Both the position numbers and the translations under genes were made by a program. From Kiritimatiellia bacterium (GTDB taxonomy: Bacteria > Verrucomicrobiota > Kiritimatiellia > RFP12 > UBA1067), in NCBI GenBank assembly GCA_050949565.1, contig JBMNFY010000013.1:1-50067 (forward strand): a stretch of DNA of 50,067 bases, written 5' to 3'. Of the stretch, positions 1 to 50,067 are shown piece after piece. How positions within the stretch are numbered: the first letter of the stretch is position 1; each line of letters opens with the position of its first letter. Under the pieces are notes generated by a model. That model searched no databases. It was not told where the DNA came from and was given only the letters and a program-made list of their open reading frames with translations.

Positions 1-1
1 C

Positions 2-3000
2 GCCGAAGACGATTGGGGTACACTCGCCAACTGGTTCAACCCCTTCAACGGGCGCACCTACACCGGCACCGGCGGCTCGCTGGGCTATAACCCGCTGACC
101 GACGCCGTGCTCATCGGCGACAGCGGCACCGCTCCCTCCGATTCACTCGCGCTGATCGCAGCCGGTGACGGCCGCTGGATCGGCCACGACATTGAGGTCG
201 CCGACGCGGGCGCCAGCGTGACGCTCGGCATGACAGCCGGCTCGGCCATGTTCGCGGGTACCCTCACGCTGCATCGCGGTATCGCACTCGCCGGCCCGGC
301 CGACGGTATCTTGATCCTCAACACCATCGCTTTTGCCGACGGGTTCACCGGCCCCAGCATCACCGCAGTTGACGGTCTCGGCGCTCTTTGCATTGAAGGC
401 GAACTGCCCGCTTCAGACGCGCTCGCTGTCGGCGCATGCGCATTGAGCTTCGGCAGCCGCACGGTCAAGACCCAGACCCTTCAAGCACTGACGCTCGGCA
501 CACCGGGTGCCGCCGGTGCCTTGGATGTCGACTTCGGTCCCGGTGCCAACGACATCCTCCATGTAACCGCCGCGGACGGCCTGACGCTCAGCAACACCGT
601 GGTCAACCTGTTCTACGCCGGAACCGGACAACCCTTCGCCGAGCCCGGCACCTACACGCTCTTCACCTACCAGGGTACGCTCGACGGTGACGCGGCGTTG
701 CTGTCGGTCGGCAACCCGCAGGACGGCGCGAGCTATGCCTTTGCCAATGACACCGTCAACCGCCGCGTGACCCTCACCATCACCGGCGCGTCGGGCGGCA
801 TCGCCGCTGTTTGGACGCATCCGGAAGGCGGTGCGTGGGCTACCGGTGCGAACTGGGACGGCGGCACGGCACCAAACGGTGCGGGCATCGTACCGCTCTT
901 CGGTCTCGCCATCACCAATCACGCGACTGTCGACACGGGCGCAGGCTACACTGTCGGCGGACTGACCTTCAACAACGCTGCCTACGGCTACACCCTTGGA
1001 GGCAGCGGCGGGCTGACCTTCTCGCATGCCGGCGAGCCTTCGACCGTCTCCGTGATCGCCGGCTCGCACACCCTGAACACCGCGCTCAACGCCCCGGACG
1101 GGCTGAACGTCACGACCGCAGATGACGCGCAACTGGCGCTCGGTCCCGACGCCACCGTCGCCGCCGCGCTCACGCTTGCGCAGGGCACGCTTGAGTTGCA
1201 GGGCAATGCCACACTCGACGGTGCAGTCGATCTGGCCGACGCCACCATGCTGCGCGTACGCGCCACCACCAACGCCGCCATCGGCACCCTGAGCGGCACG
1301 CCCTCGTCCGTCGTGGCGCTGACCGGCACCGCGCCCGCGCTGACGATCAATCAGGCCGACGACGAGACCTTCGCCGGTTCCTTTACGGGCGGCACCGACG
1401 CCCGCATGACCAAGACCGGTAACGGTACACTGGGCCTGAGCGGACTGTTCTCACCGCTTGCCGGGCGTATCGCGCTCCAGGGCGGCACGCTCGAGACACG
1501 TTCGGCCACACTCTTTGCCGCCGCCGACCTCGCCGCCGCCAGCACGCTGCGCGTCGCGGCACCGGTCACGAACGGCCTCACCGGCTTCTTCTACAACGTC
1601 ACGCCCAACACCAATGCCTTCTGGACGCTGTCCGGCATGGAGAGCCACTTCGCGTCGCTGACGCCCAATTTCGCCGCGATCAGCGGCGCGAGCAGCAACC
1701 TCTTCGACTTCGGCGTGGGCACACCGTATGCCATCGCCGGCCCGTACACGTCAAGCGGCAGCCGGGCCTTCTACTTCGAGGCCGTGTGGCGCGGCACAAT
1801 CACCGTGCCCGCCAGCGGCACGTATGTCTTCGGCTGCTACGGTGACGACGGTTTTCTGCTCGCCATTGACGGACGTCAGGTGCTCGCCCGCAACGCGTGG
1901 CACGCCTCGTGGCGGGAAGGCACCGTGACCCTTGAGGCCGGACGCCACGACATTGTGCTCGGCTATTTCCAACTGAGCGGCGGCGGCGGCATCCGCGTGC
2001 GCGTGCGCCTGCCCGGCCAGACCTCGCCCGTTGCGCTGCCGAACGCCTGGCTGACCCCCTACTCGCAGACCGGCGCGCTCGCGGGCGGCGGCACGGTTAC
2101 GTTGCCGACAGCCAACGCCCCGCTGTGCGCGCACGTCAAAGCCGGCGGCGCACAGTTCGGCGGCACCCTTTCCGGTGTCTCTGGCACATGGTTCGCTAAG
2201 AGCGGCAACGGCTTGCAGAGCCTTGCGGGCGGCGGGGTCAACGGCTTCGCCGGCGACGTGGATGTCCAAGCAGGCATTCTGGCTTTCGACACGGACGAGC
2301 TGGTCGATCATGCAGCGCGGCTCTCGGTGCGGGCGGGTGCGACCCTCGCACTGGCCGGCACGGAAACGATCGGCGCGCTCACCGGCGACGGTACCCTCGC
2401 CATCGGCGGCCACGTCTACGTGGTGCCTTTTGAAGGCGACGCAGATTGCGGCATCTCCGCCGACAAAACCTACACGCACCTGCTGGACTTCCCGGCCAAC
2501 GGCAATCCCGCCACGATCAACGGGGTGACCTTCATCGCCGCCGGCATGAGCGGCAGCTCGGGGGACTACACCTGGTCGACCGTCAATCCGCCTACCGGAA
2601 CGTGGAACGACCCCCCCAACGACAGCACACGCACGGGCATTGATCGGCTACTCTGGGACTTCATCTACGGGGTTGACGAATTCACGACCACGCTCGCGGG
2701 GCTTACACCGGGCAAGGCTTACGAGTGCCGCCTCTACTTCCGTAACTTCAATAACAACCCGCGCCGCACGACCTTCACCTTTACGGCCGGTGCGCATCAA
2801 GTGGGCGAGCTTTTCTACAATCCCGACAGCGGCGTGAAAGGCAGCCGGAGTTGGATGGGTTGCCGCTACACGGCGGATGCATCCGGCTCCCTCGCGATCC
2901 GCGTCGTGTCCCACGTCAGCACAGACAGGTGCCACTTCTATGGGCTCTCCAACGAAGAACTGCCCAGCACCGCCGCGCCTACGCTGATTGTCGCTCCGGC

Positions 3001-4492
3001 CGCTGCGGCAGAGGCGCGCTTCACGGGCAATGTCACCGGACTCGGCACGTTGGTCAAGGATGGCGATGGCACGCAACGTTTCGGCGGTACCATCGCATTG
3101 CCCACCCCGCTGACCGTGCAGGCGGGTACGGCTGTGCTCGAACAGGGCGCAGACCTGCCGGGCGGAGCCGCCGTCGCGGCCGGCGCGACGCTCAGGGTGC
3201 CGCTCGGCGGCGTCACGCTCGGTGCGATTTCCGGGGAAGGCACCTTCGAATTGACCGGCACTGCCGACTACGCCATCACGAACGGACCGCACTTCGTAAA
3301 GATCACGGGCGATGCGGACAGCGGTATTTCGCGCGACAAACGCTACACCCACCTGCTCGACTTCGGCAGCAGTACCGCGCTCGCCACCGTAAACGGCGTC
3401 ACCTTCAATAAAGAGCGGGCCGTCAGCGGTCCATTCTGCGGTCAGAGCTGGAGCAACGCACCGGCATCCTCGTCCCATTCCGGCGGCAACACCGGCAACA
3501 TCGGGGTGCCGCCCAGCCAGGGCATCTACAACCTGATTAACGACTTCTGTTACAACGGCCCCTACGCGCCCTCTGTCTTCGCCCTGACCGGACTGACCAC
3601 CGGCAGGTGGTATGAAGTGCGTTTCTATCACCGCAAATGGGAGGACAGCAAGGCGCGCGACACGACCTTCACCTTCGACCCGGACGGCACGGGCCCGATC
3701 AGTGACGCCATTTCGTTCAATCCCGACAGCCCGGCCGGAGCGTTTAACGATAACTACCTCGCTTACCGCTATTTCGCGCTGACCGACCGGCTGGACATCA
3801 CCGTCGCCTGCCCGAACCCGGACAGGTACCACATCTACGGACTCAGCAATGAGGAGGTGCCGGACGCGCTCGGCGCCGCCACGCTCGCCCTCGCGGATGA
3901 CTGCGTGTTCAGCGGCATGGTGACCGGCAGCGGCGGTCTGATCAAGAACGGCGCGGGCGCACTCACCGTCACCGGCGTCGGCGACGCCACCGGTGCGCTG
4001 ACCGTCAGCGGCGGCGCGTGCGGCGTGGCCGAAGGCGGGCGCATCACCACCGGTCCAGTCAATGTGCTAGCCGACGCGACGCTCTTCGGTCACGGCCAGA
4101 TGGGCGGTCCGGTCAACGTGGCCAGCAACGCCTGGCTGCAAGGCGGTACTGCCGCTGCATGCGGCACGCTGGCGGTGGGCGGCGATCTGACGCTCGCGCC
4201 CGGCGCGAGCATCGCCTGGCGTTATGCCGACGGCGGTGCATCCGACACCATCACCGTCGCGGGCACGGCAAACGTACCGACCAACGGCTTGGTGCAGGTT
4301 GCCTCGCTCACGCCAGGACTGATGCCGCCCGCCAAGCGGCCGCTCATCTCCTCGTCGACCGCGATCAACGGTCCGGATGACCTCAGCGGCTGGACCGTCG
4401 AGGGTGTTGAAAACGCCAGCTTGCGCTACAGCGATGACCGCACCAAGATCTACTTCTTCACGCCACGCGGCAGCCTGTTGTTGTTGCAATAA
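2..4492 (+). CDS. Large secreted/surface protein (5'-truncated by window edge): autotransporter-associated beta-strand repeats, PA14 domain, two copies of an uncharacterised ~180-aa domain, no C-terminal beta-barrel
   Basis: Frame is open from nt 2 (AEDDWGTLANW...) into the 107..4492 ORF. Repeated LxKxGxGTLxL motifs. PA14-like WRGTITVPASGTYVFGCYGDDG...LEAGRHDIVLGYFQLSGGG at ~1580-2060. Ends ...FFTPRGSLLLLQ*. Confidence 0.85.
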   Translation, partial: AEDDWGTLANWFNPFNGRTYTGTGGSLGYNPLTDAVLIGDSGTAPSDSLALIAAGDGRWIGHDIEVADAGASVTLGMTAGSAMFAGTLTLHRGIALAGPADGILILNTIAFADGFTGPSITAVDGLGALCIEGELPASDALAVGACALSFGSRTVKTQTLQALTLGTPGAAGALDVDFGPGANDILHVTAADGLTLSNTVVNLFYAGTGQPFAEPGTYTLFTYQGTLDGDAALLSVGNPQDGASYAFANDTVNRRVTLTITGASGGIAAVWTHPEGGAWATGANWDGGTAPNGAGIVPLFGLAITNHATVDTGAGYTVGGLTFNNAAYGYTLGGSGGLTFSHAGEPSTVSVIAGSHTLNTALNAPDGLNVTTADDAQLALGPDATVAAALTLAQGTLELQGNATLDGAVDLADATMLRVRATTNAAIGTLSGTPSSVVALTGTAPALTINQADDETFAGSFTGGTDARMTKTGNGTLGLSGLFSPLAGRIALQGGTLETRSATLFAAADLAAASTLRVAAPVTNGLTGFFYNVTPNTNAFWTLSGMESHFASLTPNFAAISGASSNLFDFGVGTPYAIAGPYTSSGSRAFYFEAVWRGTITVPASGTYVFGCYGDDGFLLAIDGRQVLARNAWHASWREGTVTLEAGRHDIVLGYFQLSGGGGIRVRVRLPGQTSPVALPNAWLTPYSQTGALAGGGTVTLPTANAPLCAHVKAGGAQFGGTLSGVSGTWFAKSGNGLQSLAGGGVNGFAGDVDVQAGILAFDTDELVDHAARLSVRAGATLALAGTETIGALTGDGTLAIGGHVYVVPFEGDADCGISADKTYTHLLDFPANGNPATINGVTFIAAGMSGSSGDYTWSTVNPPTGTWNDPPNDSTRTGIDRLLWDFIYGVDEFTTTLAGLTPGKAYECRLYFRNFNNNPRRTTFTFTAGAHQVGELFYNPDSGVKGSRSWMGCRYTADASGSLAIRVVSHVSTDRCHFYGLSNEELPSTAAPTLIVAPAAAAEARFTGNVTGLGTLVKDGDGTQRFGGTIALPTPLTVQAGTAVLEQGADLPGGAAVAAGATLRVPLGGVTLGAISGEGTFELTGTADYAITNGPHFVKITGDADSGISRDKRYTHLLDFGSSTALATVNGVTFNKERAVSGPFCGQSWSNAPASSSHSGGNTGNIGVPPSQGIYNLINDFCYNGPYAPSVFALTGLTTGRWYEVRFYHRKWEDSKARDTTFTFDPDGTGPISDAISFNPDSPAGAFNDNYLAYRYFALTDRLDITVACPNPDRYHIYGLSNEEVPDALGAATLALADDCVFSGMVTGSGGLIKNGAGALTVTGVGDATGALTVSGGACGVAEGGRITTGPVNVLADATLFGHGQMGGPVNVASNAWLQGGTAAACGTLAVGGDLTLAPGASIAWRYADGGASDTITVAGTANVPTNGLVQVASLTPGLMPPAKRPLISSSTAINGPDDLSGWTVEGVENASLRYSDDRTKIYFFTPRGSLLLLQ
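644..1297. repeat. Long inverted-repeat arm shared with 46932-47585
   Basis: By eye, 644-815 equals the reverse complement of 47414-47585 (172 bp) and 1079-1297 equals the reverse complement of 46932-47150 (219 bp). Confidence 0.9.
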
Positions 4493-4519
4493 ACATCAAA
4501 CGTGTACCGAGGAGCGGGC

Positions 4520-5161
4520 ATGGAACGACGAGTAAAGCGCGAAGTTGAAATCACGTTGCACAGCATCAACATACCGGTCACCGGTGCGGGGCTCGACACC
4601 ACGACCTCGCACCTGCTGACCACCGACTTGGTGTGGCCGCGGGTGGGTGTGGCACGTAAAAGCGCCAGTCAATCCTGCACGTTGCAGGAGGGTACCGCTG
4701 ATTTTGAAACGGCCAACTGGGGGCGGCGCATCCTTTTCAAGGAGACGGTCGAGGGGCGTTTCGCGCTTGCCGTGACAGTCACCGAGGCACTGGACGATGA
4801 GGAACTGGAGAAGATCCTGCGCTTCTGGGCCGGCGCGGCACTCGCGATCGGTGCCGATGCCGTGGACAGCGCGGCCGGCCCGCTCGGCGACCTGGCGGCC
4901 GCGCCGCTGGAGTACGCGGCCAAAGCGGTGGCCAAGTATCCGGGCGCGACGCTGCTGGCCGAAGGGCTGGCGGAACTGGACGCAACGGATTTCCCGCCAA
5001 GCGGCGGCGAACGGCTGCTGACCGTGAGATTGGTCGCGGCCCGCAAGCTGCTGCGCGTCACGCGCCGCACGGTCAACGGCCGTTCGCGTGTCACGCGCAA
5101 GACCCTGTTGGAGAAGGGCGCGGACAACGGCGAGGTAACTCTGGCCGTGCGGACGCTGTAA
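4520..5161 (+). CDS. Hypothetical protein (~213 aa)
   Basis: ATG 4520 after GAGGAG RBS, GC3-rich codons, directly downstream of the large gene. No recognised family. Confidence 0.7.
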   Translation: MERRVKREVEITLHSINIPVTGAGLDTTTSHLLTTDLVWPRVGVARKSASQSCTLQEGTADFETANWGRRILFKETVEGRFALAVTVTEALDDEELEKILRFWAGAALAIGADAVDSAAGPLGDLAAAPLEYAAKAVAKYPGATLLAEGLAELDATDFPPSGGERLLTVRLVAARKLLRVTRRTVNGRSRVTRKTLLEKGADNGEVTLAVRTL

Positions 5162-5255
5162 TAATCGGCTGGAAACAGGGGGCACGCGAGTTTAGTGCGT
5201 GGTTTGCGTGTGCGCGGTCGGGAGCGCGAGCGTCCCCTGAAAATCAAAAACACGA

Positions 5256-5285
5256 TTGACAATGCCTGCCGGCAAGGCGTATGCT
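5256..5285 (+). promoter_or_regulatory. Putative sigma70-type promoter for the peptidase locus
   Basis: TTGACA (5256-5261), 18-nt spacer, TATGCT (5280-5285), with an A-rich tract upstream. Confidence 0.5.
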
Positions 5286-5641
5286 GACGGCACGATTTCA
5301 TAAAGGGTAATGTGTGTTGAGGGTACGGTACGTTGTTGTTCTCGCGATGACAACGAGATGTGACCAGAGGTGAGTGGCCGCGCGCGTTGCGGTCAGGCGT
5401 TTTACAGACAGTCCTGCACATTTTGATTTTGCGCTTACGCGCATTAACGCTTCATCTGAAACCACCAAGTTTAAGTTAGGAAGCGAGATGCACGGGGACG
5501 CGCCCGCTCGGGCGCGGCCTCTGTCTCGTGTTTCCTAACAGGTGCTTGGTGGTACCTCAGATGAGGCACAGATTGGGGTTCGCGCCTTTTTGTGGGGGTG
5601 CGCGGAGCCCGGTGCGGCACGGGCGGCGAGGAGATGGCACG

Positions 5642-8380
5642 ATGGATGGAAATCTTTTTTGCGGCGGAACGGATGTCGGCGGAACGGCGTTTATAGGACT
5701 GCCGGGCATTTTGGTTGTGGCGGCGTACGCGCTGTGCCTCGCGGTGTACATGTGGGAGCGGGGTGTGTTCCGTGGGGGCTGGGCAGACCGGCGGGAGACA
5801 TGGGCGTCTTGGTCGCCCGTGTTGCGCATCCTCATGGTGGGTCTGCTGCTGACCTGTGTGAGGGACGGGCGTTGCACGAAGCCCGGCGGCGGGACGAACA
5901 ACCCCGCCGCCATCGCCCAGCAGACGGCCACGCAGGAAGGACAGGCGGCGGGAGCCCCGGCCGCCGCGCCGTCAGCCCCGTCGAACCAAACGTCTGGCGG
6001 CGCTGCCGCCATGCCTGCGGGGGCAGGCGCGCCCGCCCCCGCGCTTCCGACGCTGGCGGACGGCACCAACTGCTGGTGGATCGCCGAGGGGCGCAGCCCG
6101 GCGGACACGGACATGGACGGCATGCCCGACGCTTGGGAGCGCATCTTCGGGCTTGACCCGCTTGATCCTTCCGATGCCGCCAGCGACCACGACCGCGACG
6201 GGCTGACCGCGCTGGAAGAGTTCCTGAACAGGACACACCCGCAGCGGCGGGACACGGACGGCGACGGCATGCCCGACGCCTGGGAGACGGCGCACCGGCC
6301 CTTCCTCTGTCCCTGGCTGCCGGACGACGCCCTGGACGCGGATGAAGACGGGCTGGACAACTTCCACGAGTACGCGCTGGGCTGCGATCCGGGCGACCCA
6401 GACTCCAATGATGACGGGCGGCCCGACGGCGAGGAGGCGGACGCGGGCGTGAACCCCCTCCTTGCGCATGCGGACTGGGCGGCCTACGGCACGGCCCTGT
6501 TCTCCGTGCGGGTTGACGGGCTGCGCGCCGCGCGCCGCGCGGGCGTGTCTGTCGGGCATATCACGCACTCGGGGGTGCAGGAACGCTCTTACGCCATAGC
6601 GGCGGGCTATCGCTACCCGCTGACGGTCGTCGATCTCGACCCCAGCAACACCGTCCCCTGCACGGGCACGGTGCGCATCACCCATGACAACGCCACGTTC
6701 ATACACGGCTTCACCAATGAGTTCCCGGTGACGTTCCCGCTCTCCACCAACGCCCCGGCCTGTCCGCCCGGCACGGAGATGACCGTGGTCGGCATCGATC
6801 TCGACATCCCCGACATCATCTGCCTCGGCCCGGACAACAGCGCGTCCTTTTCCGTGTCGGCCAGCTTCGTGCCCGACGGCGAGGAGATCGCGGGGCAACC
6901 GCAGTGGTCCGTCAGCGGCGGGTCCGCCACGCCGGAGAGCGGCAACATGGAGACATGGGTGAACGCGGTTTTCCCCGCGCCCGCGCAGCAGGCCCAGGGG
7001 GCACCCGCACCGATGGGCGCGGGCGTGGAAACAAACGGTTCGCCGTCGATCACGGCGGAGATCGGCGACAGAACCGTCACGCGCACGTTCGAGCCGTCCA
7101 CGCCGGACGCCCCCGACGAACCAGACCCCTGGGACGGCCGGCGCTTCATCGCCAGCCCCTTCAGCGTCACGGAACCGGTGTCGCCGACCTACGCGCTCGC
7201 GCACAGCAGCAATGCCGTGACGTTCGCGTGGCACGGGCACCGGGAGGACACGGTGCTGGAGTGGAGCATCAGCGGGGACGGGCCGCGCTTTATCAAGGAC
7301 GGGCAGGAGGTGTCCAAGGTGACACGAGACCTCTCGGTCTCAGTCCTGCCGCGCGGGACGGTTTCAAACTTCAAGATCAGGGCGAAGGCCCGGACATTCA
7401 CGGGCGCGATCGTCACGCGGCAGACCGAACTGCGCGTGATCACGATCGTCGCCGAGCCGGTCATGTCGTTCACGCCCGGCGCGCCGGTAAATCCCAGCGG
7501 TCTCTTCGTCGGCGGCTCCGCAACCTTCCAGATCACATTTTCATCGAACGTCAGGGCAGAGGATGTGCAGTGGTCCGTTGCCGACGGCAAAGCCGCGCTC
7601 GCCTTCGGTCCGCAAAGCACCGCGCCCCAGATCGTGGTCGGCCTCGCGCCGGGCACGGAAACGCTGGCCGCCAATATCACGCACTACGTCGGCCCGCCGC
7701 CGCAATTCAATTTCGAGGTGTACACCCATGCCGACCCCATCCCCATTCATTTCATGTTCATCTGCGACACGAACGGCTTCCACGCCGGATGGGCCTCAGC
7801 CATTCCCGGCCTCATCACGAATGTCAACCACATCTACCGCCAGGCGGGAATGAGCTTTACTCAAGCCTCCGTCGCGTACACGAACAACCAAGAGTGGTAT
7901 CAGCATTCGGACAGCAATCGGATTCAAGAGGCTATCGTTGATTCCCGCACGTTTAAGAAGGGGCTGGAGGTCTACATTGTCTCAAGGCTCGCGCCGGAGG
8001 TCGCCGGAAAAAATTGGACGGATCGAGGCATCCTGATGGTGGGCACCGGCTCTGCCCGCACCCTCGCGCATGAGATCGGGCACCAGTGCGGGTTGTTTGA
8101 CATCTACACCTCCGTGCTCGGCATGCCTCCGCTGACGATGCCGCTTTCACCGGATCATTTGACGCCGGCCGACTGGAACAACGGGCCGGGGCCGCAGGAA
8201 TACTATCCGCGCGGGTTGCCGCTGTCGACTGTGATTGAGCGGTGCCTGATGTTCGGGTACACGTCGGGCGGTTATGACGTGCCCATGGGCCGGGTTAAAG
8301 GGTACAATGTGAGCGGGATATTTCGTTCCATCTCGGTCGGGGTACGGGGGATGAACCGCACCCCGGCTCACGATCTATAA
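5642..8380 (+). CDS. Membrane-anchored/secreted protein with thrombospondin type-3-like Ca-binding repeats and a C-terminal zinc metallopeptidase (HExxH) domain
   Basis: N-terminal hydrophobic segments, Ala/Pro linker, DTDxDGMPDAWE/DxDxDGL repeats (~6100-6460), and TLAHEIGHQCGLFD at ~8060-8100 with a later CLM Met-turn-like motif. Start uncertain (ORF track gives 5528). Confidence 0.75.
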   Translation: MDGNLFCGGTDVGGTAFIGLPGILVVAAYALCLAVYMWERGVFRGGWADRRETWASWSPVLRILMVGLLLTCVRDGRCTKPGGGTNNPAAIAQQTATQEGQAAGAPAAAPSAPSNQTSGGAAAMPAGAGAPAPALPTLADGTNCWWIAEGRSPADTDMDGMPDAWERIFGLDPLDPSDAASDHDRDGLTALEEFLNRTHPQRRDTDGDGMPDAWETAHRPFLCPWLPDDALDADEDGLDNFHEYALGCDPGDPDSNDDGRPDGEEADAGVNPLLAHADWAAYGTALFSVRVDGLRAARRAGVSVGHITHSGVQERSYAIAAGYRYPLTVVDLDPSNTVPCTGTVRITHDNATFIHGFTNEFPVTFPLSTNAPACPPGTEMTVVGIDLDIPDIICLGPDNSASFSVSASFVPDGEEIAGQPQWSVSGGSATPESGNMETWVNAVFPAPAQQAQGAPAPMGAGVETNGSPSITAEIGDRTVTRTFEPSTPDAPDEPDPWDGRRFIASPFSVTEPVSPTYALAHSSNAVTFAWHGHREDTVLEWSISGDGPRFIKDGQEVSKVTRDLSVSVLPRGTVSNFKIRAKARTFTGAIVTRQTELRVITIVAEPVMSFTPGAPVNPSGLFVGGSATFQITFSSNVRAEDVQWSVADGKAALAFGPQSTAPQIVVGLAPGTETLAANITHYVGPPPQFNFEVYTHADPIPIHFMFICDTNGFHAGWASAIPGLITNVNHIYRQAGMSFTQASVAYTNNQEWYQHSDSNRIQEAIVDSRTFKKGLEVYIVSRLAPEVAGKNWTDRGILMVGTGSARTLAHEIGHQCGLFDIYTSVLGMPPLTMPLSPDHLTPADWNNGPGPQEYYPRGLPLSTVIERCLMFGYTSGGYDVPMGRVKGYNVSGIFRSISVGVRGMNRTPAHDL

Positions 8381-8410
8381 TCCTGTGTGATGAAAACAAA
8401 GGAGGAAGCA

Positions 8411-9697
8411 ATGAGGATCAGGTGTGTCTTTCTGACTGTGTTGGTGCTCGGCATGAGGGTGACTTCTTTTGGGCAATACATAAGCCCGACAGATTCCGGC
8501 GTGCGTATCCATAAGGTGGCTCCGACGGCGAGGCCGTGGTATGAACCGGATGACTCGCTGATGTCACTGAACGCAGGACTGAGCGCAGGACTCGGCTTTG
8601 AGAACGCGGACTGGATGATTCGTAACATGAAGGACGGGTTACTCGGAAAAGAGGCACCGTTTGCGTCGACTCTCTCAGGCACCAGGAAATATATCATGAG
8701 AATTTCCGACGCGCTTCACCGGAGCGGGGACTCACCGGAGATCACGAACACCCTGCATCAGTCATTGCTTATCCCAAACAACCTCTACCTCGACATCATC
8801 CTGCACGCCTACATCCTGGCCTCGCCCGTGCCGATGACGGTCCTCGCGGAAACCGTGGTCAAGGAGTTCCCCGCAGGACAGCGGAAAGCATGGTACGCCG
8901 AAGCCACAGAGAAGGCCCTGTACGGGGACTCCTGGGAGGACTGCCTCATCGACCGCCCGTCGCGGGAGGTGCTGCGGTACTCGCACTTCCTGAACCGCGT
9001 CAAGGCCCTTGAAACAGACCCCGAGTGTCTGCGGGTCATCGGGAATCCCTTCGATCCCGGGCGGGAGGTTTTCCCGACGCTAGCGCCGGGCGGCGGGAAG
9101 GAGGGAGGGGAGAGGCGCGTCGCGCCCAACGGAGCCGCACAGTTTATTTCCCGGATCGCTCCGACATCTAGGCCGTGGTACGAGGCGGACGACTCGCTGC
9201 GAACCGTCAACGCGAGGCTGGCGCACGGCAGGGACGGGGGGATGGTCGGCCTGATCGGGGCAGAACTCCTGTCGCGGGATACGCCGCTCGCTCGGACCTC
9301 CGGGGGGACGCCGGAGTATGTCGCGGAGCTTCTCGGCGCCCTCTGGCGGAGCGGGGATTCGCCGGAGATCACCAACATCCTGCACCAGGCCCTGCTCGCG
9401 CCGACCAACCATTACCGCGAGGCTACGTTCCGCGCCTACGTGATGGCCTCGCCCGTGCCGATGACGGTTCTCGCGGAGACCGTGGTCAAGGCGATCCCCC
9501 CAAAAGAAAGGGACGAGTGGTATGCCGGATCTGGATCGAAAAAACTGAAAACACATAGCTGGATAGACCGCTCCATTGACCACCCGTCGCGGGAGTCGTT
9601 GCGGTATTCGCACTTCCTCAACCTGATCAAAGCCATCGAGACCGATCCCGAGTGTCTGCGGGGCCTCGGCGACATCGTTGATCCAAAGTGGGAGTGA
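8411..9697 (+). CDS. Secreted hypothetical protein with internal two-fold repeat; copy 1 of a tandem pair (candidate inhibitor/immunity protein)
   Basis: AAGGAGG RBS, ATG 8411, signal-peptide-like MRIRCVFLTVLVLG. The unit APTxRPWYExDDSL...SGDSPEITN...ASPVPMTVLAETVVK...LRYSHFLN...ETDPECLR occurs twice. Confidence 0.75.
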   Translation: MRIRCVFLTVLVLGMRVTSFGQYISPTDSGVRIHKVAPTARPWYEPDDSLMSLNAGLSAGLGFENADWMIRNMKDGLLGKEAPFASTLSGTRKYIMRISDALHRSGDSPEITNTLHQSLLIPNNLYLDIILHAYILASPVPMTVLAETVVKEFPAGQRKAWYAEATEKALYGDSWEDCLIDRPSREVLRYSHFLNRVKALETDPECLRVIGNPFDPGREVFPTLAPGGGKEGGERRVAPNGAAQFISRIAPTSRPWYEADDSLRTVNARLAHGRDGGMVGLIGAELLSRDTPLARTSGGTPEYVAELLGALWRSGDSPEITNILHQALLAPTNHYREATFRAYVMASPVPMTVLAETVVKAIPPKERDEWYAGSGSKKLKTHSWIDRSIDHPSRESLRYSHFLNLIKAIETDPECLRGLGDIVDPKWE

Positions 9698-9742
9698 ATG
9701 CGCTTGCCGAAATCCTGTGTGATGAAAACAAAGGAGGAAGCA

Positions 9743-11017
9743 ATGAGAATCAGGTGTGTCTTTCTGACTGTGACGGTGCTCGGCATGGGGTTGATTTCTT
9801 TCGGGCAACACATAGACCCGACACTTTCCGCTTTGCTCATCCCTATGGTGGCTCCGACGACGAGGCCGTGGTATGAACCGGACGACTCGCTGATGTCACT
9901 GAACGCAGGACTCGGCTTTGAGAACGCGGACAGGATGATTCGGATCATGAAGGAAGGACTGGTCGGAGAACAGTGTCCGCTTGCGTCAACCCTTCCGGGC
10001 ACCAAGAAATATATCACGAGAATTTCCGAGGCGCTTCACCGGAGCGGGGATTCCCCGGAGATCACCAACACCCTGCATCAGGCGCTGCTCACGCCAAACA
10101 ATCTCTACCGCGACATCATCCTGCACGCTTACATCATGGCCTCGCCCGTACCGATGACGTTTCTTGCGGAAACGGTGGTCAAGGGGTTCCCCGCAGGACA
10201 GCGGAAGGCGTGGTACGCCGCAGCCGGGGAGAAGGCCCTGCACCGGGACTCGTGGGAGGACAGCCTCATCGACCGCCCGTCGCGGGAAGTGCTGCGGTAT
10301 TCGCACTTCCTGAACCGCGTCAAGGCCATTGAAACCGACCCCGAATGCCTGCGGGTCATCGGGAACCCCTTCGATCCCGGACGGGAGGCTTTCCCGACGC
10401 TAGTGCCGGGTGGCGGAGAGGATACCGGAAACAGACACACCGCGCCCAACGCAGCCGTGCGGTTCTTCGCCCGGGTCGCCCCGTCGTCGCGGCCGTGGCA
10501 CGAGGCGGACGACTCGCTGCGCTCCGTCAACGCGGGGCTGGCGCGCGGCAGGGACGGGGGGATGGTCGGCCTGATCGGGGCAGAACTCCTGTCGCGGGAG
10601 ACGCCGCTCGCGCGGACGTCTGAAGGGACGCCGGAATATGTCGATGAGCTTCTCGGCACCCTCTGGCGGAGCGGGGATTCGCCGGAGATCACCAACATCC
10701 TGCACCGGGCCCTGCTCGCGCCGACCAACCATTACCGTGAGGCCACGTTTCGCGCCTACGTCATGGCCTCTCCCGTGCCGATGACTTTTCTTGCGGAGAC
10801 CGTGGTTAAGGAGATCCCCCCAAAAGAAAGGGATGCGTGGTATGCCAGATCCGGATCGAAAAAGCTGAAAACACACGACTGGATAAGCCGCTCCATCGAC
10901 CGCCCGTCGCGGGAGTCGCTGCGGTATTCGCACTTCCTCAACCTGATCAAGGCCATTGAGACCGATCCCGAGTGTCTGCGGGGCCTCGGCGACATCGTCG
11001 ATCCGAAGTGGGAGTGA
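9743..11017 (+). CDS. Secreted hypothetical protein with internal two-fold repeat; copy 2 of the tandem pair
   Basis: Same RBS and leader as copy 1, highly similar protein throughout, identical C-terminus ...GLGDIVDPKWE*. Confidence 0.75.
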   Translation: MRIRCVFLTVTVLGMGLISFGQHIDPTLSALLIPMVAPTTRPWYEPDDSLMSLNAGLGFENADRMIRIMKEGLVGEQCPLASTLPGTKKYITRISEALHRSGDSPEITNTLHQALLTPNNLYRDIILHAYIMASPVPMTFLAETVVKGFPAGQRKAWYAAAGEKALHRDSWEDSLIDRPSREVLRYSHFLNRVKAIETDPECLRVIGNPFDPGREAFPTLVPGGGEDTGNRHTAPNAAVRFFARVAPSSRPWHEADDSLRSVNAGLARGRDGGMVGLIGAELLSRETPLARTSEGTPEYVDELLGTLWRSGDSPEITNILHRALLAPTNHYREATFRAYVMASPVPMTFLAETVVKEIPPKERDAWYARSGSKKLKTHDWISRSIDRPSRESLRYSHFLNLIKAIETDPECLRGLGDIVDPKWE

Positions 11018-11062
11018 ACGCATCTGCCGCAAATCCTGCGTGATGAAAGAGAAAGGATAAAA

Positions 11063-11815
11063 ATGATGACGATGCTGATGGGTGTTTTGCTGTGCTTTTT
11101 AGGCGCTTTTTATGCGTCTGCCGCTGTGGTGTCGCAATGCGAGGCTGTCGCGGACAGGGTACTCGTGAACGCGGATGGTTGTGTGCTGTCATGGATATCT
11201 TTGCGCGAAGGGGCGGCATGGGGTCCGGCCATCGCGGGGGCGACGTCTTGGGGATTGCCCGCGTTGGAAGCGGCGGGGATCACGTTCGATATGCCGGGAG
11301 CCCCGGCCTCGCCGTTCTGCTCCAGTGCCATTTCGGTTTCGACGCTCTTCATCGTGGCATCTCTGGCAGAATCATCCAATCACTTTGCCGCACTTGTCGA
11401 GGCCCCTGGGGCGTCTGTGACAGTGGCTGCCCGTGCTTTGCCGCTGACCTACGACCCCGAGGATGCCGAAGGGCTTTCCGTACGCGTCAACGGCCAACCG
11501 GTGTGGACGTTTCCCGACGGGCGGCATATCGTGGAGGTTGATTTCGCGCAGGCCGTGCCCGGCTGCGACCTTCGGATAGGCGGGGTCTCGGTATGCGCTT
11601 CATGGCGGCAGTCATGGTGCGGCCATATATCGGAGATTGTCGCGTTTGACACGTCGCCCGATGAGGCTGTCCGCCGGACTGTCCGAAGCTATCTCGCCCG
11701 CCGCCACGGCGTCGCGGGATACTTCCCGCCACCCGGACCCGAGGCCGTTCTGCAGGCCATGTCGCTCGGCCTGTATACGCACGCCCTTTTCTCAACGCAG
11801 TTGTTCATGCGATAA
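11063..11815 (+). CDS. Secreted hypothetical protein with a LamG/concanavalin-like C-terminal segment
   Basis: Signal peptide. WCGHISEIVAFDTSPDEAVRRTVRSYLARRHGV resembles the GxIxExxxxxxALS...VExYLxxKWG tail of LamG-like domains. Ends FSTQLFMR*. Confidence 0.6.
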   Translation: MMTMLMGVLLCFLGAFYASAAVVSQCEAVADRVLVNADGCVLSWISLREGAAWGPAIAGATSWGLPALEAAGITFDMPGAPASPFCSSAISVSTLFIVASLAESSNHFAALVEAPGASVTVAARALPLTYDPEDAEGLSVRVNGQPVWTFPDGRHIVEVDFAQAVPGCDLRIGGVSVCASWRQSWCGHISEIVAFDTSPDEAVRRTVRSYLARRHGVAGYFPPPGPEAVLQAMSLGLYTHALFSTQLFMR

Positions 11816-12035
11816 GTACGGTAAGAAAGGGATCGCGTAAAGCCAGTGGCCTTGCGAAAGACCGCTCGTGATTCCGATGCGCGGTTAGGTTTTCAAGGAG
11901 TGCGCACACCAGCCTTTCGCAGGACACGCTGTTGCGGGCGAGGACGCCCGCGCCCCGACTCACTGCTCACCTTTTCATCAGAAACGCACGATCTTCGCAC
12001 GCCTCTGTCACCAGCCGATTACAGCCTTCCAGCGG

Positions 12036-14567
12036 CTACTTCGAGGTAGCGAAGCTCGGGCGGCGGTTCTTGTACCACGCCAGCATGATCGGCGTCGCGA
12101 TAAAGATCGTCGAGAAAACACCGGCGATCACGCCGATCAACATCGCGAGGGCGAAGTCGTTGATTGACCCGCCGCCGAAGATGAAGAGCACCAAGGTCGC
12201 GATCAACGTGGTCAACGAGGTCAGAATCGTACGGCTCAACGTCTGATTGATGGCACGGTTACAGAGCGCCGGGAAGTCAGTCTTCGTATCTTTGCGCAAG
12301 TCCTCGCGGATACGGTCAAAGATCACGATCGTGTCGTTGATTGAATAACCGACGATCGTCAGCAACGCCGCCACGGTCGTCAGACTCACCTGACGCCCCA
12401 TGAGGCTGTAGAGGCCGAGCGTAATGAAGGCGTCGTGTGCCAGTGCGAACACACCACCGAGGGCGAAGCCAAACTCGAAGCGCAACGACACGTAAATCAG
12501 GATGCCGATCAGCGAGAAGAAGATCGCCTTGGCGGCCGCATGCTTGAGGTCTGCGCCGACTTCGGAGCCCACCTCCTCTTCGCCCGCCAGCGTAAACTGG
12601 CTCTCGGGGAAGGCCTTGTTCAGAGCGGTGGTAATCGCCGTGGAGACGTTCTCTTCGCCAACCTTCATGACGCTGGTTTTGATCAGTAGCGTTTTGCCGG
12701 TACCTTCAAGCGCAGACTGGTACTGGATCACGGCGTCGGTCTTGACGGTGTCGGTCACAACCTTGCGGACGTCGCCGATGTCGACTTGTTGCGTGTAGTT
12801 GAAGGTCATGGCGGCACCACCGGTGAAATCCACCGCCAGAACGCTGGCGGGGTTCCTGATACCGCGGACAAAGAAGAGCGTGAGCGTCACCACGATGACA
12901 CCCAGCGCGGTATAGCCGAAGGGCTTGCCCCAACGCAGGAAGTCGAAGTTCGCGTCCTTCAAAAACTGCATCATCTTGTAGGGCTTCACGCGGTCTTCGG
13001 GCACCGTGGCATTGAAGATCAGACGCGTCACGACCAATGCCGTGAACATGCTGATGATGATACCGGCGGTCAGGGTGATGGCGAAGCCGCGGATCGGGCC
13101 AGCGCCGAAGATAAAGAGGATGACGGCCGTCAGCAACGTCGTGATGTTGGAGTCGAAGATCGCGAGGAAGGCGCGGTCGTAACCGGCGGCCACCGCCGCG
13201 CGCGTCGATTTGCCGAGCGCGAACTCTTCACGCATACGCTCGAAGATCAGCACGTTGGCATCGACCGCCATGCCGAGGGACAGCACGAGACCCGCGATAC
13301 CCGGCATGGTGAGCACCGGTAAATCAAGCGCATGCTTGGAGACTGCCGCGTCTTTGACGAAGACACTCAGGATACTGGAGGCGATAATCAGGCCGGCCGG
13401 CAACAGCAACACATCGAGAAGTAGCGCGACATTGGCAATCAAGCCGCAGTAGGCGTAGTAGGCCAACATGAAGGCCGCAACCAAGATGGTGGCCAGCACA
13501 GCGGCGTTGATGCCGCTGCGGATCGCGTCGGCGCCGAGGGTCGACTCGACCGAACGCTTCTCAAGGATCTTCATGGGCGCGGGCAGCGAGCCGGCGTTCA
13601 GGATGTTACGCAGCACGGCGGCCTCGGACCACTTGAAGTTGCCCTCGATAACAGCGCGACCGTCAGGGATCTCGGTCTTGAGCACCGGAGCCGAGTAGAG
13701 CGTATCATCAAGCACGATCGCCAGACGGCGCCCCACATCGCTGTCCTTGTTGCGCGAACCACGCGGCGCATAGGCCTTGGTCAGGCGCGCGAAATCTGCG
13801 GCACCCTTGGCGTTGAAGACCAGCGAGACATGCACGCGGCCGGTCATGGACTCGATTTCGACCGATGCGCTGGAGAGGGCATCACCGGTCAATTCGGCTC
13901 TACGCAGCACGAAAATGGGGCGGTAGATAACCTGACCGACCGCAGTTTGCTCACGCTCCAGCATGAAGGCGTAACGCGGATCGGGCACTTCGAAAAGCGA
14001 GAGACGGCGCGCGTAATCAGGGTCCTTGACCAACTCATTGTAATTCGGCGCACGCTTGTAACCGCGGCCATCTTCAGAGGAGACGTAACCTTCCGGCAGG
14101 CGACCGGAGGAGAGTACTTTGTCGACCAGTTGATCGTTCTGCTTGTGAACCAGCTTAAACTCCAGAAAGGCCGCGCTCTGAATGCTCTTTTCGGCGGCTT
14201 CGCGCTGTTCGGCATCGACGCCCGGAAGCTGAACCACAATACGGTGGTTCTTGCCAGCTTGGATGACCGGCTCGTTGACGCCCAAGCCGTCGATACGGTT
14301 GCGGATCACTTCAATCGCCCGCGCGTCCGCGTCCTTGAGGATGTTGTTGACCTGATTCTGCACCTCGACATCATTCAACTCGGGATTGCCAGCTTTGACG
14401 TTAGCGATGAGCCGCTCTTCGTCGATCGCCACAGTAAAGCTCGTACCGCCGGAAAGGTCCAAGCCGAGGCGGATTTTTTCCTTAGGTGGAATCACGACAT
14501 ATACAGACAGCACGGCCAAGAAGACCAAGATCAGCCACTTCCAGAGATCGCTTCTACTCATTCTCAT
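12036..14567 (-). CDS. secDF: Protein translocase subunit SecDF (fused)
   Basis: LGLDLSGG, IRNRIDGLGVNEP, GMAVDANVLIFER, DFTGG, GYSINDTIVIFDRIRE motifs. Start set at the ATG after GGAG. Confidence 0.97.
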   Translation of the reverse strand: MRMSRSDLWKWLILVFLAVLSVYVVIPPKEKIRLGLDLSGGTSFTVAIDEERLIANVKAGNPELNDVEVQNQVNNILKDADARAIEVIRNRIDGLGVNEPVIQAGKNHRIVVQLPGVDAEQREAAEKSIQSAAFLEFKLVHKQNDQLVDKVLSSGRLPEGYVSSEDGRGYKRAPNYNELVKDPDYARRLSLFEVPDPRYAFMLEREQTAVGQVIYRPIFVLRRAELTGDALSSASVEIESMTGRVHVSLVFNAKGAADFARLTKAYAPRGSRNKDSDVGRRLAIVLDDTLYSAPVLKTEIPDGRAVIEGNFKWSEAAVLRNILNAGSLPAPMKILEKRSVESTLGADAIRSGINAAVLATILVAAFMLAYYAYCGLIANVALLLDVLLLPAGLIIASSILSVFVKDAAVSKHALDLPVLTMPGIAGLVLSLGMAVDANVLIFERMREEFALGKSTRAAVAAGYDRAFLAIFDSNITTLLTAVILFIFGAGPIRGFAITLTAGIIISMFTALVVTRLIFNATVPEDRVKPYKMMQFLKDANFDFLRWGKPFGYTALGVIVVTLTLFFVRGIRNPASVLAVDFTGGAAMTFNYTQQVDIGDVRKVVTDTVKTDAVIQYQSALEGTGKTLLIKTSVMKVGEENVSTAITTALNKAFPESQFTLAGEEEVGSEVGADLKHAAAKAIFFSLIGILIYVSLRFEFGFALGGVFALAHDAFITLGLYSLMGRQVSLTTVAALLTIVGYSINDTIVIFDRIREDLRKDTKTDFPALCNRAINQTLSRTILTSLTTLIATLVLFIFGGGSINDFALAMLIGVIAGVFSTIFIATPIMLAWYKNRRPSFATSK

Positions 14568-14687
14568 TTGAACAACTCCACGGTTAAACAAAGCCCTTCA
14601 GGTGCCTAAAAGGGCGATACTATACCAACATTCGTACCGCTTTTCAGCAATGAAATGAAAAAAACGTTGTGCGGCGATCAACGGCGA

Positions 14688-15026
14688 TCAACGAGGCTCT
14701 TCCTGTGTCACCGCCTCGCCCTCTTTCAGGACGCGGGACACCGCACCGCGCGCGACCTCGATCGTCACCTTGGGCGAGACCTCGATCATGAATGTCGTTT
14801 CGCGCGCTTCGGTGATGGTGCCGATCAAACCGCCGGCGAAGATCACCCGCTGGCCGGCGCGCAGTTCGGCGATCATGCTCAGGCGCTCCTTCTCTTTACG
14901 CTGCTGCGGCCGGATCAGCATGACGTAAAAAAGGGCGAACACCAAAATCATCGGGAACAGCATACCGCCGATACCCGCCGCGCCGCCCTGCTGAGCCGCC
15001 TGTGCTAGAAAACTCGTTGTCATCAT
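14688..15026 (-). CDS. yajC: Preprotein translocase subunit YajC
   Basis: FYVMLIRPQQRKEKE...GQRVIFAGGLIG motif, located between tgt and secDF. Confidence 0.95.
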   Translation of the reverse strand: MMTTSFLAQAAQQGGAAGIGGMLFPMILVFALFYVMLIRPQQRKEKERLSMIAELRAGQRVIFAGGLIGTITEARETTFMIEVSPKVTIEVARGAVSRVLKEGEAVTQEEPR

Positions 15027-15100
15027 GGCCTATTCCTTACTCTTAACTTGAACGTTGAGCGTCCCTGTTGTCCTTCGTTTTCGCCCGGTTCCCCGAGCAG

Positions 15101-17249
<2,149 letters not shown>

Positions 17250-17271
<22 letters not shown>

Positions 17272-17939
17272 GCCAGCGCCTCAATCGCCGCAACCGCAGC
17301 CTCGGTGTCGGCGAAGTCCGGCAGCACCAGGTCAGCGCCAGCCTCGGCCAGCGCGTCGGCCGTGACCCAGCCGGTAGCCACCGCCACGGCCTTGAGCCCG
17401 TTGGCGTGCGCAGCGTGAATGTCATTCGGAGTATCGCCGATCAGCACACGTACCGGAGTATCGGCAGGCGCGCGCACGCAGGCCAAAGCGGCGATCTCAT
17501 TACGTTCGTGGTGATCGTCGCCATACGCACCGAAGAGAAAAGCGTGGTCGATGTCTATGTGACGCAGCTTGCTCCAAGCTGTGGCGCGCACATTGCCGGT
17601 GACCAGCCCGAGGGCGTATCCGCGGTCGACCAGACGCGCGATCAGTTCCGGCACGCCCGGATAGACCAACGGGCGCGTCTCGTCAAGCGCGGCATCAATC
17701 GCATGCGCCAGACGCAGAAAAAAATGTTCCTCGCGTGCCGGGGTACTGTCCACACCACACTCCGCCGCCATCTGGCGCACCACATTAGAATCGGTTGCAC
17801 CCACAAAAGTCAGACCAGCGAGATCGGGATAAGGCACCCCGTAGGCAGCCTCAAAAGCGACGCCGAACGCCCTCCGCCCCACGCCGCGGGCGTAGAGCAA
17901 AGTGCCGTCGATATCGAACAGAAGGGCAGCGCGTGTCAC
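17250..17939 (-). CDS. HAD-superfamily hydrolase (phosphoglycolate phosphatase-like)
   Basis: Motif I FDIDGTL, motif II LVTGN, motif IV IGDTPNDI. Confidence 0.9.
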
Positions 17940-17959
17940 GGGGCGAATACACTATCATA

Positions 17960-18060
17960 GAGGCTCTTGCAAAACACCTCGTAGCATGGGCGTCCCGCCC
18001 ATGAAACACGGGCAAGATGCCCGTGCCACACCTGCAATCAAGGGGTTTTGAAAGAGCCTC
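17960..18060 (+). mobile_element. ~100-bp MITE/REP-like element, copy B
   Basis: Terminal inverted repeats GAGGCTCTTGCAAAAC / GTTTTGAAAGAGCCTC (15/16 match) around two GC-rich palindromes. Confidence 0.85.
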
Positions 18061-18137
18061 GGTAAAGAGGGTGAAAATTAGGTGTTAAAGGTGAGATTGT
18101 ACCATAATTGCACAGGAAAAAGCGATAGGGACAAGCG

Positions 18138-18198
18138 AAAAAAATTTTAAAAAAAATTGCTGGACGGGGTTGACAAACTTCGCCTTATCCACTATCCT
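18138..18198 (+). promoter_or_regulatory. Strong sigma70-type promoter with UP element
   Basis: A/T tract 18138-18158, TTGACA 18170-18175, 17-nt spacer, TATCCT 18193-18198. Confidence 0.8.
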
Positions 18199-18204
18199 TG
18201 AGTC

Positions 18205-18685
18205 AAAGATTGGGACGGGTGTTTCGATCTTCTGGTTAATCTCACGGAAGGAGGCGATTTAAGGTTTTATCTTTTCGAAGCTCCGTAGCCCATGCGGGCC
18301 GTCAGACTTGAATCTTGATAATGGCCGTGGGCGTGTGGAAATCGACTGATCGGGCGATAGGCCCACACAGACGACGAGGGGCTTGCCGGACTTAGGAAGT
18401 GACCGGGCAACAAGCAGGGCGGCTTTCCGCCAGAAACAGAAAACGAAGTTGCCGGCGGATCCCAGTACGAACGTCAGGTAATGAATCACTCTTCGCTGAT
18501 TGATAACACATCGGGACATTGACACCGTAGCGTGAGAGAAGGTAAAGGCGACACATAACCCCGGACGCTATGTTGGCGGATCGGTGACATTGAGTAAACC
18601 AATACGAAAGGACGTGTTTTCTGAACACCGAAGTAGTATGCGGAGACGCATAGGGGTTCCCTCAGGCAAGAGGGAACCCTTTTTT
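18205..18685 (+). ncRNA. Candidate large structured non-coding RNA (~480 nt), family unrecognised
   Basis: Promoter and terminator enclose a segment with no + strand ORF of 60 aa or more and back-to-back helices, including a GNRA-capped hairpin. Confidence 0.6.
18652..18685 (+). terminator. Rho-independent terminator
   Basis: GGGTTCCCTC-AGGCAA-GAGGGAACCC followed by TTTTTT. Confidence 0.9.
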
Positions 18686-18788
18686 ATACCTTTAAATGCA
18701 CAATAGGGAATTCAACGTGAAACGAATGGTGACGACCGCGGTTGCGGAATGCGTAATGTCGGGTGCGGGGCGAGCGGCCACCGCAGAA

Positions 18789-21188
18789 ATGAAGGTGCAT
18801 GTGTTCGTGATTGCCTTGGCGGCTAGCCTTCTGGCGAATGCGGGCCCCATCTCCGCTGAAAAAGTGCTGGTGTATGGCCAGGAAGCATCTCTCATCCACG
18901 AAGGAGCCATCCTTCTGGCGGATACGTTCAAAACCTCCTCCGATGTGTGGGGAAAAGTCAGCAATTATGCAAACGGGCTCAAGTTCACATATGGCGATGA
19001 CGGACTCACCATCAGCAACAACACGGGGGGAAAAGATTGCGATACCGCATGGGGGCTTACCTCCAAGCCTCTGATTTTGCCCAAAGACGTATCTGCTTTT
19101 ACGCTGGCTGTGACAATGAGGTCAGCTCAGAAATTTTTTGATGCCAAAGGGGGCGATTCATATTCAAACAAAATTCGCTGGATGGATGACGAGGGCAATG
19201 AGGTTTGCCCTTCCACCCAACTCAAATTTGATACGCAGGCGGGACGGTTCATAACAACCACGCTTTCCGGCCTCATTCCTGTAAACGCGACCCGAGCTGT
19301 CCTTTCCCTCGGAGCCGACTCCCCGAACATCATCGCGGCAGCCGAATCGATGACGCTCCGTGACGTGAGCTTTCAGGTCTACAATCCTAAAAACGCGACA
19401 TACGCGACATCCGGCACAATGATTTGCGGCCCCGTCAACGCCAAGAGCGGGACCTTAACCTGGTCGGCTGAGGTACCTGAGGGGACCAGCCTGTCTTTGC
19501 AGGTTGCGACGTACAAAGAAGGTGAGGCCCTGACTTTTGTCGGCCCGGACGGAACAGAAAAGAGCAGCTTCACCCAGAGCGGCACGGCCATCCCAAAGGC
19601 GCTGACCCAAGGCAAGGTTCTGGTGAGGGCGACATTCAGCGGCAACGGCAAGGCGACGCCCGTGTTACAGTCTGTGAAAGTGGCCGGTCAGTCCGCCGGT
19701 CGTTTGGCTCTGAGGTCAACTGCCATTGATCCGATGACACTCAAGGTGGTCCAAAAGACACGTTCGCCCCTCAAGGAATTGGACGTACCGCTACAAGTGC
19801 TGGTGACCGATGATTATCCAATCCGCTGGGACACGCTTAAGCTGGTTCTGGACGACAAGGACATCACGCAAAACGTCATTAGGGAAGGCGGCCTGTTGAC
19901 CTTCTTGCCGATGGAGGGGCAATTCACAGAAGGTGTCCATGAGTTCATTTTGACTTTGAAAAATCCAATCAATAAGTCGTTGGCCATCAAACAGGCGTTT
20001 TTCAGAGGAACACGGACTGTTCCTCAGGCACACCGCGTGACATTGCGCGATGATGGGATGACCTTGGTGAACGGCAAGCCTTTCTTCCCGATCGGCATCT
20101 ACTCGGTCTGTAAGCGCGAATTCAACGGCATGAATCTTGACAAGGCATTCAAAGACTTGAAGGCGGTCGGCTTCAACTTCGCACATACTTACGGAACAAC
20201 GCTTGGGGCTGAAGGAGATGAGTTCATAGCTGCCGCAGAAAAGTATGGCTTCAAGCTGTTTATCTCCCCGGGAAACATGCAGAACATCGCCAAACGCCTA
20301 GAAAACCCAGGCGTGTTGGCCTGGTACATCGGCGACGACACATCGGCCCACCAGCGGCCAGAAGAGCTGATCGCCAAGAACACCAACATCAAGCGCGTAG
20401 ACCCCTATCGTTTCACTTGTCAAGCAGATGCGATCGGCAACATGGACGCATCCAATTATTTCAAGTACATCGAAGGCACGGATGTGTTTCTGCCAGAGAT
20501 TTATCCTGTCCACGAAGACACCCCGGAGACCGCCCGGAACTGCGTTGCCAAGGTTATTCGGGACATGAAGGTTTTCCATAGCGATATCAAGCGGTATCAT
20601 GCAGCCCAAGTGAAAGCGGGCAAGACTCCAGAAGTGAAAGGCTGCTGGCCCATCATCCAACATTTCCAAGGCTGGGGCTGGAAACGTTTCCCGACGCGAG
20701 AAGAGTTGCGCGCCATGAGCTACGCTTCCATCGCCGCTGGCGCGCACGGCATCACGTGGTACACCTACGGGGGCTTCCCGCATCCGGAAAAAGATCCGCC
20801 TCGTATAGACTACGGCATCACCAGCTCGCCGAAGGTGTGGGGAGAGATCACTGAGATTGCAAAGGAACTCAGCGGCCTGCAGGAGGTGCTTTGCGCGCGA
20901 AATGTTGAAGTGCCTGTTTTCAAGGTGGCAGCGGGGCCTGACAAGGATGTGCTAGGCAATGCTTCTCTGACCGTCATGGCCAAAAGGCATGACAGAGAAC
21001 TCTATGTGTTTGCCGTAAACTCAGTGCTGGAGCGGATTTCGGCAACGTTTGAGTTTGAACACCTTGTCGGTGTCAAAGAGCATTTGACGGGTAAAGACAT
21101 CGCATTTACAGGCAAAGGATTCAGCGAGGATTTTGAGCCGTACGGCGTCAGGATTTTTGTCGTGAGGATCGGCGGCCAGGAGTTGTAG
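18789..21188 (+). CDS. Secreted multi-domain glycoside-hydrolase-like protein (N-terminal beta-sandwich domains, C-terminal TIM-barrel-like domain); family not assigned
   Basis: Signal peptide MKVHVFVIALAASLLANA. VNGKPFFPIGIYS...GFNFAHTY...LAWYIGDD...PEIYP...GAHGITWYTY resembles clan GH-A-like barrels. Lys-rich and lower GC3 than neighbours. Confidence 0.6.
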   Translation: MKVHVFVIALAASLLANAGPISAEKVLVYGQEASLIHEGAILLADTFKTSSDVWGKVSNYANGLKFTYGDDGLTISNNTGGKDCDTAWGLTSKPLILPKDVSAFTLAVTMRSAQKFFDAKGGDSYSNKIRWMDDEGNEVCPSTQLKFDTQAGRFITTTLSGLIPVNATRAVLSLGADSPNIIAAAESMTLRDVSFQVYNPKNATYATSGTMICGPVNAKSGTLTWSAEVPEGTSLSLQVATYKEGEALTFVGPDGTEKSSFTQSGTAIPKALTQGKVLVRATFSGNGKATPVLQSVKVAGQSAGRLALRSTAIDPMTLKVVQKTRSPLKELDVPLQVLVTDDYPIRWDTLKLVLDDKDITQNVIREGGLLTFLPMEGQFTEGVHEFILTLKNPINKSLAIKQAFFRGTRTVPQAHRVTLRDDGMTLVNGKPFFPIGIYSVCKREFNGMNLDKAFKDLKAVGFNFAHTYGTTLGAEGDEFIAAAEKYGFKLFISPGNMQNIAKRLENPGVLAWYIGDDTSAHQRPEELIAKNTNIKRVDPYRFTCQADAIGNMDASNYFKYIEGTDVFLPEIYPVHEDTPETARNCVAKVIRDMKVFHSDIKRYHAAQVKAGKTPEVKGCWPIIQHFQGWGWKRFPTREELRAMSYASIAAGAHGITWYTYGGFPHPEKDPPRIDYGITSSPKVWGEITEIAKELSGLQEVLCARNVEVPVFKVAAGPDKDVLGNASLTVMAKRHDRELYVFAVNSVLERISATFEFEHLVGVKEHLTGKDIAFTGKGFSEDFEPYGVRIFVVRIGGQEL

Positions 21189-21275
21189 ACGCGGCAATCG
21201 GTGGTATAATGGAAAGCGAGCACGGCGGACGGCCGGTCGGCAGTCGGTGCGCAGCACAAATAAAGGAGAGACGGC

Positions 21276-22070
21276 ATGAGGTGCAAAGCGGTATTGGCGG
21301 GCATGGTATGTGCGGCAGGGTTGGCGGGTCTGGGCGCTAAAGCGCAGGAAGCGACCGGACCGCGCGAGTGGATTCAGATCAAGACCTATGTCTGCGGCAA
21401 CGTGGCAAAGCGGGAGGCGCTGGTGCAGGTTTTTGACCGGGCATTGATTCCCGCATTGAACCGTCAGGGTATCCGCAAGGTCGGCGTGTTTTGGTCAGAT
21501 GCCGAGGTGAATGACGGCAACGCCGCCTATGAGACCCGGGTTGTCGTGGTGATCCCGCATCCGGACGGCGCCTCGTTTGCCGGGATGGATGATCGGCTGC
21601 TGGCGGACGCGCAGTACATGAAGGATGCCGCGCCGCTCTTCAGCGCGCCGATGGCCGATCCGTTGTACGACTCCTGTTCAAGCGCGCTATTGCGCGGCTT
21701 CGCAACCTGTCCGCAGGTGCGGCAGGTGACCGACGCGCCGGAACGTTTACTGCAGCTCCGCATTTACAACAGTTACACGATTGAGCGCAACGCCAAGAAG
21801 ATCGCGATGTTCGAAGGCGGTGGCGAATTGGCCATCTTCCGTACGTGCGGCATGGAGCCGGTCTTTTTCGGCCAGGGGCTGGCAGGCGACCAATTGCCCA
21901 ACCTCACCTACATGTTAGGGTTTGCCGACAAAGCGGCCAAAGTGGCAGCGTGGAAAACCTTTGTCAACCATCCGGACTGGAAGAAGCTCAAGGTGGATCC
22001 GCAATACAAGGACACGGCAAACAAGATCACCAACATCCTGCTGCGCCCGTCCAAAGGCTCGCAACTGTAG
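21276..22070 (+). CDS. NIPSNAP-family protein, exported
   Basis: AAGGAG RBS, signal peptide, LQLRIYNS...PNLTYML...AWKTFVNHPDWKKL...ILLRPSKGSQL. Confidence 0.85.
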   Translation: MRCKAVLAGMVCAAGLAGLGAKAQEATGPREWIQIKTYVCGNVAKREALVQVFDRALIPALNRQGIRKVGVFWSDAEVNDGNAAYETRVVVVIPHPDGASFAGMDDRLLADAQYMKDAAPLFSAPMADPLYDSCSSALLRGFATCPQVRQVTDAPERLLQLRIYNSYTIERNAKKIAMFEGGGELAIFRTCGMEPVFFGQGLAGDQLPNLTYMLGFADKAAKVAAWKTFVNHPDWKKLKVDPQYKDTANKITNILLRPSKGSQL

Positions 22071-22082
22071 GGAGAGAGGCGG

Positions 22083-22760
22083 TCACTCGTTTAGCTTGCA
22101 GAGCGCGCAGCTACGGCAATTAAGCTCCAGCGGCAGAGGCGCGGGTGCGCCCGCGCGTCGGGCGGCCACCGCCTGCATGTGGTTCATCAGTGCGAGGATC
22201 AGACCCAGCGTGATAAATCCGCCGGCTGGCAGGATAACGAGCACCATCGTGTTGTGATGAATATTCGTGAGCGCCCAATCGCCCCAGAGCGTGATTGAAC
22301 CGTTGCCGAAAAACTCGCGCACAATGGCGATGATGCTCAGCGACAGCGTAAAGCCTAGGCCCATGCCCAAACCATCTGCCATGCTGTAAAGCACTCCGTT
22401 TTTCGAGGCGTAGGCTTCGGCACGACCGAGGATGATGCAGTTCACTACAATCAGCGGAATGAAGATGCCTAGGCTGTCGGCAAGGGCCGGCGTGTAGGCC
22501 TGCATCAGGAGGTCCACGACCTGCACGAAGGCCGCGATCACCACGATGTAGCACGGAATGCGCACCGCAGACGGGATGACATTACGCAGGGCCGATATGG
22601 CAGCGTTTGAACAGATCAGCACAAAGATACACGCCACCCCCATGCCCAAGGCGTTCTCCAAGGAGGTCGTTAATGCCAGCGTGGGGCACATGCCCAGCAC
22701 CAGGCGAAAAGTGGGGTTCTCTTTAATGATACCGCGGGTTACTTCTGAAATCAGGCTCAT
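22083..22760 (-). CDS. rnfE: Rnf/Rsx electron transport complex subunit E
   Basis: ENPTFRLVLGMCPTLA, VRIPCYIVVIA, FIPLIVVNCIILGRAEA, LPAGGFITLG. Confidence 0.9.
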   Translation of the reverse strand: MSLISEVTRGIIKENPTFRLVLGMCPTLALTTSLENALGMGVACIFVLICSNAAISALRNVIPSAVRIPCYIVVIAAFVQVVDLLMQAYTPALADSLGIFIPLIVVNCIILGRAEAYASKNGVLYSMADGLGMGLGFTLSLSIIAIVREFFGNGSITLWGDWALTNIHHNTMVLVILPAGGFITLGLILALMNHMQAVAARRAGAPAPLPLELNCRSCALCKLNE

Positions 22761-22835
22761 GATACAATGTCTCTCAAGTTGAAGGCCATTAGTATGCCGC
22801 AACGCGCGGCCGAATGCAATGCAAAGGAGAAATCA

Positions 22836-25019
22836 ATGACAGAGAAAACAATTAAATCGGTCGTTTCACGGTTGCATACAGGGATTGGCTTGATCGCGGT
22901 GTTGCTCACACACGCACTCTGTGCCGCTCCGCGTCCAGATATTGTGATCGCGGATTTCGAAGGCACGGATTACGGTGCCTGGCAGGTAGAGGGTACGGCA
23001 TTCGGCAAAGCGCCAGCCCGAGGCACGCTGCCAGGCCAGATGCATGTGTCCGGGTTCAAAGGCAAGGGTCTCGTCAATTCGTTCAGCGGCGGTGATAAGA
23101 CAACTGGGCTCTTGACCTCACCGATCTTCGTGATTGAGCGGAAACACATCTCCTTCCTGATCGGCGGTGGCGGATGGCCGGGCAAAACCTGCATCAACCT
23201 GCTCGTGGACGGAAAAGTGGTCCGCACGGCCACCGGCCCAAACCTCAAACCCGGCGGCAGCGAAGAACTTGAACTGGCAAGCTGGGATGTCGCGGATCTG
23301 GAGGGCCGGGCCGCGTGCATCCAGATCGTGGACAACGCCACAGGCGGCTGGGGACATATCAACATCGACCAGATCGCCGCATGTGACACCCCCCCACTCC
23401 TACCGCAGAAAAACGTGACGCGCGACCTCACCGCCGACAAACGCTGGCTCCTGCTACCGGTCAAAAATGGCGGCGCCAAAACCCGGATGGAACTGCGCGA
23501 TGGCGCGGAAACGTTGCGCTTTTTCGATATTGAGTTGGCCGACGACGAACCCGATTGGTGGGCACCGCTCGATCTCGCCGCATGGACAGGGCGGCGGCTC
23601 ACGCTTTGGGCGGAGAAGTTGCCGGGCGACTCACGAGGACTCGCGGCGGTCAAGCTGTCAGATGAGGCGTTCCCCGCTGAGGGCCTCTACCGCGAGCCCT
23701 TGCGTCCGCAGCTTCACGTCTCGCCGCGTCGCGGCTGGAACAACGATCCGAACGGACTGGTCTATTACAACGGCGAGTACCACCTCTTTTTCCAACATAA
23801 TCCCTACGGTGTCAACTGGGGCAACATGCATTGGGGGCACGCAGTTTCCAAAGACCTCGTGCAATGGACCGAACTTGGCGAAGCACTCTATCCCGACGCA
23901 CTGGGCCCCATGTACAGCGGCAGCGCAGTGGTTGACCACGCCAACACCAGCGGCTTCGGCCGTGACGGACGCGCACCGCTGGTGCTGATCTACACGGCGG
24001 CTGGCAACCCCGCCACCCAATGTATCGCCTACAGTCTCGACGGCAGGACATTCACCAAGTTCGAAGGGAATCCGGTCGTGACCAATATCACTCCCGGCAA
24101 CCGGGACCCCAAGGTCTTCTGGCACACGCCCACCCGCCGCTGGATCATGGCGCTCTACGTGGGCTATCCAGAGAAACGCCACACGGTCGAACTTCTGGCG
24201 TCGTCCAACCTGCGGGAGTGGGCCCGTCTCTCGACCGTCGAGGGCGACATTGGCGGCGGTTCTTATCTGTACGAGTGTCCCGACCTCTTCGAACTCGCCG
24301 TTGCGGATTCATCCGAGAAGCAGTGGGTGCTCTTCGGTGCCGACGGCCAATACGCCGTGGGCACTTTCGACGGAAGCACCTTCAAGCCGACAACGGAACG
24401 GCTACGCGGCCACTGGGGCTCGATTTACTACGCCGCCCAAACCTTCGACAATGTGCCGCAAGGACGCCGTATTCTGATCCCGTGGCTACGAGCCTCGTCG
24501 CCCGGCATGCCCTTTAATCAATGCTTGGGACTCCCTCAGGAGTTGGGACTTGCCCGCACAGCGGAAGGAGTGAAACTGACTCGCCACCCCGTTGCTGAAC
24601 TGACCGCGCTGCGCGAGCGCACAGCCGCATTCGGGCCGTTCGAAGCCGCAGCCGGCACAAGCCAACCGCTGACCGACCTCCGCGCCGAACTGCTGGAGCT
24701 ACATATCGTCTGCTCGCTCTCACCGGATGCAGATGTGATGTTCAACGTACTGGGCATCCCGCTTCGCTACCATGCCACCCAGCAGGAGCTGACACTCGTC
24801 ACACACAAGACGACGTGGCCGATCAAGGACGGCAAATTGGCGCTGATCCTGTTCGTCGACCGCACCTGCGTCGAACTCTTCTCACAGGACGGTCTGATGT
24901 ACGCGCCGGTCGCGGCGATCGCGGATCCGAAACTGGAGACGGTGACATGGACCGTCGTGGCGGGGCAGGCGAAGGCTGTACGCGGCAGCGCACACGCCCT
25001 GCGCTCGATCTGGCCGTAA
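22836..25019 (+). CDS. GH32 beta-fructosidase/levanase with N-terminal extra domains
   Basis: WNNDPNG (nucleophile), HWGHAVS, RDP and YECP catalytic motifs. AAGGAG RBS. Confidence 0.93.
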   Translation: MTEKTIKSVVSRLHTGIGLIAVLLTHALCAAPRPDIVIADFEGTDYGAWQVEGTAFGKAPARGTLPGQMHVSGFKGKGLVNSFSGGDKTTGLLTSPIFVIERKHISFLIGGGGWPGKTCINLLVDGKVVRTATGPNLKPGGSEELELASWDVADLEGRAACIQIVDNATGGWGHINIDQIAACDTPPLLPQKNVTRDLTADKRWLLLPVKNGGAKTRMELRDGAETLRFFDIELADDEPDWWAPLDLAAWTGRRLTLWAEKLPGDSRGLAAVKLSDEAFPAEGLYREPLRPQLHVSPRRGWNNDPNGLVYYNGEYHLFFQHNPYGVNWGNMHWGHAVSKDLVQWTELGEALYPDALGPMYSGSAVVDHANTSGFGRDGRAPLVLIYTAAGNPATQCIAYSLDGRTFTKFEGNPVVTNITPGNRDPKVFWHTPTRRWIMALYVGYPEKRHTVELLASSNLREWARLSTVEGDIGGGSYLYECPDLFELAVADSSEKQWVLFGADGQYAVGTFDGSTFKPTTERLRGHWGSIYYAAQTFDNVPQGRRILIPWLRASSPGMPFNQCLGLPQELGLARTAEGVKLTRHPVAELTALRERTAAFGPFEAAAGTSQPLTDLRAELLELHIVCSLSPDADVMFNVLGIPLRYHATQQELTLVTHKTTWPIKDGKLALILFVDRTCVELFSQDGLMYAPVAAIADPKLETVTWTVVAGQAKAVRGSAHALRSIWP

Positions 25020-25029
25020 ACCGCAACGG

Positions 25030-25704
25030 TCACGGCGTCTGGAGTAGGCCGTCGCGCAGTTCGAGCACGCGGTCACAGAGGGCAGCGGTCTCGGGCGAAT
25101 GGGTGACCATGACCAGCGAGAGCGCCCGTGAGTGGGAGAGCCCGAAGAGCAGTTCCATGATCTGCGCGCCGGTCGTGCGATCAAGGTTGCCAGTAGGTTC
25201 GTCGGCCAGAATCAGGGCCGGATCGGTAATGAGCGCACGCGCCAGCGCCACGCGTTGCTGCTCGCCACCGGAAAGTTCGAGCGGCATGTGGCAGGCGCGG
25301 TCGGCCAGCCCCACCTGATCAAGCAACATCAACGCGCGCTTGCGTATCTGACGACGCGGGAGGTGCGTCACGCCAGTCATGGCTGGCAGCATGACGTTCT
25401 CGGTCACATCCATCTCAGGAAGCAGGTGGTAAGACTGGAAGACGAAGCCGATCTTGGCGGCGCGCAATGCGGTGCGGCGGCGTTGCGAGAGCGCATAGAG
25501 CGGCTGGCCGTCGATACGCACCTCGCCCGCGTTGGGCCGGTCAAGCCCACCCAACACATGCAGCAGCGTGCTTTTGCCCGCACCGCTGCGGCCGACGATG
25601 GCGACGCACTCGCCCTGGGCCACGTGCAGTGCGGCGCCTTTCAGCACCTCGACCCGTTTGCGGGGCAACTTGTAGGTTTTGTGAAGATCGGTTGCTTCGA
25701 GCAT
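25030..25704 (-). CDS. lolD: Lipoprotein-releasing ABC transporter ATP-binding protein
   Basis: GRSGAGKST, LSGGEQQRVALARAL, LADEPTGNLD, VTH. Start overlaps the permease stop (TGATG). Confidence 0.88.
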   Translation of the reverse strand: MLEATDLHKTYKLPRKRVEVLKGAALHVAQGECVAIVGRSGAGKSTLLHVLGGLDRPNAGEVRIDGQPLYALSQRRRTALRAAKIGFVFQSYHLLPEMDVTENVMLPAMTGVTHLPRRQIRKRALMLLDQVGLADRACHMPLELSGGEQQRVALARALITDPALILADEPTGNLDRTTGAQIMELLFGLSHSRALSLVMVTHSPETAALCDRVLELRDGLLQTP

Positions 25705-26927
25705 CACTCTTTCCTCAGGGCGGTGACCGGGTCCATGCGCGCGGCACGCCACGCCGGCAGGAAACTGGCCACGGTACAGAAAAGAATCACAGACACAGCC
25801 ACGCTGGCCACCTCGCTTGGAACCACGCGCCACGGGATTTCGGCCAGTCCGTAGATGCTTTTCGGGAAGACCTCGACACCGAGGCGCGCCAACATATCAA
25901 CCAACTCATGCAGGTTCTCTAGGATCAGTAACGCGGCACCGATACCGAGCACAGTGCCGATCAGGCACTGAATCCAGCCGTGCAGCACAAAGGCCCCCAT
26001 CACCTGACGCGAGGAGAAGCCGAGTGCCTTGAGCAGGCCGATCTCATCGGTCTTCTGCACGGTCAGCACGATCAGCGTGTTGGTCACGCAGAAGATCGCG
26101 ACCACAGTGATGAACATCAGGAGGATCACCATCATGTTCTTCTCTACTGCAAGGGCAGTAAAGAGTTGGCTGTCGATCTCCTGCCAGGTACGCACGGAGT
26201 AGACCGGAACGCGTGTGCGCACGTCGTTCACGATGCGGGTGAAAACGGCGGTGTTCTGGGGATCTTTCACCTTGAGGTGGATCGAGTAAACACCGGAGCG
26301 CATACCCATCAGGTCGCGCGCGACGGCAATGGAGGTGATGATGAAGCCGGAGTCGAAGTCACGTTGGCCGGAGTCGTAGATACCGGTGACCGTGAGGCGT
26401 TCGGGGAAGTAGACCTCGTCTTTCGTGACGAGGTTCATGGGCGAGTAAACCAAAATGTCGGTACCGACGCCGACGCCAAGTTCAGCGGCAAGGTCAACGC
26501 CCAACACCACGGCATCACCCTCAAGGGAAAACTCGCCGGCCACGAGGGAGTCAAGCTTCATGATCTGACGCGCGCGCTGCGGGTCGGTACCGATCAACAA
26601 CGGGGCAACGACACGGCGGCGGTGCTCGACCAGCACGCGTGTCTCAAGTCCGGGCGAGGCGGCGATGACGCCGGGGACCTCCTCCAAGTTTCGGCAGACC
26701 TCATCCTCGTGCTCGATCACACCGCCATTGCCCGTGATGGTGATGTGCGGCTTGAAATCGAGAATCTTCTCCTGCCACATGTCCCCGAAGCCGGTCATCA
26801 CCGCGCGCACGATGATGATGATGGCAACGCCCAGAACCACGCCAAGGATAGAGATCAACGTGACGACCGAGGTAAAAGAGCGCTTCGGCCGCAGATATTT
26901 CAGGGCAAGAAAGAGGGAAAAGGGCAT
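25704..26927 (-). CDS. Lipoprotein-releasing ABC transporter permease LolC/E family
   Basis: LKYLRPKR...ISILGVVLGV...VMTGF, EIGLLKALG, PAWRAARMDPVTALR. Confidence 0.9.
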   Translation of the reverse strand: MPFSLFLALKYLRPKRSFTSVVTLISILGVVLGVAIIIIVRAVMTGFGDMWQEKILDFKPHITITGNGGVIEHEDEVCRNLEEVPGVIAASPGLETRVLVEHRRRVVAPLLIGTDPQRARQIMKLDSLVAGEFSLEGDAVVLGVDLAAELGVGVGTDILVYSPMNLVTKDEVYFPERLTVTGIYDSGQRDFDSGFIITSIAVARDLMGMRSGVYSIHLKVKDPQNTAVFTRIVNDVRTRVPVYSVRTWQEIDSQLFTALAVEKNMMVILLMFITVVAIFCVTNTLIVLTVQKTDEIGLLKALGFSSRQVMGAFVLHGWIQCLIGTVLGIGAALLILENLHELVDMLARLGVEVFPKSIYGLAEIPWRVVPSEVASVAVSVILFCTVASFLPAWRAARMDPVTALRKE

Positions 26928-26957
26928 GGGGGAAGATCAGTGCATTAGTTAATTCAA

Positions 26958-27194
26958 TCTCACACAAAGGCTACGAAGGCCACAAAGTTTTCCATTTTTG
27001 CGCACTACCCAGCTGCCGCCCAGCACTTGTCGCCGGGCTTGCGAAGCGCAGGGAGGGGCAAGCGTCTGCTTGCCCGCGGACGAGCGACGCTCGTCCCTCC
27101 CGGTGCTCTGCGAAGGAACCTGTGTCCATCTGTGAATAAAAACCCGAGCAGTGCTCCCAAAAAACCTCAGTGCCCTTTGTGCCTTCGTGTGAGA
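26958..27194. repeat. Nested intergenic palindromic repeat complex (REP/MITE-like)
   Basis: Outer inverted repeat TCTCACACAAAGGC (26958) / GCCTTCGTGTGAGA (ends 27194). Inner hairpins GGGCAAGC-GCTTGCCC and GGACGAGCG-CGCTCGTCC at 27051-27101. Confidence 0.65.
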
Positions 27195-27242
27195 AACAAC
27201 CTGTATTTTATTGGCCTTGTCGGCCGATAACGCACCAATGAA

Positions 27243-28958
27243 CTACAGATTTCCAGTATCGATCGGGATGTCTTCGTCGTCGAGCGAGGTCGCCACGATC
27301 TCATCTTCAACCATCACGGCCTCCTTACTGGTGGTCGGGAGGTAGCGGTAGTAGACCATGAGTTGAAGGGCGGTCAGACAGGTATCCATCACCGGACGGT
27401 CGGAATGGGAGTCAGCATTCTCCCACCAGCCAATGTCGCGGTCGACACCTTTCACGTCCTTGATGGCCTTCTCCTCGATCTGCTGCGCCTTGACATAGCG
27501 CGGTTTCATGGCCTTGTTCCAGTTGTCCCAATGCCTGCCGCCCTGGTGGAACTTGCACTGGGTGGCGTAGTAGAAGTAGTACTGCGGCGATGCCGTGTAG
27601 AACCTGCGCTCCTCTTCGGGGACCTTGGGAGCCAACCTGCTCTTGGCAGTGGCGAATGCGGAAGACCCCTCTTTGACATCCTCCTTCTTGATGTTTTTCA
27701 TTTCAGCGGCAACGGGCGCATATTGGGAGAAAGTGGGCGTCCAAGTACCGATAACGTCGAGTGCCTTTTTCACTTCGCTCTCGTTCGATGCTCCCAAGAG
27801 CTGCATGCCGAGGCAGCCGACACTGGTGAGACCGCCGGTGCCAGGGCTGGTATAACCAAAGCCGCCGGAGGGATGGGCATTTGCCTTGAAGCCCTTGACG
27901 GCGAGCTTCATGGCCTTTTCGAGACCATCTGCCTGGATTCTGGCGAGGTTGGCGGCTTTCAGTGCTTGGGCGCACCAGCCCATGAACGAGGTATCGTCAC
28001 GGTATTTGCCGTTGGCCTCCGGATTGGGATTCATCTTATAGGTCCAGCCGCCCGTGGGATGCTGGCCTTTGATGATCGGCACGAGTGCCTTTTCGGCGGC
28101 GGCCTTGACGTTCGGATTAAGGGTCATGCCATAGGCTTCGCACAGCGCATAGGTGGCGATCGGGTGGGCGTATTCATTGCCGTCCATACCGTTGAACTTA
28201 CCATCCGCGCGCTGGTTCTTGAGCAGGAACTCCAGCGCCTTCTGCACAGTTTCGCCGAACTCCTGAGAGTCGCCGGGCTTTTCACCATGGGCCAAGAAGG
28301 AGAGGACCACAAGGCCGGTCATGGCGACCTTCTGCCGCGACCAAGACCCATCAGGTTGTTGATTCTTCTTGAGCCAGCGCAACGCACGCATGACGGCCTC
28401 TTCCGTCTGCGGATCGCCACCGAACTGGGCAATTCTCACGCCACGTGTGCCAGTGTCGCGGGTGGTGCCGAAGATGTTCTTGAGGATGACGGGGCTCTTG
28501 ATCGCCATCACCGCATTGATTGTCTGCGGCTGGTAACTTACCTGTTGCTCGGAGACGGGCGCAGCGGAGACCTGAACATCCGGGCTAACGACCGGGATAT
28601 CGATGTCCAAAGTCTCGAACTGTTGATCCTCGGGCTTTTCAAACTCTTGGACGATCTCAAGCTCCTTGAACTCTTCGGCCTCAAGCACTTGGGTCTCAAT
28701 AATACGGTCCTCAATCGCCGCGCCACTGGACATGACGATCAGCAACCCGACTGCAACCGCCGGCAGAAGCACTGCGGCGATTGGTGCGGAGAGACGTTGC
28801 ATCTCGATCATCGCAGCCTTATACTCACGGGACTGACGCGGTGCCTTAAGCCCGCCGAACAACACATTGAGACGCCTCAACAGAGTCTCATTGCTGTACT
28901 TCCGCTCAATTGCTTTGAGATTGGCATCTATTTGTTCCATATCAATGCGGTCATTCAT
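27243..28958 (-). CDS. Membrane-anchored prenyltransferase/squalene-oxidase-repeat (alpha/alpha toroid) protein
   Basis: GAGGAGG RBS, one TM helix, acidic linker, and QW-like repeats ALRWLKKNQQPDGSW, LLKNQRADGKF, QHPTGGWTY, HPSGGFGY. Confidence 0.8.
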   Translation of the reverse strand: MNDRIDMEQIDANLKAIERKYSNETLLRRLNVLFGGLKAPRQSREYKAAMIEMQRLSAPIAAVLLPAVAVGLLIVMSSGAAIEDRIIETQVLEAEEFKELEIVQEFEKPEDQQFETLDIDIPVVSPDVQVSAAPVSEQQVSYQPQTINAVMAIKSPVILKNIFGTTRDTGTRGVRIAQFGGDPQTEEAVMRALRWLKKNQQPDGSWSRQKVAMTGLVVLSFLAHGEKPGDSQEFGETVQKALEFLLKNQRADGKFNGMDGNEYAHPIATYALCEAYGMTLNPNVKAAAEKALVPIIKGQHPTGGWTYKMNPNPEANGKYRDDTSFMGWCAQALKAANLARIQADGLEKAMKLAVKGFKANAHPSGGFGYTSPGTGGLTSVGCLGMQLLGASNESEVKKALDVIGTWTPTFSQYAPVAAEMKNIKKEDVKEGSSAFATAKSRLAPKVPEEERRFYTASPQYYFYYATQCKFHQGGRHWDNWNKAMKPRYVKAQQIEEKAIKDVKGVDRDIGWWENADSHSDRPVMDTCLTALQLMVYYRYLPTTSKEAVMVEDEIVATSLDDEDIPIDTGNL

Positions 28959-29116
28959 GATGGCCTCCTCTCGTGTCATACCGGAAAGCTAACGGTCAGC
29001 ATCCGAGCCTATACGGCACCGTCGGACACGACCCCACCTTCCGCGCCTAATTATGCGGGGGATGACGAAAAGTGTCAACCCCGAAAATCAAGAAAAAACT
29101 ATTCGTGCAAGCAGTC

Positions 29117-29524
29117 TTACAAGGTAAAGATCGACAGGTTGGTCATACCGTGCTTGTTGCAGATATCCAGCGCCTGAACAAGGAAAGCATGCGGCGAATT
29201 CTTCGTACACTTGATGACGACCATAGCGGTCTTGCTGTAACCCGAGAAACGCTCAATGCCGCGGTCCAACTCCGGCAGACGCATCGGACGACCATTCAGG
29301 AGAAAACCCTCGGCTGCCACGACGACAGTGATCAGATTGGGGTCTCTGATTTTTGTTTCCTCGTCCGTGCTCGCCGCCGGGCGGGCGGCTGTCAACTTGG
29401 AGAGGATGTCCTCTTGCTTCAACGTCACGACAAAGAAGATCAGGAGCTGAAACACGACATCAATCATCGCCGTCATATCGAGTTTCGGGGTTTCGCCTTT
29501 GTTCCGTTCGCGCTTTCTAGCCAT
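29117..29524 (-). CDS. exbD: ExbD/TolR-family biopolymer transport protein
   Basis: LDMTAMIDVVFQLLIFFVVT motif. Confidence 0.88.
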   Translation of the reverse strand: MARKRERNKGETPKLDMTAMIDVVFQLLIFFVVTLKQEDILSKLTAARPAASTDEETKIRDPNLITVVVAAEGFLLNGRPMRLPELDRGIERFSGYSKTAMVVIKCTKNSPHAFLVQALDICNKHGMTNLSIFTL

Positions 29525-29534
29525 GGGTCGCCTC

Positions 29535-29966
29535 CTATTCTTTCGCCTTGTGTTCTTGGACCGCAAGGAACGACAATTTCCAGATGCCTGCCCCGGTACA
29601 AATATCCATCACCCTACGCACTTCCTCATGCCGTGCACGGCGGTCGGCACGGATTAGCACGGGAAATTCGTAGCCATGACGGCCGATCCGGTTATTGATG
29701 ATCGTCCTGAGCATGGACGGCGTCAGGGTGGCGTTGTGGATTGAGATTCGTCCGCGACGGTCCACCTCGATTTCGAGGGTACTGGGCGGCATGTTGTCCT
29801 GTGTCAGCGTCACACCGTGCTTACCATCTTCAAGGATGATATCAGGATTGACGTCCGATGACAGCTTCAGCGTGACGACAAAGAAAATAATCAACTGAAA
29901 CACGACGTCGATCATCGGCGTCATGTCGATATCGCACTGTTCTGATGATGAAGAGCGCCTAGCCAT
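29535..29966 (-). CDS. exbD: ExbD/TolR-family biopolymer transport protein
   Basis: IDMTPMIDVVFQLIIFFVVT and VLIRADRRA motifs. Confidence 0.9.
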   Translation of the reverse strand: MARRSSSSEQCDIDMTPMIDVVFQLIIFFVVTLKLSSDVNPDIILEDGKHGVTLTQDNMPPSTLEIEVDRRGRISIHNATLTPSMLRTIINNRIGRHGYEFPVLIRADRRARHEEVRRVMDICTGAGIWKLSFLAVQEHKAKE

Positions 29967-30131
29967 GGCATTCAATCCTGTCTGCGGGTGTCCCGCGCAA
30001 AAATCTCATCTTCAGGCCCTTCCGGTAAACCGCTCGGTCGGCGCTCGGGCCATGCACCGACTTCTCGGCGAGTAAAGACCGGACAGAGCCAAACACCGGA
30101 GCGCAGGCTCTGTCCGCCGCGTCGCCGCGGA

Positions 30132-30938
30132 TCACTCGCTCACGACCTCGACGTTACGCAGGTCCTTGATCAGCTCCATAGTCATCGCCTCCATGCGCAG
30201 AATCAGACGGTTGGCGTTGTTACGGATGCTGTAATAGAAGGTGATGGCTGGAATGGCGATAGCCAGTCCGCCGGCGGTCGTCCAAAGCGCCTGTGAAATG
30301 GCGAGCGCCAGAGCGCCGACGTCAGGGGCACCGGTAGCCAGCGTGGCAAACGCCATAATCATGCCTTGCACGGTTCCGAGCAGACCGAGCATCGGAGAGA
30401 GGTTGGAGCAGACTGAGATCCAGGTGAGACGCTGCATGATGCGCTCGGTCTCAAGGTCCGCCGCTGCGGTGATCGCCTCTTGGATAACCTCGAAGCCCTC
30501 CTCCACGTGCGAGAAACCAGCCGAGAGGATATTGGCCATGGGGCCGGGCTCGCTCTCGCAGGCATGTAGCGCCTTCATCACATCGCCCTCGGCCATCGCG
30601 CCCTTGACTTTGTTGATCAGCGTCTGCGGCATGATCTTCTGCGGGCGGATCAGGATCGAGCTATCGACGATGAAGTAGATCGCGGCCGCGCCGCAACCGA
30701 AGAGCGCCGCCCACAGGATCACGCCGACCACACCGGAGCCGAACACCACAGCAAAGAAGCCGGTACTACTCTTTGCTTTCTTAGCCGCTGCCGCCGCACC
30801 ATCCGTCGCCACAACTTCTGCCGTCGCCGGAGCGCCGCCTTCTGCCGGTGCCGCCGCCGGAGCTGCGTCCTGAGCCAGCGCCGTGCCCACCGCCAAACCT
30901 GCCACCATCACTGCCGACATGACCAGTCTTTTCATCAT
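30132..30938 (-). CDS. MotA/TolQ/ExbB proton channel family protein
   Basis: SPMLGLLGTVQGMI, ISQALWTTAGGLAIAIP. Signal-like N-terminus after GAGAGG RBS. Confidence 0.92.
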   Translation of the reverse strand: MMKRLVMSAVMVAGLAVGTALAQDAAPAAAPAEGGAPATAEVVATDGAAAAAKKAKSSTGFFAVVFGSGVVGVILWAALFGCGAAAIYFIVDSSILIRPQKIMPQTLINKVKGAMAEGDVMKALHACESEPGPMANILSAGFSHVEEGFEVIQEAITAAADLETERIMQRLTWISVCSNLSPMLGLLGTVQGMIMAFATLATGAPDVGALALAISQALWTTAGGLAIAIPAITFYYSIRNNANRLILRMEAMTMELIKDLRNVEVVSE

Positions 30939-31020
30939 TACCTCTCGCGTTGTTACCTTTTTGTTCAAGTTAGTTTCGTAGACTAACAAAATCCGTTTGA
31001 CGTGTACTCCGAGCCCTACT

Positions 31021-31821
31021 TTACTTCTTGGCCCACTCCGAAGAACCGAACTCACCCTTGAGCGTGGTCCGGAATTGATCCGCGCGCTGGGTCTGCCCCA
31101 GCTTTTCAAAACACTTGGCCGCCTTAAACAGCGCTTCTGGCTGCGCGGAGCGTTCGCTCCGGTAGAGCGTGACCACGCGCAAATAACCGTCGCGCAATGC
31201 CTTTTTGGCGAGCTCGTTCGCGTCGCCGCCACCGGCGAGGATCAGGTCGCCGCGCGCGATCAACGCATTGGCGGAGGCTGGCCGGTCACCCGTTTTGATC
31301 GCTTTGCCGAGCAGTTCCTCGACCTTGCTGAGGCGCTCGCGCTTGATCAGCGCCTGCCAGTAAACCGGGGCCATCTCGCCTAGATAGGCGGCCTCGGGGT
31401 CGGCGGCGATGACCTTCTCACAGACAGCAATCGCTTTGTCGGCGTTGCCGGCCTGCACGTGCGCCTCGGCCAGATAACGGGTGGCGGGCTTGTCCCACTG
31501 CAACATCATGTAGTCGGACGCAATCTTCTCCAACATCGGAATCGCAGCATTGGCGTTGCCCTGGCGGATCGCCTCGATTGCAGCGTCAAGCTCGCGCGGC
31601 CGCGGGATCTGCAGACCAGCGATCTCCTCTGGCTTCAACTGCATTTCAATCGAGCGGCCCTTCTCGACAATGCCATACGCCTTGTCACGCGCAATCCATT
31701 TGATCTCGCCTTCGCGCTTCGATCCGTTGGGCATCGTGATGACGCCCTGCACGGCGGCGGCCTCGGCAGCAATGAAGGTCGCGGCCAACGCGGCCAGTCC
31801 AGTCTGTATTCTCATCTTCAT
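31021..31821 (-). CDS. Exported tetratricopeptide-repeat protein
   Basis: Signal peptide, helical repeats, YLRVVTLY...PEALFKAAKCFEKLG (CpoB/YbgF-like TPR). AAGGAG RBS. Confidence 0.8.
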   Translation of the reverse strand: MKMRIQTGLAALAATFIAAEAAAVQGVITMPNGSKREGEIKWIARDKAYGIVEKGRSIEMQLKPEEIAGLQIPRPRELDAAIEAIRQGNANAAIPMLEKIASDYMMLQWDKPATRYLAEAHVQAGNADKAIAVCEKVIAADPEAAYLGEMAPVYWQALIKRERLSKVEELLGKAIKTGDRPASANALIARGDLILAGGGDANELAKKALRDGYLRVVTLYRSERSAQPEALFKAAKCFEKLGQTQRADQFRTTLKGEFGSSEWAKK

Positions 31822-31879
31822 ACGTTTGCTCCTTGAAAGGGGTGTCACTTGTAGGGAATAATCCAACTCATCGGACGAC

Positions 31880-34800
31880 CTACTGGCCGATCCGCGCCTG
31901 ATTCAGCCAATTTTGCACATCGGTCTTGTAGCGGCCGTCCGGGAAGAGCGAGAGATACTTCTCGCAGTCCTCCTCAGCATCCTTGAACTTCTTGTGTTCC
32001 AGCAGCAGCGGGATGCAGTGGAAATAGGATTTTTCGAGGACACTTGACAAAGCGAGATTGCCGGGGTCTATGCTCAGGATCATCCCCTGGAAGGCCACAA
32101 TCGCCTTACCGCGCGTCTCGGCCGCCTGTTCGTTCAACCCCAACTTCTTTTCAGCCGACCACCTGCGCAACAGGACCTCGCCAGTCATCAGGTCCAGTTC
32201 GGCCTGCTCTTCCGGCGTGGTGCGGTAGCCCCTGACCATCTTGAGCGCATCCACCGCCGCATTGAAGAGACGAGCGCGCTCCCTGTCATCCTTTTCAACC
32301 TTGCCCTCCTCGCTGGCCACGTCAACCAGCAACAGGTTGGCGTCGACCACCAGTGCGAGCTTAGAGAGCTTTTCATCTTTGATAAAGGCTTCCAGCATCT
32401 TGTGCGCCTCACCATACTTCTTGAGGCCGATCAGCGAGCGGGTGCGTCCCAACCGGGCATTGGCGATCAAACTAATATCCTTGGCGGTGGACAACACCTT
32501 GTCGTACGCTTGAACCGCCATGTCGTACTCCCGGCTCTTCTCCAAGGCATCCGCTGCGGCCATGAACTGGCCTTCCGTATAGGTGCCGCCAGCGGCGAAC
32601 ATCTCGCGGTACTTGGCAACACCCTCGCCGCGTAACCCGATCTCGATCAAAGCAGCGGCCTGCATCGGCACCGAGTTCTTAGCCTCGGCGGACTCCGGAT
32701 AGTTTTTGCTGAGCTTCTCAAAGGCTGCCTGCGCGTTGGCGGTGTCCTGCAAAATAGTGTAAAGCGTACCGATCTGCAACTGCGCTCTGGGGGCGTATTG
32801 TCCCTTGGGGAAACGCTTGACGTAATCCTCATAGGCGTTGATGGCCAGCTTGCGCAACAGCGGCAACTTATCCTCGGGCTGGTTGATCTGCGTCAGGCAG
32901 ACCGCTTTGGTGAAGACGGCCAACTCGCGCATCTGCTCGTTACGCTGCTTCTCTTCATCGTTCCGCTGGTAAGCGGCCGCATTCTCATCCAACATCTTGG
33001 CGACGTTGTTGAAGTTCATGACCGCTCTGCTCAACATGTTCACGCCCTGCGTCCGCTCCTCCGCTCTCTGCGCGGCGTCGACGGTCTCGGTTTCATTCGT
33101 GTCGCCGCCATGGAGCAGGCTAATGCCGTACTCGCGGTAGGCGTCGGCCAAGCGGAAGGTGCCGACGATCAGCGTATGGTCGGGGCGCTCGCGTGCGCCG
33201 AGACGCTCGACATAAAACTCCAGTGTCTGGATCTCGTTGGTCGCCTGTTCCTCTTCTTTGTAGATCTGCGCCATGCGGCTGATGGCATCGAAATAGTGGG
33301 GCGAATTGGTGTAAGTCTCGCTGATCTGCCGGTAATACGTCATCGCGCCGACATAGTTCTTGGCGGAAAACTCGCGCTCAGCGAAACTCATCACGAGCTG
33401 GCCTGCGGCGTAATGGTCCGGGTAATCGCGGAAGAAGAGCGCGTAAGTCTGACGTCGCTTGTCTTCCATGCGCAGATCGCCGTAGTGCTCAGCGATGCGG
33501 CGCATCTGGTCGCCCGCTTCTTTCATAAGCTTGGGGTGGCACGCGAAACGCTCAGAGAGGTGGCCGATGACGGTCTCAGCCATCAGCGCCGCTTCTGCGT
33601 CCTCGCCAGAGGTCTCAATGTAGCTGATCGCGAGGTCACCCAAGGCCGACACCGACTCCGGGGACTCCGGAAACTGGTTGAGCACCAGCAGGTACTTGTC
33701 GATCGCCTCCTTGAACTGGTTCCGGCTGAAGATGAGCCGCGCCCCCGCGAACTGCATTTCACGCACCCTGCGCATCTGTTCTTCGGTCACCGGCGTGCGC
33801 AGGTCCGCATTGTAGCGGGTCTTAATGAACTTGCGCAGGATCTCGGAACGTTCGCCGGCCTCGGAGGCCCACTGGCTCTCCGGGAAGCGGACAAACACGT
33901 TGATAAAGTGGTTGAAGGCACCGTTCTGCTTGCGCTTGCCGGACTGGGCATCCCTTTCACCGATCAGCAGGTCTTTGATACGGTCTTCATCGGGCTTGTC
34001 CTTCTTGGCCTCGGCCATCGCTTCGTCCATCAGCAACACCGCCAGCAAGTAACGGCACTGCGGCATCGGACTCATGCGCAGCAAGCCTTGCGAGCCATCG
34101 GGATCCTGATCGCGCAGAGAATCATGGATGGTCCTGAGTTGCGGCATGTAATTCTCGACCAGATCCCGGGTTCCCGTGAGGTCGCCGCGCATCAGGAGGA
34201 GGTGCGCCTTCATCACGATCGCCTTGCCGAACCAGATGTCCTGCTTCCAGAGCAGCTTGTCGACATTGGCCTCGGCCTCCTTGATCATCTTGTCCTTCTC
34301 CTCCTTCTTCTCGACATCAGGCAGGAGCTTGAGCATCAATTCGGCCATGTCGGCGCGTACCTGCCGCTCGGCAGCCTCCTCCAGCGGCACCTTGAAGAGG
34401 TTGCGGAAAGCCACGAGGGCCTCTTTATCTCTGCCCAGATAGAGCAACATCTGGACGTACCTGTAGGCCGCGTCACGATAAAAGGTGACCAGCGCACCGG
34501 CCGGCTTTTCAACCTTTTTGAAGAAGCCCAGATAGAGTTTATCCGCCTCGTCATACCTCTGGAAGGCATAGTAGGCATCGGCCTTGGCCAGCGTCAACGC
34601 CCAGAATTCAACCCCGTTTTTATCGGGGATCGCGTCGATCTCCTTCTGGACGTCGTCAAAACGCCCCTGAGAGAGCAAGCCTTTGAGTTCGCTGACCCTG
34701 AGCTTGGCGGCCGCCTCAGGAAAACGCGCCTTGGTCTCGGCTATCACCTCGTTGGCGATATCCGGCATGCGCATCTGCTGCAAGAGCTCGATGTACTTCA

Positions 34801-34918
34801 GTTCGTCTTCCAACGCCTTTTCAGCGTCAGCCTGCGCGAACGCCCCGCACAGAGGAATACCCACACCCAGGAGCCCAACAAGCCAGCAGCCAAAAATCTT
34901 GGAACGCTTCTTAGTCAT
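31880..34918 (-). CDS. Large exported tetratricopeptide-repeat protein (~1010 aa)
   Basis: Signal peptide and many TPR-like units with F/YPxS turns (RFPESQWA, QFPESPES, RFPKGQYAPRA, NYPESAEA). Confidence 0.82.
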   Translation of the reverse strand: MTKKRSKIFGCWLVGLLGVGIPLCGAFAQADAEKALEDELKYIELLQQMRMPDIANEVIAETKARFPEAAAKLRVSELKGLLSQGRFDDVQKEIDAIPDKNGVEFWALTLAKADAYYAFQRYDEADKLYLGFFKKVEKPAGALVTFYRDAAYRYVQMLLYLGRDKEALVAFRNLFKVPLEEAAERQVRADMAELMLKLLPDVEKKEEKDKMIKEAEANVDKLLWKQDIWFGKAIVMKAHLLLMRGDLTGTRDLVENYMPQLRTIHDSLRDQDPDGSQGLLRMSPMPQCRYLLAVLLMDEAMAEAKKDKPDEDRIKDLLIGERDAQSGKRKQNGAFNHFINVFVRFPESQWASEAGERSEILRKFIKTRYNADLRTPVTEEQMRRVREMQFAGARLIFSRNQFKEAIDKYLLVLNQFPESPESVSALGDLAISYIETSGEDAEAALMAETVIGHLSERFACHPKLMKEAGDQMRRIAEHYGDLRMEDKRRQTYALFFRDYPDHYAAGQLVMSFAEREFSAKNYVGAMTYYRQISETYTNSPHYFDAISRMAQIYKEEEQATNEIQTLEFYVERLGARERPDHTLIVGTFRLADAYREYGISLLHGGDTNETETVDAAQRAEERTQGVNMLSRAVMNFNNVAKMLDENAAAYQRNDEEKQRNEQMRELAVFTKAVCLTQINQPEDKLPLLRKLAINAYEDYVKRFPKGQYAPRAQLQIGTLYTILQDTANAQAAFEKLSKNYPESAEAKNSVPMQAAALIEIGLRGEGVAKYREMFAAGGTYTEGQFMAAADALEKSREYDMAVQAYDKVLSTAKDISLIANARLGRTRSLIGLKKYGEAHKMLEAFIKDEKLSKLALVVDANLLLVDVASEEGKVEKDDRERARLFNAAVDALKMVRGYRTTPEEQAELDLMTGEVLLRRWSAEKKLGLNEQAAETRGKAIVAFQGMILSIDPGNLALSSVLEKSYFHCIPLLLEHKKFKDAEEDCEKYLSLFPDGRYKTDVQNWLNQARIGQ

Positions 34919-35077
34919 AGTGAGGAGCAATTGTACGGAGGCTGTGCGCCAAGGTCAATTTCAAACCACAAAAAAAAATCACATCTTCTCACAGTTTGTT
35001 GTTGCAGTTCGGCCCGGTTTGAATTACCTTTTGACCATACGCGTAAACGTGTCACCAGTTAATCTTGAGGTTTTGAA

Positions 35078-36214
35078 ATGGCTAAAGTGCTGCGTGTGTT
35101 GGTTATCATCATTCTGATCCTGAGTGCTGTGTCCCTGTTTTTTGCTCACAAGTTGTTCGAAAAACGGGAGCTGTTGACGAAGCGCAACAGTGTACTTGAG
35201 GAGACGTTCATCAAAGTGGCGAAGACGATTGAGGGGCAAGATCCCGCCGAGGCCGATGCGCCAAGCGTGATGAAGGACACCTCTGAAGTCTCCGACCGTG
35301 AGCTGACAAACCCCGAGAAGCAGGCGATGCTGGAGGGCTACCCGATCAAGCTGGAGCAGCAGAATCTGCCCACGCTCGACTTCGGTAACACCGAAAAGCG
35401 CCTGCAGCTCCGCTGCCTCTACCGTGTCGACGACGAAGGCAACTATATCCTCAACCCGGTGGATAACAAGCCCGACACCAAGGGTCCCGGCACCATGCAA
35501 GAGCTAATGGACCAGCTCTTCGATCGCGCCAAGGCCCAGCAGGCCTCGCTCAATAAGACGCGCGCCGAACTCTCCAAGATGCGCGATCAGTTCACCGCCT
35601 CGATCGATGAGATCAACAAGCTCAAGACCGACGGCCGTGCCGCCAAGGTGGAACTGAAAGGCGAAAAGGAAAAGGTCGCTACCCTCACCACCGAAAAAAC
35701 AGCGTTGGAAACAAGCGTGACCCGGCTCACCGCCGAGAAGCGGGAACTCACCGCCGAACTCGCCGACGCCAAGAACACGATCGAGACGCTGAACGAGGAC
35801 AAGGTCAACTTGACCGATGATCTCGCCAAACTGCGCGAGCAGAACGAAGAACTGAAGAAGAGGTTGAGCGGCCAAGGTTCGCGTCCCGGTACCGTCGCAC
35901 CGGCTCAGGGCATGGCTACGGCTCCAACCGCCGGTGACAAGGGCAAGATCATCGAGGCCAATGACGAACTGAAGTTCGCGATCATTGAACTCTCTGACGA
36001 CGCCATTGCTGAGTTGCTCGGCCCTGAGCGCCAGAATGCTCTGCCGCAGCTCGAGATGAACGTGCGCCGCACTGGCCGTCAAAGCGCCGCCGGCGAGTTC
36101 GTCACGCGTATCAAACTGCGCCAGGCCGTGCGCGGCAAGAACTTCGTGGTTGCTGACATTCTGAACGACTGGCAGCAGGCACCGGTGGAGAAAGGCGATG
36201 TCGTCTTCTTCTGA
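35078..36214 (+). CDS. Membrane-anchored coiled-coil protein
   Basis: N-terminal TM helix, long heptad region, C-terminal beta domain ending VEKGDVVFF. Divergent from the TPR cluster. Confidence 0.8.
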   Translation: MAKVLRVLVIIILILSAVSLFFAHKLFEKRELLTKRNSVLEETFIKVAKTIEGQDPAEADAPSVMKDTSEVSDRELTNPEKQAMLEGYPIKLEQQNLPTLDFGNTEKRLQLRCLYRVDDEGNYILNPVDNKPDTKGPGTMQELMDQLFDRAKAQQASLNKTRAELSKMRDQFTASIDEINKLKTDGRAAKVELKGEKEKVATLTTEKTALETSVTRLTAEKRELTAELADAKNTIETLNEDKVNLTDDLAKLREQNEELKKRLSGQGSRPGTVAPAQGMATAPTAGDKGKIIEANDELKFAIIELSDDAIAELLGPERQNALPQLEMNVRRTGRQSAAGEFVTRIKLRQAVRGKNFVVADILNDWQQAPVEKGDVVFF

Positions 36215-36386
36215 GACGAGCCTGACGATCCGTAGCCTCTGTCTCCTACTCGCGGCGCTCACCCTGCTCGGGCTCACCGGATGCATGGTCGACAACCCGA
36301 ACGAAACTGACATGCCGTGGGCCGCGCCGGCTGGATGGGAAGGCACCATGCCCCTGCCGGGCGGCTATAGAGACCGCTACCAGTAA
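36198..36386 (+). CDS. Small putative lipoprotein
   Basis: Lipobox LLGLTGC, followed by a terminator. Start codon uncertain. Confidence 0.6.
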   Translation: MSSSSETSLTIRSLCLLLAALTLLGLTGCMVDNPNETDMPWAAPAGWEGTMPLPGGYRDRYQ

Positions 36387-36429
36387 AAAAACAAGCGCCG
36401 GAAATCAACTTCCGGCGCTTCGTCTTTTC
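36387..36429. terminator. Bidirectional intrinsic terminator
   Basis: AAGCGCCGGAA-ATCAAC-TTCCGGCGCTT flanked by an A-run and a T-rich tail, between convergent genes. Confidence 0.75.
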
Positions 36430-36482
36430 CGGCACTGCCGATCCTGCCGATGCTTCCGGCAGATCCCCGAAACTCCTCACGG

Positions 36483-36505
36483 CATGGGCATGATGCCCGT
36501 GCCAC
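36483..36505 (+). repeat. Degenerate half-copy of the REP core of the 100-bp element
   Basis: CATGGGCATGATGCCCGTGCCAC versus CACGGGCAAGATGCCCGTGCCAC in copy B. Confidence 0.6.
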
Positions 36506-36534
36506 GTCTGGTTTTTCCGTCGCGCGGTGTCCGC

Positions 36535-37188
36535 CTATTCACTCTCAATCACTAGACGCCCGTCCTCGACTTTCACCTTTTCGATGCGCTGTAGGATCTG
36601 CGCGGCTTTCGGGCTTCCGAACGCTTGGTCGGCCAGATTCCTTGAGCGGATCGCAGACATCAACTGCTCCGGCACAGGTTTCCCGCGTACCGTCAGCGAC
36701 TCCATGAACACGACGAGCCGCCCCGCAACCGTGTTCACGCTAAGCTCCACGGATCCGTTCAGCCAGCGGCCTTTCAGCAGATCAAGGCTGCTCAGTTGAT
36801 CCAGCGGAAAGCTGACATCACCGCAGATACGCTCGTCCTCAATCTCCACAAAGAGGCGTCCGGCCAACTCCGGTGAATTTTGAATCAAAGCATTGATGTC
36901 ACGCGCGGACAATGACAAGGTTTGATCCGACTTGCCCTCTTTCACCGCCTTGACAAACCCATCCACCCGTTCAAACAACGCGCGTTTCTCTCCTTCCTCC
37001 ATCTGGAATTCCGGCAACTCTGTCGGCGCGACGTCCGTGTATCGTGCAGCCAACCGCGTGACGGTCGATCTCGCCGTGCGGTAAACCAGCACACCGCCGA
37101 CCGCCAGCAGAATAACCAGCGTCAAGCAGCCGATACCCACCTTCCTCAAACACCCGCCTTTTTTAGTATCCGTGCGTTCTCGCGACAT
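36535..37188 (-). CDS. Membrane-anchored hypothetical protein
   Basis: AAGGAGG RBS, GCL-type N-terminal TM helix, LSLSARDINALI motif. Confidence 0.75.
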   Translation of the reverse strand: MSRERTDTKKGGCLRKVGIGCLTLVILLAVGGVLVYRTARSTVTRLAARYTDVAPTELPEFQMEEGEKRALFERVDGFVKAVKEGKSDQTLSLSARDINALIQNSPELAGRLFVEIEDERICGDVSFPLDQLSSLDLLKGRWLNGSVELSVNTVAGRLVVFMESLTVRGKPVPEQLMSAIRSRNLADQAFGSPKAAQILQRIEKVKVEDGRLVIESE

Positions 37189-37381
37189 TTCATCCTCCTT
37201 GCTTACGTTACCGTCCGCCTTCTCTCCTCAGTAACTTTCCTTATCATACGCCTCACTCCTTCCCGCCGCAAGTGCGATCAATTTCTGACAAAATTCTGAC
37301 TCCCAATCCGGTCACACAAACGCTATACTGTATCGCCGTTGGACTTGCGTTTTTAAGTTTCACTCATTTATACGTTCTTTT

Positions 37382-38809
37382 ATGCAGATTCCTCTCCCCA
37401 AAATCATTCAAGGCGGCATGGGCGTCGGCGTCTCCAATTGGCGCTTGGCACAGGCGGTCGCCCGTATCGGTCAGCTCGGCATCGTATCTGGAACAGGACT
37501 TGACCAAGTGCTCGCCCGGCGTTTGCAGGATGGCGACCCCGGCGGTGATATGCGCCGTGCGTTGGCCCATTTCCCCTTCCCGCAGATGGCGCAGCGCATT
37601 CTGGACACGCTGTTCATCGCAGGCGGCAAGAAGCCCGACGAGCCCTACAAGCCGAGCGAAAAACCGGCGCTCAAAAACAGCCGTTGGTTCGATGAACTAT
37701 GCATCGTCTCCAACTTCGTAGAAGTCTTCCTCGCGCGTGAGGGCCACTCCAATCCAGTCGGCATCAACTATCTTGAGAAAATCCAGTTCCCCCATCTGCC
37801 CTCCGCCTACGGCGCGATGCTCGCCGGCGCGGCAGTCATGATCGTCGGCGCCGGCATCCCCGTGGAGTTTCCGGGCGTGCTGGATGCGCTGTCACGCCAT
37901 GAAGCCGTGACCTACACCGTCCGCATCCAAGGTGCAACCCCGGAGACCGACTGCCAGCGCGTCTTTGACCCGGCACTCTTCTTTGAAGACGGCTGCACGC
38001 CGCCTGACCTGCGGCGTCCGGACTTCCTGCCAATCATCTCTGCGGACTCGCTCGCCACCATGTTGCTGCGGCGCGCCAGCGGCAGCGTGGAGGGCTTTGT
38101 GGTTGAAGGACCGACGGCCGGTGGTCATAATGCACCGCCGCGCGGTCCGCTACAACTGACCCCCGACGGCCAGCCGATTTACGGCCCGCGTGATGTGGTC
38201 AAGTTGGAGGCCATGCGCAAGATCGGCATGCCGTTCTGGCTGGGCGGCGGCTACGGATCGCCCGAGGCCCTGCGCATGGCACTCGAAGAGGGTGCCGCTG
38301 GCGTGCAGGTCGGCACACCTTTCGCGCTCTGTGAAGAGTCGGGCCTGGAGCCGGAGATGCGCCGCGCTCTGGTCCGTCGGGCGCTGGCTGGCGAGGGCAA
38401 GGTTTTCACTGATCCGCTCGCCTCGTCCACCGGCTTCCCGTTCAAGGTCGCAGACCTCGAAGGCACACTCTCCGAACCGGACGTTTATGCGGCCCGCCGC
38501 CGGGTTTGCGATCTCGGCTATCTGCGCGAAGCCTACCGCAAGGAGGACGGCTCGATCGGCTACCGTTGCCCCTCTGAGACTGTGGCCGCATACCTCGCCA
38601 AAGGCGGCAAGGAAGAGGACACCATCGGGCGCAAGTGCATCTGCAACGGGCTCTTCAGCAATATCGGCCTCGCGCAAGTGCGGCCCGACGGTTACCGCGA
38701 ACCGGCCATCATCACGCTGGGCGACGATCTGGTCCACATCGGACGTTTCTGCTCGCCGGAAAAGCCGGACTACACCGCCGCCGATGCCATCCGCGTACTC
38801 CTGGGGTGA
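37382..38809 (+). CDS. Nitronate monooxygenase (2-nitropropane dioxygenase)-family flavoprotein with a Cys-rich C-terminus
   Basis: IIQGGMGVGVS, VEGPTAGGH, GVQVGTPF, STGFPFK, and C-terminal CDLGYL...C...CICNGL. Confidence 0.88.
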   Translation: MQIPLPKIIQGGMGVGVSNWRLAQAVARIGQLGIVSGTGLDQVLARRLQDGDPGGDMRRALAHFPFPQMAQRILDTLFIAGGKKPDEPYKPSEKPALKNSRWFDELCIVSNFVEVFLAREGHSNPVGINYLEKIQFPHLPSAYGAMLAGAAVMIVGAGIPVEFPGVLDALSRHEAVTYTVRIQGATPETDCQRVFDPALFFEDGCTPPDLRRPDFLPIISADSLATMLLRRASGSVEGFVVEGPTAGGHNAPPRGPLQLTPDGQPIYGPRDVVKLEAMRKIGMPFWLGGGYGSPEALRMALEEGAAGVQVGTPFALCEESGLEPEMRRALVRRALAGEGKVFTDPLASSTGFPFKVADLEGTLSEPDVYAARRRVCDLGYLREAYRKEDGSIGYRCPSETVAAYLAKGGKEEDTIGRKCICNGLFSNIGLAQVRPDGYREPAIITLGDDLVHIGRFCSPEKPDYTAADAIRVLLG

Positions 38810-38811
38810 GA

Positions 38812-39486
38812 TCAGAACGGCGCGGATTCCTCCTCATCCTCACCGAGCGGGTCCATACTGGAGAGGTCCATCGTGGACAGGTCGTCCACGGACTGGTCGC
38901 TGCCGAACGGAGACGCGCCGAAAGCCGATGGTCCGCGCGGAACGCCGAACGCCACCACGCTCAATGCCTGCTCAAGGACCATGCTGAGCCCGAACGCTTC
39001 CACGCCGTTGAAGAAGATGCGCACGCGGGCGGACGCATCGGGCGTGCTCTTGGCACGGCGCGAGACATCCAACGCGTAGCCGGCGTAAGGCTCGGTCTGG
39101 CGCGTCAGATTGATGAGCGTGGTCGCTGCGCGGGTATCGTGGTAGAGGCCCTTGCCGTCAGCGATGGTGGCGGTGACACCCTTCAGGACCAGTAGCAACT
39201 GGCTCAGGTCTGTGAAGTTGAGCTTGACCGTGATCCGGTTCTGCCAGTCGAACGTGGCGTACCGGCGGTTGCCCTGTTCGACCGAGCCGCTGGCCACGCT
39301 CTTCTGCTGCGCGAGTGTCATGAAAATCGCACCGTCGCGTTCGCCAGTGGCCGGCACCAATTCAAAGCGCGCTGCGCTGCCGGTGCCCTTGCTGTTGGCG
39401 TGAAAGAACGAGAGGCGCGGACGATAAGCGCGCGCGGCGTCGGTGACGGGACGTGCAGTCGGTGTGAGTGTTGCAGTGTTGTTCAT
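38812..39486 (-). CDS. Hypothetical protein, probable Whirly-like ssDNA-binding fold with an acidic SSB-like tail
   Basis: AAGGAGG RBS. Motif order FH..KG..AA / GAIFMTLA / FDWQNRITVKL..TDL / LYHD / GYALDVS / VRI....EA. Tail EDEEESAPF*. Confidence 0.6.
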   Translation of the reverse strand: MNNTATLTPTARPVTDAARAYRPRLSFFHANSKGTGSAARFELVPATGERDGAIFMTLAQQKSVASGSVEQGNRRYATFDWQNRITVKLNFTDLSQLLLVLKGVTATIADGKGLYHDTRAATTLINLTRQTEPYAGYALDVSRRAKSTPDASARVRIFFNGVEAFGLSMVLEQALSVVAFGVPRGPSAFGASPFGSDQSVDDLSTMDLSSMDPLGEDEEESAPF

Positions 39487-39576
39487 GTCAAACCTCCTTG
39501 GTGTTGGTTGTGTTCGTGTGCGTTTCATGATCCGGTCATGAAAACAGCGTCACCTTAACACACAGGGAGGCTTGAT

Positions 39577-39597
39577 ATGTCGCTTGCCAAGCGACAT
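39577..39597. promoter_or_regulatory. Perfect palindrome, putative operator
   Basis: ATGTCGCTTG-C-CAAGCGACAT, about 90-110 bp upstream of the 38812-39486 gene. Confidence 0.6.
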
Positions 39598-39656
39598 TTT
39601 CTTATTGCGACCACGCAGTGGCTCGCAATCTTGAGAGTAAAAGCGCTGCTCTACTT

Positions 39657-40163
39657 TTACACCAGAAGCAGCGGCTGGTTGAAGGCGTAGAGCGCGTCGT
39701 TGATGCGCAAGGGATCGTATTGGCCGCGCTCTATAAAAAACCGCACGATCAGATCGAAGGGCGCACTGGTCGAGAGCGCAAACCCAGCCGAGGCGAGCAG
39801 CACCTCGGTCAGGTCAGGCGTCAAGCGTAGCGCGAGTGCGAAAGCGATCACCGTTTGCTTCTTGGGTTGATAGGCGGGGTCGCTGCGGATCTTCGAAAAC
39901 AACTTACGATCCACATGCGCCCGCTTGTAAACCTCGACCTCGCTGAGTCCGCTGGCGCGGATGAGTTGAAGCAGGCGACGCGAAAACGAAACGTCGGCGC
40001 GGGCGAGGTAATCGCTCAATCCAACAGGTGGCTCGCATACCTGCGCGTGCGGCGCATCCGGCGGCACGCCGAATCCGGCGAGATAGGTGCGCAAGGCATG
40101 CGCGGTCTCCGCATCAAGCGCGGAAGGGCGGGACGCGGAATCGTATAACTCACCGTCACACAT
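39657..40163 (-). CDS. XRE-like helix-turn-helix protein (family usually found C-terminal to a macro domain)
   Basis: SFSRRLLQLI...EVYKRAHVDRKLFSKIRSDPAYQPKKQTVIAFALALRL...LLASAGFALS...FDLIVRFFIE. Start uncertain. Confidence 0.8.
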   Translation of the reverse strand: MCDGELYDSASRPSALDAETAHALRTYLAGFGVPPDAPHAQVCEPPVGLSDYLARADVSFSRRLLQLIRASGLSEVEVYKRAHVDRKLFSKIRSDPAYQPKKQTVIAFALALRLTPDLTEVLLASAGFALSTSAPFDLIVRFFIERGQYDPLRINDALYAFNQPLLLV

Positions 40164-40175
40164 GACAGATTGACG

Positions 40176-40790
40176 TCAACGCGCGAAAAGGCGCATGCCG
40201 ATCGTCGCCGCATGACGCCCTTGCAGGCGGGCCGTCTCAAGCTCGATCGACGAGGGCTGTCGTGAACCGTCCGAACCGGCAATGGTCGTGGCGCCGTAGG
40301 GCGTGCCACCGCTGATCGCGTCGCCCACATGCAATCCGGGTGCCGTGGGCGGCACGCCCACCACCACCATGCCGAGACCGAACAGTACCGTGTGGAAACT
40401 CAGCAGCGTCGCCTCGTGACCGCAGTGCTGGCTGTTGGTCGAACCGAAGACACCGCCCAGTTTGCCGACCAGAACGCCACGCGCCCACAGGCCGCCGGTC
40501 TGATCGATGAACTGCTTCATCTGCGCGGCCATCATGCCGTAACGCGTCGGCGCGCCGAACAGGATCACATCCGCCTCTTCGAGTTGGGCCACCCGCGCTA
40601 CCGGAATATGCGCGAACTGGGCGCGCGCTTCCAAGGCACCGCTGGCCGCCAGCGACTCTTCCGAAACCAACTCCTCGACCTGCCACAACGAGACCTTGGC
40701 ACCCTGCACCTCGCCGGCGCCTTCCGCCATCGCCTCGGCCATCTGCCAAACGTGACCGTACATGCTGTAAAAAATGACTTGGACGTTCAT
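40176..40790 (-). CDS. wrbA: NAD(P)H:quinone oxidoreductase WrbA
   Basis: FYSMYGHV, GAPTRYGMMAAQMK, DQTGGLW, GGTPYGATTIAGSDGSRQPS. Confidence 0.95.
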   Translation of the reverse strand: MNVQVIFYSMYGHVWQMAEAMAEGAGEVQGAKVSLWQVEELVSEESLAASGALEARAQFAHIPVARVAQLEEADVILFGAPTRYGMMAAQMKQFIDQTGGLWARGVLVGKLGGVFGSTNSQHCGHEATLLSFHTVLFGLGMVVVGVPPTAPGLHVGDAISGGTPYGATTIAGSDGSRQPSSIELETARLQGRHAATIGMRLFAR

Positions 40791-40976
40791 GCTCAATCTC
40801 CTTGTTTTCGCTTGAGATTCAGACTGTTCTCACACACCCATAACCGACGCCGCGAACTGTAAACAGCCCCGGATGAGATTGCAAGCGCAAAGCGTTGACT
40901 TTGCAGGGCTACTCGTCTACCGTGATGTCATCTGCTGGACGGTTGCTGTCCGGTTGAAAAACAAGGGGGAAACGAG

Positions 40977-43772
40977 ATGATGCGTGTTATAGGATTCGCG
41001 GCGGGAATTGTGGCGAGTGCGTGGATTGCTGGAGCTGCGGATATCCACGTAGCGCCGTCGGGGGCCGATAGCCATGTCGGCAGCGAGGCGGCACCGGTCC
41101 AGACGTTGGAAAAGGCGCGTGACCTCGCACGGGCTGCACGACAGGCCGAGCCCAATGCGGCCATCACGATCTGGCTGCATCCGGGCATCCACCGCGTGAC
41201 GCGAACGGTTGCCTTCACCGCGCAGGATGCGGGAACAGCGGCGGCACCGCTGACCATCGCGGCGCGACGCGATCCTGCCGCGCCCGATGCACGGGCCGTG
41301 CTGGCGGGCGGTACGGTGGTGACCGGCTGGACGCGCGGCACGTTCAACGGACGCGATGTGTTTGTGACGGATCTCGCACCGCTGAACCTGAAGGCTCAGT
41401 TCCGACAACTCTACCTGAACGGCCGTCGCCTGACGTGGGCGCGTTATCCGAATGAAGACCCCGCGCTGCCGTATTCAGGCGGCTGGGCATACGTTGACGG
41501 CAAACGCCCGCCGATGTATCAGGATATCGAGGGCGAACGTACCGATATCGTGGTGTTGCGGGCACAAGACGCGCGCACATGGTCGAACCCGCAGGAGGGC
41601 GAGTTGTGCATCTTCCCGCGCTACAACTGGTGGAACCGTATCGAGCGGATCAAGGCGTATGATCCGGCGACGCGCACCTTCACCCTGCACAACAAGATGC
41701 AGTACGCCGCGCGCCCCGAGGACCGCTTCTGCCTGATGGGGTTGCGGGAGGAGTTGGACGCACCCGGCGAGTGGTGGCAAGATGTCGCCAACCAGAAGCT
41801 CTACTTGATCCCGCCGACGGGCGCGGACCTCACACGTGACACGGTGACCGTGCCGACCGTCAATGACATCTTGACCTTCCACCAGACGCACCATGTGCGC
41901 GTCCGGGGACTTGAGCTGACCTGCGCCGAGCAACATGCGTTGCGCTTTACCGAGTGCGAACATGCTGTCATCGAAGCGTGCTTGATCCATGATCTGGGCT
42001 ACTTCCACGGCTCAGCGGTGGCATTCAATAAGGGGCGCGCCTGCGCGGTGCGCGGTTGCGATATTTGGAACATCGGCGGACACGGCGTTTCGGTACACGG
42101 CGGCGACAAGCTGAAGATGGAGCGCTGCGAGCATGAAGTTGTCAACTGCTACATCCACCACGTCGGTCAATTCAACCGGCACGGGATCGGCGTGATGCTC
42201 GGCGGCGTCGGTATCCGCGTTGCGCATAACCTGATCCACGATATGCCGCGCTGTGGCATCTTTCACGGCGGCGCACTCAACACGCTGGAGTATAACCGCA
42301 TCCGTCACTGCAACCTGGAAATGGAAGACACCGGCTGCACCTACACCGGCGGCTGGTGCGGCGGCTGGCAGACGATCCGCTACAACCACTGCACCGACAG
42401 CATCGGTTTCAACAACCACGGTAAGTTTTTCGTTTTCGCCTGGGGCATCTACTTGGACGAGAGCGGCTGCGGCAACGACGTATACGGCAACGTCGTCGAG
42501 CGCTGTCAAGTTGGTGCGATGCACCTGCACAACGCGCGCGAAAGCCACATCTACAACAACATTTTCGCGCATAACGCAGGTCCCGAAGGCAAGACGCATC
42601 AACTCTCGCTGCAAACGTGGAACAATTCGCCGCAGGGGGTGTTTCTGCGCGACCGCCAGCCGCCATCAATCAAGGACTACGAACGGCTGATGACCAATCC
42701 GGCGTGGGCCGAGATGCGCGGCATGCATGTGTCGCCGAGGGATCCGTTTTTACCGGACGGCACCGTCATGCGCGGCAATCGTATCACGCGCAACATCTTC
42801 TACTACCCGAATCAGCCGAACTCCACCTACGTGCGCGAGAACGGCGTGAATCTCGAATACAACATCATCAACTCGAACCTCGTTTGGAACGGCGGTAGCG
42901 TACCGATCAAGACAGGCCGACAGGGTGTGAAGCAGGCGCTGGGCGATCTGACCGCAGCGATTCCGAACGTCGCTTTCACGCGCCGCCTGACACCGGAGGA
43001 GTTGGAGAAAGACCCCAACCGTACGGTAGCGGCCGACTGGTTCTGGTACCACAAAACGCTACCGGACCTGAAGGCCGAGGTGCTGGAGAAGGATGGCAAG
43101 TGTACGTTGCGGTTGCCGGGTGCGTTCAACGCCGAACAGCGCTACATCAAAAACACCTGCATCCGTTCCGCGCCGTTTGAACTGGCCCCCGGCAAGCACT
43201 ATCGGCTCTCGTTCCAGTTGCGCCACGAAGCGGCGACCGGTGCCCTGATCGCGCGCTTTGTATGTGAGAACAAAGGGCTGTGGAAGGCCTTCGGTGCGCG
43301 TCATTTCTTGCGGCGCTACGACATGTCGGATGTTAGCACTGCATCGGTGGCCTACCCCTGCGAGACCTCCTTTTATCTGCCGAAACCCGGCGAGGCCGAC
43401 TACGACGAGCGGGTGACGGCGCTCTCGCTGCAGTTCGAATTTAAGTCGGCCCAAGGGGCGGTCGAAATCAGCGACCTACGCTTGGAAGAGATACAGCCGG
43501 CCACCGAGTGGGAGGCATGGCAGATGGCGGGCGCCGATACCGCATCGCTCGTGGCCGATCCGCTTTTCGTGGATGCCGCTAAAGGCGATTTCCGGCTCAA
43601 GCCCGACTCGCCGGCCTTGCGCCTAGGCTTCGAACCGATCCCGTTCGAGCGGATCGGACCGTATGCGGATGCCGCCCGCGCGACCTGGCCGATTCAAGAG
43701 GCCGAGGGCGTGCGGGAGCACCCCGAGTGGCTCGTCTCCGTTCCGATTCCGCCGGCGACTACCGCAAAATGA
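40977..43772 (+). CDS. Secreted right-handed parallel beta-helix (pectin-lyase-like) protein with an inserted CBM-like domain
   Basis: HVAPSGADS...[15 protein letters not shown]...[37 protein letters not shown]...[18 protein letters not shown]. Confidence 0.85.
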
Positions 43773-43778
43773 ACAAGT

Positions 43779-46700
43779 TTACTCCAAGATAAACAACATG
43801 CCGCGCGGCGTGAAGAAGTAGATCTTGGTGCGATCATCGCTGTAGCGCAGACTGGCGTTTTTCGCACCCTCGATGGTCCAGCCGCTCAGGTCGTCCGGGC
43901 CGTTGATCGCGGTCGTCGCGGCGATCAGCGGTCTCTTGGCGGGCGGCTTCAGTTCCGGCGTGAGCGAGGAAACCTGCACCAGGCCGTTGGTCGGCATGTT
44001 CACCGTGCCCGCGACGGTGATGGTATCGAACGCGCCGCCGTCGGCATAGCGCCAAGCGATGTTGGCGCCGGGCGCGAGTGTCAGGTCGCCTCCCACCGCC
44101 AGCGTGCCGCACACGGCGGCGGTGCCTGCCTGTAACCAAGCGTTGCTGGCCACGCTGACCGAACCGCCCATCTGGCCGTGGCCGAAGAGTGTCGCACCAG
44201 CCAGTACGTTGACCGGGCCGGTGGTGATGCGTCCGCCTTCGGCCACACCGCACGCACCGCCGCTGACGGTCAGCGCACCGGTGGCGTCGCCGACGCCGGT
44301 AACGGTGAATACGCCCGCGCCGCTCTTGATCAGGCCGCCGTTGCCGGTCACCGTGCCGCTGAACACGCAGTCATCTGCGAGGGCAAGCGTGGTGGCCCCC
44401 GGCGTGCCGTCACCCGACTCTTCATTGGTGAACGCATACAGGTGGTACGAGTCCCCCACCGTGTGGGTGATGGTGATCGACAGTTCGCCAGTTGCAGCCA
44501 GATAGCGGTATCCGAGATAGTTCGGCGGTGCATCTGGAACATCAAAGTCATACGTCACAGAGTGGCTGATCGGCCCGGCACCGTCCGGGTCAAAGATAAG
44601 CGTCTGCGTTCGATTGCACGTCGGATCCCAAGTACGATTATAGAGGCGTACCTCATACCATTTGCCGGGGGTCAAGCCCGTCAGTTTAAAGGTCTGACCG
44701 CTCGGCAGGCTGTAGTTCATGCCGTAAAGCAGGTTGAAGACAGCATTGTCATTGCCCAAACCGACACTGCTAGCTCTCTCGCCGCCATGGGTGCTGGGCG
44801 GTGCGTTAACCCAACCGTAGCCATTGATCACGCCGCTGGGCGCGTTGGTTCTCGTGAACGAGACGCCGTTGACGATCGTCGGCGCGCCGTTGCCGCCGAA
44901 GTCGATGGCGTGGGTATAGACCTTGGTCGGCGAGATCCCGCATCCAGCATCGTTGGTGAAGGTCACGAAATAGGGCGCGGTGTTGGTGGGATAGATCCCG
45001 CCACCCTGAAGATCGAGCACCCCTGTGCCCGTGAGGCCGCCGAGGGTAACATCACCCGCCGGAATTGCGAGGGTTCCGCCGACATCAACGGCCACGCCCG
45101 CCAGCACAGACGCACCGGGCTCCAGCGCCGCCGTGCCCGCCGTAACCGTAAGCGGCGTGGCAAGCGTGCTAGCCCCGCTGAAGCGCTGCGTGCCGGCTCC
45201 AGCCACAGTCAACTCGCCCAAACCGACAACACTGCCGCCAAAGGTCGCGTTCTGGCCGACGACCGGCGCCACAGTCAGCTTGGCTGCATTCATGCCACCC
45301 AACGCCTCATTTGAAAGGCCGTAGAGGTGGCAGGTGTGGGCCGTTTCGTGTGAGATTATGTTAACGGTGATGCTCTTGCTCGCGTCAGCCACATAACGGC
45401 AACCGACGATGCTGCGGGGCACGGAGTCTGGATTGTGGTTGAGGGTGCCGATCAGCCGCGCTCCGGCCGAGAACGTGAAGGTCAGGCGGCGCGGATTGTT
45501 GTTGAAGTTGCGGAAGTACAGGCGCAGGTCATACGCCTGGCCCTCGGTAAGACCCTCGAGATGGAAGGTGAAGTTGGTTGATCCGTAAGCGAAATCCCAC
45601 AACAGGCTGTCAATGCCACTGCGCGTAGCATCATTCGGATTGTCGTTCCATGCGCCGCCCGGCAGGGTGCCGCTGCAGCTACCTTGGTTGTCGAACAGGA
45701 CGCCGTTGACGGTCGGCTTGTAGGTGTTGAGCGGGAAGTCCAGCAGGTGCGTGTACGTGCTGTCGGTCGAGATCCCGCAGTCCTCGTCGCCGATGAAGGG
45801 TATCATGTAGACGTGGCCGCCGATGGCAAGTGTGCCGTTACCCGAGAGCGCGCCGACGGTCTCTGTCGCGGCGAGGGCCAGCGTCGCACCTTGACATACG
45901 TTGAGGCGCGATGCATCACCGACCTGTTCGTGCGCGTCGAGAGCCAGGATGCCACCCTGCACATCGAGGCCGCCCGCAAAGGCGTTGGGCGCACCACTGC
46001 TAGACAGGCTGAAATGCCCGGTGGCGGATTTGGCGAACAAGCTCCCGCTCACCCCGCTGAGAGTGCCGCGCCACGTCTCAAATCCACCGGCTTGCGCCGT
46101 GCGCCACATGCTGTCCGGCGCGGCCAACGAGAGCGCACCGCTGCCGGACAGGCGCGAGGCCTGCGCATAGGGCGTGAGCCATGAAGAGGGCACAAGCTGC
46201 GCCGTGCCCTGACTGGGACAGCGCACGCGCAGGCGAATGCCGCCACCGCCGGTCAGTTGGAAATAGCCGAGCACGATGTCGTGACGGCCCGCATCAAGCG
46301 TGATCGTTCCTTCGATCCAGGCACTTGAGTGGTAGTTGCGGGACAGAACCTGCCGACCGTTGATGGCGAGCAGGACGCCGTCGTCGCACTGCACGCCGAA
46401 GGTGTAGGTGCCGTTTTCCGGCAACGTGATAACGCCGCGCCACACCACCTCAAAATGATGAGCACGACTGCCGCCGTTATGGTAGGGTGCCGGGAAGGTA
46501 TAGGTGGATCCGACTCCGAAGTCAAACCGTTCGCCAGATGCGCTGCTCGGGAACACCAGATCCGGAACCATCGCGGCGAAGTGACTCTCCATACCGGCCA
46601 GTGTCCAGAAGGCATTGGTGTTGGGCGCAACGCTGTAGTAATACCCCATGAGTCCGCTCGTTGCCGGCGCGTTGATCGCGAGCGCGCCGGATGCGGGCAC

Positions 46701-49700
46701 CTGGACCGAAGCGGGCGTTACGAAGGCGTGCAAGGCGAGCGTACCGGCATCGGCCGACACTTTTCCGGCGAACGGGGAGTAGGGGTGTGATAGATACAGT
46801 GCGCCGGCACCAAGTTTGTCGAGCGTTGCGTTGGCATCGCCCGTAAACGAACCGGCAAAAGTCGCGTCGGCGGCCTGATTGATCGTCAGTGCGGGCGCAT
46901 CGCCGGTCAGCGCCACGACGGACGATGACGCGCCGCTCAGGGTGCCGATGGCGGCGTTGGTGGTGGCGCGTACGCGCAGCATGGTGGCGTCGGCCAGATC
47001 GACTGCACCGTCGAGTGTGGCATTGCCCTGCAACTCAAGCGTGCCCTGCGCAAGCGTGAGCGCGGCGGCGACGGTGGCGTCGGGACCGAGCGCCAGTTGC
47101 GCGTCATCTGCGGTCGTGACGTTCAGCCCGTCCGGGGCGTTGAGCGCGGTATTCAGCGTGTGCGCGCCCGCGGACACGGAAACGGTCGAAGGGTCTCCGG
47201 CATCGGCAAAGGTCAGCCCGCCGCTGCCTCCAAGGGTGTAGCCGTAGGCAGCGTTGTTGAAGGTCAGCCCGCCAACGGTATAGCCCGCGCCGGTATCGAT
47301 CGTCGCGTGATTGGTGATGGCAAGGCCGAAGAGCGGCACGAGGCCCGCGCCGTTCGGCGCTGTGCCGCCGTCCCAGTTCGCACCGGCAGCCCATGCGCCG
47401 CCTTCCGGATGTATCCAAACAGCGGCGATGCCGCCCGACGCGCCGGTGATGGTGAGGGTCACGCGGCGGTTGACGGTGTCATTGGCAAAGGCATAGCTCG
47501 CGCCGTCCTGCGGGTTGCCGACCGACAGCAACGCCGCGTCACCGTCGAGCGTACCCTGGTAGGTGAAGAGCGTGTAGGTGCCGGGTTCGGCGAAGGGCTG
47601 CCCGGTTCCGGCGTAGAACAGGTTGACCACGGTGTTGCTGAGCGTCAGGCCGTCCGTGGCGGTCACGCGGAGAATGTCGTTGACGCCGGCGCCGAAGTCG
47701 ACGTCCAACGCCGCCGGTGCGTCGGGGTCACCGAGAGCCAGCGAAGCGAGAGTCTGGTCGCGCACGATACCGGTCGCGAAGCGCAGGGCGCGGCCGCGAA
47801 GGGCGAGCGACGCGGTGGACGGGAAGTCGCCCTCAATACGCAGGGCGGCAAGACCCGAAAACGCAGGCGCGAACGTCCCCGTGAAGTCGGGGGCGAGGCA
47901 AACGGAATTGAGCGTGAGGATACCGTCGGCCGGGCCGGAGAACGCGATATTGCGATGCAGCGTGAGGGTGCCCGCGAACATGGCCGATCCGGCCGTCATG
48001 CCGAGCGTCACGCTGGCACCTGCGTTGGCAACCTCGATATCGTGACCGATCCAGCGGCCATCACCGGCCGCGATCAGCGCGAGCGCGTCGGAAGGGGCGG
48101 TGCCGCTGTCGCCGATGAGCACGGCATTGGTCAGTAGGTTGTAGCCCAGTGAACCGCCAGTACCGGCGTAGGTACGCCCGTTGAAGGGGTTGGACCAGTT
48201 GGCCAATGTGCCCCAGTCGTCTTCGGCGAGAACCAGTGTGCCGTTGCGCAACGTGGTACGTCCGCGGTAGGCACGGTTTTTGTCGGTGTCGGCGCCTGCG
48301 GAACGGATTTCGAGCGTGCCGGGGCCAGCCTTGACGAGCGCGGTAGCGCTATAGCCGCGGCTGTTGTTGATGAGCAGCATCTGCTGAAGCGAGAGGGTAT
48401 CGCCGACACCGACATCGAAGAGCGCGGTATCACCGTAGCCGTAAGTCCAGTTCGAACAAGTCAGCGTCGTTCCTCCGCAACGGGTGGCGAAGATCGGGGT
48501 TCCCGAACCCAGCAGATTGATCGTGTTGCCGAACGTGAGACCGCCTTGCGTGAGACAGAGGGCCGCTGCCCTACCGCGCTGTGAGAAGAGATTGACCGTC
48601 AGGCTGGAGGGGAGCTGAGGGGTCTGTATGGCGCCGTCATAAACGATGGCCGAAGCCACGCGATTCGTGAAGGTAGGCAGGGTGACGGTGCCGGAGCCGG
48701 TTTTGTAGAATGTACCGTTGGAGGCAACCCCGAGTGGGTTCTCTTGGAAAGTCAACTGACCCGCCACGTCGAGGGTCAGTGTATGGCGCGCTTCGACCGG
48801 GGCCGTGACCGTCCAAGTACCGGGCGCTTGGAGCGAGATCTTAGGAGCCGCGCCGCTCGAACTGTTGGTAAGGACTACGGTGCCGCCCGAGAGCGTGACG
48901 ACACCGTCGGCGGCGATGCCCGAGGCCGCGAGACCGCGCGCGAGGAACTCGCCCGCGAGGTCGTTAGCGGAAGCGGCGCCGGTGGCCGAGGGGAAGCGGA
49001 CAAGGAGATCCCGGCCGCCACCCGCGACGGGTGCCACGCCGTCGGCCCAATGCGTCGCGTCGCTCCAAGAGCCGACGCCGCTCCAGGCATAGATGTTGGC
49101 GGGCGTGGCGCAGGCCAGGCTGCCGCTACCTGAAAAAACACCCGAGGCATGGGAAGCGTTGAACGTGCCGCTGGCGGCGGTGCCGTTGATCGCCACGTAG
49201 GCGATCGGTGTGGTCCCTGTGTGCTCCATGACCACGTTGGCAGCGTCCACGACCTTCAGGACCGAATCGCCGCCCAAGGCACGGCAGGGCTGCGCGCTGG
49301 AAGGCGCGGCGAAGCAGACGAGGTCGACCATGGTCGAGCGGTCGCCCCAGCCGTGTTCACCGCCGATGCCCAGTGTATGGCTGCCCGCGGTGAGCCAGAG
49401 CGCACCGCTGACAAAGCGTCCGGGGGCGGTCTGGGGGCTCCGATTGAGGAAGGTCGCGAACGGGATGCCGTCCAGCGTCAGATAAACCTGAGCTTCCCTG
49501 TTATCGCTGCGCATCAGATAGGAGAAGGCGATACTGTAGAGACCGTCAGCCGGGACCGTCACGGTCTGCGCTGCGGTACCGCCATACTGCAGAATCATCA
49601 TCTGGTCGCCGTCGGGAGAGGTGCCGGCCGCGTTCCAAGGGTTGTTGTAACCTGCGACAGACTTGGTGTTTTGTCGGCCGACGTAGTTTGGATAGACGAC

Positions 49701-50066
49701 GGTCCACCCGGAGGGAACGCTGTAACTCCAGCCCCCGCTCGACAGCGCGGGTGTCTCGAAGCTGCCGTTAACGATCAGATTCGCGCCGCTGTCCGGCTCG
49801 CCCAGCGTGACCAGCGACGCGCCAGCGGCGACCGCGATCTCCGCGTCTACGAAGAGCGATCCGGCGGCCAGCAGGCTGCCGCCCTGGACGCTCACGAGAC
49901 CAGCGCAACGCGCCAGCGCCAACGCCCCCGCGCCGCTCTTCGTCAGGCCGCCGGCCGTGCACAGGTCAGCGACAATGCTGTTGGTGGTGGCGGTCGCTGC
50001 CGTGAGCACACCCTCGACATACAGACGTCCCGCGCCCAGTAGCGTGTAGCCGTTGCCGGTGAAGGT
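43779..50066 (-). CDS. Large secreted/surface protein (5'-truncated by window edge), paralog of 2..4492
   Basis: Frame stays open to the window end. Same repeats, PA14 and duplicated domain, plus an NGSFETP carbohydrate-binding-like domain. Ends ...FFTPRGMLFILE*. Confidence 0.85.
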   Translation of the reverse strand, partial: TFTGNGYTLLGAGRLYVEGVLTAATATTNSIVADLCTAGGLTKSGAGALALARCAGLVSVQGGSLLAAGSLFVDAEIAVAAGASLVTLGEPDSGANLIVNGSFETPALSSGGWSYSVPSGWTVVYPNYVGRQNTKSVAGYNNPWNAAGTSPDGDQMMILQYGGTAAQTVTVPADGLYSIAFSYLMRSDNREAQVYLTLDGIPFATFLNRSPQTAPGRFVSGALWLTAGSHTLGIGGEHGWGDRSTMVDLVCFAAPSSAQPCRALGGDSVLKVVDAANVVMEHTGTTPIAYVAINGTAASGTFNASHASGVFSGSGSLACATPANIYAWSGVGSWSDATHWADGVAPVAGGGRDLLVRFPSATGAASANDLAGEFLARGLAASGIAADGVVTLSGGTVVLTNSSSGAAPKISLQAPGTWTVTAPVEARHTLTLDVAGQLTFQENPLGVASNGTFYKTGSGTVTLPTFTNRVASAIVYDGAIQTPQLPSSLTVNLFSQRGRAAALCLTQGGLTFGNTINLLGSGTPIFATRCGGTTLTCSNWTYGYGDTALFDVGVGDTLSLQQMLLINNSRGYSATALVKAGPGTLEIRSAGADTDKNRAYRGRTTLRNGTLVLAEDDWGTLANWSNPFNGRTYAGTGGSLGYNLLTNAVLIGDSGTAPSDALALIAAGDGRWIGHDIEVANAGASVTLGMTAGSAMFAGTLTLHRNIAFSGPADGILTLNSVCLAPDFTGTFAPAFSGLAALRIEGDFPSTASLALRGRALRFATGIVRDQTLASLALGDPDAPAALDVDFGAGVNDILRVTATDGLTLSNTVVNLFYAGTGQPFAEPGTYTLFTYQGTLDGDAALLSVGNPQDGASYAFANDTVNRRVTLTITGASGGIAAVWIHPEGGAWAAGANWDGGTAPNGAGLVPLFGLAITNHATIDTGAGYTVGGLTFNNAAYGYTLGGSGGLTFADAGDPSTVSVSAGAHTLNTALNAPDGLNVTTADDAQLALGPDATVAAALTLAQGTLELQGNATLDGAVDLADATMLRVRATTNAAIGTLSGASSSVVALTGDAPALTINQAADATFAGSFTGDANATLDKLGAGALYLSHPYSPFAGKVSADAGTLALHAFVTPASVQVPASGALAINAPATSGLMGYYYSVAPNTNAFWTLAGMESHFAAMVPDLVFPSSASGERFDFGVGSTYTFPAPYHNGGSRAHHFEVVWRGVITLPENGTYTFGVQCDDGVLLAINGRQVLSRNYHSSAWIEGTITLDAGRHDIVLGYFQLTGGGGIRLRVRCPSQGTAQLVPSSWLTPYAQASRLSGSGALSLAAPDSMWRTAQAGGFETWRGTLSGVSGSLFAKSATGHFSLSSSGAPNAFAGGLDVQGGILALDAHEQVGDASRLNVCQGATLALAATETVGALSGNGTLAIGGHVYMIPFIGDEDCGISTDSTYTHLLDFPLNTYKPTVNGVLFDNQGSCSGTLPGGAWNDNPNDATRSGIDSLLWDFAYGSTNFTFHLEGLTEGQAYDLRLYFRNFNNNPRRLTFTFSAGARLIGTLNHNPDSVPRSIVGCRYVADASKSITVNIISHETAHTCHLYGLSNEALGGMNAAKLTVAPVVGQNATFGGSVVGLGELTVAGAGTQRFSGASTLATPLTVTAGTAALEPGASVLAGVAVDVGGTLAIPAGDVTLGGLTGTGVLDLQGGGIYPTNTAPYFVTFTNDAGCGISPTKVYTHAIDFGGNGAPTIVNGVSFTRTNAPSGVINGYGWVNAPPSTHGGERASSVGLGNDNAVFNLLYGMNYSLPSGQTFKLTGLTPGKWYEVRLYNRTWDPTCNRTQTLIFDPDGAGPISHSVTYDFDVPDAPPNYLGYRYLAATGELSITITHTVGDSYHLYAFTNEESGDGTPGATTLALADDCVFSGTVTGNGGLIKSGAGVFTVTGVGDATGALTVSGGACGVAEGGRITTGPVNVLAGATLFGHGQMGGSVSVASNAWLQAGTAAVCGTLAVGGDLTLAPGANIAWRYADGGAFDTITVAGTVNMPTNGLVQVSSLTPELKPPAKRPLIAATTAINGPDDLSGWTIEGAKNASLRYSDDRTKIYFFTPRGMLFILE
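46932..47585. repeat. Long inverted-repeat arm shared with 644-1297
   Basis: Reciprocal of the previous feature. Confidence 0.9.
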
Positions 50067-50067
50067 G

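What the first reader, a model, noticed from the sequence alone, without database searches (positions are those of the whole stretch)
18138..18685. Stand-alone ~480-nt structured RNA gene of no family I recognise
Seen: UP element, TTGACA-17-TATCCT promoter, ~480 nt with no + strand ORF in the track (an AGGAGG at ~18249 has no start codon after it), then a textbook terminator ~100 nt before the next start codon. The body is tiled with helices: ACGGA/TCCGT (18244/18282); GCCCAT..GGCCGT/ATGGCC.GTGGGC (18288-18332); GTGTGG/CCACAC (18333-18368); GCTTG-CCGG-ACTT/AAGT-CCGG-CAAGC (18381-18415); GGCGG/CCGCC (18418-18431); AATCA/TGATT; ACATA/TATGT; a multibranch closed by TCGGTG/CACCGA (18581-18631); and TATGCG-GAGA-CGCATA with a GNRA loop (18637-18652). 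It lacks the signature motifs of tmRNA, RNase P RNA and group II intron domain V, and is far longer than 6S RNA. Inference: an abundant large ncRNA, like the OLE/ROOL/GOLLD/MISL class (MISL is described from Verrucomicrobia), possibly a new family. A very long attenuating leader for the downstream GH-like gene is the alternative.
Basis: partly seen in the sequence, partly recalled or inferred. Interest (0 to 1): 0.85.

Follow-up and report, generated by a model that had tools for sequence, protein, structure and literature searches.

The report
New abundant structured RNA in Kiritimatiellia
This is a stand-alone gene for a roughly 480-base folded RNA that makes no protein, is very abundant in sludge and biogas-reactor RNA samples, matches no catalogued RNA family, and occurs only in a small group of Kiritimatiellia bacteria.

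Summary
Window 18170-18685 (+) is a promoter-to-terminator unit with no conserved reading frame. Full-length homologs occur in 21 of 221 genomes of the same family (G000 included). None were found in other families of the order (0 of 98) or phylum (0 of 146). All 21 keep TTGACA-17-TAnnnT and the terminator.

On 37 distinct sequences, my 87-pair model pairs 91.5% of cells against 40-47% when partners are slid. 40 pairs change on both sides, against 20-27 slid, and 0 of 500 shuffles reach the observed values.

Rfam 15 gives nothing. RNase P RNA, tmRNA and 6S RNA lie elsewhere in the genome.

In three metatranscriptomes from three studies, contigs on the element have word depths of 950-8400. Contigs of the adjoining genes have depths of 2.7-44.

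Single-sequence folding energy is not exceptional (z -1.01).

Function is unknown. My best guess is a stable trans-acting RNA. Its near-invariant tract complementary to the 16S 3' end may dock 30S subunits, as a 5' stabiliser or as the function itself. This is a new family of the "large orphan ncRNA" kind.

The parts
18138..18160 (+). A/T-rich tract upstream of the -35 hexamer (UP-element-like)
   Evidence: Sequence. A/T-rich tracts sit at the same place in most of the 10 aligned homologs. Function inferred.
18170..18198 (+). Sigma-70-type promoter: TTGACA, 17-base spacer, TATCCT
   Evidence: 10 of 12 consensus positions. TTGACA plus a TAnnnT -10 lies at the same distance in 21 of 21 genome homologs.
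18203..18685 (+). Predicted RNA, about 480 nt. The 5' end is inferred at about 18205 from the -10 box; the 3' end is the terminator U-run.
   Evidence: Conserved block in alignments A1 and A2. Metatranscriptome contigs cover 18217-18666. The ends are not mapped.
18206..18232 (+). P1, 5' hairpin (AAGATTGGGA / TTTCGATCTT)
   Evidence: By my count of the listed per-sequence folds, about 29 of 37 sequences form a hairpin on the conserved 5' arm. The 3' arm changes in step, for example AAGAT..ATCTT to ACGAT..ATCGT.
18246..18254 (+). 5' purine tract: GGAAGGAGG here, GAAAGGAGG in most relatives. It is complementary to the 16S rRNA 3' end and has no start codon after it.
   Evidence: GAAAGGAGG is exact in 31 of 37 sequences and [AG]AAGGAG is present in 36 of 37; only paralog L009 lacks it. 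The 16S rRNA ends ...GGATCACCTCCTTTCTA.
18267..18545 (+). P2, long-range helix: 18267-18276 (TTATCTTTTC) with 18536-18545 (GAGAAGGTAA). It closes the core domain.
   Evidence: 97.8% of cells paired; 2 pairs change on both sides and 7 on one side.
18288..18332 (+). P3, three-part hairpin: 18288-92/18328-32, 18297-300/18323-26, 18302-07/18312-18. It varies in length and is deleted in 2 relatives.
   Evidence: 73-80% of cells paired, and 12 of 15 pairs change on both sides. The alignment is poor here.
18335..18525 (+). P4, long-range helix: 18335-18342 (GTGGAAAT) with 18518-18525 (ATTGACAC)
   Evidence: 90.5% of cells paired, and 7 of 8 pairs change on both sides (for example UA 19, CG 10, UG 5 at one pair).
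18352..18364 (+). P5 hairpin: GGGC / GCCC
   Evidence: 98.6% paired. GC changes to AU in 5 sequences.
18368..18498 (+). P9: 18368-18378 (CAGACGACGAG) with 18489-18498 (CTCTTCGCTG), with one bulge and one mismatch
   Evidence: 94.8% paired, and 4 pairs change on both sides. Paralog L009 compensates at 2 positions.
18383..18481 (+). P6 and P6b: 18383-87 (TTGCC) with 18477-81 (GGTAA), and 18389-91 (GAC) with 18473-75 (GTC)
   Evidence: 86.4% paired, and 7 of 8 pairs change on both sides. L092 and L093 swap 4 of the 5 P6 pairs.
18407..18452 (+). P7: GCAAC (18407-11) with GTTGC (18448-52). Large conserved internal loops flank it (GAGGAAG.GACC and CGGATCCCAGTACGAA).
   Evidence: 99.5% paired but nearly invariant, so the counts give little covariation support. 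The one double change, CCAAC/GTTGG in L087, is my own reading of A2, because the aligner gaps its 3' column there.
18418..18431 (+). P8 hairpin: GGCGG-CTTT-CCGCC
   Evidence: 91.9% paired. Six sequences appear unpaired only because a loop-length difference misaligns them.
18561..18584 (+). P10 hairpin: CCGG/TCGG outside, CGCT/GGCG inside
   Evidence: 95.9% and 90.5% paired; 4 pairs change on both sides.
18606..18616 (+). 3' purine tract GAAAGGACGTG, within the conserved stretch CGAAAGGA.GTGTTTTCTGA
   Evidence: All 20 other genome homologs found by BLAST also match a pattern containing it. The metagenome sequences were fetched with that pattern, so their agreement is by construction. Ten of its 11 bases complement the 16S 3' tail (my reading).
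18637..18652 (+). P11 hairpin TATGCG-GAGA-CGCATA, with a mostly GNRA loop
   Evidence: 90-100% paired. UA changes to AU in 6 sequences.
18652..18685 (+). Intrinsic terminator: stem 18653-62 / 18671-80, then a T-run
   Evidence: 96.7% paired. Present in 21 of 21 genome homologs.

Best explanation
Window 18170-18685 (+) is an independent gene for an abundant, stable noncoding RNA of about 480 nt. It belongs to a family not in Rfam and is confined to some genera of one Kiritimatiellia family.

A strong sigma-70 promoter drives it and an intrinsic terminator ends it. The RNA has these parts, in order:
- a 5' hairpin (P1);
- a linker carrying a near-invariant GAAAGGAGG tract;
- a large core closed by two long-range helices (P2, P4), which contains a variable hairpin (P3) and a long irregular rod (P9-P6-P7-P8) with big conserved internal loops;
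- a 3' part with two hairpins (P10, P11) and a second conserved purine tract.

Shown here: conservation, covariation, the absence of a conserved ORF, and high contig depth in RNA libraries.

Inferred: it acts in trans as a stable RNA that binds a cellular partner. My preferred mechanism, at about 30%, is that the GAAAGGAGG tract pairs with the 16S rRNA 3' end so that a 30S subunit docks without translating. That would at least protect the 5' end, as described for STAB-SD in cry3A mRNA. The conserved loops of the core would bind a still unknown protein or complex.
For: 1. Independent unit. The promoter hexamers and terminator are kept in 21 of 21 genome homologs, while sequence beyond the terminator is unrelated.

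2. Conservation. DNA identity is 68-96% across about 11 genera. Many blocks are invariant.

3. Structure. The 87-pair model on 37 distinct sequences pairs 91.5% of cells against 39.8-47.4% when partners are slid. 40 pairs change on both sides against 20-27 slid, and 116 such cells against 32-58. The covariation score is 0.189 against 0.044-0.082, and 0 of 500 shuffles reach any measure. G-U pairs common on the + strand (for example UG in 24 of 37 at one P2 pair) would be A-C on the other strand, so the + strand is the folded one.

4. Not coding. 333 of 367 indel runs relative to G000 are not multiples of 3, and ORF positions differ between sequences. The minus-strand ORFs have no Pfam match above cut-off.

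5. Not a known family. Rfam gives 0 matches at gathering score over the whole window. At E<=10 there are only five sub-threshold minus-strand matches. There are 0 at E<=0.1 in 8 homolog loci and 3 paralog loci. rnpB, ssrA and ssrS lie elsewhere and show no similarity.

6. Abundance. In X1, X4 and X5 (three studies), contig pieces on the element have word depths of 950-6337, 8409 and 1529-3597. Pieces on the adjoining genes have depths of 2.7-4.1, 5.5-10 and 43.6. All have zero other letters except the X4 element piece, which has 4 (table 8). RNA runs of 14 coded studies hold 0.34-0.47 of the words of a 1201-nt stretch, of which the RNA is 0.40.

7. Independence from the neighbouring gene. The RNA is intact in 12 of 37 loci where NIPSNAP is not the next gene, in at least 6 different downstream contexts.

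8. 30S docking idea. The 16S rRNA ends ...CACCTCCTTTCTA. GAAAGGAGG is exact in 31 of 37 sequences and occurs only 15 times in the 4.66-Mb genome. No start codon follows it. The organism does use SD sequences, with a 10-fold peak at -13 to -10. The STAB-SD precedent comes from passages read in PMC4113751.
Against: - Single-sequence folding energy is ordinary (z -1.01).
- Contigs cannot show the strand, the ends or a discrete length. RNA libraries can contain DNA. The runs were chosen because they hold this stretch (notes).
- One contig (X13, depth 4.6) runs through the terminator to 18802.
- The NIPSNAP gene follows within about 100-760 nt in 25 of 37 loci, which is also what a leader would show.
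- The structure was partly derived from these same sequences, so it exceeds the slid controls partly for that reason.
- Several sequences are close relatives, so counted cells are not independent events.
- For the mechanism: predicted accessibility of the 5' tract is average (unpaired probability 0.42 against 0.39 for the whole RNA), because it can also pair with the P2 pyrimidine strand.
- Full-length paralog L009 lacks the tract.
- The RNase J C-terminal domain was not found in G000.
- No binding partner is known.
Confidence: 0.8

Rival explanations
1. It is a very long cis-acting leader or attenuator (riboswitch-like, or protein- or ribosome-sensing) that controls read-through into the downstream gene, ancestrally the secreted double-NIPSNAP gene.
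For: The NIPSNAP gene lies on the same strand, starting about 100-760 nt after the terminator, in 21 of 33 loci with at least 600 nt of downstream flank, plus 4 loci with shorter flanks. One low-depth contig crosses the terminator (X13). A truncated copy in G020 (L012) sits upstream of a hairpin, an SD and a small ORF.
Against: The RNA, with promoter, terminator and invariant blocks, persists in 12 of 37 loci where another gene follows: the 830-aa insert in 2, one shared 445-aa gene in 3, a convergent gene in 1, and other genes elsewhere. The terminator is strong and conserved, and I found no conserved competing anti-terminator; the only candidate, 18378-84 with 18654-60, is mostly G-U. Contig depth on the element is 35- to 2000-fold that on the adjoining genes. 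A relative (G045) has the NIPSNAP gene with a short ordinary upstream region and no such RNA. At 480 nt it is larger than known riboswitches (general knowledge).
Confidence: 0.1
2. The conservation reflects a small protein-coding gene, on the + strand after the SD-like tract or on the minus strand, where open frames of 70-160 codons exist.
For: Minus-strand stop-free stretches of 68-161 codons occur in all 37 sequences. A perfect SD lies on the + strand.
Against: 333 of 367 indel runs are not multiples of three, and ORF starts and ends differ between sequences. Amino-acid identity of the minus frame is lower than DNA identity: 76% against 85%, and 45% against 68%. No canonical start follows the SD, and the ATT-TAA there is not conserved. 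Pfam gives only a 14.3-bit chance match. The open minus frames are what a purine-rich + strand would produce (G+A 56%). Compensatory pair changes explain the conservation.
Confidence: 0.02
3. It is a highly divergent form of a universal RNA, the most open candidate being SRP RNA, which my searches did not find in this genome.
For: RF00169 and RF01854 give no match in G000. Simple domain-IV motif scans are empty.
Against: RF00169 also finds nothing in any of 41 genomes of the order, including the 31 with no match to this RNA. The blank therefore reflects the search or the clade, not this RNA. Only 21 of 221 family genomes carry this RNA, while SRP RNA is universal. cmscan of the element at E<=10 lists no SRP, RNase P, tmRNA or 6S model.
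Confidence: 0.02
4. It is cargo of a mobile element or prophage, as recalled for many GOLLD and ROOL copies, or a guide-type RNA of a transposon nuclease.
For: Multiple paralogs exist in one genome (G020). A 294-copy repeat lies just upstream.
Against: The RNA is single-copy in G000. Chromosomal synteny is conserved across genera, with HAD upstream in 15 of 30 loci and NIPSNAP downstream in 25 of 37. There is no match in IMG/VR by pattern, in 50,697 phage records or in 72,556 plasmids. No transposase, nuclease or reverse-transcriptase gene lies next to it.
Confidence: 0.03

Closest known systems
Large orphan bacterial ncRNAs in Rfam (OLE, ROOL, GOLLD, raiA, HEARO, MISL)
   Same: It is several hundred nucleotides long, has many covarying helices including long-range ones, has its own promoter and terminator, has a narrow lineage range, is highly abundant, and has no known function.
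   Different: None of these models matches the element or its homologs, even at E<=10. It is not in phage or plasmid collections. There is no conserved partner gene of the kind recalled for OLE (oapA and others).
6S RNA and Ms1 (RNA-polymerase-binding RNAs)
   Same: It is an abundant stable RNA whose core is a long irregular rod (P4-P9-P6-P7-P8) with a large, sequence-conserved internal loop.
   Different: It is about 2.5 times longer, with extra domains. A bona fide 6S RNA lies elsewhere in G000 (66.6 bits). RF00013 does not match here. RNAP binding was not tested.
STAB-SD 5' stabiliser of Bacillus thuringiensis cry3A mRNA
   Same: It has an SD-like tract near the 5' end that does not start translation and can pair with the 16S 3' end (passages of PMC4113751). 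That the cry3A tract reads GAAAGGAGG is my recollection and was not seen in any call.
   Different: STAB-SD sits in an mRNA leader of a Firmicute and blocks RNase J1. Here the tract sits in a noncoding RNA of a PVC-group bacterium, and the RNase J C-domain was not found.
CsrB/RsmZ-type protein sponges
   Same: It has several conserved A(N)GGA motifs (AAGGAG, AAGGAT, GAGGAA, AAGGAC), two of them about 13 nt apart.
   Different: No CsrA gene was found in G000 (PF02599). The RNA has a complex, sequence-conserved architecture, unlike the repetitive hairpins of CsrB (recalled).

Membership tests
Any Rfam 15 family (incl. OLE, ROOL, GOLLD, raiA, HEARO, MISL) | Covariance-model score at or above the family's gathering score | tested here: not met
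   There were 0 matches in the whole window. The best sub-threshold matches score 14.5-18.7 bits against cut-offs of 43-85, and all lie on the minus strand. There were 0 matches at E<=0.1 in 11 related loci.
RNase P RNA, tmRNA, 6S RNA | Match to RF00010, RF00023 or RF00013; one essential copy per genome | tested here: not met
   The canonical genes lie elsewhere in G000, at 208.8, 175.2 and 66.6 bits. BLAST finds no similarity to them beyond 8-14-nt words.
SRP RNA | Domain IV (helix 8) motif recognised by RF00169 or RF01854; universal presence | tested here: not met
   No SRP model appears among the E<=10 matches on the element. The RNA is present in only 21 of 221 family genomes. One caveat: the genome's real SRP RNA was not located.
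Stand-alone structured ncRNA gene (generic) | Own promoter and terminator conserved; flanks not conserved | tested here: met
   21 of 21 genome homologs meet this.
Stand-alone structured ncRNA gene (generic) | Compensatory base-pair changes above controls | tested here: met
   40 pairs with changes on both sides against 20-27 in slid controls, and 0 of 500 shuffles reach the observed values.
Stand-alone structured ncRNA gene (generic) | Discrete transcript of the predicted length and strand | tested here: inconclusive
   High-depth RNA-library contigs cover 18217-18666 in 3 studies. Contigs cannot show ends, strand or length.
STAB-SD-like 5' stabiliser | Tract complementary to the 16S 3' end near the 5' end, with no start codon after it | tested here: met
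   The tract is at 18246-54, about 45 nt from the inferred 5' end. The 16S tail was read, the tract is conserved, and no start codon follows.
STAB-SD-like 5' stabiliser | 30S binding that protects against 5'-to-3' decay | not testable with these tools
   This needs toeprinting and half-life assays. The RNase J C-domain was not found in G000.
Riboswitch / transcription attenuator | Constant downstream gene class, and mutually exclusive terminator and anti-terminator | tested here: inconclusive
   NIPSNAP lies downstream in 25 of 37 loci, but the RNA is kept in 12 loci without it as the next gene. No conserved anti-terminator was found.
CsrB/Rsm sponge | CsrA/RsmA protein encoded in the genome | tested here: not met
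   PF02599 gives 0 matches in G000, which is 92% complete.

The most novel reading that the evidence does not exclude
The RNA is a dedicated ribosome-docking RNA. It has two near-invariant single-stranded tracts complementary to the 16S rRNA 3' tail: GAAAGGAGG near the 5' end and GAAAGGAnGUG near the 3' end. A third, similar purine tract is held in helix P2 against an anti-SD-like pyrimidine strand. Together these would let a very abundant ~480-nt RNA capture or park 30S subunits, or sense free 30S by switching P2. That would make it an anti-Shine-Dalgarno decoy that tunes translation initiation globally, a kind of regulator not described in bacteria.
Probability: 0.13. Interest if true: 0.85.

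Novelty: new member of a known kind. Interest (0 to 1): 0.68.

Why it matters
Large bacterial RNAs with many conserved helices are rare. Past examples turned out to be ribozymes, RNP scaffolds or, as I recall for ROOL, GOLLD and OLE, self-assembling complexes. This one is well defined, with 37 distinct sequences and clear long-range covariation. It appears to be among the more abundant non-rRNA transcripts of these organisms in anaerobic-digester and sludge metatranscriptomes. It comes from Kiritimatiellia, a little-studied group, and I found no paper on its noncoding RNAs. It is ready to be submitted as an Rfam family and to serve as a target for structure probing or cryo-EM. Its near-invariant anti-SD-complementary tract with no ORF gives a concrete hypothesis to test.

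Tried and rejected
- **Folding energy.** The + strand z-score is -1.01 and the minus strand is -2.22. This is not usable as evidence. The minus-strand value does not outweigh promoter and terminator orientation or the G-U pattern.
- **RNAalifold on the raw MAFFT alignment.** It gave a partly wrong consensus. For example, it paired 503-510 with 531-538 and broke the covarying P11 hairpin. I replaced it with helices screened for changes on both sides.
- **APC-corrected G-test over all column pairs.** Phylogenetic signal and alignment noise dominated it, so I discarded it.
Six fail in relatives.
- **Other pairings.** I considered GGAG/CTCC, GCTCCG/CGGAGC, GGGA/TCCC and GAAAG/TTTTC by eye on A2. 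None was consistent, so none is in the model.
- **SRP RNA hypothesis.** The searches were blank everywhere in the order and the motif scans were blank. This says nothing about the element.
- **CsrA sponge.** No CsrA gene was found.
- **Similarity to rnpB.** The element's GAGGAAG.GACCGGGC resembles the CR-I motif by recollection, but neither BLAST nor the covariance model supports it.
- **Predicted accessibility of the SD-like tract.** It is average, which is inconclusive.
- **Mobile-element origin.** There was no match in viral contigs, phage records or plasmids.
- **Parts without RNA-seq cover.** Bins 18064-18186 (promoter region) have depth 0 in all four runs, and most bins after 18679 are near 0.
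- **Literature.** (terms Kiritimatiell + noncoding RNA or ncRNA; MISL RNA; large noncoding RNA + metatranscriptom; large ncRNA, GOLLD, ROOL, Verrucomicrobi) returned no paper describing this RNA. I saw only listings and abstracts, plus passages of the Ribonanza preprint, PMC4113751 and PMC10783764.
Full report
**What is there.**
The region has an A/T-rich tract (18138-18160), then TTGACA (18170-75), a 17-base spacer and TATCCT (18193-98). About 480 bases follow without a credible ORF. They end in a 12-pair G+C-rich hairpin followed by TTTTTT at 18652-18685. GGAGG at 18250-54 is followed by CGATTTAAGG, with no ATG, GTG or TTG. The longest + strand ORF inside the unit is 40 aa. The proposed energy test fails, though: the + strand MFE of -158.9 kcal/mol is only 1.0 sd below dinucleotide shuffles, and 16 of 100 shuffles fold at least as well.

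**It is conserved as a unit.**
- BLAST of the element finds it once in its own genome.
- It matches in 9 of 24 other genomes of the same family and 0 of 16 of other families in a first sample.
- Among all 221 family genomes, 23 (G000 included) have a match. For 21 of them, G000 included, the homolog is full-length at 67-97% identity, in about 11 genera. The other two have only 22-27-nt matches.
- In all 21, TTGACA with a TAnnnT -10 box sits at the same distance upstream, and the terminator closes the unit. Sequence beyond the terminator is unrelated.
- A pattern written from invariant 3' columns found 24 places in one genome for each of 185,579 species. Twenty are the same genomes, titled Kiritimatiellia or Kiritimatiellae (some 'Lentisphaeraceae' or 'Verrucomicrobia'). 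Four are chance hits without further similarity.
- The same pattern found 43 metagenome contigs, and 35 of them are true relatives.
- After removing sequences at least 97% alike, 36 distinct orthologs remain. One genome (G020) also holds a full-length divergent paralog with its own promoter and terminator (L009), a truncated 5' half (L012) and a degenerate copy (L013).
- A covariance model of the 136-position core found nothing outside the family: 0 of 98 genomes of other families of the order, and 0 of 146 outside the family in a phylum-wide sample. The tool scores only 22 candidates per genome, so weak relatives could be missed.

I screened the 37-sequence alignment A2 for stacks that stay paired and change on both sides. 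The result is a nested architecture:
- P1, a 5' hairpin;
- a linker;
- P2 (18267-76 with 18536-45), which closes a core holding the variable hairpin P3 (18288-18332) and P4 (18335-42 with 18518-25);
- inside P4, the small hairpin P5 and a long rod made of P9 (18368-78 / 18489-98), P6 and P6b (18383-91 / 18473-81), P7 (18407-11 / 18448-52) and P8 (18418-31), with large conserved internal loops;
- then P10 (18561-84), a conserved unpaired stretch, P11 (18637-52) and the terminator.

Scores on A2 for the 87 pairs:

| Measure | Model | Partners slid by 1-3 columns |
|---|---|---|
| Cells forming a standard pair | 91.5% | 39.8-47.4% |
| Pairs with a change on both sides | 40 | 20-27 |
| Cells with a change on both sides | 116 | 32-58 |
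| Covariation score | 0.189 | 0.044-0.082 |

None of 500 shuffles reaches any measure. Clear cases:
- P4 has UA in 19, CG in 10 and UG in 5 sequences at one pair.
- In P6, two metagenome sequences exchange four of five pairs (TTGCC/GGCAA becomes CCGTT/AACGG).
- In P9, the paralog compensates at two positions.

Caveats: the model was derived from these sequences, many rows are close kin, and P3 is poorly aligned. Frequent G-U pairs on the + strand would be A-C on the other strand, which fixes the folded strand.

Four are kept: the P3 hairpin, P8, P11 and the terminator.

**It is not coding.**
Relative to G000, 333 of 367 indel runs in the conserved body are not multiples of three, and the longest ORFs fall at different places in different sequences. 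The minus strand has long stop-free stretches in all sequences. That is what a purine-rich + strand would produce. Their translated identity is lower than the DNA identity, and Pfam gives only a 14-bit chance match.

**It is not a known RNA.**
- Rfam 15 gives no match at gathering score in the 50-kb window.
- It gives only five far-sub-threshold minus-strand matches at E<=10 on the element.
- It gives nothing at E<=0.1 on 8 homolog loci and 3 paralog loci.
- RNase P RNA, tmRNA and 6S RNA are found elsewhere in the genome with high scores and share no similarity with the element.
- SRP RNA models find nothing in this genome. RF00169 also finds nothing in any of 41 genomes of the order, so that blank is not about this RNA. 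An RNA present in 21 of 221 genomes cannot be the universal SRP RNA.
- Five literature searches returned no description. Supplements could not be read.

**It is abundant in RNA libraries.**
Seventeen listed RNA runs, from 14 coded studies of digesters, sludge, wastewater and similar habitats, hold 0.34-0.47 of the sampled words of a 1201-nt stretch. The RNA makes up 0.40 of that stretch. I laid four runs from four studies. Three gave a clear contrast:

| Run | Word depth of contig pieces on the element | Word depth of pieces on the adjoining genes |
|---|---|---|
| X1 | 950-6337 | 2.7-4.1 |
| X4 | 8409 | 5.5-10 |
| X5 | 1529-3597 | 43.6 |

All the pieces tabulated have zero other letters except the X4 element piece, which has 4. 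Summed bin depths reach 10^4-10^5 over 18392-18514. The fourth run (X13) is thin and has one contig, at depth 4.6, that crosses the terminator. Contigs cannot give ends, strand or transcript length, and the runs were chosen for holding this stretch. This is therefore strong support for high expression but not proof of a discrete 480-nt species.

**Cis or trans?**
A secreted protein with NIPSNAP domains follows on the same strand in 21 of 33 loci with enough flank, plus 4 with short flanks. A HAD hydrolase lies divergently upstream in 15 of 30. This is ordinary conserved gene order, but it is also what a leader would show.

Evidence against a leader:
- In G000 and a close relative, an 830-aa gene of no Pfam family lies in between.
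- In 10 further loci, other genes follow: one shared 445-aa gene in three, a convergent gene in one, and different genes in the rest. The RNA keeps its promoter, terminator and invariant blocks in all of them.
- A relative without the RNA has the NIPSNAP gene behind a short plain upstream region.
- I found no conserved anti-terminator.

I put the leader reading at about 10%.

**How it may work.**
What is shown is a stable, abundant, intricately folded RNA with long invariant unpaired stretches, which is the signature of an RNA that binds something. The most concrete clue is the tract at 18246-54. It reads GAAAGGAGG exactly in 31 of 37 sequences and [AG]AAGGAG in 36 of 37. It is complementary to the organism's 16S 3' end...CACCTCCTTTCTA. 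It occurs only 15 times in the whole genome, and no start codon follows it. The organism does use SD sequences, with a 10-fold peak at -13 to -10 before 2895 long ORFs.

A second tract, GAAAGGAnGTG (18606-16), matches 10 of 11 bases of the same 16S tail. A third purine tract forms the 3' strand of P2, against a pyrimidine strand that resembles the anti-SD.

The known precedent is STAB-SD of cry3A mRNA. There an untranslated SD-like tract binds a 30S subunit and blocks 5'-to-3' decay (passages of PMC4113751). That its sequence is GAAAGGAGG is my recollection.

My preferred mechanism is therefore 30S docking at the 5' tract. It would act at least as a stabiliser and possibly as the function itself.

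Points against this mechanism:
- The tract's predicted accessibility is only average.
- The full-length paralog lacks it.
- No RNase J C-domain was found.

A CsrA-sponge reading is rejected because no CsrA gene was found. A 6S-like RNAP decoy remains possible for the rod with its large bubble, but it was not tested.

**Verdict.**
This is a real, well-supported new family of large structured ncRNA. It is restricted to part of one Kiritimatiellia family, it is expressed at very high level, and its function is unknown.

Noticed in passing
window 17960-18060 (also 15121-15223): A ~100-nt palindrome-rich repeat lies between the HAD gene and the RNA promoter. It has 294 BLAST hits spread over 19 contigs of G000, so it looks like a REP- or MITE-like element. 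It accounts for the high RNA-library depth and the many different loose ends at 17941-18063.
   Followed up: partly
G000 whole genome and 40 relatives of the order: The bacterial SRP RNA models RF00169 and RF01854 find nothing in G000. RF00169 finds nothing in any of 41 genomes of the order, and simple domain-IV motif scans of G000 are empty. Either the search prefilter misses it or the SRP RNA of this order is unusually divergent.
   Followed up: partly
L009 (G020:C13), L012 (G020:C66), L013 (G020:C30): One 6.3-Mb relative carries extra copies of the RNA. L009 is a full-length divergent paralog without the SD-like tract. L012 is a 5' half followed by a hairpin, an SD and a 37-codon lysine-rich ORF. 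L013 is a degenerate copy without a clear promoter.
   Followed up: partly
It appears to be inserted between the RNA and the NIPSNAP gene (21276-22070), which directly follows the RNA in most relatives.
   Followed up: partly
G000:C17:1053136-1055410: Four equal weak matches to the tmRNA model (19.3 bits each) are spaced exactly 729 nt apart. This suggests a tandem array carrying a tRNA-like element.
   Followed up: no
family-level distribution: The genera carrying the RNA mostly have larger genomes (2.3-6.7 Mb, most 3.5 Mb or more). The large genera without it (g39 with 117 genomes, g16 with 33, g17 with 13) have genomes of 1.6-3.5 Mb among those listed. This suggests loss in streamlined lineages or gain in one subclade.
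   Followed up: no
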